Part shown: piece after piece, positions 1 to 64,000 of the stretch | How the letters are laid out: every line of letters starts with the position of its first letter | Numbering within the stretch: position 1 is the stretch's first letter | Sequence record: HQ630627.1 | Direction: 5' to 3' (one strand) | DNA length: 64,000 nt | DNA from: Pseudomonas phage PhiPA3 | Translations under genes and position numbers: made by a program | Notes under the pieces: model-generated | Databases searched by the model: none | What the model saw: the letters and a program-made list of their open reading frames with translations, nothing else | Told to the model about the DNA's origin: nothing

Positions 1-49
1 CTGTTCTGCTCAAGCGCCTGAAGTAATCCGCAATATTGCATCTGGTATT

Positions 50-78
50 GCCCCACCTTCGGGTGGGGCTTCTTTTCG
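50..78 (+). terminator. GC hairpin (gccccacc-ttcg-ggtggggc) followed by TTCTTTTCG; intrinsic-terminator-like
   Basis: perfect 8-bp GC stem with cUUCGg tetraloop followed by T-rich tract, seen directly. Confidence 0.6.
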
Positions 79-90
79 TCTGGGGGTTAA

Positions 91-600
91 ATGAAACTGA
101 TCAAACAGGAAGACGGTACGTTTAAGGCGATCGTCGAATGGGAAGTATTGAGACAACACATGGTGGAATCCCTGCGGTCCGATCCGTTCATTCCAGATGA
201 ACTGAAAGACGCCATCGTGGAAAGGAATCGTCAGAAGAACTTGCTGACGATCTTCGAGAATTCCAGTTTGCGTAAACGAATTGATCTACAGTACATGCTC
301 GCGGAGTTCAATACACCTGATCTCCAGCACTATTACAAAGCATACGAGCGAGCAGCTCGTCTGATGTACACGGATATCAATCGTGGCTGTGCCGCGGTGA
401 CTGGTTATGAAATCATTAATAACAGTGCCCTGATGCTAGGTCCGCGTTTAGAGTTCAACCTGTCTGGGGCAGGCTTCATGGCTCGTGACATGTATCGTGT
501 TTACGACCTGGGTGTTGAACTTAACCTTGATTTCCGCTTCATCCTCAACCAAGACTTCGATCTCTTCGACATCTATGGCGTTGACATACGCTTGGGCTAA
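91..600 (+). CDS. hypothetical protein (169 aa)
   Basis: ORF with GGGGG RBS 8 nt upstream of the ATG; no recognisable motifs. Confidence 0.5.
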   Translation: MKLIKQEDGTFKAIVEWEVLRQHMVESLRSDPFIPDELKDAIVERNRQKNLLTIFENSSLRKRIDLQYMLAEFNTPDLQHYYKAYERAARLMYTDINRGCAAVTGYEIINNSALMLGPRLEFNLSGAGFMARDMYRVYDLGVELNLDFRFILNQDFDLFDIYGVDIRLG

Positions 601-614
601 CTAGGGTAATAACA

Positions 615-1025
615 ATGCTACAAACCGATTATGGAGTAAAAACGGAGTTTGTTACACTCGGTCGTTTACCCAAATGGATGCTTGATGCCGAGGGGATGGG
701 TAAGGTAACTGATCAAATTCAAGCGGGTAAACTGCTATGTGAATTCGGCCATCCTGATATCGCAGGTTTGGATGACCATTCGATTGTTAAACGTTGCCGT
801 GATATCAATTACAATCGCGTGTGTGCTCAGACCATCGGTATCACGCCGGTGTATGTGAATGCAACCTTGCAGGGATATAACGTCTCCGTACAGCCATGTG
901 GTCCCATGCACTCTCTTTTGGAGACGGGGAATTATCGTCTGGGTGTTCGTGGGTTAAAACGAGAAGACGGAGAACTCGTGGAATTGATTACGTTCGACGT
1001 TTTACCGGTAAAGAATCGTAATTAA
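615..1025 (+). CDS. hypothetical protein (136 aa)
   Basis: ORF 14 nt after the upstream stop; no motifs recognised. Confidence 0.5.
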   Translation: MLQTDYGVKTEFVTLGRLPKWMLDAEGMGKVTDQIQAGKLLCEFGHPDIAGLDDHSIVKRCRDINYNRVCAQTIGITPVYVNATLQGYNVSVQPCGPMHSLLETGNYRLGVRGLKREDGELVELITFDVLPVKNRN

Positions 1026-1032
1026 ACCGGTT

Positions 1033-1058
1033 TAAAGCCTACATTACAAATGAGATGT
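1033..1058 (+). promoter_or_regulatory. inverted repeat AGCCTACAT-N8-ATGTAGGCT overlapping a TACATTAC (TATATTAC-like) motif
   Basis: 9-bp perfect inverted repeat seen in sequence; a different type from the GC/UUCG hairpin family. Confidence 0.3.
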
Positions 1059-1094
1059 AGGCTAACCCAATCTAATGATCAAAAGGATATTCTA

Positions 1095-1766
1095 ATGCAA
1101 GCCATGATCAACGCTGTTCGTCGTATTCCGTTCTTCCGTTCGGTTGATAGCAATGCGATGGAACGTGAATTCTTTTCCACTATCCTCGATGACGATTATA
1201 GCGTCACTGTCATGGATAAGAAGGAGCCCATCATGAAAGAAGTATTCGCGATGGAAGATCTGCCTAGTGTAGGTGATCCCAGCCTCGTGTACAAGGTTAC
1301 CTCCACCTCGGACATGTTCCGTTGGGTTAACGGTCAATACGTCACCTACAACCCCTATCTGGATCCGAAGGAAATACATGATGAACGGGTCATGTTGATT
1401 GATCCATATGCTAACATGCCCTCGATCTCGGAAGACAAGCTCAAGGCCGGCGGCGACATGCGTTTGTCGATGATCTACAACGTGCAAGCTCTGCGTGAAG
1501 ATCTTCGCCGACTCAACGAACTGGGTGTAAACCTGGAAGTCTTGATTGATCGCAACCTGCGTCAATCTGGTTATGACACCCCGTCCACTTGGCTGATCCA
1601 GAACCATACCCTGCTCGTGCGCCAACTACGTTCCATCATGAAAGGCAAGAACAACTACGATAAGCATGTCGTAGAGGGACTGGCTTTGCAAGGCGTAGAT
1701 GTGTGGTATGACATCAAAACTCAACGTGTTGGTTTCCGTGATGGATTGTTTGTGGTAGCGGTATAA
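1095..1766 (+). CDS. hypothetical protein (ORF 1050..1766; ATG at 1095 preceded by an AAGGA RBS)
   Basis: ORF track plus RBS inspection. Confidence 0.5.
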   Translation: MQAMINAVRRIPFFRSVDSNAMEREFFSTILDDDYSVTVMDKKEPIMKEVFAMEDLPSVGDPSLVYKVTSTSDMFRWVNGQYVTYNPYLDPKEIHDERVMLIDPYANMPSISEDKLKAGGDMRLSMIYNVQALREDLRRLNELGVNLEVLIDRNLRQSGYDTPSTWLIQNHTLLVRQLRSIMKGKNNYDKHVVEGLALQGVDVWYDIKTQRVGFRDGLFVVAV

Positions 1767-1780
1767 GCCTAGTGATAATG

Positions 1781-1822
1781 ACGACATAGAGCCCCTCCGT
1801 AATGGAGGGGCCTTATGCCGTT
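1781..1822. terminator. bidirectional extended palindromic element (ACGACATAGA-gcccctcc-gtaat-ggaggggc-CTTATGCCGTT)
   Basis: GC stem-loop between convergent genes, flanked by CATA and TATGCCGT arms. Confidence 0.6.
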
Positions 1823-1830
1823 ATTTTTTT

Positions 1831-2262
1831 TTATGTTTCCGCAAACGTTAATGTAGCTGACGTTGTCGGTAGATATGCCATGGAGCGAGCTGATGGCTGT
1901 AGTGTTACAGTGTTCCCAGTGATCGGTACTTCAATATACTCATCAGGTTCCATTGGTATCCCAATGGTGTCACGCAATACACGAACAACGTCACGGTTCG
2001 TTGCGTATTGTCCACGCTTTCCCGGAATCTTAACCCCACGAAGGTCTTGCTCAATCGGACGACGATTAAAGTTGATAACTTGCGAACCAGTAAAATTCAA
2101 ACTGGTTGAAGTAGCTCGAATCGTTACCCGTGAATTACACTGCCCCTGTAACCAGATTTCAATATTATCCCACGTCACATCACTTAACGTGATGGGCGGG
2201 TTGATCCTGTTAGCTGCATTGAATTCATTGAGCAAAGCTTGACGAACATTCTTAACATGCAT
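1831..2262 (-). CDS. hypothetical protein (ATG at 2262 with GAGGTGG RBS; ORF track starts at 2313)
   Basis: ORF plus RBS; begins 8 nt after the upstream stop. Confidence 0.45.
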   Translation of the reverse strand: MHVKNVRQALLNEFNAANRINPPITLSDVTWDNIEIWLQGQCNSRVTIRATSTSLNFTGSQVINFNRRPIEQDLRGVKIPGKRGQYATNRDVVRVLRDTIGIPMEPDEYIEVPITGNTVTLQPSARSMAYLPTTSATLTFAET

Positions 2263-2270
2263 AGCCCACC

Positions 2271-3146
2271 TCAGTCGTAATGTATCAACAATTGCCCCAC
2301 CACATCCAAACACTTGGTAGAACTAAGCTCTATAACGAGCACCATGCGTTTATCTTTGCGTGGGGTATACCGAGGTAGGGGGATGCCATGATAAACCACC
2401 TTGAAGCGTTGCTGGCCGTTTAAAACGTCATAGCACACATTGTGCGATACGGCTGATTCAGAAGTGGTCCATGGTTGTCCTGTGACTTTCTTCAAGATCG
2501 CTGCAAAGCGTTTGGTATCAGGGAAGAAATCCCCAACCTTAATGTTCTTCAAGTATTCACGATGAGGCGTGAAGTCATACCCGGTTACATAGTACGTACC
2601 AGAGATCTTAGTGCCATCGTTCCCTACTGGGAAACGGTTGGCGGTAGGAAACTCTAGTTGAGTAGAAAATGTACCTAGGTCTTTCTTCAGCGTATTCGAC
2701 AAACGAATTTTGAGAGAACCCACCCAACGTAGTGATTTAGGGTTTGCTTGAATAATGTATTCCTGCCCATATCGGTCCATCTCGAAATGCACAAGGTCAC
2801 TCACGTCGAAGACGATATCGTTCAGTTTTGCAATATCTGCCGCAAACTCTACAGTGGTGTAAGGTAGACGCTTTCCAGCGATGGTTTGTGTCCCAGACTG
2901 CCTAAAGAACGTAGCCAGATCTAAACGATCGTAGGTGTATTCAGTCAGTTCAACTTCCGGTAACATATTACCAGGACTGGTGCTACGATGGACACCAATC
3001 TTGATACGAGTCTTGGTACCGCCTAACGATTCGAACTCTTCCAACGTCGTGCTACCCGGAAACAACTGGGTTAAGCACGCCTCGTTGATCATGTCGATAA
3101 TGGCCGTCCAAGGAGAAGATTTAAGATAGTCCCTGGTGATGTACAT
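2271..3146 (-). CDS. hypothetical protein (291 aa), possibly virion-associated
   Basis: long ORF; start overlaps the upstream stop (TAACACATG), suggesting translational coupling. Confidence 0.5.
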   Translation of the reverse strand: MYITRDYLKSSPWTAIIDMINEACLTQLFPGSTTLEEFESLGGTKTRIKIGVHRSTSPGNMLPEVELTEYTYDRLDLATFFRQSGTQTIAGKRLPYTTVEFAADIAKLNDIVFDVSDLVHFEMDRYGQEYIIQANPKSLRWVGSLKIRLSNTLKKDLGTFSTQLEFPTANRFPVGNDGTKISGTYYVTGYDFTPHREYLKNIKVGDFFPDTKRFAAILKKVTGQPWTTSESAVSHNVCYDVLNGQQRFKVVYHGIPLPRYTPRKDKRMVLVIELSSTKCLDVVGQLLIHYD

Positions 3147-3149
3147 GTG

Positions 3150-5321
3150 TTACCCCGGTAATTTCGGCCAATTAGCATCGGTTGAGTTCTTATAATCGGG
3201 TAAATCACCCGTCTCGTTGGGATTATTCACCGGCTCAATCACTACGCTCCGTACTCCGATATCGCAACCACGGATATAATAGAGTGTGTCCTTAAAGCTG
3301 GTTTCTCGTACCTCAACGAATGGGTTAATTCGCCAACGATCTTCTTGGTCGTAACGATATCGAATATTAGGCGACAAAGCATCGTCGTAGATCCTCCACC
3401 GTTTACTCGATTCCGTGCGATAGGACCTCACATTGATGTTAGCTACAGGCGTAATCAGGTTACCATCCATTAGTGAGGTGATATCCCCTACTCGCGGCAC
3501 CACCATACCCAATACATGGAAATCGGTGAATGCTACGTTTCGCAGATACTGCAACGGGTAACTTGTCAATCTCCCCATCAATGCCAGCAACTCACGTTGA
3601 ATCTGACCTAGAGTAATCACTTCATGTAGGTTAGAACCCGTAGCAATATTGATCGTATCCTGACACAGTTGTTCCAGTTCCGATGTATCTAGATCCAGAA
3701 TGTCAAAAGCCGCTGCTCTGAAATAGGCTTCAAAAGTCATACCTATTTCGGGTACCAGGTCACACTTACGATTCATGTAGTGGTACTTAGTGAGTTGTTC
3801 ACAGTAAGCTCGACTACGTTGATGCTCTTGGAACGAATACATTTCCCATTGGCGCAGGTACTCTTGATGCAGTTTAGCGCAATCTAGATAGAACTGCTCG
3901 GTGGAGATATATTGCTTGAGTGGTGTATGCATGTCCTGAATCGCTTGAATCAGCTTGTCTGAGATCAGGCGTTTAGGTACTGCATTTCTCAACTCAGTAA
4001 AGGTTGGGAAACGATCACGTAGAACATCATAGGCGATCAAACGCGGAATGGTGGGCATGGGGATATCCCGTGCCTTGCAATACGTATAGACCGTTACAAT
4101 CAACGCTGCTCGAACAGACACTGTCATGTACTCACCCGTACGCGGGTTAGGTACCTGAATATAAGCCCGATAACGATCGCTAGTGGCTAGGTGTAACCAT
4201 TCGTTAAGTAATACGGACATTAAAGTCCTTACGTTGGAATTCGAACGGTCAATAACCTCAGAGTCAAAGACTTTGGTTTCCAGAATTGAATACTGGTCGC
4301 TACCCATCTGTTCGACAATTTCTTGCTCGGCATCAAATCGTACAATCGGGTTATCGCGTGCAAGATCATCTTCACGTTCCAGTAGATCAGCAACGGTGAC
4401 TTTCTCTTGACCAGGTTGGACAATCGGGAAGTTCACATCATGCTTCACCATATCTACAGCTGGACGAAGATCTTCTAACATGTCTTCGTTGTTCTGTTCG
4501 ATAGTGTACGAGATTAACGGAATACCCCGTGGCGTGAGAATATTGTCAACCAGACGTTGCCATGTATCTTGTTTGCCGGCGTTACGTTGTATGTAAGCAA
4601 TGTTCCGATATAACCACAATTTCTGACGAATATCCAAATAAGGCATGAACTCGTCAAGTCTACCATGGGAAGCCAGGTACTCGGTGATATGGTAGCTATG
4701 GGCTTTATTAGTCTTTGCGTTACGCAGTCGGATATTCATAATTGCCAGTGGTAATTGGCAATACATATTACCCAAAAACGTAGCCAGGTAAAGATCATCA
4801 GTTAAATTAAACTGACTATTGTACCAACGGTTGATGAAGGTAGTAACCCACTCCTGTAAAAGGAAAGCAAAATTGTCTTCTTGGTCTTCAACATAATCAG
4901 GATCATAGTACAAAATAGTACCATTATTTGAATTGATCGCCGTATTAATGTCGATGGGATAGAGGATTCCGTTGATCAATGGCGTCTGGTCAGGGTACTG
5001 AAGAGCCAGTGCGTTGTAAAGCTGTGAACCAGGATAATATTCCCGTGCAGTAGCACGGTGGAGCGCTAGATTTTCTTTTGTAAAATCTATCAACTCCAGG
5101 GTGTCAGCTGAACGTACTGTCATCATGACATCAGTGGAATGGTATTCCCCCGACATGTTCAGATAGTACTTCCAGGTTTCCGGATGCTCAGGATCGGATT
5201 CAACACCGATCTCTAAGAGTCGATCATTGATCTGCGTGGCGACATCGTCAAACTTAATGACGATAGATCTCGCCAATCTCATGACATCATCACGGTAAAC
5301 ACCAAAATACATGCTACTCAT
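3150..5321 (-). CDS. hypothetical large protein (723 aa)
   Basis: long ORF with no Walker or other catalytic motif recognised; in an operon with 2271..3146. Confidence 0.55.
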   Translation of the reverse strand: MSSMYFGVYRDDVMRLARSIVIKFDDVATQINDRLLEIGVESDPEHPETWKYYLNMSGEYHSTDVMMTVRSADTLELIDFTKENLALHRATAREYYPGSQLYNALALQYPDQTPLINGILYPIDINTAINSNNGTILYYDPDYVEDQEDNFAFLLQEWVTTFINRWYNSQFNLTDDLYLATFLGNMYCQLPLAIMNIRLRNAKTNKAHSYHITEYLASHGRLDEFMPYLDIRQKLWLYRNIAYIQRNAGKQDTWQRLVDNILTPRGIPLISYTIEQNNEDMLEDLRPAVDMVKHDVNFPIVQPGQEKVTVADLLEREDDLARDNPIVRFDAEQEIVEQMGSDQYSILETKVFDSEVIDRSNSNVRTLMSVLLNEWLHLATSDRYRAYIQVPNPRTGEYMTVSVRAALIVTVYTYCKARDIPMPTIPRLIAYDVLRDRFPTFTELRNAVPKRLISDKLIQAIQDMHTPLKQYISTEQFYLDCAKLHQEYLRQWEMYSFQEHQRSRAYCEQLTKYHYMNRKCDLVPEIGMTFEAYFRAAAFDILDLDTSELEQLCQDTINIATGSNLHEVITLGQIQRELLALMGRLTSYPLQYLRNVAFTDFHVLGMVVPRVGDITSLMDGNLITPVANINVRSYRTESSKRWRIYDDALSPNIRYRYDQEDRWRINPFVEVRETSFKDTLYYIRGCDIGVRSVVIEPVNNPNETGDLPDYKNSTDANWPKLPG

Positions 5322-5356
5322 GGTAATTTACTCACTTGTTAAATTAGGGGCTTCAA

Positions 5357-8059
5357 ATGGCTCAACGTCAAGTTAATGAGGTGGCGTATCCGAAGCTACA
5401 GGCGATCCGCTTGGGATCAACTGCAACGCCGACGAACGCACTCCTCAACCTTCTGCGTAAGGATCCAAACGCATTGGGTACGGAAGCCGCGAAACCTCGG
5501 GTTAACGTAAATCGTTTCACCCTGGACAAGGTTTCGCGCGACACCTCACAAGAGATCATCGATAGCGACTCTATTATGCAGTTGCTCCCTGACCTTGAGT
5601 TGGTGGAGACTGTATATGTAGGTTCGATTATCGACCCGAAGGCATTGTCAGATACTGATTTGACCTTCTCTGTCGATCAGGCTATTTTCGACAGTGAACT
5701 CTCCAAACACCTGCTTGAGCCTGTTGAGAAGTATTTTAAACGAGACTATAAGATTGACGAGCGCTTGGACCTGATCCTACGCGATTGTTTGTTCCGTAAA
5801 GGCGCTTCGATCCTAGCCGTTCTTCCCGAGAACGTACTAGATAATCTTATTAATGGTCGTCGTCAGGTTTCTATGGAGACCTTCGAACAGATCCGTAATC
5901 GCGTAGAGAATACTACTACTGATAACCTCGGGTTTTTGGGGCATCCCACTGATCAAACTATCTCGTTGGAGGGTTACGCTAATAACGCTACCACCAACCG
6001 GATACGCGGTGACAAACATCTTACCGTCACCGATAACTTCAACGTTTTGAAAGTCCCTGGGATGTCCCGCCGTGTACGCGAGATGTCAATCGCGAAGAAA
6101 CTTCGCGGTAACCAGGTTTCTTTGGAAGCTGAGGTACATAACTTCGGCAACGATGAAATCGAGAAGCTGTATCAGAGTCGCTTAGGGGGTACGGAACATA
6201 CACAAGTTGTAACGTCTCCTCGTTACATGGACCGTCCTTCGGTTGGCCATCCGCTGATCCTACCGTTACCAATGGAATCGGTCGTACCGGTGTTTGTTCA
6301 AGGTCGTCCTCATGAACATATTGGTTATTTCCTGTTGGTGGACCAACATGGTTATCCTATTTCGAAAGATTCGACCCGCGACTTCTATGGTGAACTGCAA
6401 GCTGGTTGGAAAGGTGGTAAGAACTCAGATAACAACTCCGAAGTTCTGCGACTGACCCGCGAAGCATTGGGTAACAATACTAAGCGACAAGATTTTGAAA
6501 TTGATGAGATCCAACAAACGTACAACGCTATTATCGTGAACGATCTGAACAACCGTCTGCGTAATGGCATGTACGACCAAGAACTGGAAATTGGGATCAC
6601 TGAAGAAATTCAGCGGATCATGCTCTATCGTTCTTGGAAAGCTAAGAATACTCAACTGGTATTCATTCCAGCAGAACTACTCACCTACATTGCTTTTGAC
6701 TATAATGTCAATGGTATCGGTGAGACGTTGCTGTCTCGGTCAAAAATGATCGCCACTATGCGTTCGACTCTGCTCATGGCCGAGACCATCGGCGGGATGC
6801 GTAACGCGGTAGGTCGTAAACGAGTGAATATCACACTCGATCCAGATGACGTTGATCCGGAACAAACGATCTCAAATATTCAATCCAACATCATGGAATC
6901 TGCACATCGTAGTTTCCCGTTGGCCGCTCCAGACCCTACTCAGGCAATGGACCACCTAATCCGTTCTGGCTTTGATTTTGCCATCAATACCAATGGTGCT
7001 GATTATGCAGAGACCAAAGTTGAATACGATGATTACAACACATCGGTAAACGCAGGTAATCCAGACCTGCAAGACCGTCTGCGTCGTATGCATATTTCGG
7101 GTATGGGTGTACCACCTGAGAAAGTGGATCCGATGTCTTCACCGGACTTCGCAACATCGGTGGTACAAAACGACCTCGTAATGTCCCGTCGTGTACGCGA
7201 TAAACAGAAGACATTCTGTCAACATCTGTCTAAGTTCATCCGTTCGTTCGTTACTCACAGTTCCATCATCCGTGAAGAATTGAACAAGATTGTAACAGAC
7301 AATGCTAAGATGTTGATTTCCCCAGAATTCAAACACATGACCGTACAGGAAGTGGTGGATGAATTCATCCTGTCGATCGAAGTTTCCCTACCGACTCCTG
7401 ACAACACGCAACATGAGCGTCAGTCTGAAGCATTGGAGAACTATGATCGCCTGCTGACTACTGCATTGGAATCGTATATCACTCCGGAACTATTCCCGGA
7501 TGAACTGACTCAGATTCCTGGATTGACAGACCAAGTCATGAATCATGTGAAAGCAATGTTCAAACGCCAGTTCATGGCACAGAACAATATTCTGCCGGAA
7601 CTGAATATCTTGACTGAGATGGACGGTGATAAACCGGCATTTAGTCTGTTGGACTTCGCAGCACTGCAACAAGGTACAATGGCGAAAGCCTTCTTGGCCT
7701 TTGCCAAGCATACACAGGAATCCAAACTCCATCTGGAGAAACTCTATAAGAACGTTATCGAAGGTAACGACGAGAACGGAATTACTCCTGGTGGCGGTGG
7801 TGATTTTGGGGGTGGCAATGACTTCGGTGGTGGAGACGAGTTCTCTAACATCGATGAAGGTGGTGGTGATATGGACCTGGGTGTCGATGGTGGCACTGGG
7901 GACGGCAGCGAGCAATCCGATGATTTCGGTGCTCCTGAATCGGATGTACTTGATGAGGGTACAGAAACCGATGAAGACAAACCACAAACCGATGGACTCG
8001 AAGACCCAATGGCTGAGGCGGAAGCTGAAGAAAACGGGAAAGACGAGGACAAGTTGTAA
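5357..8059 (+). CDS. hypothetical large virion-type protein (900 aa) with Gly-rich acidic C-terminal tail (GGGGDFGGGNDFGGGDEF...)
   Basis: long ORF with a low-complexity acidic tail; a portal or inner-body-like role is speculative. Confidence 0.55.
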   Translation: MAQRQVNEVAYPKLQAIRLGSTATPTNALLNLLRKDPNALGTEAAKPRVNVNRFTLDKVSRDTSQEIIDSDSIMQLLPDLELVETVYVGSIIDPKALSDTDLTFSVDQAIFDSELSKHLLEPVEKYFKRDYKIDERLDLILRDCLFRKGASILAVLPENVLDNLINGRRQVSMETFEQIRNRVENTTTDNLGFLGHPTDQTISLEGYANNATTNRIRGDKHLTVTDNFNVLKVPGMSRRVREMSIAKKLRGNQVSLEAEVHNFGNDEIEKLYQSRLGGTEHTQVVTSPRYMDRPSVGHPLILPLPMESVVPVFVQGRPHEHIGYFLLVDQHGYPISKDSTRDFYGELQAGWKGGKNSDNNSEVLRLTREALGNNTKRQDFEIDEIQQTYNAIIVNDLNNRLRNGMYDQELEIGITEEIQRIMLYRSWKAKNTQLVFIPAELLTYIAFDYNVNGIGETLLSRSKMIATMRSTLLMAETIGGMRNAVGRKRVNITLDPDDVDPEQTISNIQSNIMESAHRSFPLAAPDPTQAMDHLIRSGFDFAINTNGADYAETKVEYDDYNTSVNAGNPDLQDRLRRMHISGMGVPPEKVDPMSSPDFATSVVQNDLVMSRRVRDKQKTFCQHLSKFIRSFVTHSSIIREELNKIVTDNAKMLISPEFKHMTVQEVVDEFILSIEVSLPTPDNTQHERQSEALENYDRLLTTALESYITPELFPDELTQIPGLTDQVMNHVKAMFKRQFMAQNNILPELNILTEMDGDKPAFSLLDFAALQQGTMAKAFLAFAKHTQESKLHLEKLYKNVIEGNDENGITPGGGGDFGGGNDFGGGDEFSNIDEGGGDMDLGVDGGTGDGSEQSDDFGAPESDVLDEGTETDEDKPQTDGLEDPMAEAEAEENGKDEDKL

Positions 8060-8098
8060 CGACATAAAAGCCCCACCTTCGGGTGGGGCTTTATGCTC
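8059..8098. terminator. bidirectional extended palindromic element (AACGACATAAAA-gccccacc-ttcg-ggtggggc-TTTATGCTC)
   Basis: convergent gene ends, GC stem, UUCG loop. Confidence 0.65.
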
Positions 8099-8100
8099 TC

Positions 8101-9405
8101 TTAACCTTCTACACCCATCACACGGAAAAATGCAGTCTCATCTCTAAAGGGATGAGCCGGATAACGACCACCATTAATGATTCCTTGCTGTGTCCAGTTC
8201 ATGTGTTCGGCATCGTAATCGTGACGAACATTACGGGTGGCACAGTACACGTACATGGGTTCTTTATCAGGTACCAAATACGTTTCATGGGGTTCATGAA
8301 TTGTGTGATAATCAAGCATCCGACCGTACGCGCCAACCATCGGTAGACGGTTGTATGTCTCGTCGATAAACCGACCCGGTAGATTCAGATATTCGACAGG
8401 CTCATATCCATGGAAGAAAGTCGGGCTATCCACAATAACAAAGAACGTCTGCGATAAAGTAAGGTATGCTCGAATAACGGCATCATTTTTGAGTTCGTTA
8501 ACTACAAACTCCGTAGGATCATTAGCATTGATGGTTAACCCTAAACTAGATAGATCCATACAGCGAGCCGATTCAATATAACGGTCTAGGAACATCATTT
8601 TACCGAAGCTGATTCGCCATGTCCGTTCTGCTACACGGGTATACACGTTAGACAAAACGTTTAAATAACCGCCTGTTACCAACAATACTGTTTTATTAGT
8701 CAGATCGACACCAGCTGGCATTGTCAGATATGCACCATCCCACAGTGGAGCAGTTTCACCTTGTGAGGTGATCATTTCATCAGTCACGGGGATGTATGTC
8801 AGCTTACCAATGGTCTCAAACGAATAGATTCCAATTTGGTTATCGTTCGAACGGCGCAGTGTAGTATTACCGTCAATGACTCGAACTCCAGCATCAGTCC
8901 AATCTGTCAGATGGAACATGCCGTTAACCGTCACCATGCTGTAATCACGTATCTTTTGTGGAGCATGCTTGGGATGGGTCAGCAGTAGATCTTGCTTCTC
9001 GAATTTAGAAATCTGTTGATCAACATGCCCATTGGTGGCGACCGGTTGAACATTATAGCCGCAGTGCCATGCTTGAGCATATTTCACTAATCGAACATCC
9101 TCGTTCGGTAGAGTAGCATCAAATGGCAGAGTTCGATTACCAAGGCTGGTCAACCATTGCTGAACAGTGACTGTCGTATCAACCTCGTTTAACCAGTTGA
9201 TGACATTATCCCAATGCAGTGCCTTTTGTACCGCACCACCAGTACCAGGATACTCGATATAAAGGTAGACATCACCGTATTTAGCGGAGAGAGTAGTCAC
9301 TAGCTCGTTGGCAAGATTCGCCTCAATCCAGCGTCCGGCGCGGCGATCAAGCCGATACCTTGCACGTACTAAAGTGTACATTTTGCCTCCGGATGAAAAG
9401 ATCAA
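8101..9405 (-). CDS. hypothetical protein (434 aa), lone reverse-strand gene between plus-strand modules
   Basis: long ORF with no motif recognised. Confidence 0.55.
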   Translation of the reverse strand: MIFSSGGKMYTLVRARYRLDRRAGRWIEANLANELVTTLSAKYGDVYLYIEYPGTGGAVQKALHWDNVINWLNEVDTTVTVQQWLTSLGNRTLPFDATLPNEDVRLVKYAQAWHCGYNVQPVATNGHVDQQISKFEKQDLLLTHPKHAPQKIRDYSMVTVNGMFHLTDWTDAGVRVIDGNTTLRRSNDNQIGIYSFETIGKLTYIPVTDEMITSQGETAPLWDGAYLTMPAGVDLTNKTVLLVTGGYLNVLSNVYTRVAERTWRISFGKMMFLDRYIESARCMDLSSLGLTINANDPTEFVVNELKNDAVIRAYLTLSQTFFVIVDSPTFFHGYEPVEYLNLPGRFIDETYNRLPMVGAYGRMLDYHTIHEPHETYLVPDKEPMYVYCATRNVRHDYDAEHMNWTQQGIINGGRYPAHPFRDETAFFRVMGVEG

Positions 9406-9472
9406 ACAATCTTATGTGAATTTCACATCATTACGCTAACAACCGCGCACTAGCGCTTCAAAGGAGGGCGCG

Positions 9473-11689
9473 ATGTCCACCGTTAGTACAACAGGCCTTT
9501 ATGATGAGGATCTGCACGGGACTAACCCCGCTAACCTCATTACTAATGAACTGCAAACTTTGCAGATTCCAGGCCCGAACGACTTCTACTTCATCATTCC
9601 GAAGGCCGCGCCGTTCTTTGTAGACTCTCTCGAAGTTTATAACGCTCAGACGGGCGTTAAATACGTAGAAGGCTCTGATTACATTGTCGGCCACCGTTTC
9701 GTAGAAGCGATGGAATCGATCGGTCGTCCGATCGCTGGTAGTATCCGTTTCATGAAACGGACTATTACTGGACAGGTAAGACTTAAATATCGGACGATTG
9801 GTGGTCAATGGGGCTTTAGTGACGCCGCTATTTTGGCCGAGCTGTCCCGTAAGCAATACAACCCACTCATTCGTAGTTGGGGTGATATTGACGTATTGCC
9901 GGCTTCATTCCCGGCATTGCAGCATGACCAATCTGTTGACAGTTTGGTGGGTTCGGAAGAAATTAATGCTTCCCTTAATCGGATTGCTGACATTCTGGAA
10001 GCAACTGCCTCTGGTACAACTGAAAGTCACTTGAAGGATTTTAATAACCCGCACCAAGTGACTAAGCAACAGGTACAGTTGGGTAACGTCCCGAACTACC
10101 TGATGGCTTCAGATCAACAACACATTGATGCTGCTCGTAACGATCTGTTTACCAACCCGCGTGGCGTGAAGCTGTCGATCCAAGAGTTTGCACTCAAACC
10201 TTTGAATGCTCACATTGCAGCAACTGGCAACGTGCATGGACTGACTACCAAGGATATTGGTCTGGAGAAGGTCCCGAACTATCCGGCTGCTACTGCACAA
10301 CAGGCTACGGATCCGACTAATAATGCAACGTTGATGACTCCGTACACAACGTCGCTATTAATCCAAGCACAACAGGCCGACCCGCGTTTAGATCAACTTA
10401 TTGCCGATTTCAACGCGCACTTGGCAGCAACCAACCCGCACAACATCGATCCACACATGATCGGTACTCTGTCAGAGGCTGAGATTCGTGCGCTGGTCCA
10501 ACAGGGTGGAGCTGGTGGTGATGCTACCACGTTCGGTGGAGAAACCCCTACTGACTGGGAAGCCAAATTCCCGGCAGTTGCCGACATTAATATAATTCTG
10601 GATGAACTGGCCACTACAGTTCAAGCAGGCGTTACGGCATTAACAGTCGTTGACGTAACCGATCCAGTTACCCCTGGTGATGAGACAGAGCACAAGATGC
10701 AACTGGCGACATGGGGCGAAGCTGGATATGGAGCGTATGCGATTTATAACGCCTTGGGTAACGTTCAGTATGTTGCATCCACTGACGCTGCTGGTTATCC
10801 AACAACGGTTCAATCACTGGGTCCGCTACAATGGGGTAGCACGCTCGATGCTAACTACATGTTGGACGCTCAAGGCGCATTGCGTTCTTGGGGTACTGCA
10901 AAAGTTGCTATTCCGACTGCGTATGCTTCGGGTAGTGGTTTCGTAGCGGCTAACAAAATGAATCAGATCTGGGTCACCAAAGGTGCAGTCTATGCTGTAT
11001 TGGCGAGTGCGGCCTCTGGTGCGATTGTCTTCCAAGGTGGTAACCCGTCTCCGGTTCTAGCGGGTCTGGTTATCACGGATATGTGGTTAGGACAGAGTAT
11101 CGTTGATACCCGTCGCATTGGTATTGCTGAGTCTGATGATGGCACCGATACACCGGTTTACACAGCTTTCGGTGATTCTTCTTTCGTCACAGCGATGACA
11201 GCACAACTCAATACCTTTAAATCACTCGGTAAGATCGAAGATATCCGTATCCTGGATAATTACATTGTGATTATAGGCACGAAGACTGGTTCGGCAGTGG
11301 GTAAGACGATGGTTGTTCTTCAAATCAACTACGGCGCCAACATTACACTGACCGATGTTACTACGACGTTTGATGTCTATAACCACCAGACCGGATTGAG
11401 CGTGAAGGCTAATACACTGAACCAGCTCGACGCCATCTCTGGTAATTATGGTCACGCTGTTATCACTCGCCAAATTGTTGGCACTGAGATCATGGAACTG
11501 TACAGCTTCGGTTCTAGTTCCAATGGTCAACGCTATATTCCGGGAACAGCTGGTCCGTTCTTGGCGGCTATGGCAGGCTTTGATTACACGGTGACTGTGG
11601 ATGCTACGAACTATGTGCAGTTCTGGGGTGACTCTCCTGATAACTCACTGCTCTGGCCTAACGGTCGTTACATTATTCCGGGAGGCTAA
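9473..11689 (+). CDS. tail fibre protein with repeated xNPHxxTKxQ(V/L)xLGxVPNY...AT.QQATD motif
   Basis: AGGAGG RBS; three copies of the ~40-aa NPH/NAH repeat shared with downstream fibre genes. Confidence 0.65.
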   Translation: MSTVSTTGLYDEDLHGTNPANLITNELQTLQIPGPNDFYFIIPKAAPFFVDSLEVYNAQTGVKYVEGSDYIVGHRFVEAMESIGRPIAGSIRFMKRTITGQVRLKYRTIGGQWGFSDAAILAELSRKQYNPLIRSWGDIDVLPASFPALQHDQSVDSLVGSEEINASLNRIADILEATASGTTESHLKDFNNPHQVTKQQVQLGNVPNYLMASDQQHIDAARNDLFTNPRGVKLSIQEFALKPLNAHIAATGNVHGLTTKDIGLEKVPNYPAATAQQATDPTNNATLMTPYTTSLLIQAQQADPRLDQLIADFNAHLAATNPHNIDPHMIGTLSEAEIRALVQQGGAGGDATTFGGETPTDWEAKFPAVADINIILDELATTVQAGVTALTVVDVTDPVTPGDETEHKMQLATWGEAGYGAYAIYNALGNVQYVASTDAAGYPTTVQSLGPLQWGSTLDANYMLDAQGALRSWGTAKVAIPTAYASGSGFVAANKMNQIWVTKGAVYAVLASAASGAIVFQGGNPSPVLAGLVITDMWLGQSIVDTRRIGIAESDDGTDTPVYTAFGDSSFVTAMTAQLNTFKSLGKIEDIRILDNYIVIIGTKTGSAVGKTMVVLQINYGANITLTDVTTTFDVYNHQTGLSVKANTLNQLDAISGNYGHAVITRQIVGTEIMELYSFGSSSNGQRYIPGTAGPFLAAMAGFDYTVTVDATNYVQFWGDSPDNSLLWPNGRYIIPGG

Positions 11690-11693
11690 ATAA

Positions 11694-12017
11694 ATGGCTA
11701 TTGCTGATTTTCGGGTCAAGCTGGAGTTCTTGAAAGGTGTTCTTTCTAACTACCAGAACTTGATCACTAATAAATTCGCAACGGTTCGTGATCGCCTTAA
11801 TGCACATACCAGTGCTACAGGTAATGTGCACGATATGGAAGCAGAAGACATTGGTTTGGGACAGGTACCCAACTATCCTCCTGCTACCACGCAGCAAGCC
11901 ACTGATGGAATCAGCAACAACTCGTTGATGACTCCTAAAAGGGTAGATGACTATGTTGCCACGAATATCTTCCAAGTGATCGAAACTGCGTTCAACGACG
12001 CTGCTGATCGATTGTAA
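11694..12017 (+). CDS. mini fibre-repeat protein (107 aa) carrying one copy of the NAH...GNVH...VPNYPPATTQQATD motif
   Basis: GGAGG RBS; the motif matches the internal repeats of the neighbouring fibre genes. Confidence 0.4.
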   Translation: MAIADFRVKLEFLKGVLSNYQNLITNKFATVRDRLNAHTSATGNVHDMEAEDIGLGQVPNYPPATTQQATDGISNNSLMTPKRVDDYVATNIFQVIETAFNDAADRL

Positions 12018-12091
12018 CTACCCTGGCAGCAGAAGGAGTCACTGTGGCTAACACGGTGATTCCTTCTGTTGTTATTTGTTCGGAGTCAATC

Positions 12092-13462
12092 ATGACCGAT
12101 ACGTATGTTTCACTACCTCTAGACAAAACGGGTCGTGACCCGAATAACCTGATGGGTAGTGAAGAACACACCCTTGTAGCTACACCCAATTTTCCGTACA
12201 AAATTATCACCCTTTACCATGGCGGCTTTTACCTGAGAGATCTTCGTGTATACGACGCTCAGTACAAGCGCCTGGTTAAAGATGTCGACTACATTGTGAC
12301 CTACTACCATAAGGACGCAAGCGAATACATTGGTCTGGACATTTGTTCAGCGATTGTATTCTTGGACAAAACCCGCACGGGTAAAGTCTATACGTCTGCT
12401 CAAATGGTCGGTGGTGATCTGGCCTTTAGCTTTACAGTGGTTAACGATTACGTTCAGTTCTATCGTAGTAAACCAGCTAACTATATTCCGGTCAGTAAAG
12501 ACTACAACGGTAACGAACCGATCTGGAAACCCGGTGAACTGGAAGCTGAACGATGGCATTTGGATACCTATCAACCATTTAACAATGAGTTAGATCGGAT
12601 TGCAAGGGCTATTACTGGTTCTATCGGTGACTATGAGACCGATTACCATAACAACGTCGTATCAGCTTATAACCAGTTCATGGCACGGTTTGATAATCGT
12701 TTAGATAATCACATCAACGATAAAAACAACCCGCACCAAGATAATAAATCTCAGACTGAGATTGGATTACCGCGTCTTCAGAACTTCAAGGTCGCAACTC
12801 AAGCTGAAGCGAATGCCGCTGCATCAAATACACTGTACTTGACCCCAAAACTCTCTGCCGGTATCGTCACCACATTAGCCTTGACGCCTCTGAACAACCA
12901 CATCAATTCGACTGGGAACGTTCACCGAGTAACCCTGGCTCAGCTAAACACCCCTAGCAAAGATACTGTAGATGCTACAGTGAACACGAAGTACCTGCGT
13001 AACGAGACAGTGGAGGGGGCTAACTTAGGACTCTTCAATGGCGGTTATCGTGATTGGAACTACATGTCCACTGAGTTTCGTCGTAACATTCCAGCACAGA
13101 ACTTTGTAGCAGGTGGTGCGAATGGTTACATGCCTCCTAGACGTATCGGTAGGGGTAATCCTGATGGGAACTCAGCCATGCACTCGGATGGTAGTTGGTG
13201 GTCATGGCCAGCCATTTTCGCAAGGTATGGTACTACTACCCGATCAGCAGTGTACATTATGACCATGGGGAACGTTACACCAGCCCAAGCGCATGCTATC
13301 GCCACCAGTCAATCTTTTGCATATACCGCCCCTATCGGCTCTATCATCTTCTACAACCTCAACGAAACTCTAACATGGGGTCGTGGTAACGGTACATTCA
13401 CCGAGACTCACGTTCAGACGTTCGGTTCGATGAAAACTGCCAGTGGGTGGGTACAACTTTAA
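12092..13462 (+). CDS. tail fibre paralog A1 (shared N-terminal anchor domain plus NPH repeats)
   Basis: the N-terminal ~115 aa aligns with the 13473 and 14900 proteins (LPLD.TG...PYK.I...GGFY...DY...MVGG); ATG at 12092 with GGAG RBS. Confidence 0.6.
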   Translation: MTDTYVSLPLDKTGRDPNNLMGSEEHTLVATPNFPYKIITLYHGGFYLRDLRVYDAQYKRLVKDVDYIVTYYHKDASEYIGLDICSAIVFLDKTRTGKVYTSAQMVGGDLAFSFTVVNDYVQFYRSKPANYIPVSKDYNGNEPIWKPGELEAERWHLDTYQPFNNELDRIARAITGSIGDYETDYHNNVVSAYNQFMARFDNRLDNHINDKNNPHQDNKSQTEIGLPRLQNFKVATQAEANAAASNTLYLTPKLSAGIVTTLALTPLNNHINSTGNVHRVTLAQLNTPSKDTVDATVNTKYLRNETVEGANLGLFNGGYRDWNYMSTEFRRNIPAQNFVAGGANGYMPPRRIGRGNPDGNSAMHSDGSWWSWPAIFARYGTTTRSAVYIMTMGNVTPAQAHAIATSQSFAYTAPIGSIIFYNLNETLTWGRGNGTFTETHVQTFGSMKTASGWVQL

Positions 13463-13472
13463 GGACTTCGTA

Positions 13473-14906
13473 ATGAACCCATTTCTTCACGCCCTACCTT
13501 ACGATCCAACGGGAACAGCCATCAATAACAGAACCCGTGGTGAGGTGCATGACCTGTCCGCTCAGCACGAATACCCGTACAAGGTAATCGTGATGGAGAA
13601 AGGGTACTTCTATACCAAGGACTTAGTCATTATCGACAAAACAGGTTACCGTCTTGTAGAGAACCAAGACTATCAATGCACCATGATGAATGCCGAGATT
13701 GCCAAGAAGACTGGTAAGACGGCATGTGCTGTAATTGTGGTATCCAGTAAGAAGATCAATCCGGTCGTACGAATTGATGCTCAAATGGTCGGCGGGGTGT
13801 ATTGTCAGCTTGCTCCAGCGATCGCTCAGCAAGCACGCGGCTTACTCAACAACACTCGTTCTGTTCATTGGAACAACATTATTGATAAGCCCAATACATT
13901 TAAACCCAATGGCCATTTCCATGCGTTGTGGGAGTTGTTCCGCTTCACTCCCCAGGTTCTGATTCTTAAACGAATTGAATCTATTCTGGAGCGACAAATC
14001 GAGCGCGATATGGATGACGTGTTGGCTGAGTTCCAACGCAAACTCGATCAGATTGGTGATAACCTTGGCGATATCGATGCCCGGCTAACTACGCACATTC
14101 AAGATACCCGTAACCCGCACAACACGACTAAAGCCAAACTCCAATTGGATAAAGTCCAAGACGGTGCGGTAGCAACCCTGGATCAGGCACGTACTACGTC
14201 AGGGACCATTCTTGATGCCTACGCCACACCACTGCGTGCGGCAGATTCCATCGCTGTAAATTTTACCCCGATGTTGCAAGCGCACATCACTGACTACAAC
14301 AACCCGCATAAAGAAACAGCCGCTAAACTGGGTACACTGACTGTTCAAGAACATTTGAATCTTGCAGCCCAGTATTACGACCGTGGATCAGTTGTAGCAA
14401 TGACCGATCGCTTAGAAGGAGAACTCTTCAGTTCCATCTACGATCGTGCACGTAAGAACGTTCCGATTAACCAACTCACATCTGGTATTTTCCCGTCAGA
14501 GCGATACTCAACTCACCAGACGGGTACACCCATGGTTGATTCTTTGTTGGTGCCAACCGGCGATCCAAATTGGGTTGCCAATGACGGATACTTCATGGGA
14601 TGGCTAGGTATTGATAAAATCTTCGAGACGTACGAGAAGAAAGGTAATCAAATTTTGTATATGAGTGGTACAGTGGGTTCAATGTCTAAAGGCAATAACG
14701 CCGCTGACACTATCACCACGCTACGCAATACCTTTGGTTACAACGTACCATCAGGGACAATGGCCGTTTGGAGATATCTCACTGATTGGATTATCAGTAC
14801 AGGTAACGGTGCGTACACTACTCATCTCAGTGCTATTGGCATGGCAGTATTCCTAAACGGAGACTGGCGCATTCCAGGTATGGCTAATGGTAACAGTCCA
14901 TGGTAA
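13473..14906 (+). CDS. tail fibre paralog A2
   Basis: shared N-terminal domain, NPH repeats, AAGGA RBS before the ATG at 13473. Confidence 0.6.
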   Translation: MNPFLHALPYDPTGTAINNRTRGEVHDLSAQHEYPYKVIVMEKGYFYTKDLVIIDKTGYRLVENQDYQCTMMNAEIAKKTGKTACAVIVVSSKKINPVVRIDAQMVGGVYCQLAPAIAQQARGLLNNTRSVHWNNIIDKPNTFKPNGHFHALWELFRFTPQVLILKRIESILERQIERDMDDVLAEFQRKLDQIGDNLGDIDARLTTHIQDTRNPHNTTKAKLQLDKVQDGAVATLDQARTTSGTILDAYATPLRAADSIAVNFTPMLQAHITDYNNPHKETAAKLGTLTVQEHLNLAAQYYDRGSVVAMTDRLEGELFSSIYDRARKNVPINQLTSGIFPSERYSTHQTGTPMVDSLLVPTGDPNWVANDGYFMGWLGIDKIFETYEKKGNQILYMSGTVGSMSKGNNAADTITTLRNTFGYNVPSGTMAVWRYLTDWIISTGNGAYTTHLSAIGMAVFLNGDWRIPGMANGNSPW

Positions 14907-16312
14907 CTACAACTATTGAAAGTGGAATCACGTTCCTACCGCTGGATCTAACTGGAACAGCGGTTACAAACCGTATCGTGAATGAATCCCACACCCTGAC
15001 TAAAGTTCCAGGTAAAAATAATCGCGTTTTCGTTTGTACCCATGGGGGATACTACACCAATGGGTTTGAACTGCGAGATAACACTGGTCGTGCACTGATT
15101 AGAGGTCGTGATTATGTCATGACCTACCATTATCAACAGCTCACTGAAATGACGGGTAAGGGAGTGTACGGCCTGGTAGTTATTACAGATACCACCGCTG
15201 TATCTCCTGTAAGGGTGAGCTACCAAGCAGTGGGTGGTTTCTTTAGTGTTTCAGCTGATGAGCTTAAGGCACTGCTGGAAAAGCTGACTAACAGCGATGC
15301 CTTGAAGATCACGTGGGAACAGATCGTGGGTAAGCCAGATGCTTATGCACCGGCAGACCACCGACACGAACTTTGGCAGCTGTATGGCATGGAATCCATG
15401 GTCACCAACCTTGATCGGATTGGTGATGCTTGGGCACTTGGGCGTACAGCACTACTTAGTGAAGCCCGTTCGTACTACACCGGTTATCTTCAGCTTGCTC
15501 AACAAGCACTGGATAACTATATTGCACGAGTAAATGCTCACATCACAGACCAGAATAATCCACACCAGACGGATAAGGTTAAGATTGGGCTGAGCTTTAT
15601 CAATAACTGGCCAATGGCAACAGCTGCGCAAACCACGAACGTGAACCTGGATAACGTGTACATGCCCATTGGTGGTATTTACAACATGATCCAGTCTATG
15701 GTTATTCCAGCGTTGATAAACCACATCAGACGCCAGGACAACCCACACCAACTTAAACTCACGGATCTTAACCTATATAGCACCGCACAGATTAACGCCC
15801 TGTACGCAGCTAGATTGGCCAAAACCCAAGCGGCTTATAACTCGAAGTTGTTCGCGGGTAATAACAACTACACGTTGTACATGCAGCCTCGACTTTGGTT
15901 GGACATGGTAAACGTTGACCCAGGATCAATTTTCTCTCGGGATCGCTTTGCTCCGGATATCCCTGGTTGGGGCCCACGTGGATTACCGACCGACTTTGTT
16001 TGGAGTGGGGATAACGTATTCCGGTATTTTCCGACTGTGTTTGAACAATGGAACAACCAATCCAGTAATGTGTACTTCGTTGGTTCAAATAGCGCTACAT
16101 CAGGTCCATCGAACATTTACACCCGCCAAGGTGCTGAGTGGGCTATCCTTAATTCGAACCGCATCTATATCCAAGATATTCCCGTTGGCTCGCATTTTGT
16201 GGGTACCTACTTGCGTAACATGAACGGTGGGCGATATGTGCCACAGTTTGTTATCTGGCGTTATAATGGTGGTGACCGTACATCTTCCAACAGTTACACG
16301 GCCGTTCTATAG
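14900..16312 (+). CDS. tail fibre paralog A3
   Basis: shared N-terminal domain, two NPH repeats, ATGGTAA start/stop overlap with the upstream gene. Confidence 0.6.
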   Translation: MVTTTIESGITFLPLDLTGTAVTNRIVNESHTLTKVPGKNNRVFVCTHGGYYTNGFELRDNTGRALIRGRDYVMTYHYQQLTEMTGKGVYGLVVITDTTAVSPVRVSYQAVGGFFSVSADELKALLEKLTNSDALKITWEQIVGKPDAYAPADHRHELWQLYGMESMVTNLDRIGDAWALGRTALLSEARSYYTGYLQLAQQALDNYIARVNAHITDQNNPHQTDKVKIGLSFINNWPMATAAQTTNVNLDNVYMPIGGIYNMIQSMVIPALINHIRRQDNPHQLKLTDLNLYSTAQINALYAARLAKTQAAYNSKLFAGNNNYTLYMQPRLWLDMVNVDPGSIFSRDRFAPDIPGWGPRGLPTDFVWSGDNVFRYFPTVFEQWNNQSSNVYFVGSNSATSGPSNIYTRQGAEWAILNSNRIYIQDIPVGSHFVGTYLRNMNGGRYVPQFVIWRYNGGDRTSSNSYTAVL

Positions 16313-16320
16313 AGGTTAAC

Positions 16321-16917
16321 ATGCATTACATTGCTGCTCACGTATCCGCTGAGTCCGAACGCGTTCCTTCAACCTTGTTGTTTAACAAGATCACAGGGAT
16401 GTTCATTGTTGCAGTCAGTATTCCTTTCGAAGAGTACGAAAATCAAGCGGATTTCTACATCGCCATTGGCGCTGACTTTAATCACGTTAACGACACCGTT
16501 GTCGGTGGTCTCATCATTAAAGAAGATGGGACCTATGTTGAAGACTTTAAAGTCATGTCACGGGATGAAGCCCCGCGGATGGTTTACGAATCTCAGCTGA
16601 ACGCTCAAGCTGAGTACAAAATCACAAAGAAATACTCCATCGTAGATCAGATCAACGTGTTGTCGCGTGCAATCCAAGCCATTGCAAAGAAAGCTGGAGT
16701 TGACGTCTCTGAACTGACAGAGATGCAAGACTACATTGATCTTTGCTTGCAGACTAACGCAACGCAGAAGGCATTCTATCGTGACAACCCCGACATCGTT
16801 TACGTCAGCGACGAACAAAAAGAAGCTGATGACGCCGCCCGATTGGAAGGCGGTCTCCATGAAGCACTTGGCCCAAGAACTGTTGGCGGTATCCGTATTT
16901 CCGGAACAACAGGCTAA
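16321..16917 (+). CDS. hypothetical protein (198 aa), possibly a fibre assembly factor
   Basis: ORF immediately after the fibre cluster; the function is a guess from position only. Confidence 0.4.
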   Translation: MHYIAAHVSAESERVPSTLLFNKITGMFIVAVSIPFEEYENQADFYIAIGADFNHVNDTVVGGLIIKEDGTYVEDFKVMSRDEAPRMVYESQLNAQAEYKITKKYSIVDQINVLSRAIQAIAKKAGVDVSELTEMQDYIDLCLQTNATQKAFYRDNPDIVYVSDEQKEADDAARLEGGLHEALGPRTVGGIRISGTTG

Positions 16918-17341
16918 GGACATCGTCGAGTATTTAGACGGGATTAACCCAAGTTACTGGTTCCATCGATCTAAAATCAACAGTATCCCCACCAAAGGGG
17001 ACCCTACTGCGGATTACTATTTCATGGGTGACCGGCAACAACCTACTGAACTACGTAAGTTCCTGTATGACCTAGCCCCTATTATCGACGGGTGGAAACC
17101 TACTGAAATGTGCTTGAACAAGTACGAAGTAGGAAATGGCATGCCTGAACATATTGACCTTGCAATGTATCGCCACAACATGGTTATCGCCTTGTGTGAC
17201 CATGGTGATGGATTGCTAATCAATGGTGAGTTCTACGTGGATACTCCAGGGCAAGGTGTTATCTTACCCTTTAAGTCTCCACCACATGAGGTTCCTCCCG
17301 TCAAGACTAGGCGTTATGTGTTGATCTATCTTTACGAATAG
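16859..17341 (+). CDS. putative 2OG-Fe(II) oxygenase-like protein (HxD ... H ... R spacing)
   Basis: EHID, then a His ~45 aa later (PPHEV), then Arg ~10 aa later (TRRYVL); GGAAGG RBS; weak motif-level call. Confidence 0.35.
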   Translation: MKHLAQELLAVSVFPEQQAKDIVEYLDGINPSYWFHRSKINSIPTKGDPTADYYFMGDRQQPTELRKFLYDLAPIIDGWKPTEMCLNKYEVGNGMPEHIDLAMYRHNMVIALCDHGDGLLINGEFYVDTPGQGVILPFKSPPHEVPPVKTRRYVLIYLYE

Positions 17342-17349
17342 GTACTGAT

Positions 17350-17835
17350 ATGTACAAGCATTACGACCCCTTGACCGAAGCTGAGCTGGAAACATTGTTA
17401 ACGTTGAAAGATCAAGTTCCGTTTAAGATTGCCACCAGTTATAAGCGTCGAATGGGCGAGAATGGAAATAAAGCACTGAGTATTTACAATTACTCGAAAT
17501 GGTTCGAGTGGACCAAACCACAGCGTGAGTTGTTCAAAGAAGGCTTCAGTAACGATGCCCTCGATAAAGCTGTTCAGGGTTGGTTCTTGGAACTGCCTGC
17601 TGGTAAAGGTTTTCTTGACCGTATGACCACCTGGGTTGACAAACCTGGTTCAGGTACGATCATTGCAACCGCTCTGAAAGATCAGGACATTCTTCTGGAT
17701 GATAAGTCTGTACACCTAAAGAAAGGCGAACAGATTGGATTCCATCTGAGTACGATCCACCAGATAGCCCCCAGTAAAGAGGGCCAGCTCTGGGCTTGCA
17801 TCATGGTTCGTGGCGACCACGAAAAGCTCACCTGA
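17350..17835 (+). CDS. hypothetical protein (161 aa)
   Basis: ORF only. Confidence 0.45.
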   Translation: MYKHYDPLTEAELETLLTLKDQVPFKIATSYKRRMGENGNKALSIYNYSKWFEWTKPQRELFKEGFSNDALDKAVQGWFLELPAGKGFLDRMTTWVDKPGSGTIIATALKDQDILLDDKSVHLKKGEQIGFHLSTIHQIAPSKEGQLWACIMVRGDHEKLT

Positions 17836-17880
17836 AATTCCTGCACAATCTTACAGGTTTCGTATTCTTAAGGATTCATC

Positions 17881-18783
17881 ATGGCTGATTCGTCTAATCC
17901 CATCGATCAGCAGATTATCAACGTCGTACGCACATGCTACGCGTCTTATCTGCAAACGACCAAGTACCTGGGTCTTTCTCCGTTCCGCATGATTGCCAAC
18001 ACTACTCTTAATGAGAAGTTTGGTATTCAGCAGGGCGTTGCCCCTGCTGCCAGTGAAATGCCCAATGTCCGGTACATGGTTATCGGTAACATGGGTCACT
18101 ACACCGTTAAAGCAGCTGATGGTGCTGACGAGGTTGAACCGCGTATCCACCGGTCTAACCACGCAGCACTGTATAACCACATTCCATTCGTACTGCGTGA
18201 GATCACCAATGATCTTCCAGCCGGTGCTACCCGCGACAAATACTGTCTGCGTCGCCTGGAAACCTGGAACGGTAAACAGTACGTGGCTTACTACGGTCGC
18301 CGGATATCGGTAACTGGTGTACAACCCCAGCTGCTGCAAATCGAAATCATCAATGGTGTTGAGACTACCACACCGTACGTCCCAACAGTTGATGACCTGA
18401 ACCCTGTTCCGCCGGATATCTCCAACAATGGTACTGTAATTGGTTCTAACAAGACCATCTCGGCCTCAGCAATCGTCAAGGTTAGCCTTACTGCTGAAGA
18501 GATTCTGGAAATCACCAATGCTCATCGCATCCGTACTGGCTCTGCTCGTTCTCCGATCATTTCGGAAATTGGCCTGTGTTCGGGTGTAGATCGTCTGGTA
18601 GCTGGTCAAGGTTCTGCCGGTAGCTTCCAATACCAGGAAGTGCTGGCCTGCCAGGTCAACGTTCATATCGCAACCAACCATCCGATCGGCTACAGCTCTA
18701 ACGGGTTGAACCTGACCTTCGATATCGGCGGCGTAGAACCGACTCTGGGTGATAAAGCCGTCAACCAAGCAACCTTCGTGTAA
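17881..18783 (+). CDS. hypothetical protein (300 aa)
   Basis: ORF with AAGGA RBS. Confidence 0.5.
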
Positions 18784-18792
18784 GGATTTGCT

Positions 18793-19356
18793 ATGTTGTG
18801 GCTTCCAGATAGCATTGAACCCTTCCGACTGGCGTCATTCGACCCCGGTTCGAGTAATGTGGGATTGGCTCTCCTGGAAAATAGTTTAGATGGAAATGAC
18901 CCTGTGGTGCGCCAAGCTTTTACGGCGCACCTCAAGGACACCCATCCGGCATATTCTGAGATAACTGATTTGCACGGTTCCCGTACCGTTCGGTTGATGA
19001 TCTTAGCGGACATCGTAACAGATTTCTTGAGAACACATAGACCACATGCGGTCATTGTTGAATCGAACTATTTAGGTAAGTTTGCTAACAGCTTTGCAGC
19101 ACTTGTGGAATGCGTTATCGTCATTCGAAACGCCCTCTATAAGTACGATCCTTTTATTCCGCTTTACACCGTAGATCCTAGTACCGCGAAAATCAATGCG
19201 GGTATGGTTAAGGTGAAAGGCACGGATAAAGAGGACGTCCGCAAAGCACTTCGTAGCCGTACTGACCTTAAATGGGACATTGACATTGATAGTCTTGATG
19301 AACACGCAGTTGATGCGTGTGCCATTGGGTACTACTACATGTGTAAAGTTCTCTGA
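18793..19356 (+). CDS. RuvC-like Holliday junction resolvase
   Basis: N-terminal SFDPGSSNVGLAL (RuvC-type DPG), IVESNY acidic residue, C-terminal DEHAVDACAIG motif. Confidence 0.7.
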   Translation: MLWLPDSIEPFRLASFDPGSSNVGLALLENSLDGNDPVVRQAFTAHLKDTHPAYSEITDLHGSRTVRLMILADIVTDFLRTHRPHAVIVESNYLGKFANSFAALVECVIVIRNALYKYDPFIPLYTVDPSTAKINAGMVKVKGTDKEDVRKALRSRTDLKWDIDIDSLDEHAVDACAIGYYYMCKVL

Positions 19357-19366
19357 TGAGGTTTTT

Positions 19367-19870
19367 ATGTTCCAACTGTTAAAGAGTTCTCCACTACGGT
19401 GGGTACTCGTCGGCTTGGTAATAGCCGTCGTTGGTGGTCTTGTCTTTTTCTACAATGAGTATACTGACGCCGTTAGGACAAATGGAGAACTTGTCCAACA
19501 AAACGATAAGCTTGAAAGGATTATCGAGCGTAACAATCAATCAGCGGCCATCACTGATCAGATTGTGTCAGACACTCTAAAACAAACCGTCGATGCGCAG
19601 AAACAGCAGGAACAATCACGAATAGAGGTGATTGATGAGTACATTAACTTGTCCCATCAAACCGCAATTAAATGGCCGACTGCTCCAAAGGGTCCGCCAG
19701 TGGTTGAAATTGGGAATGAGTCGGTTTCGGGTCACGCCACCAAACCGTCCAGTAATGATGTTAGTGGTGATAGTAGGGCTCTCTACGTTCTTGTTACACG
19801 GATGCGCGAACAATACTGCAAAGCCGGAGGAGAGGCCACCTACTGCAATACCCAGTCCACTACTCATTAG
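19367..19870 (+). CDS. i-spanin (Rz-like): N-terminal TM helix plus periplasmic coiled coil
   Basis: MFQLLKSSPLRWVLVGLVIAVVGGLVFF TM segment, then a charged coiled-coil region; GAGG RBS. Confidence 0.55.
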   Translation: MFQLLKSSPLRWVLVGLVIAVVGGLVFFYNEYTDAVRTNGELVQQNDKLERIIERNNQSAAITDQIVSDTLKQTVDAQKQQEQSRIEVIDEYINLSHQTAIKWPTAPKGPPVVEIGNESVSGHATKPSSNDVSGDSRALYVLVTRMREQYCKAGGEATYCNTQSTTH

Positions 19871-20078
19871 GTGCGAACCAGATGAACCGCCTGATCCGTT
19901 GGTGCTCATCAATGCCCTGGATCGATATAAAGGGCAAGGCATAACCGATGTTTGGGAAGCACGCTTTCTGATCATGTCGGAAGCGTGGATGAAACAAACT
20001 GGTAATATTGGGTTATGCAATATCCGAATCGACAAGCTGCGTGATTGGAACACAAAGCAATTTGGTTTGGAGAAGTAA
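19716..20078 (+). CDS. o-spanin (Rz1-like) lipoprotein in the +1 frame, overlapping and extending past the Rz-like gene
   Basis: signal-like MSRFRVTPPNRPVMMLVVIVGLSTFLLHGC (the lipobox is imperfect: His at -2), followed by a Pro-rich segment with Cys. Confidence 0.45.
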   Translation: MSRFRVTPPNRPVMMLVVIVGLSTFLLHGCANNTAKPEERPPTAIPSPLLIRCEPDEPPDPLVLINALDRYKGQGITDVWEARFLIMSEAWMKQTGNIGLCNIRIDKLRDWNTKQFGLEK

Positions 20079-20081
20079 GTC

Positions 20082-20489
20082 ATGACGTTAGAAGATACAC
20101 TGTCGAACATGGGTGCTGAACCCATTTCCGCCGCCGAGAACTTCAGGCAGATGATGGCTTTCCTGAACGGAAGTCTTATTCGTGCTGGTCAAGAGAAAGT
20201 TACAGAAGCAACACCTAGTGATCAGGTGTTGCAGGCAATTTACTCTATCCCAGATCAGGCACAGCGTGAAGCTATCCTGTTCCGGGAGTACAAAGAGATG
20301 CCAAAAAAAGATTCGTACAAATCGGTAGTGATTGGCGCAACCACCATTATCGCTGCGATTGTTATCGCTGCATTGGTTGGAATTGTAAAAGCGGAAGGAC
20401 CGATGGATGCTAATACAGCAGATTTGTTTAAATTGATTAGCCAAGGCTTGATCGAGTTACTCAAAGCCATCATTGGTTCCGGACAGTAG
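20082..20489 (+). CDS. membrane protein (single TM at residues ~83-105); holin candidate
   Basis: hydrophobic SVVIGATTIIAAIVIAALVGIV segment; sits between the spanins and the endolysin. Confidence 0.35.
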   Translation: MTLEDTLSNMGAEPISAAENFRQMMAFLNGSLIRAGQEKVTEATPSDQVLQAIYSIPDQAQREAILFREYKEMPKKDSYKSVVIGATTIIAAIVIAALVGIVKAEGPMDANTADLFKLISQGLIELLKAIIGSGQ

Positions 20490-20496
20490 AAAATAT

Positions 20497-20527
20497 AAAA
20501 CCTCCCTCGGTTCTCGGGGGAGGTTTT
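20497..20527 (+). terminator. hairpin AAAACCTCCC-loop-GGGAGGTTTT followed by TTTTATAATG
   Basis: palindrome followed by a T-tract, seen directly. Confidence 0.5.
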
Positions 20528-20582
20528 ATAATGCTATGTAGGCTGAGTAACTTTTTTCTTAAGCCCCATTAGAGGTTTTAGC

Positions 20583-21110
20583 ATGAGTGATCGTTTCCCA
20601 TACAACCTTCCTTCTAGGGAAGCGCTTGTACGCTTGATCCGAGAAACGTCCAAACATACTGGCATTCAATCGGACTACGTAAGTTTTGAGGACCTGTTCT
20701 ATTCTCCGACAGCGCAAGTTCCTGGTCGTACCTACATCGAAATGGAAGATCATATCGGTGCAGTGAAGGACTGGTTCGTTTTCCGCCGTTTGGATATGGC
20801 CACTGTTCTTGGTAACAACACAATTCTGCAACTGACTGAAGCACCGACTCCAGCGGCAGTTGCTACCGAGATTAACCGTTCCCGTAACATGCAGTTCGGG
20901 CCGGATGACCTGTCGTTCTCTACTGACGTAATCCCACATTCAGAGAACGAATTTATTTATACTGTCCGGGCAATGACTGGTTCGTACGCTTACTACGGTA
21001 GCGTTGACGTAACCATCCGTCTGGTTGGTGGTAGCCCCTATGCTCGGGTATTGGAAGACGGTACTTTCCGTTATACCGAAGATGGCAATCTCCGCGAGCT
21101 TGAACACTAA
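20583..21110 (+). CDS. hypothetical protein (175 aa)
   Basis: ORF with AGAGG RBS. Confidence 0.5.
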   Translation: MSDRFPYNLPSREALVRLIRETSKHTGIQSDYVSFEDLFYSPTAQVPGRTYIEMEDHIGAVKDWFVFRRLDMATVLGNNTILQLTEAPTPAAVATEINRSRNMQFGPDDLSFSTDVIPHSENEFIYTVRAMTGSYAYYGSVDVTIRLVGGSPYARVLEDGTFRYTEDGNLRELEH

Positions 21111-21112
21111 AG

Positions 21113-21922
21113 GTGAGTAACATGACATTACTGAAGAAAGGCGACAAGGGTGACGCCGTAAAACAACTACAGCAGAAACTCAAAGACCTTGGGTATACCC
21201 TGGGTGTCGATGGCAACTTCGGTAATGGCACCGATACTGTCGTTCGTTCTTTCCAAACCAAAATGAAGCTTAGTGTTGATGGTGTGGTTGGTAATGGTAC
21301 TATGAGTACTATTGACTCTACTCTAGCAGGCATTAAAGCGTGGAAGACTAGTGTACCTTTCCCTGCGACGAACAAATCCCGAGCAATGGCAATGCCAACG
21401 TTGACTGAAATAGGTCGACTGACAAACGTTGATCCTAAATTGCTAGCGACATTCTGTTCTATCGAAAGCGCGTTTGATTACACAGCTAAACCCTACAAGC
21501 CCGATGGCACAGTGTACAGCTCCGCCGAAGGTTGGTTCCAGTTCCTGGATGCAACATGGGATGACGAAGTGCGTAAACACGGTAAGCAATATAGCTTCCC
21601 TGTTGATCCTGGTCGTTCTTTGCGTAAAGATCCACGGGCTAATGGCTTGATGGGCGCTGAGTTCCTCAAAGGGAATGCTGCTATTCTGCGGCCAGTACTG
21701 GGTCATGAACCGAGCGACACAGATCTTTATCTAGCCCATTTCATGGGAGCAGGTGGCGCAAAACAGTTCCTTATGGCCGATCAAAATAAATTGGCTGCCG
21801 AATTGTTCCCTGGTCCAGCTAAGGCTAATCCTAACATCTTCTATAAATCCGGAAATATTGCCCGCACTTTAGCAGAGGTCTATGCAGTCCTCGATGCTAA
21901 GGTAGCCAAGCATAGAGCTTAA
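21113..21922 (+). CDS. endolysin: N-terminal peptidoglycan-binding domain plus C-terminal lytic transglycosylase-like domain (phiKZ gp144-like architecture)
   Basis: DAVKQLQQKLKDLGY...VDGNFGNGT...VRSFQ PG_binding_1-like repeat; catalytic-like ESAFDY...EGWFQF segment. Confidence 0.75.
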   Translation: MSNMTLLKKGDKGDAVKQLQQKLKDLGYTLGVDGNFGNGTDTVVRSFQTKMKLSVDGVVGNGTMSTIDSTLAGIKAWKTSVPFPATNKSRAMAMPTLTEIGRLTNVDPKLLATFCSIESAFDYTAKPYKPDGTVYSSAEGWFQFLDATWDDEVRKHGKQYSFPVDPGRSLRKDPRANGLMGAEFLKGNAAILRPVLGHEPSDTDLYLAHFMGAGGAKQFLMADQNKLAAELFPGPAKANPNIFYKSGNIARTLAEVYAVLDAKVAKHRA

Positions 21923-21931
21923 GGAATAAAC

Positions 21932-22630
21932 ATGGCTAAGGCTACAAAAATCTCCGAATACGAAATTCTAACCGAGCTTACCGGTGACGAATACGTTGAG
22001 GTAATTGCACCCACCCCTGAAGGGGAACAACCTTTTAAAAACTACCGTGTATCGACGGCTAAGTTTGGTATGGGTAAATCCGCCTATGAACTGGCGGTTG
22101 AAGGTGGTTACACCGGCACTCAGGAAGAATGGCTGGCATCACTGCAAGGTGAATCAGCTTATCAAATCGCGGTTAAGTATGGCTATACCGGTTCCGAAGC
22201 CGAATGGAATGCCGTGTTTGATACCATCTACATTCGCGATGCATCTTCGGCCGGTAAGATCCTCGTAGTTGGTACGGCCGGTACACCGGAGTGGCAAGCT
22301 TTGACTAAGACCCGCGTTGGTCTGGATCAAGTGGATAATACTGCTGACGCCGATAAACCGATTTCCAACGCCGTAGCGGTAGCCCTGGCCAGTAAAGCGG
22401 ATCTGGGCGAAGACGGTAAGATTAATCCAGAACAACTCCCAGCTTCGACTGCCCCGGTTGCAGCCACTGTGGAAGAGGTTCTGGAAGGAGTAGATAATAC
22501 CAAGTTTATTACAGCTGAAACAGTATTTGCTCTGCTGGCTGAAATTGGTATTACAAAAGACGGCAGCGGTAATTGGACCATTGATAGTTCCAAGCTGAAC
22601 CCGCAACCTGAATTCCCAGTCGTGCCGTAA
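21932..22630 (+). CDS. fibre-associated protein with two SAYE(L/I)AVxxGYTGTexEW repeats; N-terminus paralogous to the 22758 protein
   Basis: repeat motif and N-terminal similarity (TGDEYVEVI...NYRVS vs TGEEFLEVI...NYRLM). Confidence 0.55.
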   Translation: MAKATKISEYEILTELTGDEYVEVIAPTPEGEQPFKNYRVSTAKFGMGKSAYELAVEGGYTGTQEEWLASLQGESAYQIAVKYGYTGSEAEWNAVFDTIYIRDASSAGKILVVGTAGTPEWQALTKTRVGLDQVDNTADADKPISNAVAVALASKADLGEDGKINPEQLPASTAPVAATVEEVLEGVDNTKFITAETVFALLAEIGITKDGSGNWTIDSSKLNPQPEFPVVP

Positions 22631-22633
22631 AAA

Positions 22634-22670
22634 TATACTGGAGTCCCTTAGGGGACTCCTTTATGTCGAC
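22634..22670 (+). terminator. hairpin ggagtccc-ttag-gggactcc followed by TTTATGTCGAC
   Basis: seen directly. Confidence 0.55.
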
Positions 22671-22757
22671 TTTAAAATGCCTTACTGTATGAGTCTTATT
22701 TCTCTTAAGACGTGTAAGAAGTAGTTGAAAGACTCTCTTCACCCAAAGGAAGACACA

Positions 22758-25493
22758 ATGGCTGCTAATCCCAATCCGGGAATGATTTCCCAAATGCCCT
22801 CCCTCAACATCGTAACTGGTGAAGAGTTCCTGGAGGTCATCAAGCGTGAGACGGATGGTTCGTACAAGAACTATCGTCTCATGGTATCTAAGATCCGCAC
22901 AAATGAAGGCCTTTCCGCCTATGAAGTTGCCGTTAAGAACGGCTTCGTTGGTACAGAACAGGAATGGCTGGATTCCCTTCAGGGTAAGTCGATCTATCAA
23001 CTGGCTCTGGAACACGGCTTTGTCGGTTCTGAACAAGAGTACCTGGATTCGCTTAAAGGCGAAGCTGGTAAATCTGCTTATCAGACCGCAGTGGACGAAG
23101 GTTACACTGGTACGGAAGCTCAATGGCTCCAAACCCTCGTAGGTCAATCGGCTTACGACATTGCCGTCGAACAAGGGTTCGTTGGTGATAAAGACGCATG
23201 GCTGGCAAGCCTGAAAGGCGAGAAAGGTGACAAGGGCGATGATGCAGATCTCACTGCTGAGAAGCTGCAAGAACTCCTGAACCTGCATGGTTACACCATC
23301 GAACAATCTCTGCGTGTACTGGGTGATAACTCTGGTGTTATTGCTAACGCAGGCTTCTTCAACTTCCTGTTCCTGTTTGACAAGCGTTTGAATAACCGGG
23401 CTAACGACGATGTCGATAAAGTACCGCAGCGCATGGTCGAAATGGGTCGCATGGAAGCAGAAGGTTATTCCTATTGGAAAAACGAACCTGCTAGTACAGA
23501 TGACCCGTCAGGTCCTCTGCCGGCTGTACCAGATTCTGAACTGCGTCTGTTTGATGACGGTAAGTTCCAAATCGGTAGCCTTAACGATTACATTGAATTC
23601 GGCGATGGCTCTAAGGTAAGTATCGTTGTTGGCGGTTCTGCTGTTACTTACGATCTGGCTGAGGCAACTCAAGGTAAAGACGGTAAGTCTGCTTATGAAA
23701 TTGCAGTAGAACACGGCTATACGGGTACCGAGCAAGAATGGCTTACGTCTCTGCGTGGTCCGGCTGGCGCGTCCGCTTATGACGTTGCGGTAGAGCAGGG
23801 GTACACCGGTACCGAAACTGAGTGGGTAGCTAGCCTGCAAGGCACCGATGGTAAATCGGCATATGAGTCAGCAGTTGATGGCGGCTTCACGGGTACTGAA
23901 GAAGAATTCAATACTTCTCTTGCCCAACCAAAAGGAAAGAGTGGCGGTGTATTCATTACCGACATCACTCCCCAATCGGTAAGTGAAAACGTTGGTAACA
24001 AAGTCATGTCGGCCGATGGCTTCTCATTGGTCAGTGCGTCGTCGACTACTAAAGCCGTTACTGTGGCTGTGACTGCAATCACCGGACATACTAACTATCG
24101 TCCAGTGGTTAAGGTAAACGGCGTGACGGTTACCCTGACTGCTAAAGCAGATGCACCTCTGTGGACTGGTACAGCTAATATCACTTTGGCTGATCCTGCT
24201 GAAGGTGAAACCAATGTGGTTATCACCGCAGAACACGAAGATGGCGCTTCGGCTACCAGTACTGTAGCAATGGATACCCCGGCTGTAGTTCTGACTGGCG
24301 TATTCACCGGTAACTATCCGGGTACTCAGACTGAGCTTAAAGCTGGCGATACCATGTCGATTGCTATCACTACCGATCAACCGGTGGTGGCTTATGAGAT
24401 CGAGAACTCGGGTGCATTTGCTGCCAAGAGCGGCACTCTGACATCCGGTACTACGCACACCATCACGGGTGTAGCTATCGCTGATCGCGGTAATACCGCC
24501 GCTATGCATGGTTTCCGTGTACGTGTACGTAAGGCCTCTGGTTCTTGGTCGAACTGGTTCGATAGCTCTACCGTAGGTTCCACTGAGAAGACCCATGTCG
24601 TTAAGTTGAACAACCTGAAGCCAACCGTTACTATTGGTGCAGTAACGTATCCGGCTGGTCAAGGCGCGATTAAGGGTGGTGAATCGGCCCAAGTAGCTAA
24701 CACCCTGGCCAACTTCGACACAGTGTCTTATACCTCAGGTAATGGACAACTGACGGTAGCTAACCCGACTCAATCCGAAGCCAATAAGGTAGTTACTTAT
24801 CTGGCTGGCACATATAACGATTCCACTAACAACTTCACCATCACTGCCAATCGTGCAGCCAACGGTTCTAGCACTACAGCTAGTACTGTGGTGAAGATTG
24901 CTAACGTGGATGTTGCTGCTACTATTACTTACGCAGCACCGCGTCTGCGTTCTGGTGGTAATAATGGTACAGTTGCCCAGCAGCACACTATCACACTCAC
25001 CGCTACTCAAGCACTGACCGATCCGCCGAGCATGAACGTGCCGTCGGGTACCTGGGAAACAGCTGCGTGGCAACCGGACGCCGCTCGTAAAGTCTGGACC
25101 CGTAAACTCATTGTCCATGACAATGATTCCAAAGGTCAGTTTGATTACAACAACGTCGTCCTGAAAGGCCTGAGTGGTCGTGTAGTCTCTACTCTGGCAG
25201 GTGGCGGCACCTATGTAATCGGTGGCTTCGTATTCCGTACTCTGACTGTACCGGCCTATCCGAACCGTTCCACTGAAATTGGTACCGTCGTTGCCGACAC
25301 CAGCAAACTGCGTTGCTCTAACCTCTCGAAGGGAGCTAGTGGTAGTCTGAACTTTACTTATCAGGCAGCTACTACTGACGCGGTTGATCGTTACTCGATC
25401 ACTGGTGGTGACACTTGGTATAACTGCGACGCTGCTAACGCCGTATCTAACACATCCGGTCTGATGCAGATTGAACTTGAGGAAGTCGTATAA
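22758..25493 (+). CDS. large tail fibre protein (about 911 aa) with seven SAYE/GxTGTEEEWL repeats and a Ser/Thr-rich beta-rich C-terminal region
   Basis: ATG at 22758 with AAGGAAG RBS; repeats seen in the translation. Confidence 0.65.
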   Translation: MAANPNPGMISQMPSLNIVTGEEFLEVIKRETDGSYKNYRLMVSKIRTNEGLSAYEVAVKNGFVGTEQEWLDSLQGKSIYQLALEHGFVGSEQEYLDSLKGEAGKSAYQTAVDEGYTGTEAQWLQTLVGQSAYDIAVEQGFVGDKDAWLASLKGEKGDKGDDADLTAEKLQELLNLHGYTIEQSLRVLGDNSGVIANAGFFNFLFLFDKRLNNRANDDVDKVPQRMVEMGRMEAEGYSYWKNEPASTDDPSGPLPAVPDSELRLFDDGKFQIGSLNDYIEFGDGSKVSIVVGGSAVTYDLAEATQGKDGKSAYEIAVEHGYTGTEQEWLTSLRGPAGASAYDVAVEQGYTGTETEWVASLQGTDGKSAYESAVDGGFTGTEEEFNTSLAQPKGKSGGVFITDITPQSVSENVGNKVMSADGFSLVSASSTTKAVTVAVTAITGHTNYRPVVKVNGVTVTLTAKADAPLWTGTANITLADPAEGETNVVITAEHEDGASATSTVAMDTPAVVLTGVFTGNYPGTQTELKAGDTMSIAITTDQPVVAYEIENSGAFAAKSGTLTSGTTHTITGVAIADRGNTAAMHGFRVRVRKASGSWSNWFDSSTVGSTEKTHVVKLNNLKPTVTIGAVTYPAGQGAIKGGESAQVANTLANFDTVSYTSGNGQLTVANPTQSEANKVVTYLAGTYNDSTNNFTITANRAANGSSTTASTVVKIANVDVAATITYAAPRLRSGGNNGTVAQQHTITLTATQALTDPPSMNVPSGTWETAAWQPDAARKVWTRKLIVHDNDSKGQFDYNNVVLKGLSGRVVSTLAGGGTYVIGGFVFRTLTVPAYPNRSTEIGTVVADTSKLRCSNLSKGASGSLNFTYQAATTDAVDRYSITGGDTWYNCDAANAVSNTSGLMQIELEEVV

Positions 25494-28400
25494 TGGCATC
25501 TCCATTTGAGAACTTCGTTAACGGCGAATTGCCGAAGCGTATCGGTACCGAAGACGATCCTCTCAGTGTGCAACAAGGTCATGTCCCGGTAGCTACCGGG
25601 ACTGGCCTTAGCATTGAGTTTAAGGACCCCCAGGAGATTCCTGGTCTGAAAGGTGACGATGGTGCACCGGGTAAATCCGCTTATGAAATCGCCGTTGAAA
25701 GTGGTTTCCAGGGTACTGAACCCGAGTGGGTTGAATCCCTTAAAGGCGATAAAGGGGAAGACGGCACCCAGGGTCAACCTGGTCCGCCTCTGAAGATTAT
25801 CGCAGCTGTAACGCAAGATGACTTTGAAGCGAACATCGAACCGGAAGACACCTGGGATATTGGTGATTCGTGGTGGGTAATGTCGCAAACTGCAACGGTT
25901 CTGAAGATTTGGGGTTACCCGGATCCAGAAGTTCCTGGTCAGAAAGGCCAATGGATTACCACTGACGACATGCGTGGTCCAGCGGGTACTGGCCTGGTTA
26001 TTCGTGGTGAATGGCCTGACAACACCGAATTACCGACCCCTGCTCTGAAAGGTGATACCTACGGTTGGAAACACGCTCTGTGGACTTACATGCTCCGTGC
26101 GGGTATGGAAGATCTCCCAGAGAACTATGCCTATATCCAAGTCGTTCCTGAAGGCCCGGTAGGTCCCAAAGGTGATCAGGGTATTCAAGGCCTGAAAGGT
26201 GATAAGGGCGATAAAGGGGATACGGGTGCAGCAGCACGTCCGTTCTCAGTGGTTGATCAGCTCGCCGACCCATCAGAACTCCCCGATGTTGGTGTATCTA
26301 AACCTGAAGAAGCTTACTCTGTAACCGTAGATGGCGTTGCCCACCTGTACATCTTCTCCGTTACCAATAACCAGTGGATGGACTTGGGTGTTTGGCAGGG
26401 TCCACGCGGTGAAGCCGGCCTGAAAGGCGATAAGGGTGACAAAGGCGATAAAGGTGATTCCGGTGTAGCCGGTACCGATGGTCGTAACGTTACTATCGTT
26501 CAGGTCTTTGCAACCTATGATCTTCTGATTAGTAACCTGATTGGATTGGAACAGGACAAAGCGTACGCTGTTCAAGAAACCAACACAGTTTACTACGCTC
26601 CGGTTACCAGCCCGACAGAAGAACAACTCCTGAACCTGGGTTCCTTCCGTGGACCTCAAGGGGTGAAGGGCGATAAGGGTGACAAAGGCGATAAGGGAGA
26701 CAAAGGTGAGAAAGGTGATACCGGCGACGGTGGTAAGAACCTGACTATCCTGGGTACTCAAGCTGACCTCACCGCGATCGAAGCTCTGCCGACTCCAGTA
26801 GAACAAGATGCGTGGGTTGCTCTTGACAATCTTCATCTTTACATGTACATTGATGGTGCATGGGTTGACCTTGGTACGCACCAAGGGGCTAAAGGTGATA
26901 AGGGCGACAAGGGGGATAAGGGTGATCAAGGTATTCAGGGCCTGAAAGGCGATAAGGGTGACAAAGGTGACACCGGCGAACAAGGTAGATCCTTGGACAT
27001 TATCGCCATCGTTGATGCTGTAGATCAACTTCCTGCGCCAGCTCCTTCTAACCAATACAAAACCGCCATCGTTCGTGGCGGCAACATGTACTACAACCAA
27101 GACGGTTCCGCTTGGGTAGACATGGGTCCTGCTGGTGTTAAAGGTGACAAAGGCGATAACGGTGTTGGCGTTCGTATTCAGGGTGAAGTGGATACAGCTG
27201 CCGATCTGCCGGTACTGACTGATCCTGCTAACGATGAACTGGTGGATGGTGACGCTTTCATCGCTACCTACCAGAAAGATGGCGCTGACGCCAAAGGCCT
27301 CTACATCGTCAACCGCTCCACCAATACCTACGATGGTCCGTTCGACATCCAAGGTCCCGAAGGTCAACAAGGTCCTAAGGGTGACACCGGTCCTCGTGGT
27401 GACGTAGGTCAAGGGATCAAGATTGTTGGTGATTACCCTGACTACGCTGCACTGACCGCCGCACACCCGACGTCAAATATTGGCGACGCCTACTCAGTGG
27501 GTGCCGTTGGTTCCAAATCGCTGTACGTGTGGGCAGTTGATGGCGCTGACGCTACTGAAAAATACCTGAACCTGGGTTCTTTCACCGTAGGTGTGAAGGG
27601 TGACAAAGGCGATAAGGGTGACACCGGCGATACGGGTCCTCGTGGTCCAACCGGTCAGAAAGGCCCTGCTGGTTCCCGGTGGGTTATTCTTCCGGCTAAC
27701 ATGACTACTCCTAACAACACAGTCGGTGTTGAGAACGACTGGTGTCTGGATAAGTCAGGTCAGGTATGGTACCGCGATAGTTCTGGCTGGAAAGAGTTCA
27801 TCCAACTTATGGATGTACCGGTTCCGGAAGTAGATACTGCTGGTCAGAATACCCACATGGTCCGTTACCAAATGGGCTGGGTACCTCTGCCGGGTGGTGT
27901 TGTAGCTAACCCTGTGGATGGCGTACAGTATGTTCAAGAAGGCCAACCTGACGGCTCTACTCAATGGGTAGAACTGCAACTGCCGGGTGAACCGATCAAC
28001 GACATTCCAGGTGATGATCCTGATGCTGCCAAAGCCCATATCCGTGTACGCGGTGAATGGAAACTGGGTGCACCGACTGTCGTAGGTCTGGATTCGACCA
28101 AAACCTACCTGATGAAAACTACAGGTTGGGTACTGGCGGATGTCTACACCGAAGCGCCTAAAGCAGCTGGTGTGTACTATGGCCGTGTGAACGGTGCTTG
28201 GGGTGAGGTTCCTGGTGAGGCACCTACTGACTCTAAGCTGTATGGTCGTCAAGGCAAAGCTTGGGTAGAAGTACCTGCTGCCATCATCTCTTCCGATGCC
28301 CCCGATGCTAAGACCTATGCCCGTAAACAAGGCTCTTGGGTTGAGATCAAAGTCATCGCAGAACCGACCAACGATGGTAAGACCTATGGTCGTACTACGA

Positions 28401-28774
28401 CCGCAGGTAACGTATCGAGCTGGGTGGAAATCACCAAGACCTTTGATACTTACAACCTGAAGTCTTCCACCGTGACAGCTAACGTTACGGTTGACTACGC
28501 TACGCAGCAATGCTACGTGGTTGACGCAAGCGCATCGCGTCAGGTAACACTGAACGCAGGTCCGACTGGCAGGATGGTTACTTCGGTAATCGTTCTCAAA
28601 GGTAACGCTGCGACCAACAAACCGACATTCGTCGCTGGTACTGGTGCACCCACCATTGCCTTCAACGACGGCGTGACTGCTGCTGACATCAAATACGGTG
28701 CCAATAAGACAGTCATGGCGGCTCTGTGGGATGGTGAAACTACGTGGATCATCGCACGCGGTGCTGCGTATTAA
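25493..28774 (+). CDS. collagen-like tail fibre (1093 aa): alternating GDKGDKGD triple-helix blocks and ~60-aa globular modules; C-terminal tip domain
   Basis: at least five G-X-Y blocks (KGDKGDKGDKGD); TAATG overlap with the upstream gene; tandem (K)TYGRxxGxWVE(V/I) repeats near the C-terminus. Confidence 0.7.
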   Translation: MASPFENFVNGELPKRIGTEDDPLSVQQGHVPVATGTGLSIEFKDPQEIPGLKGDDGAPGKSAYEIAVESGFQGTEPEWVESLKGDKGEDGTQGQPGPPLKIIAAVTQDDFEANIEPEDTWDIGDSWWVMSQTATVLKIWGYPDPEVPGQKGQWITTDDMRGPAGTGLVIRGEWPDNTELPTPALKGDTYGWKHALWTYMLRAGMEDLPENYAYIQVVPEGPVGPKGDQGIQGLKGDKGDKGDTGAAARPFSVVDQLADPSELPDVGVSKPEEAYSVTVDGVAHLYIFSVTNNQWMDLGVWQGPRGEAGLKGDKGDKGDKGDSGVAGTDGRNVTIVQVFATYDLLISNLIGLEQDKAYAVQETNTVYYAPVTSPTEEQLLNLGSFRGPQGVKGDKGDKGDKGDKGEKGDTGDGGKNLTILGTQADLTAIEALPTPVEQDAWVALDNLHLYMYIDGAWVDLGTHQGAKGDKGDKGDKGDQGIQGLKGDKGDKGDTGEQGRSLDIIAIVDAVDQLPAPAPSNQYKTAIVRGGNMYYNQDGSAWVDMGPAGVKGDKGDNGVGVRIQGEVDTAADLPVLTDPANDELVDGDAFIATYQKDGADAKGLYIVNRSTNTYDGPFDIQGPEGQQGPKGDTGPRGDVGQGIKIVGDYPDYAALTAAHPTSNIGDAYSVGAVGSKSLYVWAVDGADATEKYLNLGSFTVGVKGDKGDKGDTGDTGPRGPTGQKGPAGSRWVILPANMTTPNNTVGVENDWCLDKSGQVWYRDSSGWKEFIQLMDVPVPEVDTAGQNTHMVRYQMGWVPLPGGVVANPVDGVQYVQEGQPDGSTQWVELQLPGEPINDIPGDDPDAAKAHIRVRGEWKLGAPTVVGLDSTKTYLMKTTGWVLADVYTEAPKAAGVYYGRVNGAWGEVPGEAPTDSKLYGRQGKAWVEVPAAIISSDAPDAKTYARKQGSWVEIKVIAEPTNDGKTYGRTTTAGNVSSWVEITKTFDTYNLKSSTVTANVTVDYATQQCYVVDASASRQVTLNAGPTGRMVTSVIVLKGNAATNKPTFVAGTGAPTIAFNDGVTAADIKYGANKTVMAALWDGETTWIIARGAAY

Positions 28775-28779
28775 CCCTT

Positions 28780-28812
28780 AAAAATGGCCTCCGTTTGGAG
28801 GCCATTTTATTT
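28780..28812 (+). terminator. hairpin AAAATGGCCTCC-gttt-GGAGGCCATTTT plus T-tract
   Basis: 12-bp perfect palindrome. Confidence 0.6.
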
Positions 28813-28869
28813 CGTCTTATTTATCAGAGAAATAATATATTGGGGCCCAGTTAAAATTCAGGAAGCGAT

Positions 28870-29274
28870 ATGGACGGCATCGATAGCTTCACTAGCTTCG
28901 TCAATTCGGAATTACCTAAACGTATTGGTACTGAAGTTGATCCCTTAAAAGTCGGGCAGGATAAAATCGCTGTAAGCACCGGCGTAGGTCTTAGCGTTAA
29001 ATTCGTAGATCCGTTGGAAATCCTACCTAATCAGGGTCTGATAACTGCGGAAAAACTCCCATTACAAGAAGACGGTACGGCGATACTCCCGCAACCGCCT
29101 AAAGGCGGTATTCTTTTGAATCTCGCTATTATTCACTTGAACGATGGTTCAGTGATTGAAGTGACTGGTGTGCACGTCAGGGATGATGTAATTCTGGTTA
29201 TCCCCACGGAAGATTTTGCAACGCTCCAGGATACTGCCGTTTCAGTGACAGTATCCTTCATTGGGGACCTGTGA
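28870..29274 (+). CDS. fibre N-terminal anchor paralog (134 aa), homologous to residues 1-50 of the 25493 protein
   Basis: MDGIDSFTSFVNSELPKRIGTEVDPLKVGQ vs MASPFENFVNGELPKRIGTEDDPLSVQQ; atypical codon usage (CTA/ATA/AGG). Confidence 0.45.
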   Translation: MDGIDSFTSFVNSELPKRIGTEVDPLKVGQDKIAVSTGVGLSVKFVDPLEILPNQGLITAEKLPLQEDGTAILPQPPKGGILLNLAIIHLNDGSVIEVTGVHVRDDVILVIPTEDFATLQDTAVSVTVSFIGDL

Positions 29275-29335
29275 TAGGTCTGGATTTGATGTACTTTAAA
29301 ACGATCGTTGTAAACCCTTGAATAGGTGTTAGAAC

Positions 29336-30373
29336 ATGGCTATTCTTAAACGCGCACAATCTTCCATCCAAGGCCTACCGGCCGCACTGACTAGTCTGCA
29401 AGACAATATCGACGCTGAAGCTCAGGCTCGTGCAGACGCTGATGGTATACTGTCCACTCTGGTTACCACCAACAAACAAAACTTGGTATTAGCCATTAAC
29501 GAAGTTTTCTCGACTGCTGCTGAAGGTCGTGACAACGCTACTATCGCCAGACAGGAAGTTTCTGATCTGGACGCAGTTACTCTGAAGGCAGCTAGTAATT
29601 TGTCCGATCTGGCTGACATTGCAGTAGCTCGTGGCAACCTCCAGACCCTGTCTGAAACTGAAATCGAAGCCCTGATCGATGCTGCTAAACTGGCAGGTGG
29701 TGTTAGCTACGATGTAGCCACTATTGCTGCACGTGATGCACTCACTGGACTCACCACTGCTGATCGCGTGTGGGTAGCTGACGACGGCGATACCAAGTGG
29801 GCTATCTATAAACCCACTGCGGTTGATGGGACGGGTAAAGGTACAGCTTGGCTGAAGCTGTACGACGAAGACGCCCTGACCAATTCGCTGACCGCCGCTG
29901 GTATCAAAGCTGCTTACGAGAGCAATGATGATACCAATGCCTTCACCGATGCTGAGAAAGCCAAACTGGCCTACATCACTGTCGCCGCTGCGGTTGATCT
30001 GGCTGCGCTGGCTAAATCCAGCGATGTGGTCGCTAAAGCCAGTCTGGTACAAGACCTTGAAGGTGGTACTGCTACTGATGCCGCTCCGTCTGTTAAAGCG
30101 GTGGTTGATTATGTAGCTGCTCATGCAGGCTCTGGTGGTGTACAAGCTGCATTGGAAAACGTTGTAGTCACCGATGGTCAGATCACTCTGGCAAATGCTC
30201 CGGCAGGTGGCCTGGCTGGCGTACTTAACTTCGCTACCGTTCGGTATATCACTGGTGGTGTTGCTTATGATGCTCCGGTTGTTGCTACTGCCGACCCGAA
30301 AGTGTTCGATGTATCCACTGATACTGCCAACCAGTGGGATGGTAACACTGTACAAGTTCAGTATGTGTACTAA
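29336..30373 (+). CDS. fibre-associated protein (345 aa; Ala/Thr-rich with coiled-coil-like N-terminus)
   Basis: ORF between the anchor paralog and the tip paralog; followed by a terminator. Confidence 0.4.
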   Translation: MAILKRAQSSIQGLPAALTSLQDNIDAEAQARADADGILSTLVTTNKQNLVLAINEVFSTAAEGRDNATIARQEVSDLDAVTLKAASNLSDLADIAVARGNLQTLSETEIEALIDAAKLAGGVSYDVATIAARDALTGLTTADRVWVADDGDTKWAIYKPTAVDGTGKGTAWLKLYDEDALTNSLTAAGIKAAYESNDDTNAFTDAEKAKLAYITVAAAVDLAALAKSSDVVAKASLVQDLEGGTATDAAPSVKAVVDYVAAHAGSGGVQAALENVVVTDGQITLANAPAGGLAGVLNFATVRYITGGVAYDAPVVATADPKVFDVSTDTANQWDGNTVQVQYVY

Positions 30374-30384
30374 TCTGTAACAGG

Positions 30385-30417
30385 ATAGAGCGTGGGCCTA
30401 GTGCCCACGCTCTATTT
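30385..30417 (+). terminator. hairpin agagcgtgggc-ctagt-gcccacgctct plus ATTT
   Basis: 11-bp palindrome. Confidence 0.55.
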
Positions 30418-30431
30418 AAGTGGTGAAAATT

Positions 30432-31619
30432 ATGGGTATTCTTGTTGCTAATGACGGTGATGTGGTAGTAGCCTCTATTGCGGCTCGTGATGAGATCGCG
30501 ATTAAGCGCCCACAAATGCTCGTCCTGGTAGAAGATGCAACTGCTGACCCTGTCTTCGGTGGTGGGTCCGTCCAGTATATTTGGGATCATGTTGCGTTGG
30601 GCTGGTCTCCAATCTGGTCTTCTCGTAAACCTAACCTTACGTTTGTAACCGAAGAGAAAGTTATTACGGGTGGTCAAGTTACTGCTGACCATGTCGTTAA
30701 AGATAATGTCGTGTTGTCGGCTATCATTCTGGATACCGACAATACAATCCTAAGTGATGCTGTTCCAACTGTAAGTGGTACTGCGATCAATTTAGGGACT
30801 AACACGTACGACGGTAAGAGACTACATTACACGTATGCGTATGGTAGCCTCACTCAACTCATCGAAAATATTTGGGAAACCAAAGCTGACCTGACTTACG
30901 TCAATACGAACTTTGCTAGTCAGCAATATGTTCAGGATGCAATAGGTGCAGGGAATTTCCTAACCGCAGCCGACTTGGATGGTTATGCCACTGAAACCTG
31001 GGTAACCAATCAGGAATATCAGACCAGTACTGACGTTGATAGTAAAATCACCGCTGCGCTCTCTGGGTATGCGACAGTAGCGTTTGTTAATGGTAAAGGT
31101 TATCAAACGGCTTCTGATGTTACAACATACGTAACGAGTCTTGGTTATCAAACGAGTAATCAAGTTGATTCTAAGATCTCCGCAGCCCTTAACGGTTATG
31201 CAACACAGAGCTATGTAACTTCACGTGGTTACATTACCGATGCCGCTAATGACGGTAAGAAATACATCCGCACTAACCAAGGTTGGGCGGAATTGACGGT
31301 TAGTTTCGATACATATTCTCTGTTGTCGAGTACTTCTGCTTCTGGGGATTATGTAGTTAACGCTACCAACCAACAGTCGGTTGCTTTAACAGCGACGGTT
31401 ACACGTAATGTAAGCTTTACCAATGGACCGGCTAACCGTACGATCACAACAGCATTAATCATGGTGGGTGCTAAGGCACCCAATGTCACCGGTTCCAATG
31501 TTAAATGGCAGGCCAATACTGCACTGACCGATGCAGATATGGGCGCAACCAAAACAGTTATCGTGGCGTTCTGGGATGGCATCGACACTTGGATCCTGAC
31601 CAAAGGTCCTTATTACTAA
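30432..31619 (+). CDS. fibre protein with tandem GYATxxYV ~30-aa repeats and a C-terminal tip domain paralogous to the C-terminus of the 25493 protein
   Basis: C-terminal ~110 aa alignable (SFDTYSLLSS...TKTVIVAFWDGIDTWILTKGPYY vs TFDTYNLKSS...NKTVMAALWDGETTWIIARGAAY). Confidence 0.55.
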   Translation: MGILVANDGDVVVASIAARDEIAIKRPQMLVLVEDATADPVFGGGSVQYIWDHVALGWSPIWSSRKPNLTFVTEEKVITGGQVTADHVVKDNVVLSAIILDTDNTILSDAVPTVSGTAINLGTNTYDGKRLHYTYAYGSLTQLIENIWETKADLTYVNTNFASQQYVQDAIGAGNFLTAADLDGYATETWVTNQEYQTSTDVDSKITAALSGYATVAFVNGKGYQTASDVTTYVTSLGYQTSNQVDSKISAALNGYATQSYVTSRGYITDAANDGKKYIRTNQGWAELTVSFDTYSLLSSTSASGDYVVNATNQQSVALTATVTRNVSFTNGPANRTITTALIMVGAKAPNVTGSNVKWQANTALTDADMGATKTVIVAFWDGIDTWILTKGPYY

Positions 31620-31621
31620 AA

Positions 31622-31666
31622 GACGGCATATCGCCCCACCCGAAAAGGTGGGGCTTTATGTTGTTA
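31622..31666. terminator. bidirectional extended palindromic element (GACGGCATAT-cgccccacc-cgaaaa-ggtggggc-TTTATGTTGTT)
   Basis: sits at the strand switch between the fibre module (+) and the DNA-metabolism module (-). Confidence 0.65.
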
Positions 31667-32377
31667 TGCACGGAACATACTGAAGTACATAGCGTCGATA
31701 AATTCGAAGTCCATGTGAATCAGCTTCTCCATGCGAAATCGCCAGAGCGTATACTTCTTAGCTTCGACATTAATGTTTGATACGTCGTGCTCAAAGATCT
31801 TAGGTCCAATGAAATTGAAACAGTTCATTTTGACCTTACCCAGCTCTTCTGCATGATACTTTACCCACGGAATAAAATCGTAAGTAATGTACATAGCAAA
31901 TAAGGCGTCCATAAAGAACGGGGACAGTTCTTCCATGGAGTGTTTAACGATCTCGACGGTGGTAGATTGCCCATAGAGCTCTTTGATGATCTCTACGAGT
32001 TGTTCTTTATATTCACCATCTAAGTCATAGGGATGGATATTCACACATACACACACTTCATCCAACGGATTCCCCATGTTGTCCATGCGGTTAACGTTGT
32101 CTTCAGCTAGTACGCGCATGAGGAAAGGCATGATACCCGTCATTACTGAAGCATTAAGGGTATCTGCTGTATTTTGTCCGCCCCGCTCGGCATAGGCTTC
32201 TGCAAACTGTTCGTTAGTAATACGCCCTTTGGTTAACACATCCCAGAAATCATTCTCTCGTGTCCAGTAGTCTCTGGTCTTAACCAAATCCACAGCGGCC
32301 TCTGGACAGATGCGTTGAATGGTTCCTAGACGTGTATCCAAAAGCGCATCCAAATCAATCAAGATACGCTTAAGCAT
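31664..32377 (-). CDS. hypothetical protein (237 aa)
   Basis: ORF. Confidence 0.5.
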   Translation of the reverse strand: MLKRILIDLDALLDTRLGTIQRICPEAAVDLVKTRDYWTRENDFWDVLTKGRITNEQFAEAYAERGGQNTADTLNASVMTGIMPFLMRVLAEDNVNRMDNMGNPLDEVCVCVNIHPYDLDGEYKEQLVEIIKELYGQSTTVEIVKHSMEELSPFFMDALFAMYITYDFIPWVKYHAEELGKVKMNCFNFIGPKIFEHDVSNINVEAKKYTLWRFRMEKLIHMDFEFIDAMYFSMFRA

Positions 32378-32379
32378 AA

Positions 32380-32862
32380 TTATTCCTTACCTTTGAGCTT
32401 CGCCGCCGCTAGTACACTGTTCACCAGACGCATTTGGGTGGAAGCAAATACTAAGAAGAATAACCATTCGTTAGTGCTAAAGGTTTGTTGTAACGTTGGA
32501 TAGTTAGCCGCCTTACCCAATATCTCACGATCAACAATGGAACTTTCCACACTAAATGGTACCAGAGATCGAGCCAGGAGATTAATAGCTTCCCCAGGAG
32601 ACGACAATTCCATAATGAACGTGGTGGTTGTATTCATCAACGATGACAATAGAGCCTGATTCTCACGGATATCAGACCACAGATGCCTAACTACCAATGC
32701 GTCATTCAGCATAAACGTCATGTGGCGTAGGCGTAGTTCAGTAATCAGCGTGATTAGCTTCCCTACGATAATTTCATCTTCTGCCTGCATGAGTTCTGTC
32801 AAAGCGACAATCAAAGCTTCCTGCATGTCGATAACGCGAACACTGTTGTCGTTAATAGCCAT
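32380..32862 (-). CDS. hypothetical protein (160 aa)
   Basis: ORF. Confidence 0.5.
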   Translation of the reverse strand: MAINDNSVRVIDMQEALIVALTELMQAEDEIIVGKLITLITELRLRHMTFMLNDALVVRHLWSDIRENQALLSSLMNTTTTFIMELSSPGEAINLLARSLVPFSVESSIVDREILGKAANYPTLQQTFSTNEWLFFLVFASTQMRLVNSVLAAAKLKGKE

Positions 32863-32865
32863 TTA

Positions 32866-33540
32866 TTAACCCGCAAGATTGTTGTTCAAGTGCATCCCTT
32901 TCAGGTACACCGACAACGTCAAGTTAGATTTAGTTTGGCTAGGCGTCTCGGCCATGATCGAATCCAAAGAAGCTTCACCTGTTTCAATGATCGACTTATT
33001 CATGGCATTATAAGCCTTCTCGTCACCCCCTCGGAACTTAATGAGTTCGAGTACCATGTTGTTAAGGCCTTTAGAGGCGTTAACCTGGATCTCTGGGGCC
33101 GATAGACGAGCACCCTTACTATCACCAGCGGCTTGACCAGATCGTTCGTCTACGATGTGATTAGAGCCCGGAATAGAGGACTTCTTCACCAGCATCTGAA
33201 CTTGTCGACGGAACGGAACCAAACCCACCAAATGTTTGTTCTGAGTCTTGTACGTCTGACCCGTTTGAGGGTCAGTCAGAATCAGATGTTGGAAGAGTTC
33301 GTGACCCAGGGCATCAGCAACTTTGTAGTTCTGATTAATACTGAGTTGAGGCTCTTCCAGGTTGGGAGCATAGAGCGCTAGAACTTCACCTGCCTCCAGC
33401 CGCTCCATCCATTCTTCGAACTCTTTGTCATTCATTCGAGCAAAGAGTTCTTCGTAGATCTTTTTGTTGTTCGAGCCAGGTCGGAACATGTCGATGAAGT
33501 AGAGGATTTCACGCTCTACAACTTTGCGATCGCCTTTCAT
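32866..33540 (-). CDS. hypothetical protein (224 aa)
   Basis: ORF. Confidence 0.5.
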   Translation of the reverse strand: MKGDRKVVEREILYFIDMFRPGSNNKKIYEELFARMNDKEFEEWMERLEAGEVLALYAPNLEEPQLSINQNYKVADALGHELFQHLILTDPQTGQTYKTQNKHLVGLVPFRRQVQMLVKKSSIPGSNHIVDERSGQAAGDSKGARLSAPEIQVNASKGLNNMVLELIKFRGGDEKAYNAMNKSIIETGEASLDSIMAETPSQTKSNLTLSVYLKGMHLNNNLAG

Positions 33541-33577
33541 TTAAGACTCCGTATGAATCGTTGGACATACGATTAGC

Positions 33578-33898
33578 TTAGATGGGTTTAGACTCACATT
33601 GGTACATGGCCGTAGCACGGGAGTCAGTACAGGGCGGCAATCGATGTTTAGACAGGAACGGTAAAACCTTCTTCTGGAAATTTGCACACCAAACTTCCAA
33701 TGGATCATTCGCATTAAGCAATGTCCGCAGTTCTAGAGTGGATTGTGCATAACTGGCCAGCAGTAATTGGAAATACTGATTCAGTTGTTCCAGTGTACCA
33801 ATTGCAGGCATGCGGCGATAAAGATCCTCTGACAGTTCCACATCAAAGGCACGGATACGCTGGATAACCATCATTTTTAAATCTACTACGGCGTTCAT
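33578..33898 (-). CDS. hypothetical protein (106 aa)
   Basis: ORF. Confidence 0.45.
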   Translation of the reverse strand: MNAVVDLKMMVIQRIRAFDVELSEDLYRRMPAIGTLEQLNQYFQLLLASYAQSTLELRTLLNANDPLEVWCANFQKKVLPFLSKHRLPPCTDSRATAMYQCESKPI

Positions 33899-33918
33899 TG
33901 TTATTTACCTTAGCGGAA

Positions 33919-34374
33919 TCACTGTATTTCACCACAGTCCTCCACCTCATCTGAAATCTGCTTTAAGAATTTGACTATAAGCAAGCGGTGACAAAAGTTT
34001 CCCGCCTTGCAGTAACAACCGAGTGCTAGGCGATCGTGCGCCAATAGCCACTCGAAGTATTCTGGATACGCATGATAGCGATCACCGAGGAGTTGGAAAT
34101 AGAGTTCCTCGTACTCTTGATCGGAAACGGTCCCGGCCTTGTGACCCATGACCATATTCCAAGTCGGGGCGAGCATGCCTTCCCCGCTTTTGACAGTAGT
34201 GTCCAGCATGGGAATGCGCTTAGCGCGTACAGCACGCCACTTAGCGATTTGGTACGTGTATACCTGCATGGAGTCTGTCCTGAATAAAAGGAGTGCCCGA
34301 AGGCACTCATCTTTCTTTAGGTGGAACGGCATGCGGATCATTGGAACCGATGGGTTGGTAACCTTGACCTGCAT
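33919..34374 (-). CDS. DUF488-like protein (LAPT ... GCYCKAGNFCHRLL motif)
   Basis: C-terminal C-x-C...CHR signature and LAP(S/T) motif recalled from the DUF488 family; weak call. Confidence 0.4.
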   Translation of the reverse strand: MQVKVTNPSVPMIRMPFHLKKDECLRALLLFRTDSMQVYTYQIAKWRAVRAKRIPMLDTTVKSGEGMLAPTWNMVMGHKAGTVSDQEYEELYFQLLGDRYHAYPEYFEWLLAHDRLALGCYCKAGNFCHRLLIVKFLKQISDEVEDCGEIQ

Positions 34375-34546
34375 TGGGTGCTGATATTGCTTTTATGCGT
34401 GCTTCTAGCTCAGCAATCCGAGCATGTAACGCTTGGTTCTCATCCACCAACTCTTCCCAGCTACGACGCTGTGTGATATTTCTGATACCTTCCATGGCGA
34501 ATCGTGGAGCTGCGCTAACTAACTTTTCGTTCACAATAGTCCTCAC
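34307..34546 (-). CDS. small coiled-coil protein (79 aa)
   Basis: short ORF overlapping the 3' end of the UvsX-like gene and the start of the DUF488-like gene; heptad-like EELVDENQALHARIAELEARIKAI segment. Confidence 0.3.
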   Translation of the reverse strand: MRTIVNEKLVSAAPRFAMEGIRNITQRRSWEELVDENQALHARIAELEARIKAISAPNAGQGYQPIGSNDPHAVPPKER

Positions 34547-34631
34547 TGGTGGGCGTGGTGGGGGAGTAGGAGCTTTCTTCGGTAAGGGATTACAATCAAG
34601 CAGAGCATTGACGTTCTCCCTATGCTCCGTA

Positions 34632-36089
34632 TCAGGCTGCGGCTTTCGCTAGATCAAGAGGAATGATTTTAGCTTTGTCAGCATCAGACATCCAGTAGGG
34701 CTTATACTCAGAACGCAGCATGCGAATGAGATCGAAGGTCGAAAGGAACTTCTTCTCCACCAGGTGTTCATCTTCTTCACAGACCCAGTAACCGCGAGTT
34801 TGATTCAGGATAACATCCCAATCGTAACCCATAGCCTTCAGGCCTTCGTAGAGTTCTTTCGGGTCCGGTACATCGGTCCAGCGTTGGAACTGGATCAGTT
34901 GCAGCATTTCCGATTGAATTTCAACAGCCCGTTGCAGAGCTGGGTTATCGTTCAGCTTCTTACGTACAGTAGTACGAGATAGCTTCACATCCGGCATAAG
35001 TTCCAGGTAATAGTTCTGAAGGTTGCCACCGATCCCATAACCCGCTTCTTTGCAGTAGTGGAACTCGGACAGCGAAGGCATGATACCTTCAGTCTGCGAC
35101 ACAATCAACGTGAACGGCAGACCAGTGATACCACCTTTACCACGCAGGTTCTTCACTTCCAGAATCCGCAGGTCAGAGTCACCTTCAATGGCGGTGGAAT
35201 TATCCAGCGGATAGACAGGCATCTTATCTTTGTTGAGTAGAGGCTTGTTGGACATTACGTCCCAGACGTTGTTCGGTAGGGAGTAGAAGCCAGAGCTTAC
35301 ACCCTTCAGTACGGTATCCTTCTTCATCTCCGACAGATTACGTTTGTCGGTCGGATACATTTCCATCTGGATGATGTCGCCAACGTGTGCGGTCAGGATC
35401 ATGTAGGTACCAGTCTTGGCACACACCTGAGGCAGCTGGTTGAACAACTGATTCTTCGCTTTACCGTTGGTCATTGCATCGGTGTTGTTACCAGAAGCAC
35501 CGATTGCGTTCTTCTCGTACATATCCGAAACGGCAGTTACGATGAACTTCGAGAAGCTATCGATAAAGCCAGTGGTCGGATACAGGCACTTCTTGTTATT
35601 ACCGTTCACATCAAGGAACGGAGTAGTACGCAAATGGTCTTTCTCTGCCTTCTCTTTCTCGGCTAGAGCTGTGCGGAACAGCTTGAAGAACTCATCACCG
35701 GTGTAACGAGAGAGGTCAGTGAACACGAACTGTTCGTCATCCGCCCAGTTGATACCCTGAAGTTCTTTGATCGAGGCAGCCAGCGCAGTAAAACGAGCAT
35801 CGGGGTTAAGAGTACCCTCGGTGTCGTAAACCATTGAATACGAACCGGGGAAAGCACGGCGAACCATCGCCAGCATGTACACCCCAAGAGCAGTCTTGAA
35901 GTTGTTCGGACGAGAAGCGATACCAGTCAGCGAACCCAGTCCGCCGTTCATGATCATCTCGCCGTGTTTGCCTTGTTCATATTTACCAGTGGATACGTCC
36001 ATCAGACAGCCGATGTTAAGGGCTGGCCGGAAGGCTGGACGTTCGAAATGTTTAGCGAACATCAATGTTACCTTTTTGTGATTAGCCAA
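34632..36089 (-). CDS. UvsX/RecA-like recombinase
   Basis: alignable by eye to T4 UvsX: GGLGSLTGIASRPNNFKTALGV (UvsX GGMQSGLLILAGPSKSFKSNFGL), SMVYDTEG (UvsX LFYDSEFG), FIDSFS, ILTAHVGD. Confidence 0.65.
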   Translation of the reverse strand: MANHKKVTLMFAKHFERPAFRPALNIGCLMDVSTGKYEQGKHGEMIMNGGLGSLTGIASRPNNFKTALGVYMLAMVRRAFPGSYSMVYDTEGTLNPDARFTALAASIKELQGINWADDEQFVFTDLSRYTGDEFFKLFRTALAEKEKAEKDHLRTTPFLDVNGNNKKCLYPTTGFIDSFSKFIVTAVSDMYEKNAIGASGNNTDAMTNGKAKNQLFNQLPQVCAKTGTYMILTAHVGDIIQMEMYPTDKRNLSEMKKDTVLKGVSSGFYSLPNNVWDVMSNKPLLNKDKMPVYPLDNSTAIEGDSDLRILEVKNLRGKGGITGLPFTLIVSQTEGIMPSLSEFHYCKEAGYGIGGNLQNYYLELMPDVKLSRTTVRKKLNDNPALQRAVEIQSEMLQLIQFQRWTDVPDPKELYEGLKAMGYDWDVILNQTRGYWVCEEDEHLVEKKFLSTFDLIRMLRSEYKPYWMSDADKAKIIPLDLAKAAA

Positions 36090-36160
36090 TCACTTTATTG
36101 ATATTGAGAGTAATTTTATGTTAACAGTGTCGCGACTGTGATTAACTCTAGGATCCTAAC

Positions 36161-37123
36161 ATGAAACTCAATGTACTGACCAAGTATTCTCCAGGTATCG
36201 AAAACCACACCATCGAAGATGCGGTGTTTGATCCTTCACTCAACAAGTTCTTCACTGAAGGTGATCCGAACTCTGCTGAACAGACTGCTGAAACAGAAGC
36301 ACTGCCGATTGACCAGACTCCTACGGACAAGCTTTTTGATGCATTGCAAACCGTGTCAACTGAAGCTGGATTTATCGGTAATGTCTCTAACTGGTTTGCT
36401 CGTAAAGCAGGTAACCTGAACATGAACGTTCGGGAAGGTTTCCGTTATCTGACCAGTTGGAACTACGATCCCATGCAGAAACTTAATGTTCTGCAAATGC
36501 GTAACTTTGTTGAAACTTTGGACTACATGACCATTGAAACGCTGCGTGTATCTCAACCCGCTGGTTTTCGTGGTGAACTCCTACCGTATACAACTGGGCT
36601 GCAAAAGCGTGCTCAGATCATGGCTGAGGTAGTAGATAAGGTTATTAAACCTGCCACCGCTCGTTTTGGTCATTATCTGTCCACTCCGGAAGAACGTGCA
36701 GAACGTCGTCATTTCCAATATGGTGCTGAACTGGGCCATGACCTGGATGCACTTATCAAAGCTGACGCTGCTCATTTCTCCAGCAATCGTGTAGCCACTG
36801 CCAAGTTTGGTGAACTATTTAGTTCAATGAATGATTTCATTGAATGTGAACGCAACATGGTAGATGTCAATACCATCCTCAATGGCGGTACTACTTCCAC
36901 CGTGAAGAATGCCGTAGAAGCCCTGAGCCAAACTGCAACTGCTCTGGTGGATCGCATTGCCAAGGATAAAGACATCAAGACTTCCAGCGAATTGGCTAAG
37001 ATGATTGCTGAAGAGATCGCTGAAGTAGCCCGTTGGGTTGAATGGTACTCGGTACAGATGACACGCATCATCGAAACCAACAACGTACTGTATTCGATCG
37101 AACAAGAGCTGCGCGCTATGTAA
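36161..37123 (+). CDS. hypothetical protein (320 aa)
   Basis: ORF with AGGA RBS; divergent from the UvsX-like gene. Confidence 0.5.
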   Translation: MKLNVLTKYSPGIENHTIEDAVFDPSLNKFFTEGDPNSAEQTAETEALPIDQTPTDKLFDALQTVSTEAGFIGNVSNWFARKAGNLNMNVREGFRYLTSWNYDPMQKLNVLQMRNFVETLDYMTIETLRVSQPAGFRGELLPYTTGLQKRAQIMAEVVDKVIKPATARFGHYLSTPEERAERRHFQYGAELGHDLDALIKADAAHFSSNRVATAKFGELFSSMNDFIECERNMVDVNTILNGGTTSTVKNAVEALSQTATALVDRIAKDKDIKTSSELAKMIAEEIAEVARWVEWYSVQMTRIIETNNVLYSIEQELRAM

Positions 37124-37167
37124 GACAACATATTGCCCTCTCCCGAAGGAGAGGGCTTATGCCGTCA
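37124..37167. terminator. bidirectional extended palindromic element (GACAACATATT-gccctctcc-cgaa-ggagagggc-TTATGCCGTC)
   Basis: between convergent genes; overlaps both stop codons. Confidence 0.65.
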
Positions 37168-37575
37168 CACCTGTTCCCGACGTTCTCTCATGCAGAACTG
37201 CATCAGCTGTTTGAGGTCTTCTATAAACACACATTCGTCCGTGTACAGAAGCCAGCACGGGGTCTTCCGCGCAATGCGTTTATAGAACTTCTCGGAGGTG
37301 AGATCGTTTTTGTCGATCGGAAGAATGCCCTTCCACAGATAAGGCCCAAACAGGGTCGGAAGTCGAAGCGCACTCTCGTCACGAACCAAGCGCATCGTCG
37401 AATTAAGTCTTGCAATCCGAGAACACTCATGGTCACGACATTGCACTAAAGCAGCATGCAATGACGCCATCACACACAGCCGCTTGAGATCATCATCCAC
37501 ACGATTCCAAAAGAATAGCCATAATCCTTCGGCAACTTTGCGGACGGGTCTCATGATTCTGTTTGTAATGCTCAT
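37165..37575 (-). CDS. hypothetical protein (136 aa)
   Basis: ORF. Confidence 0.45.
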   Translation of the reverse strand: MSITNRIMRPVRKVAEGLWLFFWNRVDDDLKRLCVMASLHAALVQCRDHECSRIARLNSTMRLVRDESALRLPTLFGPYLWKGILPIDKNDLTSEKFYKRIARKTPCWLLYTDECVFIEDLKQLMQFCMRERREQV

Positions 37576-37586
37576 GGGTTACCCTA

Positions 37587-39059
37587 CTATTTCGGTAAAA
37601 TGAACTGCGTATAGGGAGAGCAGTAGATCGCAGCTCCACCCTCTGCTACAAACACAGTTGAGTATGAATAGGCTAACGGTCCATTCGCAACGATCAGAAG
37701 TTCAACCTTAACCCCGTCACACGATACCCGATTGAGTTGATTCCGTGAAGGAATGTCTTGCGCTAAGACCAACTTGATCTTAACCTTACGTCCTTTGTAA
37801 TCAATCGGAATATCGAGATGCGAGGTGTTCTGGGTAATAGTCTTCTTCAGTTGAGTGACCGTCTTCTTACCGGCCTGTACAGTCTCGTAGAAACTGTCGG
37901 TAATGTCGATTTTGCCAACCGACTCTCCAAGGGTACCAGCCAAGTAATCCGTCAAACGGCGTTCAAGAATATTGAATTCTCCAACTGCCTCGTTAGACAT
38001 CCTGGGTGGATTGAGAGTCCGACTAATCAACGCCATTTCTGGTGTTGACAGCACGCGGATATCATCGTGACGCATGAGTCCAGACAAACCCATAGATTCA
38101 ATCCGTTGACGCTGTTTGGCACTAAAGCAGTTGGCCAGGTTTAGAATACCCAGCTCGGGCATATCACTCCCGTAGGCTTCAGTGTGGATTTTAATCAACT
38201 CTTCAATGTACTCTTCAGCTTCATTGGCTTTGTAGACACCGAAGGTTGCCTCAGAAATCCTTCGTCCAAGTAAAAGATCTGATTTAGCAAGTTTATCTTT
38301 GGCCGTGTCCTTTGGCCGCAGGCCAGCATTATGCATTCGTCCAAGATTATACATGTAGTAGAACCCATCATGGGGCTTACCACTGTTAATCATGAACAGC
38401 AACCGAGACTCCATGATCAACGGACTCACCGGCTTCTTTTTCAATTTGTTGATGGCGTCGCCTTCAACTACTACCTGCACAGGCTCTGCCGTTTTAGACC
38501 CACCCCCCCTCAAGGCGTTTATATCTGCCTTGTCATTGCCCATGTCGCCGGAGTGACCCTCTACCCAAGTCATCTCCAATTTACGACCACCATTAATCCA
38601 CGCATCGCGTTGACTGATGAGATCCAACCAGAGTTCTTTGTTGGGCACTGGAGTACCATCTGGTTTAATCCAGTTGTTTTTAATCCATTTGGGTGACCAT
38701 TGCGTCAGTCCTTTGCGCACGTACTCACTGTCGAGCAACATGGTCAACTGTTTAGCTGGGGTACCAAGGGCGATTTTAAAGCCATTGATGGCAGCGCTAA
38801 GTTCTGCCGTGTTATTGGTCGGGCGATCAACGACCTTACCAAATGCATCGATATAGTCGATCACTGTACAAGTGTCTTCGACGCCAACATCCTTATAGCC
38901 TTTCGCCGTAGGTTGTTGTTTGGTTGCAGCCTTTGACTTCATCGGTGTGTCGGTGTAGGTATACCCGTGCACGCCCCAACCTGCTACGTTCTGACGAAAC
39001 GACCCGTCAGTATATAGCACAATACCATCACACATTGAATGTTCCTCTGTCGTTTCCAT
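37587..39059 (-). CDS. RNase HI-like domain (N-terminal ~190 aa) fused to a ~300-aa C-terminal domain of unknown function
   Basis: IVLYTDGS, TNNTAELSAAINGF, DSEYV, WxxxxW, VEGHSGDMGNDKAD match E. coli RNase HI catalytic motifs (TDGS, NNRMEL, DSQYV, VKGHAGHPENERCD). Confidence 0.75.
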   Translation of the reverse strand: METTEEHSMCDGIVLYTDGSFRQNVAGWGVHGYTYTDTPMKSKAATKQQPTAKGYKDVGVEDTCTVIDYIDAFGKVVDRPTNNTAELSAAINGFKIALGTPAKQLTMLLDSEYVRKGLTQWSPKWIKNNWIKPDGTPVPNKELWLDLISQRDAWINGGRKLEMTWVEGHSGDMGNDKADINALRGGGSKTAEPVQVVVEGDAINKLKKKPVSPLIMESRLLFMINSGKPHDGFYYMYNLGRMHNAGLRPKDTAKDKLAKSDLLLGRRISEATFGVYKANEAEEYIEELIKIHTEAYGSDMPELGILNLANCFSAKQRQRIESMGLSGLMRHDDIRVLSTPEMALISRTLNPPRMSNEAVGEFNILERRLTDYLAGTLGESVGKIDITDSFYETVQAGKKTVTQLKKTITQNTSHLDIPIDYKGRKVKIKLVLAQDIPSRNQLNRVSCDGVKVELLIVANGPLAYSYSTVFVAEGGAAIYCSPYTQFILPK

Positions 39060-39086
39060 ACCACACTAGATAATTATCCTACCGGG

Positions 39087-39506
39087 TTATTTCTGTCGAC
39101 AGCTGTCCAACCACGACCTGTGGGCTTGCTCAATTTTGGACCGTTCGGAAGCAATGTATGTTCGCAGAGAATTCGCATAGGCAGATATCATTTTGTCAAC
39201 CTCAGCATCATTAATGGCTAATTCGAGGTCTTCTTCAGATGGCTGCTTAGGTACTTTCCCCGCTGGGGGAAGGTCAAACGGGCCACAATCAGCTAACAGA
39301 CGCTGAGCACTTGAATGTGGTTTGTTTGTTTGTCCCCGCTGTGTTACCGCATTCGTCGTTGTGGTCACGGTCGAATGGTTATCGACCGCCGAAGCGGCAT
39401 AGTGAATCACTGTCTCCTGACTGTTGTAGGTTGGTGCATACAGTACACAACCTGAGAGAGTGATACAAAGTGCTAACAGTAGGTTTTTGGACATGTGATC
39501 CACCAA
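39087..39506 (-). CDS. lipoprotein (signal peptide LLLALCITLSGC); o-spanin-like or exclusion-type lipoprotein
   Basis: canonical lipobox L-S-G-C, Pro-containing periplasmic region, C-terminal Cys. Confidence 0.5.
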   Translation of the reverse strand: MVDHMSKNLLLALCITLSGCVLYAPTYNSQETVIHYAASAVDNHSTVTTTTNAVTQRGQTNKPHSSAQRLLADCGPFDLPPAGKVPKQPSEEDLELAINDAEVDKMISAYANSLRTYIASERSKIEQAHRSWLDSCRQK

Positions 39507-39517
39507 TCCTTACGGTA

Positions 39518-39808
39518 TTATTTCAGAAGTTCGCCAAGGGCTTTACGACGAGCTTTAAGGGCAGCGTCTTTGTCTAGTGTCGGACAGACTTGGGCGAGTT
39601 GCTTTTTAAGGGCAACATTCTCTGATCTGACTTCGTCCAACTCGCTAACAGTCATGATGAAGCTGAGTAGCAGGATCACCACTACCGCAAACATGAAGGT
39701 AACGTGTTTGTTTTCCAGCATCACTTCTTTTATCGTACGGTCTCCAAATACCGCACGCTTCAGGAAGGGCCAAATGAGGAGCAAGGCTTTAATAGTTACA
39801 CCGACCAT
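39518..39808 (-). CDS. small membrane protein (96 aa): one or two TM segments, a short coiled coil and a charged C-terminus; i-spanin or holin-like
   Basis: FMFAVVVILLLSFIMTV TM segment, ELDEVRSENVALKKQLAQ, KARRKALGELLK tail; GAGGTAA RBS. Confidence 0.45.
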   Translation of the reverse strand: MVGVTIKALLLIWPFLKRAVFGDRTIKEVMLENKHVTFMFAVVVILLLSFIMTVSELDEVRSENVALKKQLAQVCPTLDKDAALKARRKALGELLK

Positions 39809-40006
39809 GATTACCTCTGTCGTTGATTAACTACGCCTACCCATACAAGCCTAAAGGCTAGAACAATAGACATACTGACAGCATATCTCTGCGGGTTATG
39901 TGTAGCATTTCCGCAGTAGTATACCCGACGTTTTTCAAGTTCACAAGCGTAAGTGACAAATTTTATAGATGGTAACCCATCCAAGCTCCGCTCATGAGGA
40001 AAGCAC

Positions 40007-41320
40007 ATGTACATTCTGAAAGGCTTTTACAGCTATCCAGCGTTAATCTCTAACGTTCCGGATGTTGTTGCTAAGTTTGGAGAACTCTCCAGCAATAGCT
40101 CAACCTATGCAAAAGACAAGACCATCCACACCGGTACGTCCACACCCAACACTTGTTTTATTTCTTTTCATAGCGTAAAGGATGAAACCACTGTTGTAGA
40201 TTTGACAGGTAATATGAAAGACCAAGTCTTGAAGATTGGTGAGTTCATTTATCAGCAATCTATTCAAGGTACAATTCGCGATAACCCTGACGTTCTGCGT
40301 CAGTTGGTTATGGCTGAGTTCGGTACTAAGATCAGTACGTTCACGTCTGGTCGTATGCTGACCAACAACACCATTTGGATGCCGGAATACGTTAAGTTTA
40401 CCGTCATCGAAGCTAATAACCCGAACGAAGTCACTATTTGGCTGTGCGATGAGTCCTTCGCTGCTCAGTACGATGAGTACGAGATCGAGATCGTTCACCC
40501 GCTGGTTCCGTATGACCAATTCTTCCAAGACCCGCTGATTGTTAAGCAATTGCTGGAAGCTTATGATCTCCCAGCTAAGCTGGAAGAAGTTCAGGCAGCG
40601 CGAGGGGATTACCCGTACACATTCCTGAAGGCGTTCATGTTTGCTTATCACAATCCCCGTGATACCACGATGCAGTTCCCTGCACACTGGATTGCGATCG
40701 TTTATGGTCAAGCGGGTAACAACCCCGATTTGATCAAAGACAAGATTGTGAAGGAAATCCTGGAGGGTTCTACCCATCCAAGAGAAGAATGGGAAGTAAT
40801 TCTTCCTGATCTGTTTCTGACCACCGAGTATATTTTCACTCCGTTCTGGAACCAATACTCCGTTCCAAACAGTGATTTCCGAGCAGGGATTTATAGCCCA
40901 ACGGTAGATCCGCGTAAACGGGTTGCTCTGCTGCGTCGTACCGCTCGTGGTTCGGGTTACACGGATGTGTGGGTAAACAACAACTATGAATTGTCTGCCA
41001 ACATCTACAAGTCGATTGCCTTTGGTGCAATTGGTAACCCGAAGAATCGCGGAGGTATCACAAAGTTCAGTCAGAAATGGCCGGACTACATGATCGTATC
41101 GAACGATTCGCCAGATATCGATCGGATGTCTCCAGATACTGTCGCTTGGACCATGTTGTTTAGTAAGTTGCTGAAGGCTGCTGAGGCCATGACTTTGTAC
41201 ACTTCTGTACCGGCTGGTGTTTCTCGAATGGTACGCGATGGCGTCATCTACGCCAGCGCCTACTATAAGAACGTGAACTACATGGTCGTGTCTAAGGCTT
41301 CGGTTGAGCAATTTGGTTGA
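40007..41320 (+). CDS. hypothetical protein (437 aa), likely structural
   Basis: GAGGAAAG RBS; the minus-strand shadow ORF 40100..41323 is rejected. Confidence 0.55.
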   Translation: MYILKGFYSYPALISNVPDVVAKFGELSSNSSTYAKDKTIHTGTSTPNTCFISFHSVKDETTVVDLTGNMKDQVLKIGEFIYQQSIQGTIRDNPDVLRQLVMAEFGTKISTFTSGRMLTNNTIWMPEYVKFTVIEANNPNEVTIWLCDESFAAQYDEYEIEIVHPLVPYDQFFQDPLIVKQLLEAYDLPAKLEEVQAARGDYPYTFLKAFMFAYHNPRDTTMQFPAHWIAIVYGQAGNNPDLIKDKIVKEILEGSTHPREEWEVILPDLFLTTEYIFTPFWNQYSVPNSDFRAGIYSPTVDPRKRVALLRRTARGSGYTDVWVNNNYELSANIYKSIAFGAIGNPKNRGGITKFSQKWPDYMIVSNDSPDIDRMSPDTVAWTMLFSKLLKAAEAMTLYTSVPAGVSRMVRDGVIYASAYYKNVNYMVVSKASVEQFG

Positions 41321-41360
41321 CATTATAAAGGAGAGGGTTTCGACCCTCTCCTTTTATTAG
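41321..41360 (+). terminator. hairpin AAAGGAGAGGGT-ttcg-ACCCTCTCCTTT (purine-first orientation) plus TTATTAG
   Basis: 12-bp palindrome with UUCG loop. Confidence 0.55.
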
Positions 41361-41375
41361 CTTAAGGTATTGACA

Positions 41376-42335
41376 ATGCGTCGCATCACTTTGAAGCTAG
41401 CAGACAATCCCATCGGCGCTAACCCCCTTGTGGGGCTATACAAGGCCATTACTGCCACGTACGCTAATCTGGGCTTGACTCAAGCAAACTCCGCTGTAAT
41501 CAAAATACAGCCAGCCGCAACACTGGAAGAACCCAATTTAACGATTGTCGTTGTTCGTAAGGATAATGATCCTAACAAAGACTACGAATTCTTTTACAAT
41601 CGTTTCAACATTAATACCTACATCAACAACCCTTACTGGACTGAAGCCGAGGTTCCAGTTGTCCAAGCTATCAACAACTCGAAAGAACTGTTGGCTAAGA
41701 TTGCTACTAAGTCAACCCTTAATCTAACTGAGAAAGATGTTTGGGTAAATATAGCCTCGATCGACTATGCAGGGGGTACGATTACACCCAACTGGTTAAT
41801 GACATGCATCTCTAACTCAGTGTACTTCACAGGTAAATTGATCCTGTGGTTGCATGGTGGCGGTGGTCCAGGTCCTGACCCGGAACCAGGTGATGGTGAT
41901 TATTCTCAGATGTTCCCGGCTTTGTTCTTAAAGCCAGTTCAAACGGGTGTAATTGAAACGTTCATAACCTACACCTATCCTGTTCCGACGTATGCTGAAG
42001 CTATTGGTCGTACTCTGGTATATCTACCGCCTCCGGCAAACAACTGGACGCTAGACGATGACACTGATGAAAACGGAGTCATACTGCCAAATACGTCTAA
42101 TGGTAATGCTGCTACTGTAAAGGCAGGTATGGAATATCGTATTGCCAACCGGAACACGGCTACTTTACGTCTGAGAGTTGACTACAATAACGACTTCCTG
42201 AAGGAAGGCCCGTCAATGATCAGATTTGTTCAACTTGGTCCATGGCAGCGTACTCGTGCTGTGTGTTATGAAAATACCGGCATTGCACCTAAGTGGACAC
42301 TGATAGGCGGTCACCGCACCGTGCCGTGGACGTAA
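41376..42335 (+). CDS. hypothetical protein (ORF from 41370; ATG at 41376 with AAGG RBS)
   Basis: ORF. Confidence 0.5.
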   Translation: MRRITLKLADNPIGANPLVGLYKAITATYANLGLTQANSAVIKIQPAATLEEPNLTIVVVRKDNDPNKDYEFFYNRFNINTYINNPYWTEAEVPVVQAINNSKELLAKIATKSTLNLTEKDVWVNIASIDYAGGTITPNWLMTCISNSVYFTGKLILWLHGGGGPGPDPEPGDGDYSQMFPALFLKPVQTGVIETFITYTYPVPTYAEAIGRTLVYLPPPANNWTLDDDTDENGVILPNTSNGNAATVKAGMEYRIANRNTATLRLRVDYNNDFLKEGPSMIRFVQLGPWQRTRAVCYENTGIAPKWTLIGGHRTVPWT

Positions 42336-42736
42336 TGGAATTCTGTCAGTTCTACCCAGCCGTTAAGAAAATAACCATTAATGAAACCACCATGAAATAT
42401 ACGGCGGTTTCTGGGGATTGTGTAAGCCATCTGTTCTTTACACATGCATCGTTTGATCCAGACAACGTAAGTGGCGAACGGTTTGATGTGGATATCCCTG
42501 CGAGTATTTTAGATCTGTCTCAGGGCGATTACAATTTCACGGTAATAAACAAAACAAATTATCGTTTGTGGGTGAAGTTGTACCAACCACAATGGACACT
42601 TGATTACTACCCCACGACGTTGGTGAGCATTAGGCCAGCCACCTCAGTAGAATTCAAGATGGTTCGTAATCCCCACAATGAAAAATCGTACTGGCTAGTT
42701 TTGGGCGAAGCTAGCAGGGAGTATGACGATGAGTAA
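42335..42736 (+). CDS. hypothetical protein (ATG overlapping the upstream stop as TAATG; ORF track starts at 42293)
   Basis: ORF; start choice uncertain. Confidence 0.4.
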   Translation: MEFCQFYPAVKKITINETTMKYTAVSGDCVSHLFFTHASFDPDNVSGERFDVDIPASILDLSQGDYNFTVINKTNYRLWVKLYQPQWTLDYYPTTLVSIRPATSVEFKMVRNPHNEKSYWLVLGEASREYDDE

Positions 42737-43202
42737 CGATTATTCACAGTGCACGAACTGGATACAATCTGTTCCAAATGTCTTAATCAATGCATACCCT
42801 GAACGAGGGCGCCATCCGAATCATGCGCCTGAAATTATGGCCTATGCAATGGTCAATCCGAAAGAACTCAAACTGCATGACGCTTTTTTAGTTTTTAGGT
42901 TGCCAGCCAATATTGATTGGGACGGATATAATTGGTTTGGTGCCGTATTGGCGTATGACCCCTCTTTACCCAATGGGTTCCATATGCGAATTGTTTTCGA
43001 TGCTCCCGAAGAAGAGAACCCCGAAGCGGGTGAGATTAACATCTACTACGAGAACGCAACGGAAGACTTCGCAACTCCATTGGGTCTTGACGGTACACGG
43101 ATTGTGAATCGTGACGTATGGGACTTGTACGTGGAACGGGAAGATGGCTCTACGTCGGGTGATTATCGATTAGTTGCTTATGATCCGGGTTATTCGTGGT
43201 AA
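42729..43202 (+). CDS. hypothetical protein (157 aa)
   Basis: ORF with GGGAG RBS. Confidence 0.45.
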   Translation: MSNDYSQCTNWIQSVPNVLINAYPERGRHPNHAPEIMAYAMVNPKELKLHDAFLVFRLPANIDWDGYNWFGAVLAYDPSLPNGFHMRIVFDAPEEENPEAGEINIYYENATEDFATPLGLDGTRIVNRDVWDLYVEREDGSTSGDYRLVAYDPGYSW

Positions 43203-43203
43203 C

Positions 43204-43240
43204 CATAATGGCGGGGAATCAATAAGATTCCCCGCCATTA
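43204..43240 (+). terminator. hairpin ATGGCGGGGAATC-aataa-GATTCCCCGCCAT
   Basis: 13-bp palindrome. Confidence 0.5.
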
Positions 43241-43288
43241 AAGGAACTATTGAACCCAATCAGATGACAACCAATTCGAGAACCCGCC

Positions 43289-43921
43289 ATGGCTGATAAC
43301 ACAACCATTCTTGTCCCGCCGCCTAATACAAAAGGCCTATACACGCTGTACGCTCCGTTTGATCAGCAGATGGTACCAAATGAACTGTACACTTGTGCAG
43401 CCATCCGGCGTTTCGAGGACATTGAAAATAATGGTCGTAATGTCTTCTCTGTTTATTACGAACCGTTTGGTCTGACCGAACAACAGTGTCAGTCAGACCG
43501 TGCAGCAGGGCACTTTATCGTTACTCTGCTCTCCACCAAATATCCACCCCTGTACGTACCGACGAGCTTTATCAAGTCGTATCCTAACTTGAACTCGAAG
43601 CAGTACAATCAGGTTATTCTTACTCTGTCGCTAGGTCCTCTTCCGGATGATGTCATTTTAGACTCCGCTATGGATGCGGCAGCCAATGCCGTTAGTGACT
43701 TCCTCGGTGTTACTCCGGAAGTACACATCGGTATCATGCCGCTATCGGATGCAGTTACTCCTGAGCAGCATGAAACCCGTGAGGCGAATCGTTTGGCAGC
43801 TATTGCCAACAGAACCACAGATTACGCCCGTCTCGCTGAAGAACAAGCCAAGAACGCACAACTCTCTCAACGCCTAGCGATTGCCGAGAAAATGCTGAAG
43901 GATAACGGCTTACTCCCTTGA
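43289..43921 (+). CDS. hypothetical protein (210 aa)
   Basis: ORF. Confidence 0.5.
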   Translation: MADNTTILVPPPNTKGLYTLYAPFDQQMVPNELYTCAAIRRFEDIENNGRNVFSVYYEPFGLTEQQCQSDRAAGHFIVTLLSTKYPPLYVPTSFIKSYPNLNSKQYNQVILTLSLGPLPDDVILDSAMDAAANAVSDFLGVTPEVHIGIMPLSDAVTPEQHETREANRLAAIANRTTDYARLAEEQAKNAQLSQRLAIAEKMLKDNGLLP

Positions 43922-43969
43922 CAACCTTATGTAGTTTCAAACCTCGATATCCCCTTAGTGGAGCTCAAA

Positions 43970-45712
43970 ATGGCCCGTGTTAAACTGTTTCAAATGATCA
44001 ATGCGATCTCAATGGAAGACGTCGAGAAAGCTAACGACGCAAACGTAGAAGTTGAAGGTAAGAAAGACCTCGAACCGCAACTCAAAGGCGATGAAGGTGA
44101 GAAGCCTAACGCAGATGACGTTGATGCCGCTGTTACCAATACCCAAACTACCGAACCGGGTCCGTCCGAAGGCGGTGGCGACGGTACCGCTCAGACTGTT
44201 GACGTGAATCACGTTGAGTCCAGCGATAAAGTAGAAAACCATGTTAAGCCCGTTGACCAAGCCAACAATGGCGAAGGTGACGACGCTCCGGAAAAAGTCA
44301 ATGCTGACGACGATAATGTCGCCACCACTACTTCCGTAGAAGAACATGATAACGACGGTCTGCAAACCATCGAGTCTGGTGAAACCGAATGTGTCGGTGA
44401 AGCGGATGACCTGGTTATGGACATCGAAGAAGTCACCAATGACGTAGATGCTTCCGGTATTACTGAAGCCATCGATTCCAAGTCGGATGCCGTTCAGGGT
44501 ATCGTTGAAGAAATCCGCGAAATGGAAAACGTTGAAGCGGCCGTAGAATCTTACCTGGGCGTTCTGCGTGGCATGCGTAACCGTGGCACCGAGATTTCCC
44601 CGGAACTGCAAGAGACCATGCGCATCGGTCTGGAAGCCATGGATTCGACCTTCTTCAAAGGCTCTGTGGTTTCTGTTGAAGACATCGATGATGGTGAAGG
44701 TCACAAGACTGCTCGTGACGCTACTGAAAGCAAACTGTCGGCTAAAGCTAAGCAGATCTGGGAAGCTCTGAAGCGTGCCTTTATGCGTGCTCTGGCTGCT
44801 CTGCAAGACGTATTCGTTTCCGTCATGAATAACGCCGGCAAACTGAAAGAACGTCTGGGTAAGCTGCGCTCGGAAGTTAACGTTCTTGAAGGTGGTAAAG
44901 AAGTCAAAGTTGCCAACGCCATGGGTCTGTCCATGAATGGCGAGTGGGTAGGTGACTCAGATCAAGGTCTGAAGAACATTCGTCGTACCGCTGACGAAGC
45001 CCTGCTGAACTTCCCCAGCAAACTGGCTGATGGTCTAGTTGCACTGAATCGTCGTTATCGCGACAAAACTCAGGAAGGCATCGAAGCCTACGAAGAAGCC
45101 ATCAACTCGGTTATCAAGATCTACAACCAGTCCTTCACCAGCTTCAAGTCCAGCAATGCTCGTGGTGAAATCACCGATATTGACACCAGTCGCTACAACC
45201 GTATCCTGCTTGGTCCAGTAATGCCGGGTAACCGTGTTCTGGCAGTAGCTTTCAGTTCCACGAAGACTGAAAGCGGCGGTTCTGCTGTCGGTGACACTGA
45301 AGCCAAGAACCTCACCAGCGTGATCAAAGAGAAGCTCGCTACCCTGAACAGTGAAGCCTACTCCGGTACTGTGAAAACCCCGAGTGCTTCTGAAGCACGC
45401 GCTGTTGTTGCTGCTCTGGAAGGTATCGTGGATAGCGTACTGGCTCGTAACGAAGGTCGTACTTCACTCAAGAAGCTGGCTAACATGGTTCAGGGCATCG
45501 CTCAAAACCGTAATGAGAATCCGAGTGCTATGGCCAAAACTCAAGGTGGTCATTGGGTTGACCAGATTGCTATCTCGGTAGCTCGTCGCGCCCTGGAAAC
45601 CAACCACGAGTTGATCGCATACATCATGCGCACCATCAAGACCTACATTGGCTTCCTGGAAGCCAGTATCAAGGCCGAAGCTGGTGGTGAAACCATCAAC
45701 CAAACTGCTTAA
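43970..45712 (+). CDS. hypothetical protein with strongly acidic N-terminal ~180 aa; paralog of the 45722 gene
   Basis: RIGLEAMDSTF / LGKLRSEV / LSMNGEWVGD...LNFPSKLADGLVAL align with SIGLESIDPNF / LGKLGSKT / LSIDGNFVGT...LNQYPKSVVKIARD in the next gene. Confidence 0.5.
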   Translation: MARVKLFQMINAISMEDVEKANDANVEVEGKKDLEPQLKGDEGEKPNADDVDAAVTNTQTTEPGPSEGGGDGTAQTVDVNHVESSDKVENHVKPVDQANNGEGDDAPEKVNADDDNVATTTSVEEHDNDGLQTIESGETECVGEADDLVMDIEEVTNDVDASGITEAIDSKSDAVQGIVEEIREMENVEAAVESYLGVLRGMRNRGTEISPELQETMRIGLEAMDSTFFKGSVVSVEDIDDGEGHKTARDATESKLSAKAKQIWEALKRAFMRALAALQDVFVSVMNNAGKLKERLGKLRSEVNVLEGGKEVKVANAMGLSMNGEWVGDSDQGLKNIRRTADEALLNFPSKLADGLVALNRRYRDKTQEGIEAYEEAINSVIKIYNQSFTSFKSSNARGEITDIDTSRYNRILLGPVMPGNRVLAVAFSSTKTESGGSAVGDTEAKNLTSVIKEKLATLNSEAYSGTVKTPSASEARAVVAALEGIVDSVLARNEGRTSLKKLANMVQGIAQNRNENPSAMAKTQGGHWVDQIAISVARRALETNHELIAYIMRTIKTYIGFLEASIKAEAGGETINQTA

Positions 45713-45721
45713 GGAACTACC

Positions 45722-46900
45722 ATGACCACCATAGCCGCATGGGACGAAGTTTGCAGTGACTGGGATAAGATCACCAAGATCCAATCCTCGCTCGAACGCT
45801 TTGCGGATGTGCTGGCTGGACGTGACGAAGCTACTGAGGAGATGGCGCAAGTCATCTCCATTGGTCTGGAGTCGATCGACCCTAACTTCGATATCAAAGA
45901 AGGTAGTAAGATCACCCTCCGAGCTATTAAAGAAGGGATCGTGATGGCAGCTAAGGCTGCCCGCGATCTTATTCGTTATCTCTGGGAACTCCTGAACTCA
46001 TTCTACGTCAAATTCACTGGTAGTATCCGTCGAGTTCGTCGTACACAAGAAGGCATTAGTCGTCGACTGGGTAAGCTCGGTTCTAAGACCACTTACCAGA
46101 AGATGTCTGTGTCGGGTATCCAGCGTTTGTCCATTGACGGTAACTTTGTTGGTACCGAACTGAGCAACCTGCAAGATATCCACCAACTAACCAACTACAT
46201 TCTTAATCAGTATCCCAAGAGCGTCGTTAAGATTGCTCGTGACGCTAGTCGCCAGTTCCTGAACATTCTGGATCAAGGTGGTGAGCGTCAGGTCGTGATG
46301 GAAAATGCAGTTGATGCATTTGCTGATATTCTCCAGCGGGACTTCATACCCCCGCAAGGTTTCCGTCCTGTGCAACCACGGGAACTGGGTAGCCTTGAGA
46401 AAGGTGTTAATCGCAGTGAGATCCTGCCAGGTAACGTAGCCTTCCTCTATACTCCGCCAGATGTAATTCGCCAACAGCTGAAGTCTGGTAAGGGTAACCT
46501 GGAGAATATCATCAAGAGTTCGTTCACTATGCAATTCTCTGAATTGCAGCTCAATGTGGCTGACCGTTCTGAACGTGAGATCGAGGTGCCCTCAGTCCGT
46601 ACTTTGAGTGAAATCACCGAAAAGATTTCCAGCATCCTGTCTCTGGCCGAGCGGGCTGAAGCGGGTCGAAAGGACTTCGCCACGGTCAAGGTTGTAGTGG
46701 ACGACGCTATTCGCCAAATTGCTGAGCGTAGTAGTGAAGAGAACAATTCCGGTAATGTGCTATTACATATCACGGGTGAGATCTCTAAGAAACTAGCTGA
46801 GCCCATGGGTTTCTATACCCACTGGTTGGCAGTAACGCTGAACGTGTGGCTGAACTTTGTAAGTCAGTGCATTAAGCATTACGAAGACGAAGGCGTATAA
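45722..46900 (+). CDS. hypothetical protein, tandem paralog of the 43970 gene
   Basis: AAGGA RBS; the paralogy is seen in the translations. Confidence 0.5.
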   Translation: MTTIAAWDEVCSDWDKITKIQSSLERFADVLAGRDEATEEMAQVISIGLESIDPNFDIKEGSKITLRAIKEGIVMAAKAARDLIRYLWELLNSFYVKFTGSIRRVRRTQEGISRRLGKLGSKTTYQKMSVSGIQRLSIDGNFVGTELSNLQDIHQLTNYILNQYPKSVVKIARDASRQFLNILDQGGERQVVMENAVDAFADILQRDFIPPQGFRPVQPRELGSLEKGVNRSEILPGNVAFLYTPPDVIRQQLKSGKGNLENIIKSSFTMQFSELQLNVADRSEREIEVPSVRTLSEITEKISSILSLAERAEAGRKDFATVKVVVDDAIRQIAERSSEENNSGNVLLHITGEISKKLAEPMGFYTHWLAVTLNVWLNFVSQCIKHYEDEGV

Positions 46901-46942
46901 CGGCATAATAGCCCCTCCTTCGGGAGGGGCGTTATGTTATCA
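46899..46942. terminator. bidirectional extended palindromic element (AACGGCATAATA-gcccctcc-ttcg-ggaggggc-GTTATGTTATC)
   Basis: convergent gene ends; overlaps both stop codons. Confidence 0.65.
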
Positions 46943-47206
46943 TTGACTTACTGTCATCTTCGAGTTATCAGTGAGTGTATGGCCACAACTTGCGGCATCT
47001 CCGACTTTACAGATGGGGATTCCTTGTACGCGCAGTTTAGTAGAACCCTGTACCATACGTGCATTGTTGTGTGACCCGTTACCATGTCCTCGAATCTGAT
47101 CACCAAGCTGGGTTGCTACAATACCGCCAATGCGTAATTTAAGTGCACCTGGTCCCAACACCGTACCACCTGCTACAGCGATACCGATTCTTCCGACAGC
47201 TGGCAT
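46940..47206 (-). CDS. PAAR-repeat spike-tip protein (88 aa, gp5.4-like)
   Basis: LGDQIRGHG and KVGDAASCGH PAAR-type motifs; AGGGGA RBS; start placed at the internal ATG of ORF 46940..47335. Confidence 0.65.
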   Translation of the reverse strand: MPAVGRIGIAVAGGTVLGPGALKLRIGGIVATQLGDQIRGHGNGSHNNARMVQGSTKLRVQGIPICKVGDAASCGHTLTDNSKMTVSQ

Positions 47207-47216
47207 ATAAATCCCC

Positions 47217-48002
47217 TTAGATGATGTCGAATCCACCAGTAGTGTATTTGGTCGCCCCGGCAGTGACGTCCCAGTTACCAGTGGTGGAAGTAATGGCACT
47301 GGGAGTCCATTCCGTAGTCGAACCGCCACAGACAATCTTCACTGATTGATCTGCTTTGATTTCGATAGACTGCTTCTCTACTTTCACGTACGACTGATCA
47401 GCGTTGATCATCTGCAAACGACGTTCTTTTGCATCCAGTTCGAACATGTCCCCTACATCATCCATGCAATACCAAGAACCGTACTTGGTGTTAAACTGCA
47501 TGGTAAAGGCAAAGGGTTCACCATTTGCCTTAGAGGTACCCATAGTGACGTGACCGTCCATGGGGGACCACTGCATGAAGTAACAAGTTGTGAAGTCAAT
47601 ACCAGCACCACCTGCTTTAGGAGCAGCGTTATACACATAGACAACCGATTCCAGTTGTCTAAGGTTATTACGTAAGCCTAAACACCGCCAGAAGTACTGA
47701 GTGGTGTTAGCCATCCGCCAAATCTCAACCAGTTCACCCCGAACAACATCTGGTGGTGTGGCACGGTTATCTTCACTGGGGAGCCATTCACAGTTAAATG
47801 TTCGGTTGTTGGTAATCTTTACTTCGAAGGTATTGCCTGAGGAATCTAAAGCTTGAATGGTTTTCTGTTGGGGATTGTTGGTTACTTCCCCGTCTGTGGC
47901 GGTGGCGAGTTCTACGGCTACACAGGCGACGTGTCGAGAAGCTCTTGCTTTATTCTCAGCTACACGTCCCAGGCTAACCAGTTTAAACGAGGACGCTTCC
48001 AT
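47217..48002 (-). CDS. putative baseplate central spike/hub protein (261 aa) immediately upstream of the PAAR gene
   Basis: position upstream of the PAAR gene; C-terminal beta-rich Ser/Thr/Gly segment; weak. Confidence 0.45.
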   Translation of the reverse strand: MEASSFKLVSLGRVAENKARASRHVACVAVELATATDGEVTNNPQQKTIQALDSSGNTFEVKITNNRTFNCEWLPSEDNRATPPDVVRGELVEIWRMANTTQYFWRCLGLRNNLRQLESVVYVYNAAPKAGGAGIDFTTCYFMQWSPMDGHVTMGTSKANGEPFAFTMQFNTKYGSWYCMDDVGDMFELDAKERRLQMINADQSYVKVEKQSIEIKADQSVKIVCGGSTTEWTPSAITSTTGNWDVTAGATKYTTGGFDII

Positions 48003-48068
48003 GGAAACTCCGATAAAATACTGATGTGCTTTTCTCTATAGGGTAACGATCGTTTTTAAGGACTTACG

Positions 48069-50561
48069 ATGCGCATTGTTTATTTTCGGTTGAGCAAATA
48101 TACTCGACTGATGGCGACTAACATTCAATCTTTTGAGTGGACGCCAACCAAGAATCTGATGATCATGATTGGATCTAATGGATCAGGTAAGTCCTCGATT
48201 ATGGATGAACTGTCCCCGTTACCCGCAAAAAAGGATGAATTCGAAAAAGGCGGTGAGAAAGAGGTCCATTGCTATCATCGCGATCACTTTTATGTGGTTC
48301 ACTCAGTTTATGGACATGGTACTGGACGACATTCATTTAAGCGTGATTCAGTTGAATTGAACCCTGGGGGTACATTCAAAGTTCAAGAAGAACTCTGTAT
48401 GCAGGAATTTGGTCTGAACGTCGAACGGCATCGTATCATGACTGGTCGTATTAAGTTCACCAACCTGCCAGTGTCTAAGCGTCGTGAATACCTAACCGAG
48501 ATGTCGGTAGTTAACCTCGACTTCGCCTTTGATACATTTAAGATGGTGTCTACTGAACAGCGTAACCAGAAAGGGGTTATTGACACTATCACCAGGCGCT
48601 TGGTGGCTGAGAACCACGACATTCCATCTGATACGGAAATGTCGCTGATGCGTGATAATGTTGCCGCCATGACTAAACGATTGAATCGATTGTTCCAAGA
48701 GAAGCAATCGAATGCACCGAAGGCGCAGTTCTTCTCCACGGATGCTATCGAACAGGAACGTGAGGCTATTATTACTAAGGCCAAGCAACTGCTTAGGTCA
48801 TACATGTACATTCCATCTAGCGTCAAGTGTCATGGTAGAGATGGTGCGATTGCTCAGCTCAATAGTGTCAAACAGGAACATTCAGCCATCACCGCTGTGA
48901 TCAATCGATTGGCAGAAGAACTTGAGAAGCTTCGTACATCTACTCCACAGTCGATGGAAGTCTCGCCTGATGAGATCAGATCTTTGCGGGAACAATACGA
49001 CACCTTGTTGGACATTTATGTCCGTAAGTCTAATCAAGTCGGTCAATACAATGCCTCGTTCCCGTTGGTGCAATTTGATCTAGCTGGAGATCCTCATCAA
49101 AAACTAGATACTCTGTTTGAACGGTGGTTTGCATCGATCAATGCCTTTCCTGACAATGCTGACGCACGGATGTCACGTGAAGAAGCGGTTACTCGTCAGG
49201 CGCGTCTGAAAGAACTCAAAGGCGTTCGTCGTCAAATCGATGACAAACACCAATCGGTTTGCCAGCGCATTGCACGGATGAAAGGTTGTGAGCATGTTAA
49301 GTGCCCGAACTGTAATCATGACTTCCAACCAGGGGTTGCTGAAACCGAAGCAGTTGAGCTAGAGGCTTCTAAACTTAAATTAGAAGAAGCCATGGATCGT
49401 CTGGATATCGAAGTAAAAGAACATGAAGAGTATTTGGAACAGTTCCAAGATTACTCCGGTCATGTTTACAACTTCGTGCAGATTAACAAAGACTATCCCG
49501 AATTCCATGAACTGTGGAGTTATTGTGCTAGTAAGTTGATCATGTTCCGTACCCCAGCTCAACATAAGACTGACGCCATCATGTGGCATACAACGATGCG
49601 GACTTGGGTGGATGCTCAGCAAGCACTAGCTCGTGCTCAGGTTATCGAACAACGTCTGAAAATCATCGATGAGATCGATCAAGATGCGATCGGTTTCATG
49701 AAGCGCCGGACAGCTGATCTAGAAACCGAGATCAACGAGATGTATACGCGCGCTGATGTCTTTCGTCATGGTGTTCTGGAAATCGAAGAAGCGATTGATG
49801 AAGTTGATAACTACGTTGCTGCTGCTCAAGCAGTCTTTGATGAATATGAGATTTGGCAAACCAAAGTTCGTAATCATTGTGAGCATCTTCTGGACCGGGC
49901 ATATACCGAAGAAATCAGCGCTATTCAACTGGAACTGGCTGAACATAATCGACAATTGAATATCCTGCAACAAAGGGAAACTACAATCCGCACATTGGAG
50001 AACGAAGTAGCCTTATCCACGGAAGCTTATGACGAACTCTCATTGATCATCAAAGCGTTGTCTCCGAAAGGAGGGTTGATTGGTAGATATCTACTAGGGT
50101 TCCTACAGGGGGTGGTGTCTGTAGTGAACGCACACATCGACGAAGTCTGGTCATATCCGATGGAAGTTCTGCCATCACGGGTAGATCGCGATGAACTCGA
50201 TTACCGTTTCCCGCTTAAGGTGGGTGGTGGTAAAGTGATCACTTCAGATATCGAAGATGGTTCGAGCTCTCAGCTAGAAATGGTGAACTACGGTTTCCGT
50301 ATGGCTCAACTGAAGTTCTTAGGTCTGGAAGACTATCCGTTGTTCCTGGATGAATTCGGTCGTACCTTTGATGAACAACATCGGGCTAACCTGATTCCAT
50401 ATCTCAGTCGTTTGGTTGAGAACGGTCTAGTGGAACAGATATTCTATATCAGCCATTTCCAATCAACTCATGGCGCTTTCAATCAGGCCGAGTTCATGGT
50501 CTTGGATCCAACCAACGTGACCGTTCCAGAAGTTTACAACAAGAACGTTGTAATCAAATAG
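48069..50561 (+). CDS. Rad50/SbcC (T4 gp46)-like ATPase with coiled coil and CxxC hook
   Basis: Walker A GSNGSGKSS; central CPNC within a predicted coiled coil; C-terminal signature-like GSSSQ, Walker B LFLDEF, H-loop ISHF. Confidence 0.65.
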   Translation: MRIVYFRLSKYTRLMATNIQSFEWTPTKNLMIMIGSNGSGKSSIMDELSPLPAKKDEFEKGGEKEVHCYHRDHFYVVHSVYGHGTGRHSFKRDSVELNPGGTFKVQEELCMQEFGLNVERHRIMTGRIKFTNLPVSKRREYLTEMSVVNLDFAFDTFKMVSTEQRNQKGVIDTITRRLVAENHDIPSDTEMSLMRDNVAAMTKRLNRLFQEKQSNAPKAQFFSTDAIEQEREAIITKAKQLLRSYMYIPSSVKCHGRDGAIAQLNSVKQEHSAITAVINRLAEELEKLRTSTPQSMEVSPDEIRSLREQYDTLLDIYVRKSNQVGQYNASFPLVQFDLAGDPHQKLDTLFERWFASINAFPDNADARMSREEAVTRQARLKELKGVRRQIDDKHQSVCQRIARMKGCEHVKCPNCNHDFQPGVAETEAVELEASKLKLEEAMDRLDIEVKEHEEYLEQFQDYSGHVYNFVQINKDYPEFHELWSYCASKLIMFRTPAQHKTDAIMWHTTMRTWVDAQQALARAQVIEQRLKIIDEIDQDAIGFMKRRTADLETEINEMYTRADVFRHGVLEIEEAIDEVDNYVAAAQAVFDEYEIWQTKVRNHCEHLLDRAYTEEISAIQLELAEHNRQLNILQQRETTIRTLENEVALSTEAYDELSLIIKALSPKGGLIGRYLLGFLQGVVSVVNAHIDEVWSYPMEVLPSRVDRDELDYRFPLKVGGGKVITSDIEDGSSSQLEMVNYGFRMAQLKFLGLEDYPLFLDEFGRTFDEQHRANLIPYLSRLVENGLVEQIFYISHFQSTHGAFNQAEFMVLDPTNVTVPEVYNKNVVIK

Positions 50562-50581
50562 ATTTAAACCCGTTACACGCC

Positions 50582-50589
50582 TATATTAC
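50582..50589 (+). promoter_or_regulatory. TATATTAC motif (phiKZ-type early promoter consensus as I recall it) 24 nt upstream of the 50614 start
   Basis: exact 8-mer; recurs at 52305. Confidence 0.3.
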
Positions 50590-50613
50590 AAACGTGATTA
50601 ACAAGGAGCTACT

Positions 50614-50826
50614 ATGGACGCTTCACTGATGAAATTAGTGTTGTTTATGGTTTTGTTGATTACGTTTGTATTGGCTGTAGTATTCTGGGTCTACTGGAAG
50701 ATGGTAGCTTTCGAGAAACTCGAAGAACAGAAGAAAATCATTGCGTGTAAACGCTGGAGAGCTGTATCAAGTTCTGGTGTAACCACCGCAGGTATCTTTT
50801 GTTATTGTGGGCATTGCGATGGATAA
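50614..50826 (+). CDS. small membrane protein (70 aa, N-terminal TM)
   Basis: AAGGAG RBS; hydrophobic LVLFMVLLITFVLAVVFWVY. Confidence 0.45.
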   Translation: MDASLMKLVLFMVLLITFVLAVVFWVYWKMVAFEKLEEQKKIIACKRWRAVSSSGVTTAGIFCYCGHCDG

Positions 50827-51112
50827 ATTCGATAGTCTCGCAGGTTTGGTATGTTTCCTCGTATTGCTTTTCTTCGTAGGGAAGATTATCTTGTCGGATA
50901 TTTTCTCAACTCTAGAGAAGCAACAACATGATGAACTGCATAAACAACATGCGGAGCAGTTACGTCTTGATGCCGAACGCTATCAAGAACGATTAAACGA
51001 AATTGGTCGGGGTCGAATAGACATTGGGTATGTTTTCGATTACGAAGATTGGTTACTAGATAAACAAGACCATCAGCGTAATGGAACCCATTATGAAGTC
51101 ATCAACATTTAG
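50819..51112 (+). CDS. small membrane protein (about 97 aa, N-terminal TM; start 50807 or 50819)
   Basis: hydrophobic LAGLVCFLVLLFFVGKIIL; overlaps the upstream gene end. Confidence 0.4.
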   Translation: MDKFDSLAGLVCFLVLLFFVGKIILSDIFSTLEKQQHDELHKQHAEQLRLDAERYQERLNEIGRGRIDIGYVFDYEDWLLDKQDHQRNGTHYEVINI

Positions 51113-51140
51113 CCTCCTTCGGGAGGCTCTATGTCGTAAA
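51104..51140 (+). terminator. hairpin agcctcc-ttcg-ggaggct plus CTATGTCGT
   Basis: UUCG stem-loop plus TATG. Confidence 0.5.
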
Positions 51141-51157
51141 ACCTAAAAGGTGTTATC

Positions 51158-51532
51158 ATGAGCATCGCCGCGATGATGAATCGTATCGCGAAACGTATCC
51201 GTTTGATCCAGGTATGTCCAATGAGGGTCTACGTGACCCTTAGAGCGGCCACAGGCGCGTATTTCGACGTAGACATAGACAACGGTAGCTTTTGCTTTAC
51301 TGTGCGTTCTAGCGCGTCTGAAGGGCGCCGCGTGATGGGTACATTTCAGATCGATTCAGAAACCGGTTGGGTGATGCTGACTAGTTTCTATAACGAGATG
51401 TATAGTACCGAGTTCGGTGACCTATTACATTCAATTGACAGGACTCTGGAACTGCACAAAGATTGCTATGGGTTAGTCATCAACAATCTCCAGTTAATGG
51501 AGGAAGACGCTCGCGTCCGTTGGTTTCACTAA
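51158..51532 (+). CDS. hypothetical protein (124 aa)
   Basis: AAAAGGTG RBS. Confidence 0.5.
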   Translation: MSIAAMMNRIAKRIRLIQVCPMRVYVTLRAATGAYFDVDIDNGSFCFTVRSSASEGRRVMGTFQIDSETGWVMLTSFYNEMYSTEFGDLLHSIDRTLELHKDCYGLVINNLQLMEEDARVRWFH

Positions 51533-51546
51533 AAGGAAGAAAGAAT

Positions 51547-51801
51547 ATGCATGGCAAAAGTAATGATCTGTTCAGTGGTATCTTCGCTAACTTCTTCAAT
51601 ATCGATAAACCCAAGGTAGATACCTGGGTGATTGAGGTTGCTGGGCAACGCTCCACCATTCTCCCAGGTGAGTATCACTCTGAACGAAATGCACGTTTGG
51701 CGTGTGAAATCATCAACATGACCCCAACAACCGAACTGGTGGAAATCTTTGGTCATGGTTCGTGCCGACTGAACCCAGTCAAAACCCAAACCAAAGCTTA
51801 A
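51547..51801 (+). CDS. hypothetical protein (84 aa; ATG at 51547 with AAGGAAG RBS inside ORF 51463..51801)
   Basis: RBS-supported internal start. Confidence 0.45.
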   Translation: MHGKSNDLFSGIFANFFNIDKPKVDTWVIEVAGQRSTILPGEYHSERNARLACEIINMTPTTELVEIFGHGSCRLNPVKTQTKA

Positions 51802-51838
51802 TCACCAAACTAATTCAATTTAGAAAAAGGAAATTATC

Positions 51839-52234
51839 ATGTCTCAAGTAGCTCGTATGGCCACCGCTCTGCATCAACTCAACATCGCCATGTCTCAGGT
51901 TCAGGAGGCTGCCAAGCAACTGATGAAGGAAGGTGATCCGCGCACCGTGGAAAAGTTCGCGGATGAATACAGCGGCCTGACCTTCCGTGAAGCCCACATC
52001 TACCTCTTGGACTCCGGCACCAAAGTGGCCTACACCATCGAACAACTGAAAGAAGTGCTGTACCTGCAAGACCTGGAATCCATCCACCCGGATCGTAAGG
52101 GGTGGCGGGAAGCCGCCAAGGCTGCATCGCACACCATCCTCGCCATCAAGGAGCTGCGCACTCAGTTCCCTGAGCTAGATGTCCGTTCGGCGAAGCTGAT
52201 CGTCGAAGCCTATCGTGAGGGTCTGTTTGAATAA
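51839..52234 (+). CDS. hypothetical protein (131 aa)
   Basis: AAAAGGAAA RBS. Confidence 0.5.
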   Translation: MSQVARMATALHQLNIAMSQVQEAAKQLMKEGDPRTVEKFADEYSGLTFREAHIYLLDSGTKVAYTIEQLKEVLYLQDLESIHPDRKGWREAAKAASHTILAIKELRTQFPELDVRSAKLIVEAYREGLFE

Positions 52235-52244
52235 CAGCACCAAC

Positions 52245-52287
52245 TGACGGCATAACGCCCCTCCTTCGGGAGGGGCTTATGTCTACT
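52245..52287. terminator. extended palindromic element (GACGGCATAAC-gcccctcc-ttcg-ggaggggc-TTATGTCTAC) plus T8
   Basis: the left arm is the exact reverse complement of the TTATGCCGTC consensus. Confidence 0.65.
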
Positions 52288-52304
52288 AAATTTTTTTTCA
52301 CATC

Positions 52305-52312
52305 TATATTAC
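52305..52312 (+). promoter_or_regulatory. TATATTAC motif 45 nt upstream of a small unannotated ORF
   Basis: exact 8-mer in an AT-rich intergenic region. Confidence 0.3.
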
Positions 52313-52357
52313 CTATCTGAGCAATATCCCGCTGGCTCAAGCATGAGGTAAATAAAA

Positions 52358-52499
52358 ATGGGTTGGAAAAGTTATGTTGCCCTGTCATTGGGCGTGGTAC
52401 TGGGCGCCGTGATCTTCGTTGCAATCAGTGAAGATGGTTTACCCGAGCGAATCGAAAACATCGAAGAGGCTGATGCCAGTCCGATCAATATTGAGTGAT
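52358..52499 (+). CDS. small TM protein (46 aa; MGWKSYVALSLGVVLGAVIFVAIS...) not in the supplied ORF track
   Basis: ATG with GAGGTAAATAAAA upstream; single hydrophobic helix; below the 60-aa cut-off. Confidence 0.35.
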
Positions 52500-52504
52500 C
52501 GGTT

Positions 52505-52933
52505 ATGTACAAGAAACTCACCGCACTTAAACGACACTACAGACGAGAGCGTATTCTCGACCTGTTCCTAGATCCGGAAATTAAGGAGAAGCTCGCACAC
52601 ACTCCAATGTTCTGGAGAGGCGAAGAGATCACGTTCTATTGGAACGGATCTGAGCTGCGGTATTATCATCTCGATCGAAATGGGGATTGGCGAGTCCTCA
52701 TTGCAGATGAAGGCTTTCTACACAGCATCAAGATACTTCAGTATGATTTTTGTAAGATCACAGGAATCCCCTATAAGGGACCTGAGATCGATAAGAGCGT
52801 ATCAGTTGATGTAATGCCAGTAAGGACAAGGAATCAATGTAAGGAGGAAGCTGAAGCTCTATTTGGAATGTTTGGTGTTGGTTCACTGTTAGCTCTAACG
52901 AGTTTATATATCTACAAAGCTTGGAAGAGATAA
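52505..52933 (+). CDS. hypothetical protein with C-terminal TM anchor; atypical codon usage (AGA/AGG/ATA/CTA)
   Basis: the codon bias differs from the rest of the window; C-terminal FGVGSLLALTSLYIYKAW segment. Confidence 0.45.
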   Translation: MYKKLTALKRHYRRERILDLFLDPEIKEKLAHTPMFWRGEEITFYWNGSELRYYHLDRNGDWRVLIADEGFLHSIKILQYDFCKITGIPYKGPEIDKSVSVDVMPVRTRNQCKEEAEALFGMFGVGSLLALTSLYIYKAWKR

Positions 52934-53039
52934 TGTACTCGGGTGTTTATGATTTGTAGCTAGGACTAAAGAATTCGGAGGGAGGCTTTTTATATTCTTT
53001 TATCCTACAGTTCTTTTCTATAAACACCAAGGTATAAAC

Positions 53040-53498
53040 ATGAGCAGCATCATTCGATACAACATCAAGACTGCGAATAAACCGATTCTTGATGTTCTAC
53101 ATCTGTATCTGGGTATTCGTGAAAGAGTCGATGAAGTCAACAAGACTGTAATCGACGGAACTACTGTAGAACTGAACCTAGTCCTGGTAGTAAACCATCG
53201 CTATATCCGAGACTATGATGAGATTGCCGATACATTGGCAAATCTATCAAAAGGAACTCCGTATGAACTCTACATACTGAGTAATCGATTCCTGTTCAGT
53301 TGGATGACTGATAACTTCAATGACCTGGGTGGTTTACAAGAACGTTATCAGACTGTTTTGGAAAGTGATGTCTATGGTACCGTATACGACACCACCAGAG
53401 CACGATACACGAAAACACCGGAATGGCGATCCCCACATTTAGGATGGGCTGAGACCTTTAATCGGGGTTTCAATAGTTTGGTGAGTGTATTTGGATAA
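53040..53498 (+). CDS. hypothetical protein (152 aa) in an AT-rich, atypical-codon segment
   Basis: ORF with AAGG RBS. Confidence 0.45.
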   Translation: MSSIIRYNIKTANKPILDVLHLYLGIRERVDEVNKTVIDGTTVELNLVLVVNHRYIRDYDEIADTLANLSKGTPYELYILSNRFLFSWMTDNFNDLGGLQERYQTVLESDVYGTVYDTTRARYTKTPEWRSPHLGWAETFNRGFNSLVSVFG

Positions 53499-53542
53499 GT
53501 CGGCATAAGCCCCACCCGAAAAGGTGGGGCAATATGTCGTTA
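53499..53542. terminator. bidirectional extended palindromic element (GTCGGCATAA-gccccacc-cgaaaa-ggtggggc-AATATGTCGTT)
   Basis: convergent gene ends. Confidence 0.65.
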
Positions 53543-54058
53543 GAAACCAAGAAGTGCTTCTTCTTCTTTGCGTGCCTTTTCACGAATAGCTTCCATGCGT
53601 TCAGTGAATTCTTCCGAAGTCTCAGCGATCACACCGATTTCGTCTTCACCTTCAGCATGGGTAAATTCGCCCAGATCTTCTTGATCGATTTGTGGTTCCA
53701 TACCACGACCATCACCTTCAGTGGCGACGAATGGGTTCTTGTTCTTTGCATTTTGAATAAATGCAGCCATACCAGCCAATAGGTCTGCCGAAGTACGGTT
53801 GGCTTCCTGATCGACACTGATACGCTTGTTAGCGATCGCTGTACGATCCATGGAGTCCATGACCTTAAGCATGGTATCAACAGATTCTTTATCTGTAGGG
53901 ATGGTTCCTACTGGATTGGAGAACGCCAGCTGATGCAGAATGCGTTGTTTGGTATTCTGAGTATACTGGATCTGTTCTTCATAGGTCATGTCCGAGTATT
54001 GCCGTTCAGGCTCTACTGGTACAAATACGTGGGGCTTCTCAGCGGGATACTGTTCCAT
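53540..54058 (-). CDS. hypothetical acidic protein (ATG at 54058 with GAGGTG RBS; ORF track starts at 54133)
   Basis: RBS-supported start. Confidence 0.45.
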   Translation of the reverse strand: MEQYPAEKPHVFVPVEPERQYSDMTYEEQIQYTQNTKQRILHQLAFSNPVGTIPTDKESVDTMLKVMDSMDRTAIANKRISVDQEANRTSADLLAGMAAFIQNAKNKNPFVATEGDGRGMEPQIDQEDLGEFTHAEGEDEIGVIAETSEEFTERMEAIREKARKEEEALLGF

Positions 54059-54132
54059 GGGACACCTCTCGTTGGTAAAAATACCCAACGGAATAACTAT
54101 ATGCCATAAAATGCGGATTGGAGTTCTATACA

Positions 54133-54675
54133 ATGATTACAAGGCTACGCCAATGGTGGCGCGGACTATCGGCAACACCCAAACAAAAGTATACCCGCTG
54201 GCTGGAAGAGATCAATGAAATCCCTACGTTATCAGAGGAACTCCCCGACGCATTAGTTGAGCTCTGGCGGCGAATCGACGTTGATGCAATCAGTCGTCAA
54301 AACCCCCGAGTGATGATGTCAGCCTTCTTCGAGCTGCGTCATGCCAATATCCAGGAATTGATCCAAACCCTACATCAGGTCAATGACCACGTTGCATCGG
54401 GATCAGCTTCTAAGATTGAATACCTATCGAAGAACGATTTCATTAAGCATCGCGAAATGTCCTTGGATAATTATTTCGTGGATGCTGAAAATTACGCTGT
54501 CGATATTAAAGAACATCTATCCCAACTTAAAGACTTGCTGATTACCCATGGTCAGATTCTGGAAATTAAGGAGGAGAGTTTTTATCGTCGCATGTTAGGT
54601 CGCTTATACTTCGATGTACTAGCACTGACAGAAACACTCGTTAAACATATGCAAGAGGGCACCGATATGAAGTAA
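54133..54675 (+). CDS. hypothetical protein (180 aa; ATG at 54133 with GGAG RBS)
   Basis: ORF. Confidence 0.45.
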   Translation: MITRLRQWWRGLSATPKQKYTRWLEEINEIPTLSEELPDALVELWRRIDVDAISRQNPRVMMSAFFELRHANIQELIQTLHQVNDHVASGSASKIEYLSKNDFIKHREMSLDNYFVDAENYAVDIKEHLSQLKDLLITHGQILEIKEESFYRRMLGRLYFDVLALTETLVKHMQEGTDMK

Positions 54676-54727
54676 CTGGGAATACGATCACGAAACCTTT
54701 AGTTCAATTCACCGTAGGTGTAAAGCA

Positions 54728-55483
54728 ATGGATTCTATCAAGGACCTTTTGGCTGATCCTCTTAAGGGTACCAAACAGGCTCAGGGCGTTCTGTGTTATT
54801 TGTTTCGTGAAGTGTTGTTATGGCGTAAGATTAATTGGTTTACCTGGAATCGTCGTCAGAAAGCATACTTCGAGAAACCTCACAACGCAGTCAATCCCGA
54901 TAAAGGGAATCTGAATAAAGCGTTGAAGGCTGATGACATGAACTGGCCAGGCTTCAAGAAAGGGATCGACTTCCTTAACCCGGAATCCGCTACCCTGGAA
55001 GTGAAGCTGAACTGGACCCATAAGGAAAGTACGAGCTATGTGATTGTCATCGACCCCACGGAAGATGAGAAAAATCCCACAGTCAATAATTTCCCATGGC
55101 AGGACTGCCCGATCTTCAAAAGTGCTAAACCCGCTGAAACATTGATGTCTCATCTTTTTCGTCACATTGTGGCGGAGGAAGGGAAAGGTGAACCCGACAT
55201 CATGGTCTGGTGGGAGAAGAAGTTCGATGACTACATTAAGAACCCAGTTAATGTAGTTGGCCTGAACCAAAAGGAAATCAACCAAAACATCGCAGCATTG
55301 CGACGTTCGTTGATGGAAGCTCGCATGTCATGGAACGTGTTCCGCCGTGGATTGCATTTGTTGCGGCCTCGCTCGGAGGAATACATTCTGACGCTCCACT
55401 GGACGACAGACCCGGAAATGAAGAAAACATTACCGGACTCGATTCACCCAATCAAGATCGCCGACCCGTACTTTGTGGAATAA
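54728..55483 (+). CDS. hypothetical protein (251 aa)
   Basis: ORF. Confidence 0.5.
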   Translation: MDSIKDLLADPLKGTKQAQGVLCYLFREVLLWRKINWFTWNRRQKAYFEKPHNAVNPDKGNLNKALKADDMNWPGFKKGIDFLNPESATLEVKLNWTHKESTSYVIVIDPTEDEKNPTVNNFPWQDCPIFKSAKPAETLMSHLFRHIVAEEGKGEPDIMVWWEKKFDDYIKNPVNVVGLNQKEINQNIAALRRSLMEARMSWNVFRRGLHLLRPRSEEYILTLHWTTDPEMKKTLPDSIHPIKIADPYFVE

Positions 55484-55486
55484 CTC

Positions 55487-55865
55487 GATGGATAACACAA
55501 TCGACCTCAGCTCCCCTCAATGCCCAGAAGTATTGCAGTTTCATGGAAGCCACCTGAAATGGACTGCGACAGGTAAGGCATTTTACAGCTGGAATGGATT
55601 GCGACTTTACCTGATCACCGGTAAACAACATCCTAAATACCTCGATGGTATCGGACTGGAAGAAGCTGGTGTTGAGAATAAATACGAGTTTGTCGAATCG
55701 CTGTACCAACAGCTGGAAGATGCACTACGTATTAACATCGCGAAGTTTCCTCTGCTGCGCTTGAAGTTGAACAAGCGTACGCGAATCATCTGGACGGCTT
55801 ACGGTATTACTCCGGCTGAAGAGGAATGGGTGAAAATTGTTCAACGCGTAGTGGCGAGCATGTAG
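55487..55865 (+). CDS. hypothetical protein (125 aa; start uncertain between 55473 and 55487)
   Basis: ORF. Confidence 0.4.
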
Positions 55866-55871
55866 TTGAAG

Positions 55872-55910
55872 GACATGGGGCGTCTCCGAAAGGGGACGCC
55901 TTATGCCTCC
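55872..55910 (+). terminator. hairpin ggcgtctcc-gaaa-ggggacgcc (GNRA loop) plus TTATGCCTCC
   Basis: seen directly. Confidence 0.55.
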
Positions 55911-55952
55911 AATTGTATGACCTATTATTTTTTTGTCTGAACAGGTGTAACC

Positions 55953-57125
55953 ATGCCTACTCTCGCATCAGCTTCCTTTACAGGTATACCAACAGATCCC
56001 GTCAAAACGGTGGATGCCTATAAAGACGTAGTGGACACAACCCTACAGAACACGCTTCAACCTAAAATCTCTGCCTTTGAAATTGGCATGGATGACCTGC
56101 TCGCCAAAACTACCAAAGTTGTAAAAGGTATTGGTAGTAGTTTGTTGGGTAGTGGAGGTATTGACCTCAACCAAGCTAAAGATCGAATCGTTGATGCCTT
56201 AAAAGGCTCCCGTTCGAGCATTGTGTATTTGGGAGAAGCCCTAGAACGTTCGATTAACGAAGAACTCACTGGAACCGATACAGGTACAGGTTACGTCCGC
56301 AAGGCTACGGATATGCTCGATGGCGTAAAAGCCATCATGCAGAACAAAGAGTACTACTTCGAAAATGGAAACTTCCAAGGTGTCAACGGCATCATGGGAT
56401 TCTTGGGAGATCTGACCAATAACTCCATTCTTCGTGCAGTTGACTTGGGTGCCAATGCTGCCATTCTGAAAGGAGTGTTATCCCAGGTATCAGCCTGGGG
56501 GATTCCTGATCTGGTTGATACCACATTCGGGGCATCGTGGAATGACCAGTACAAGCGCTATGATTACCAGTATGACGATAATTTCCGATTCACTGTAGCC
56601 AAGCGTACATCTAAAGATCTCTCGCCGGGCACTGATCTGCTCACCATTGATCGCATCATGGTACATGGTGGAGATATGGCCCTGGTTGCTGAGAACCCAG
56701 ACTTCCCTATCCAACTGCTGAGTTCATACGTGTTCCCAGCTGGTACTGTACCCGGTGGTCCATTCCCAGTAATGATCCCAGATCCAGCTAATCCAAGCGG
56801 CCCTATGATCCCTGACCCGGAAGGTACACAGACCGTACCCAATTACGCGAATGAACTCGCATTGTTGTTGGAGATCATGGATCGCTTGAAACCAGACTGG
56901 TTCTATTACTTGCGTCGAGTATTTATTGATCGGAATGGCGATGGCGATTATTACCGTGATGATAAGGTTTGGAATCTTCGGGTTATTGCTCAAGCTTCTC
57001 AAGATGCAACAACATTACTGTTAACCAGTGATGAGCACCGTGATGCTGTTCTGACTGCTCCGTTTTATAAGGTGGAGAGTGCCACAGCTGAACTCAAAGC
57101 GATGTATCCCTACTTTGCTGAATGA
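55953..57125 (+). CDS. hypothetical protein (390 aa)
   Basis: ORF. Confidence 0.5.
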   Translation: MPTLASASFTGIPTDPVKTVDAYKDVVDTTLQNTLQPKISAFEIGMDDLLAKTTKVVKGIGSSLLGSGGIDLNQAKDRIVDALKGSRSSIVYLGEALERSINEELTGTDTGTGYVRKATDMLDGVKAIMQNKEYYFENGNFQGVNGIMGFLGDLTNNSILRAVDLGANAAILKGVLSQVSAWGIPDLVDTTFGASWNDQYKRYDYQYDDNFRFTVAKRTSKDLSPGTDLLTIDRIMVHGGDMALVAENPDFPIQLLSSYVFPAGTVPGGPFPVMIPDPANPSGPMIPDPEGTQTVPNYANELALLLEIMDRLKPDWFYYLRRVFIDRNGDGDYYRDDKVWNLRVIAQASQDATTLLLTSDEHRDAVLTAPFYKVESATAELKAMYPYFAE

Positions 57126-57162
57126 CAACATAAACGCCTCCCTTCGGGGAGGCTTTATATTT
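57123..57162 (+). terminator. hairpin (GACAACATAAA-cgcctccc-ttcg-ggggaggc-TTTATATTT)
   Basis: seen directly. Confidence 0.55.
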
Positions 57163-57219
57163 GAATGCATCTAAACCCTATATCACTAACATGAATCCAA
57201 TAACCAAGAGGAAAATACA

Positions 57220-57480
57220 ATGACTGAACGTTTGAAATCGGTATGGGTTGCTTGCTCCCTGTTGCGGACACGGTGGCCCACTATCCAAGATCTTCCGGTC
57301 GGTGAAGACTATCATGTCATCGTTAAAAATGACTCACTGATGGTCTTCAAAGGTCAGACTCCTGTCGGTTCTATGCATAGAACTGATAGCGAGCCACGTA
57401 TCTTCGAGGGGCATACTCTTGAAGAATTTACCAAGGTCGTTCTGGACTTGGAATACGATACCCATGAGGGTCATCGTTAA
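57220..57480 (+). CDS. hypothetical protein (86 aa)
   Basis: AGAGGAAAA RBS. Confidence 0.45.
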   Translation: MTERLKSVWVACSLLRTRWPTIQDLPVGEDYHVIVKNDSLMVFKGQTPVGSMHRTDSEPRIFEGHTLEEFTKVVLDLEYDTHEGHR

Positions 57481-57483
57481 TGC

Positions 57484-57526
57484 GATATAAAACCCTCCCC
57501 GCCAAGGGAGGGTTTTATGCCGTTCA
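57484..57526 (+). terminator. hairpin AAAACCCTCCC-cgccaa-GGGAGGGTTTT plus ATGCCGTTC
   Basis: seen directly. Confidence 0.55.
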
Positions 57527-57609
57527 GAGTGTTAACGCAAACTGAATGGAGTGGTAACCGCGGTCCCGCTCTCGCAAAAGTACCGTAGACAAAACTAAAA
57601 GGGCCACCC

Positions 57610-57921
57610 ATGAAATGGTCTTTTATCAACGAGCCATTCCGGCGCCTTTTACGGGTGCGGGACGTGGTTTGTAACCGAGATTATTATCTTACTACTGAAG
57701 GTTGGACGCCGGATGAAGTGGATAATACTCTCGCATATAATACGGTAGCAGAGTATAATAAAGCTCTGGCCCGTGCTAAAATGGATGTATTAAACGGTTT
57801 GTTCAGCAACAACGTGTTGTTGGACGGTCTTGATGTAACCCAGGAAGTCATCGACGGTAACGTTAAGCTTGTCAGGTGGCCTCCAAGTTGTGAACTACAT
57901 CACGTGCAGCTAGCTGCCTAA
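57610..57921 (+). CDS. hypothetical protein (103 aa)
   Basis: AAAAGGG RBS. Confidence 0.45.
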   Translation: MKWSFINEPFRRLLRVRDVVCNRDYYLTTEGWTPDEVDNTLAYNTVAEYNKALARAKMDVLNGLFSNNVLLDGLDVTQEVIDGNVKLVRWPPSCELHHVQLAA

Positions 57922-57966
57922 GAACATAAAGCCCTCTCCTTCGGGAGAGGGCGATTATGCTTTCTT
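57921..57966. terminator. bidirectional extended palindromic element (AGAACATAAA-gccctctcc-ttcg-ggagagggc-GATTATGCTTTC) plus T10
   Basis: convergent gene ends. Confidence 0.65.
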
Positions 57967-57972
57967 TTTTTT

Positions 57973-58806
57973 TTATCGTTTCCGCATGTAGTGCGGAATA
58001 CGAGCTGGCTGTTTGCGCGTCCAACCGAGTTGTTCGATCAGTTCGCTTACATCCATATTCGCATCAGACTCCAGACCCAGTGATTTCTGTTTCATTGCCT
58101 GATCCTGCATACCCCAGAGAGTAGCAGGTGTAATGACAACTTCAGTTTCAGCAAAGCTTTCTAGTGCTGGTGACTTATACTTGTTAGCGATGTAAATACC
58201 GCCTTCACCCACAAAGTCCCATGTAGAAATCTCACGGGTGTATTTGATGCCACGCATCATGTCATCTTGAGTAATCGAACGTACCGAACAATAGGTGTTG
58301 ATACTCGGATTATCGAGCGACTCTTTGAAGATATGGCCGAATGGACCGTAAGGCTTGACTTCACCTACGACCATTTTGACCCGACGACCTTCCTCATTGA
58401 TGGTATCAACAATGGACAGTGCACGGATGTGCGCACAGACGCGATCGTCATCGATTTTGCGGATACGTTGCAGATATTCCCGATCAGACAGTTGTCGTTT
58501 AACAACACGACCTTCAACCAGGATTTCTTCCCAGGGTTCAGGATGCTTGAACTCCATGAACAGTACGCCCTTTTTCAGACGACGCATCAGCGGGCTGTCA
58601 GGGTTGAACATGGAGACACCACTGGCTTCGTCATAAAACATACCAGCAGAGTTATGGGTACCATAGGCACCGAGAACGACTGTGTAATAACCGTCCGCAC
58701 TTGGGGCAAGAATGCCCTTCTTGTCAGTACCGGCGAGCATCGTACAACCAATGCGGACTTGGTTGGCTACGTTGTTAGCGCGCTGCGGTTGCGTTCCGAA
58801 TTGCAT
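57973..58806 (-). CDS. hypothetical protein (about 277 aa; ATG at 58806, TTG at 58812)
   Basis: ORF; ACGGGG RBS. Confidence 0.5.
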   Translation of the reverse strand: MQFGTQPQRANNVANQVRIGCTMLAGTDKKGILAPSADGYYTVVLGAYGTHNSAGMFYDEASGVSMFNPDSPLMRRLKKGVLFMEFKHPEPWEEILVEGRVVKRQLSDREYLQRIRKIDDDRVCAHIRALSIVDTINEEGRRVKMVVGEVKPYGPFGHIFKESLDNPSINTYCSVRSITQDDMMRGIKYTREISTWDFVGEGGIYIANKYKSPALESFAETEVVITPATLWGMQDQAMKQKSLGLESDANMDVSELIEQLGWTRKQPARIPHYMRKR

Positions 58807-58817
58807 TTGCAACCCCG

Positions 58818-59540
58818 TTAAGTTCTCAAGAGTTCTTCGATTACTTCGACAGACTCACTCGGATTCACCAGAGCAGAGTTGATACTGTCGCTAAAGTAAG
58901 CACCATTAAGTTTCGAGGTTGTATCCGAGGTGTTCCAAATTACCGAGCGGAAAGGCACAGTCACCGGAGGGACCTTACGTACGTCATCGTGGCTGGAAAG
59001 CCTGTGACGATACAACCTAGTCATATCATCCGGATCACGAGCGATAGTGGAGATAATCAGCTCTACGATCGAACGACCACCTAGGTTAACCCCAGCATGT
59101 AGATCAGCTGTCTCAAACATCTTAGCCATGTCGTAATAGTCCATATACCAAGGGATGTTTCCCTTAGAAATGAACTCATCGTACATGTAGTACGCCAAGG
59201 TATCGTTCACAACCAAAGCCGTGGAAAAGAACACCTTATCACCCGCCTCAAACGAGAACTCGTAATAGGGTTCACTCTCGATCACTACCCGTTCTGTAGA
59301 ACTGGGGAGGATCCGCATCATGGCAATGGTGTTCGATACTCCGTAGTATTCTTCATTGAAGATGATCGGGAAGAAACCTAAGATGAAGACCTCCGAACCT
59401 AACACGGCCAGATTCTTCGCTGTGAATCGCTCAGGGATCTGAATTTTACAGGCAGCATTGGTAACTACGCTACCATTCTCTAGTTCAGTGAGGTGCGTGA
59501 GAGCACGAGCAGCATCACGCTTAAGAGATCTTACGTTCAT
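58818..59540 (-). CDS. hypothetical protein (240 aa)
   Basis: ORF; AAAGG RBS. Confidence 0.5.
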   Translation of the reverse strand: MNVRSLKRDAARALTHLTELENGSVVTNAACKIQIPERFTAKNLAVLGSEVFILGFFPIIFNEEYYGVSNTIAMMRILPSSTERVVIESEPYYEFSFEAGDKVFFSTALVVNDTLAYYMYDEFISKGNIPWYMDYYDMAKMFETADLHAGVNLGGRSIVELIISTIARDPDDMTRLYRHRLSSHDDVRKVPPVTVPFRSVIWNTSDTTSKLNGAYFSDSINSALVNPSESVEVIEELLRT

Positions 59541-59549
59541 AGGAAACCT

Positions 59550-60236
59550 TTAAATAGACGAACTCATCAACTTGCTCAAGTCTCTTAGCAAGTTCTTCTT
59601 AATGGTGTCGAAGCCTTCGTTACTCTGCATATCCAGCTCAGTGTCACTATCGATAGCGCCTTTGATCACAGCTATTACTGCACGACAAATCAAGTCAGCA
59701 TCAGTGTCATGCTCGACACTGTGACGCAATTTATGCCAGGTCTGTTGTAACTCTTCTACATATTTGTTAGTACTGAGCAGATTAGTGCGGTCATTCAAAA
59801 CGTCCACATAAACCCTAGCCGCAGATTTAAGACCATCTCGACTGAGAGTAGACAATTCCTGTGTTGGCCGAGCAGGTAGACCATGGAGTTTAAGCTCCAA
59901 GCCTTCGGCCTCTTCAACAGCGTTGGGATTATCTTGCTTGGCCTGTACAATTTTCTTCAGAGGTGCAGTACTAGCATCGAACTTTTTCAGGGTAGCAATG
60001 TTACCCTGGATCGACTTATTGAAACCCGCTATCAGGTTTTGGAGAGTGGACCCGATGTTGTCGGTTATGTAAGTTCCATACTTAAAACTTACCTTGCCTT
60101 TCTTTGGTTGGCGCTTCTTCAACCACTCGTCGTTGAGATAAGTATCTTTGAGGATTTTTATATCCTCTTTGGTACCTGTTAGTTTAGGTGCAGCACTGAA
60201 CAGTCCAAAGAGTTCGTTACTGAATGTGACTGTCAT
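59550..60236 (-). CDS. hypothetical protein (228 aa)
   Basis: ORF; GGGG RBS. Confidence 0.5.
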   Translation of the reverse strand: MTVTFSNELFGLFSAAPKLTGTKEDIKILKDTYLNDEWLKKRQPKKGKVSFKYGTYITDNIGSTLQNLIAGFNKSIQGNIATLKKFDASTAPLKKIVQAKQDNPNAVEEAEGLELKLHGLPARPTQELSTLSRDGLKSAARVYVDVLNDRTNLLSTNKYVEELQQTWHKLRHSVEHDTDADLICRAVIAVIKGAIDSDTELDMQSNEGFDTIKKNLLRDLSKLMSSSI

Positions 60237-60502
60237 AACTGCCCCAATTGGAATTTTAAAATAGAATGGAAAACATCGCTATCGCGACCATTGTGGTATG
60301 CTAAGCTACGGGTACGTTCTTCAGGGGTAAGGGTTCCATGAGGACCAGCACCCTGTTTGATTTCTGCGCAACGTACGAGCTTGGCAGAATAAGACAAAGT
60401 TGGATCTAAACCGAGGGCATCAAACACGGGATTGTGTTGAGTGTTCTCTTCCCCAGCCTTCTGCATCCATACATCAGAAGACTCACCCCGACGCTCTTCC
60501 AA
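60233..60502 (-). CDS. small hypothetical protein (up to 89 aa; start unclear)
   Basis: ATGA stop/start overlap with the downstream gene suggests coupling; no clear RBS. Confidence 0.3.
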   Translation of the reverse strand: MEERRGESSDVWMQKAGEENTQHNPVFDALGLDPTLSYSAKLVRCAEIKQGAGPHGTLTPEERTRSLAYHNGRDSDVFHSILKFQLGQL

Positions 60503-60549
60503 GCGCCGGAGTTTGTCTTCGATGTCGAATGTTTCAGTAGAAGACTGGC

Positions 60550-62337
60550 TTAGGCCAAAGGGGCCTCTTCCTCTTCTTGCTCTTCTTCAGCCTGCTCTTC
60601 TGCTTCTACCTCAGCTTCATCCACAACGGATTCTTCTTCAGTTTCAGCAGCTTCTTCCTCGGTCAGTGCACCGGCCTCGGCAACGCTGTCGTACGGATCG
60701 GCTTCAGTCTCTTCAACTTCATCGAACTCGTCTTCACCTTCCGCCATCGGTGGCAGACCATCGTCAGATTCCGGAACGGATTCAACGACGTCTTCATCTA
60801 CTTCAGCTTTCCCTTCTGCTTCTTCTTGGAAGAGAGGTTCAGCACCCGTTTCACTTTCGGCTTCAGCTTCCGGCAGTTTAGCATTCGGATCGACATCTGC
60901 TTCGAAGTCTTCTACCTTGATCTGTGCAGCTAGGAACAGAGCTACCAGCGAGATCAGACCTTGGGTATTCAGTTCACGAACAGAAGCATCCGGGAAGTGT
61001 TGACCGTATTCGTCGATCGCTTGCAGGTAATCCAGATACGTGGACTGCGGGAAGTACACTTTGCAGATCAGAGTAGCGAACACCGTGTAGGGGTTCTTGG
61101 TGTCTTCAATGCGAATGTAGCGCATGGCATCGGCCAGTACACCACGTAGGTTCGGGATAGCACGATCTTTCAGTGCAGTCTCGTTAACCTGCGACATGAA
61201 GGCAGCAACGATATCTTGACGGCGACTACGTTCGGCTGCATCGATAGCAGCTTGCTTGATCAGCGGGTAAGTGGCAACCCAACGATTGACCAGGTAATCG
61301 GATTTGGCTTCGATGGAAGCCACGGTGTCCAGACCAGTACCTTCGATAGCTGCACCCAGAATGGCTTGGATGTTGCCACCTTTAGCCAACCACTGAGGAG
61401 CTACGTCACCATTGATGATTACAACCACCTTACGGTTTTCGATGTACTTATCAGCGTCGTAACGCAGAACCAGCTGCTCACGCTCACGGGCTTCAATACG
61501 ACGAGCATAAGCACGCAATACATACGAACCCAGCATTTCGTGAAGCAGGCGAACAACGTTGTTCCATTCGTCCAGTGTTACCGATTCACCCGGAACAGTT
61601 TGCGGGTTTTCGATGTAGTGACCGCAGATGAAATACGCCATCAGCAGTTCATCAATATTGAACGGAGCATTGGCCAGACGCAGGAAGTCCAAGCTGGCTG
61701 GATTAACTACATGACCAGTACCGAACAGAGCCGTCCATACAGCTTCAATACGTTCAACCGGAATCTTCAGTGCCCATTCAGTAACCTGCTCTTGATCCAG
61801 GTGTGGGTTATTGACAGCCACCATCTCAATGATGGTTTCCGCCGACAGAGGCTTGAGCATGAAGGTACGGTATTCAGCCAGCGGGCGAACACGAGCGTAA
61901 CGATCATTGATGTGGTTAACCAGACGCGGATCGTTGTGGATAGGGTCGTAGTTGAAAGACTCTACACGGCAATCAGCTTGAGAGCTAGCACCCTGACGAC
62001 TGGCGTAATCATTGTGCATTGCGGTGATAGCCGGGATGATCACGTTTTGGGTATTGAACTGCACACGTGCAATTGCGGTGTGCAGGTTGGCGATCATGGC
62101 CTCACGTTCATCGTCAACCGATGCTGGAGTTTCCTGGTTGATTTCTTCGAAGTGGTCTTCTACCGATGCAGCCAGTTCATCAGACATTTCAACCTTGTTG
62201 GGTTGTTCGTCTACGTTCAGGCCATCAGCAAAGACACCCACCGGGGTATCCATGTTAGGGACAGTAAGAACTCGCCCATCGCGAGTGAAGGATTGGGCCG
62301 CATCACGTACCGCATCCATAGAGGTAATCTCGGACAT
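60550..62337 (-). CDS. hypothetical protein (595 aa) with a ~90-aa poly-acidic C-terminal tail
   Basis: long ORF adjacent to the RNAP beta fragment; no beta-prime (NADFDGD) or beta N-terminal motifs found; the plus-strand shadow ORF 61216..62535 is rejected. Confidence 0.55.
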   Translation of the reverse strand: MSEITSMDAVRDAAQSFTRDGRVLTVPNMDTPVGVFADGLNVDEQPNKVEMSDELAASVEDHFEEINQETPASVDDEREAMIANLHTAIARVQFNTQNVIIPAITAMHNDYASRQGASSQADCRVESFNYDPIHNDPRLVNHINDRYARVRPLAEYRTFMLKPLSAETIIEMVAVNNPHLDQEQVTEWALKIPVERIEAVWTALFGTGHVVNPASLDFLRLANAPFNIDELLMAYFICGHYIENPQTVPGESVTLDEWNNVVRLLHEMLGSYVLRAYARRIEAREREQLVLRYDADKYIENRKVVVIINGDVAPQWLAKGGNIQAILGAAIEGTGLDTVASIEAKSDYLVNRWVATYPLIKQAAIDAAERSRRQDIVAAFMSQVNETALKDRAIPNLRGVLADAMRYIRIEDTKNPYTVFATLICKVYFPQSTYLDYLQAIDEYGQHFPDASVRELNTQGLISLVALFLAAQIKVEDFEADVDPNAKLPEAEAESETGAEPLFQEEAEGKAEVDEDVVESVPESDDGLPPMAEGEDEFDEVEETEADPYDSVAEAGALTEEEAAETEEESVVDEAEVEAEEQAEEEQEEEEAPLA

Positions 62338-62346
62338 GATGTCTCC

Positions 62347-62544
62347 TTAAATACCCAGCAGTTTAGACACACGAGCTACCAGGGCAGCTTGGATATCCGG
62401 TTTAGTCAGAAACTCGCCTTCCAGTGTGGCGGCGTGAGAGTCAGAGCCCAGGGACCGAACGATAGCTTCGGCCCCCAGTTCAGCAACAGCGGTCAAAACT
62501 GCTACGTTCTGACCGTGTGCAACGTTACTACTTAGCTTTTGCAT
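62347..62544 (-). CDS. RNAP beta subunit extreme C-terminal segment (65 aa from an internal ATG; +1 frame relative to the upstream beta fragment)
   Basis: LTAVAELGAEAIVRSLG matches beta [20 protein letters not shown]; C-terminal ALVARVSKLLGI matches beta FNVLLKEIRSLGI; GAGGAA RBS 6 nt before the ATG. Confidence 0.5.
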   Translation of the reverse strand: MQKLSSNVAHGQNVAVLTAVAELGAEAIVRSLGSDSHAATLEGEFLTKPDIQAALVARVSKLLGI

Positions 62545-63784
62545 TTGTGGTTCCTCGATATACGCCTGCAATATGCTTGGACAATGCACGGAGCAAAATG
62601 CTCGTGGTTGAAATGAGTTTAGGAGACATTACCATCCGTTCCTCTACAGAAGTATTGCCGAAGATCAGATCAATCGGAGTACCGTCTTCCGTTTCGTTAC
62701 GACCTTCCATTACCCGAGAGATAACAGTTTTCATCTGGTTACCGAGTACACCTTTATCACCGACACCACAAGAGATGTCATGGTCGATATAGATGCGGAT
62801 AACCATGTGGTCTGGTTCAAGGATTTGACCTTTCACACGGAACGACGAATCCACTTCACCGGTAAACACCGGTTGATTCAGAGACTTCGCAATATCTGCA
62901 CGTTGTTTGTCAGAGGCGCGAGCGATCGCTTGCAGGTTCTCGGACATGTCTTCGATGTCACCATGATAGTAACATTCGATCTTCGACACAGTACCGACAA
63001 CTTTAGCACGCGGGGTGTGCGCAGCCAGTCGACGCAGCGTTTCAATAGCCGCATCGCCAAACAGCGTGTTCTCTGCGGTTTCGGGGTCTTCGATTATACA
63101 TAGAATTGAATTCAGGTCGACATGGTCTCCCCGCTTCACCAATTCTGAAACATGTTGATCAAAGCGAACAGTGATGTTCTTAATGTCGGTGGTCTGTGTT
63201 TGTAGGCGCACAGCCAGTTCTTTCGAAATGGTTGAGCCGTCCTCCAATGTATCGAGGTTATCACAGAAAGCCACCGTTGCCATACATCCAGCTTTCCACA
63301 ACACTTGGCCCGGAGCATAACGGTCCGCAGTGAAGTACTTACGGTTGTACGCGATCGTATCACCATGTTTGAACTTGTCACCTTTCTTCAGATCAGTTAC
63401 CAAGTCATGTGGATAGTTCACACCAGCAGCGGTGCCATGAACGATCCCCAGAGGCGAACTCACGATTTCTCCATCAGCGTATTTAACGGTAATGCCATGC
63501 TCGTCAACCGAGATAACTTCACCGTCTTGTTCAGCAGCAGTAGCGAAGATGGAACTGGTACGCTGTGCTACAATTTGCTCGTAGCCGGTACGCACTGGAG
63601 TTACTTCGTAACCATCAGCATAGATACCTTGCTGTTGCTGAATACTGATAAATCCGACGCGTTTCATCGAGATCTTCAGATAGTTCGTTAGACTATCCCG
63701 TGCGTTTAAGCACTGCTCTAGGCTTTCCCTAGATGTCGAGACTATATCTTCCCCTACGTGAGAGGCTTCCCATTTCGAGCCCAC
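62528..63784 (-). CDS. multisubunit RNA polymerase beta subunit, C-terminal half (split-gene fragment as in phiKZ-like phages)
   Basis: [14 protein letters not shown] matches [47 protein letters not shown] matches [56 protein letters not shown] matches [47 protein letters not shown] matches GTPVDIVLNPLGVPSRMN (E. coli RpoB numbering ~650-1120); GTG start. Confidence 0.75.
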   Translation of the reverse strand: [418 protein letters not shown]

Positions 63785-64000
63785 TTGAGCCCTACACCGT
63801 GATAAGCGGTTAGTCGTTGAACCTTACCCATATCTTTCGACTTAGGGTCTTGGCTGCTGATTGTCCAATCTATCTCGTTTTCAAACCGTCAATACCTGCT
63901 TTCGCGGTACTTGTGGTGAGACAGCTCTAAGGACGTTCCAGCAATTAGAGAAGATACCATCTAGATATCGCTATCTAGTGGGACTGTATCTATTAAATCT

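Follow-up and report, generated by a model that had tools for sequence, protein, structure and literature searches.

Four intergenic sites and the genes behind them

The window, i.e., the whole 64-kb stretch of phage DNA analyzed here, contains four plus-strand sites built around the 8-mer TATATTAC or a close variant of it, each located directly ahead of short genes. The first of these predicted promoters, P1 (50558..50599, plus strand), begins at the stop codon of an SbcC-like gene and has flanks of a type that we call class A; it scores 33.4 bits with a matrix trained on Pseudomonas phage PS119XW and 32.8 bits with a class-A matrix. It comprises a distal ATTTAAA (50562-50568), a weak proximal element (gTTaCAcgcC, 50572-50581), the exact core at 50582-50589, and a downstream GTGA (50594-50597), with a predicted transcription start site (TSS) at about 50595-50598. 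As the preliminary description had it, 24 nt separate this core from the ATG at 50614. What speaks against P1 is its degenerate proximal (-20) element, an unusually short predicted 5'UTR of about 18 nt, and a spacing of 32 nt between core start and ATG, close to the minimum among the reference sites. A reading of P1 as carrying a 10-nt insertion relative to PS119XW (gttacacgcc between TTTAAACCC and the core) was rejected because the consensus puts ATTTAAA exactly at the distal position (-20 to -14), so that the proximal box is simply weak.

The two genes behind P1, orf70 (50614-50826, plus strand) and orf97 (50819-51112, plus strand), each encode a strong N-terminal hydrophobic helix (Kyte-Doolittle 19-residue maxima of 3.12 and 2.76, respectively). 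Neither has a PHROG or Pfam family above threshold or a homolog in the syntenic blocks of PS119XW and phiKZ. The unit would end at a terminator-like hairpin (51105..51134, plus strand; GCCTCCTTCGGGAGGC then TCTATGTCG; -16.3 kcal/mol, z = -4.4) with a weak U-tract, which a simple terminator scan missed because of its poor T-run.

The second predicted promoter, P2 (52281..52322, plus strand; 29.6 bits with the PS119XW matrix and 30.3 bits with a class-B matrix), has flanks of a different type, class B, and consists of TTTTTTTTCACATC, the exact core at 52305-52312, and CTGA at 52317-52320, with a predicted TSS at about 52318-52321. A terminator hairpin lies directly upstream (52249..52283, plus strand; -26.5 kcal/mol, z = -7.9; called by the terminator scan), and its T-run (52293-52300) overlaps the upstream A/T element of P2. 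The core is followed after 45 nt, again as described before, by the ATG (52358) of a 46-aa open reading frame, orf46 (52358-52498, plus strand), whose product has one hydrophobic helix (Kyte-Doolittle maximum 2.42) and is 40% identical to PS119XW gp199. Next comes orf142 (52505-52933, plus strand), which matches gp200 of PS119XW and phrog_32000 and has a C-terminal hydrophobic segment (Kyte-Doolittle maximum 1.79).

The two remaining sites have variant cores, and these single mismatches speak against P3 and P4. P3 (57155..57196, plus strand, class A flanks; 28.5 bits with the PS119XW matrix and 35.9 bits with the class-A matrix) carries TAAACCC followed by TATATCAC at 57179-57186, where the preliminary description had placed it near 57185, and has a predicted TSS at about 57192-57195. 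Directly upstream is a hairpin (57130..57158, plus strand; -16.9 kcal/mol, z = -4.1) that can fold on either strand and is called on both by the terminator scan. Downstream are orf86 (57220-57480, plus strand; phrog_23594) and orf103 (57610-57921, plus strand; ortholog of PS119XW gp207), both of which look soluble, and a hairpin at 57931-57952 that ends the unit. P4 (1016..1057, plus strand, class A flanks; 32.4 bits with the PS119XW matrix) consists of TTTAAAGCC, the core TACATTAC, and AAATGAGA, with a predicted TSS at about 1053-1056; this core had been reported at 1039-1046 and is indeed present, one position further on at 1040-1047. It precedes orf223 (1095..1766, plus strand), a soluble protein of phrog_14839 that is homologous to PS119XW gp148 (51% identical) and phiKZ gp125. 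The proposal that such sites precede small membrane proteins thus applies to the two exact sites (orf70, orf97, orf46, and the C-terminal segment of orf142) and fails for the two variant sites, where the genes look soluble. The further suggestion that such genes belong to a host-takeover class is a guess.

The phage type named in the preliminary description is also right: the window comes from a phiKZ-like Pseudomonas jumbo phage of the Chimalliviridae, probably PhiPA3 or a near relative, and encodes homologs of the virion RNA polymerase (vRNAP) subunits gp149 and gp178 of phiKZ. The gp149 homolog lies at 32866..33540 on the minus strand (tblastn, 66.5% identity over 221 aa, E = 2e-102); the annotation of PHIKZ149 itself names an RNA polymerase beta subunit and structural head protein, and the protein is counted among the virion-associated RNAP subunits (PMC8244752). 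The 3' exon of a vRNAP beta-like subunit gene is found at 62528..63715 on the minus strand, and its product is homologous to phiKZ gp178 from residue 1074 on (74% identical, and 81% to PS119XW gp212) and matches positions 1050-1423 of 1424 of phrog_3148 (RNA polymerase beta subunit, E = 3e-175). The gp149-like subunit presumably belongs to the enzyme that reads these promoters, and phiKZ annotation and literature suggest that this multisubunit polymerase is packaged in the virion.

Extended sequence context and conservation in relatives

On its own, the 8-mer occurs in the window about as often as chance predicts (2 copies versus 1.81 expected from dinucleotide shuffles of the window), with no third exact copy on either strand of the whole 64 kb, and its one-mismatch forms are not enriched either (35 versus 43.8 expected). 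The 8-mer by itself is therefore no proof, and we gave up the argument from counts and used the extended context of the sites instead. All four cores lie outside open reading frames, which leave only about 5% of the window free.

The closest annotated relative, PS119XW, contains 27 exact 8-mers where 11.6 are expected. The enrichment between genes that the preliminary description had asked to be checked is found there, since 21 of these 27 are intergenic, on the plus strand, and precede a gene by 30-50 nt (binomial P ~2e-18 at 8% non-coding DNA). A 42-nt weight matrix trained on 21 intergenic PS119XW sites only yields exactly four matches of at least 8 bits on either strand of the window (cores at 50582, 52305, 57179, and 1040), all of them intergenic and the same four that had been pointed out before. 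Their scores of 28.5-33.4 bits compare with 9.0 bits for the best of 40 Markov-1 shuffles of the window and fall inside the range that the training sites cover in leave-one-out scoring (19.9-48.9 bits). A second matrix built from 60 sites returns the identical four window matches at a 5-bit threshold. All four sites are on the plus strand, 32-55 nt ahead of a start codon with a Shine-Dalgarno sequence (32, 53, 41, and 55 nt from core to ATG for P1 to P4; 31-116 nt with a median of 47 nt among the 60 reference sites), and all show A/T-rich elements around -20 and -30 plus a downstream TG, with the weak proximal element of P1 as noted above. The predicted TSSs are consistent with this median distance less the modal phiKZ 5'UTR of 31-40 nt (PMC8244752), which would place the start at about +7 to +16 from the start of the core, a span that includes the conserved TG.

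The PS119XW-trained matrix behaves similarly across whole relatives' genomes, with 33 matches of at least 10 bits in PS119XW, all on the plus strand, and 31 in phiKZ, of which 30 are on the plus strand. The latter number is close to the 28-32 published early promoters of phiKZ, and the matches include sites before PHIKZ054, which has the early motif at its mapped primary TSS, and before PHIKZ260, which also has a mapped primary TSS (PMC8244752). The variant cores TATATCAC and TACATTAC are likewise found among the intergenic sites that score high in PS119XW and phiKZ.

Each of the four sites has a PS119XW counterpart at the syntenic intergenic position. For P1, these are PS119XW 172070 before gp195 and also phiKZ 171854 before PHIKZ166, directly after the SbcC homolog PHIKZ165. 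P2 corresponds to PS119XW 173983 before gp199, Phabio L009:5412, and phiKZ 172370 before PHIKZ166.1, likewise just after the SbcC homolog; hairpin, T-run, and core are kept across genera in the alignment, with the upstream hairpin present in PS119XW, Phabio, and phiKZ. The PS119XW counterpart of P3 (179019, before gp207) carries the exact core, and that of P4 (123981, before gp148) carries TATATCAC and scores 27.3 bits. What counts against P3 and P4 is that the matrix gives no match at their orthologous positions in phiKZ and that the Phabio counterpart of P3 precedes the hairpin instead of following it. Outside of such conserved elements, there is almost no megablast-level identity between the window and its relatives, so the motif has been kept across four genera despite diverged neighboring DNA. 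A search for closer relatives via orf142 gave none in IMG/VR and only 24-28% identity by tblastn of a phage collection, and our footprinting is therefore based on PS119XW, Phabio, and phiKZ.

Probable assignment to the early class and alternative readings

Previous work described the early-promoter consensus of these phages as an AT-rich element of about 10 nt centered near -10 and attributed it to the vRNAP (PMC7598289; PMC8244752; PMC10914365). For phiKZ, RNA-seq and primer extension gave 28 early promoters (Ceyssens et al. 2014, cited in PMC8244752), dRNA-seq gave 32 (PMC8244752), and ONT-cappable-seq recovered 18 (PMC10914365). The match to the phiKZ early element proposed in the preliminary description is correct, as TATATTAC is given as the predicted phiKZ promoter in a published comparison (PMC7058600). 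A literature search found no TSS map for PhiPA3 and no published early TSS at PHIKZ166 or PHIKZ166.1. Transcription of phiKZ and AR9 starts at once after infection, independently of host RNAP and protein synthesis, and it is from this independence that recognition of the early motif by the phiKZ vRNAP has been inferred (PMC7598289).

Taken as a whole, the four sites are very probably phiKZ-type early promoters, and by analogy with phiKZ we infer that they are active as promoters, start transcription close to the predicted positions, act early, and depend on the vRNAP. Each site would be a composite element of about 40 bp, with TATATTAC as a -10-like core that tolerates the forms TACATTAC and TATATCAC, A/T-rich elements near -20 and -30 upstream of it, and a conserved TG(A) 5-7 nt past the core as the expected transcription start region. 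Following the phiKZ model, the virion-packaged multisubunit RNAP would be injected with the DNA, recognize these elements with no need for host RNAP or newly made protein, and then transcribe short plus-strand units of small genes. These units may comprise two small membrane proteins up to the hairpin at 51105-51134 for P1, the 46-aa membrane protein and orf142 for P2, orf86 and orf103 for P3, and orf223 for P4, and the strong terminator hairpins directly before P2 and P3 could insulate early units from upstream transcription.

The flanks of the sites raise the question of whether early promoters split into two discrete architectures that have the core alone in common, which we consider rather doubtful. 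Class A combines a pair of TTTAAA-like boxes with AAATGTGAT, and class B has an A-tract plus TTTCAGATC with only the TG downstream; both are kept in phiKZ, PS119XW, and the window. Large conserved early genes (chimallin and a gp068-like gene) follow class B, and small accessory genes that are exchanged rapidly follow class A. If true, such a split would exceed the single "early consensus" of the work cited here and could mean two recognition modes or kinetic subclasses (immediate-early versus delayed-early), or else different strength or specificity factors.

Alternatively, the elements might not be specific to the vRNAP: the non-virion RNAP could use them as middle or late promoters, or both enzymes could recognize them. 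At PHIKZ054, an early-type TSS is accompanied by a middle-type one (PMC8244752), some genes of 201phi2-1 have unexpected promoter classes (PMC11512511), and the YTTATG tail after the hairpins preceding P2 and P3 contains the late consensus TATG, so that these two units could also be served late. However, TATATTAC is unlike both the published middle motif, with a weak AT-rich element or TACT at about -22 to -24, and the late motif, in which TATG lies at the TSS (PMC8244752; PMC7598289). The four sites share no conserved TATG in either core or flanks, and the TATG in the tail of the hairpin before P2 is a separate element. A late-promoter architecture of hairpin plus YTTATG tail is itself unsupported, given that the characterized late promoter p119L has TATG without a hairpin and without TATATTAC. 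Moreover, the 30 phiKZ matrix matches fit the size of the early class (28-32) but neither that of the middle class (33) nor that of the late class (66) (PMC10914365). We therefore regard a role as middle or late promoters as very unlikely.

That the sites are chance matches, inert relics, or elements with another role, such as a protein binding site or a hotspot of recombination for cassette swaps, appears still harder to sustain and is highly improbable. The number of 8-mers in the window is at chance level, and the genes directly behind P1 differ between phages, so that a conserved element there could mark recombination junctions. Against this stand extended-context scores about 20 bits above the best null, the strict orientation and start-codon distance, the persistence of the motif in four genera with diverged surroundings, and the phiKZ TSSs that map to the same motif (PMC8244752).

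Finally, it is extremely unlikely that host RNAP transcribes the small genes from sigma-70 promoters at these sites. The core does hold TATATT (a 5/6 match to the -10 hexamer TATAAT) and the A/T-rich upstream DNA could act like an UP element, but a scan of 50000-58000 for a TTGACA-like -35 and a TATAAT-like -10 spaced by 16-18 nt called none of the three sites in range—on which ground we rejected this reading—and gave a total at chance level (13 found, 12.1 expected). The elements conserved in the flanks (ATTTAAA / TTTAAAgcC / C at -1 / downstream TGA) do not belong to sigma-70 promoters, and phiKZ reportedly transcribes its genes without host RNAP (PMC8244752; PMC7598289).

As early promoters, the four sites would annotate four candidate early transcription units in the phage of the window and make the products of orf70, orf97, orf46, orf142, orf86, orf103, and orf223 candidate early proteins, the class at work before a phage nucleus exists. 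The sites could also be used as small promoter modules for the phage polymerase specifically. The performance of one matrix across genera shows that early promoters of Pseudomonas chimalliviruses are reliably predictable from sequence.

Comparison with known early promoter systems

The vRNAP of coliphage N4 is a single-subunit enzyme that recognizes a small DNA hairpin. As in N4, a packaged polymerase would transcribe early genes from phage-specific promoters in the system described here, but the polymerase is multisubunit, and no stable N4-type structure was found at P1, the one site folded (50555-50600, RNA parameters; -2.1 kcal/mol, z = 0).

The layout is shared with the predicted early promoters of other RNAP-encoding jumbo phages, OBP and N1M2 (WWWWWTTTCARRYAKATATTATYWAAGTG) and EL (WTTTYAAACCTACATTATY) (PMC7058600), with P2 (TTTTTTTTCACATC-TATATTAC) resembling the former and P4 (TTTAAAGCC-TACATTAC) the latter. 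Unlike the window sites, these motifs have ATATTAT or TACATTAT as cores, and they are bioinformatic predictions in distant phages.

The early motif of the Serwervirus 201phi2-1, TTAWTAVAA_HYWTTTRARR_BTATATTACDWHDGTG (PMC7058600), is closely fitted by the class A sites of the window, e.g., P1 as ATTTAAA...CC-TATATTAC-AAAC-GTG and P4 as TTTAAAGCC-TACATTAC-AAAT-GAG. Both motifs show conservation around -10, -20, and -30 and stand ahead of hypothetical genes, whereas the genus is different and P2 has another type of flank (A-tract plus TTTCACATC). Just 6 early promoters were detected in 201phi2-1 by ONT-cappable-seq, plus 2 by MAST (PMC11512511).

Compared to phiKZ, two of the four window cores have one mismatch, P3 and P4 lack a counterpart, the genes downstream are mostly non-homologous, and the window TSSs are predictions. 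Shared with the phiKZ early promoters are the TATATTAC core, T/A-rich elements upstream of about -19, intergenic location on the plus strand, and comparable spacing to the start codon. A single PS119XW-trained matrix recovers 30 plus-strand sites of phiKZ and the four of the window with comparable scores, and P1 and P2 are placed relative to the SbcC homolog just like phiKZ 171854 and 172370. The four sites are new cases of an already well-described promoter class of this phage family, and they leave the known picture of transcription in these phages unchanged.

Probable early promoters in the window

Judged from their sequence, four sites on the + strand of the window (P1 to P4, with 8-mer cores starting at 50582, 52305, 57179 and 1040) very probably belong to the phiKZ-type early promoters, an already described class. 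As noted in the preliminary description, TATATTAC has two exact copies on the + strand, one at 50582-50589, ending 24 nt before the ATG at 50614, and the other at 52305-52312, ending 45 nt before the ATG at 52358. The two variants named there are also present, TACATTAC at 1040-1047 (one position away from where it had been placed) and TATATCAC at 57179-57186. The bare 8-mer is not enriched in the window (2 copies versus 1.81 expected), and neither are its one-mismatch versions (35 versus 43.8 expected). In PS119XW, the closest annotated relative and examined over its whole genome, the exact 8-mer has 27 copies, where a first-order Markov model predicts 11.6. As the PS119XW record is annotated, 21 of the 27 copies are intergenic, on the + strand and located 30-50 nt before a + strand gene (binomial P ~2e-18, taking the genome as 8% non-coding). 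The motif had been considered of no interest unless enriched between genes, and in this relative it is. A published table lists TATATTAC as the predicted promoter of phiKZ (PMC7058600).

The consensus of these 21 PS119XW sites covers ~37 nt, with cAtT.AAA at -21 to -14 from the core start, aTTT.Aaa.C at -10 to -1, the core itself and then gTGA at +12 to +15. A log-odds matrix built solely from them (-24 to +17 about the core start) finds four matches of at least 8 bits on both strands of the 64-kb window together—P1 (33.4 bits), P4 (32.4 bits), P2 (29.6 bits) and P3 (28.5 bits)—which are exactly the sites singled out beforehand. Forty Markov-1 randomised versions of the window peak at 9.0 bits. 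A second matrix made from 60 PS119XW and phiKZ sites recovers the same four matches and none besides at a 5-bit threshold. All four cores fall inside the ~5% of the window left free of ORFs by greedy ORF tiling. Measured from the core start, they lie 32, 53, 41 and 55 nt (P1 to P4) upstream of start codons that each have a Shine-Dalgarno sequence ahead, with 31-116 nt (median 47) at the 60 reference sites. Given a modal phiKZ 5'UTR of 31-40 nt (PMC8244752), this median would place transcription start sites (TSSs) near the conserved TG, 5-7 nt past the core, and thus predicts starts near 50596 (P1), 52319 (P2), 57193 (P3) and 1054 (P4); our literature search found no TSS map for this phage.

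Applied to phiKZ with a 10-bit threshold, the matrix trained on PS119XW yields 31 sites. Thirty of them lie on the + strand, all scoring 15 bits or more, and this number comes near the 28-32 early promoters published for this phage (PMC8244752, PMC10914365). The matches include sites before PHIKZ054 (chimallin), whose primary TSS carries the early motif, and PHIKZ260, where a primary TSS has been mapped (PMC8244752); the motif also precedes the PS119XW nuclear-shell gene gp054. Early sites of both phages split cleanly into two flank architectures around the common core, class A (27 sites; tATTtAAA..tTTtAAAc.c-TATATTAC-AAatgTGAtatt) and class B (33 sites; TAAAAa.taTTT.AgATC-TATATTAC-...TG), with the window sites at 1040, 50582 and 57179 belonging to class A and the one at 52305 to class B. 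Class B sites stand ahead of chimallin and further large, conserved early genes, class A sites mostly ahead of small genes; median first-gene length (154 aa in class B, 114 aa in class A) differs with no more than modest significance (Mann-Whitney P = 0.02, uncorrected). PS119XW further carries tandem class A promoters 50 nt apart before gp321 (261804 and 261854; 47.3 and 47.4 bits). An early-type class B promoter lies just 3' of the major head protein gene in PS119XW (117685) and phiKZ (120657), and the PS119XW copy opens an unannotated 660-nt gap with a 159-codon ORF starting at 117731.

Conservation of promoter positions

Gene-by-gene tblastn shows the window to be syntenic with PS119XW gp147-gp212, and all four sites have counterparts there at the matching intergenic position: P4 at 123981 before gp148, P1 at 172070 before gp195, P2 at 173983 before gp199 and P3 at 179019 before gp207. 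Similar to P1 and P2, which follow the SbcC-like gene of the window, two early-type sites of phiKZ follow the SbcC homolog PHIKZ165 (171854 before PHIKZ166 and 172370 before PHIKZ166.1). A clear counterpart of P2 is also present in Phabio, which shares TATATTACCTATCTGA unchanged with the window. In the alignments, hairpin, T-run and promoter are kept and the flanking sequence has diverged. Conservation of P3 and P4 is restricted to the PS119XW lineage, because phiKZ has no matrix matches at either position and the Phabio counterpart of P3 (L009:11027, TATATAAC) is weak (16.5 bits) and located 5' of the conserved terminator hairpin, not 3'. This promoter-like Phabio site could at most give a very short transcript, or it could be a site in decay.

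Genes directly behind the conserved promoter positions are non-homologous between phages, including PHIKZ166-167 of phiKZ. The ORFs of 70 and 97 aa behind P1 (orf70 and orf97; 50614-51112) lack counterparts in the syntenic regions of PS119XW and phiKZ, PS119XW gp194, gp195 and gp197 are in turn missing from the window, and the window has an extra orf86 (57220-57480) between P3 and the gp207 ortholog. By this comparison, promoter-proximal slots look like exchange hotspots for small accessory genes.

Predicted transcription units and hairpins

The start of P1 falls on the SbcC-like gene's stop codon, with no hairpin ahead, and orf70 and orf97 both encode an N-terminal helix of strong hydrophobicity (Kyte-Doolittle 3.1 and 2.8, respectively). 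This unit is followed by a hairpin with poor U-tract (51105-51134; -16.3 kcal/mol). Between it and a strong terminator directly 5' of P2 (52249-52283; -26.5 kcal/mol, z = -7.9) lie orf124, orf84 and orf131 (within 51158-52234), which all lack their own early-type site and may be expressed by read-through of the weak-tailed hairpin or from a promoter of another class. Behind P2 are orf46, with one hydrophobic helix, and orf142 (52505-52933), with a C-terminal hydrophobic segment; orf142 matches phrog_32000 over nearly its full length (E = 4e-81), and its best tblastn match in the phage genome collection has just 24-28% identity, which fits a PhiPA3-like source whose own or a near-identical genome contributed to PHROGs. 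P3 is preceded by a hairpin foldable on either strand (57130-57158) and followed by orf86 and orf103, both apparently soluble, in a unit closed by a hairpin at 57931-57952. Behind P4 lies orf223, which encodes a soluble protein homologous to phiKZ gp125. The proposed association with small membrane proteins therefore holds for the exact-core sites P1 and P2 but not for P3 and P4, whose gene products look soluble. PHROG and Pfam searches found no informative family for the proteins behind P1 to P4, and a role in host takeover is a guess.

Hairpins with GC-rich 7-bp stems, a TTCG (or CGAA) loop and YTTATG within a few nt recur across both strands of the window (8071, 22641, 37137, 46912, 51111, 52258, 57136 and 57933), and many fold on both strands. 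In PS119XW, GCTTTATG occurs 52 times versus 8.9 expected. The TTCG-loop hairpin probably corresponds to a conserved terminator motif already reported from phiKZ and 201phi2-1. Its YTTATG tail includes the TATG tetranucleotide of phiKZ late promoters, but no such hairpin accompanies p119L, a characterised promoter of the late class, and a double terminator/late-promoter role is speculative.

Polymerase genes and alternative readings

The window belongs to a Chimalliviridae (phiKZ-like) Pseudomonas phage, because its large ORFs fall into PHROG families known from jumbo phages (virion, tail, internal-head and nucleic-acid proteins) and its 900-aa conserved structural protein shares 77-84% identity with the Pawinskivirus group (PS119XW, PA1C, BRkr), 61-66% with Phabio, Psa21 and 201phi2-1 and 59% with phiKZ-like phages. 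Megablast-level DNA identity to all phage-collection records is confined to one 90-nt stretch. Homologs of two subunits of the virion-packaged RNA polymerase (vRNAP) are encoded on the - strand, phiKZ gp149 (32872-33528; 66% identity) and gp178 from residue 1074 to its end (62531-63664; 74% identity; phrog_3148, E = 3e-175). The latter lies in an exon of the vRNAP beta-like gene (62528-63715, - strand) adjoining a group I intron (63716-63997, - strand; Rfam RF00028, 59.9 bits, full-length model). Past the intron, homology restarts at PS119XW gp212 residue 1076 and phiKZ gp178 residue 1074, and this break matches the insertion point published for PhiPA3 gp211/gp210/gp209, which aligns with gp178 D1072 (PMC11620839), so that PhiPA3 or a near relative is the probable source. 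The gene is intron-split in the window but uninterrupted in PS119XW and phiKZ; an HNH endonuclease ORF, if present, would lie past the window end.

It is improbable that P1 to P4 are middle or late promoters of the non-virion RNAP: some units may be served by both polymerases, but the published middle and late motifs differ from theirs (PMC8244752, PMC7598289), and the number of phiKZ matrix matches fits the early class. Host sigma-70 promoters are a still more remote reading, as a scan for the sigma-70 consensus picks up none of the three sites in its range (with a total at chance level) and the conserved flanks are unlike sigma-70 elements. Chance matches or inert relics are excluded by the score gap, geometry and cross-genus conservation.

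The early-promoter reading proposed initially is therefore supported by the sequence of the sites, the statistics, their placement and orthology, and by the polymerase genes encoded in the window. According to a review of jumbo-phage RNAPs, all jumbo phages that encode an RNAP have a recognisable conserved motif ahead of presumed early operons; wherever transcripts have been profiled it is the early consensus (~10 nt, AT-rich, centred near -10), and the virion RNAP "must" recognise it since early transcription is independent of host RNAP and of protein synthesis (PMC7598289). Activity, early timing and vRNAP dependence of P1 to P4 would be as in phiKZ, from which they are carried over by analogy, and the four sites are further members of this already known promoter type rather than a new one.
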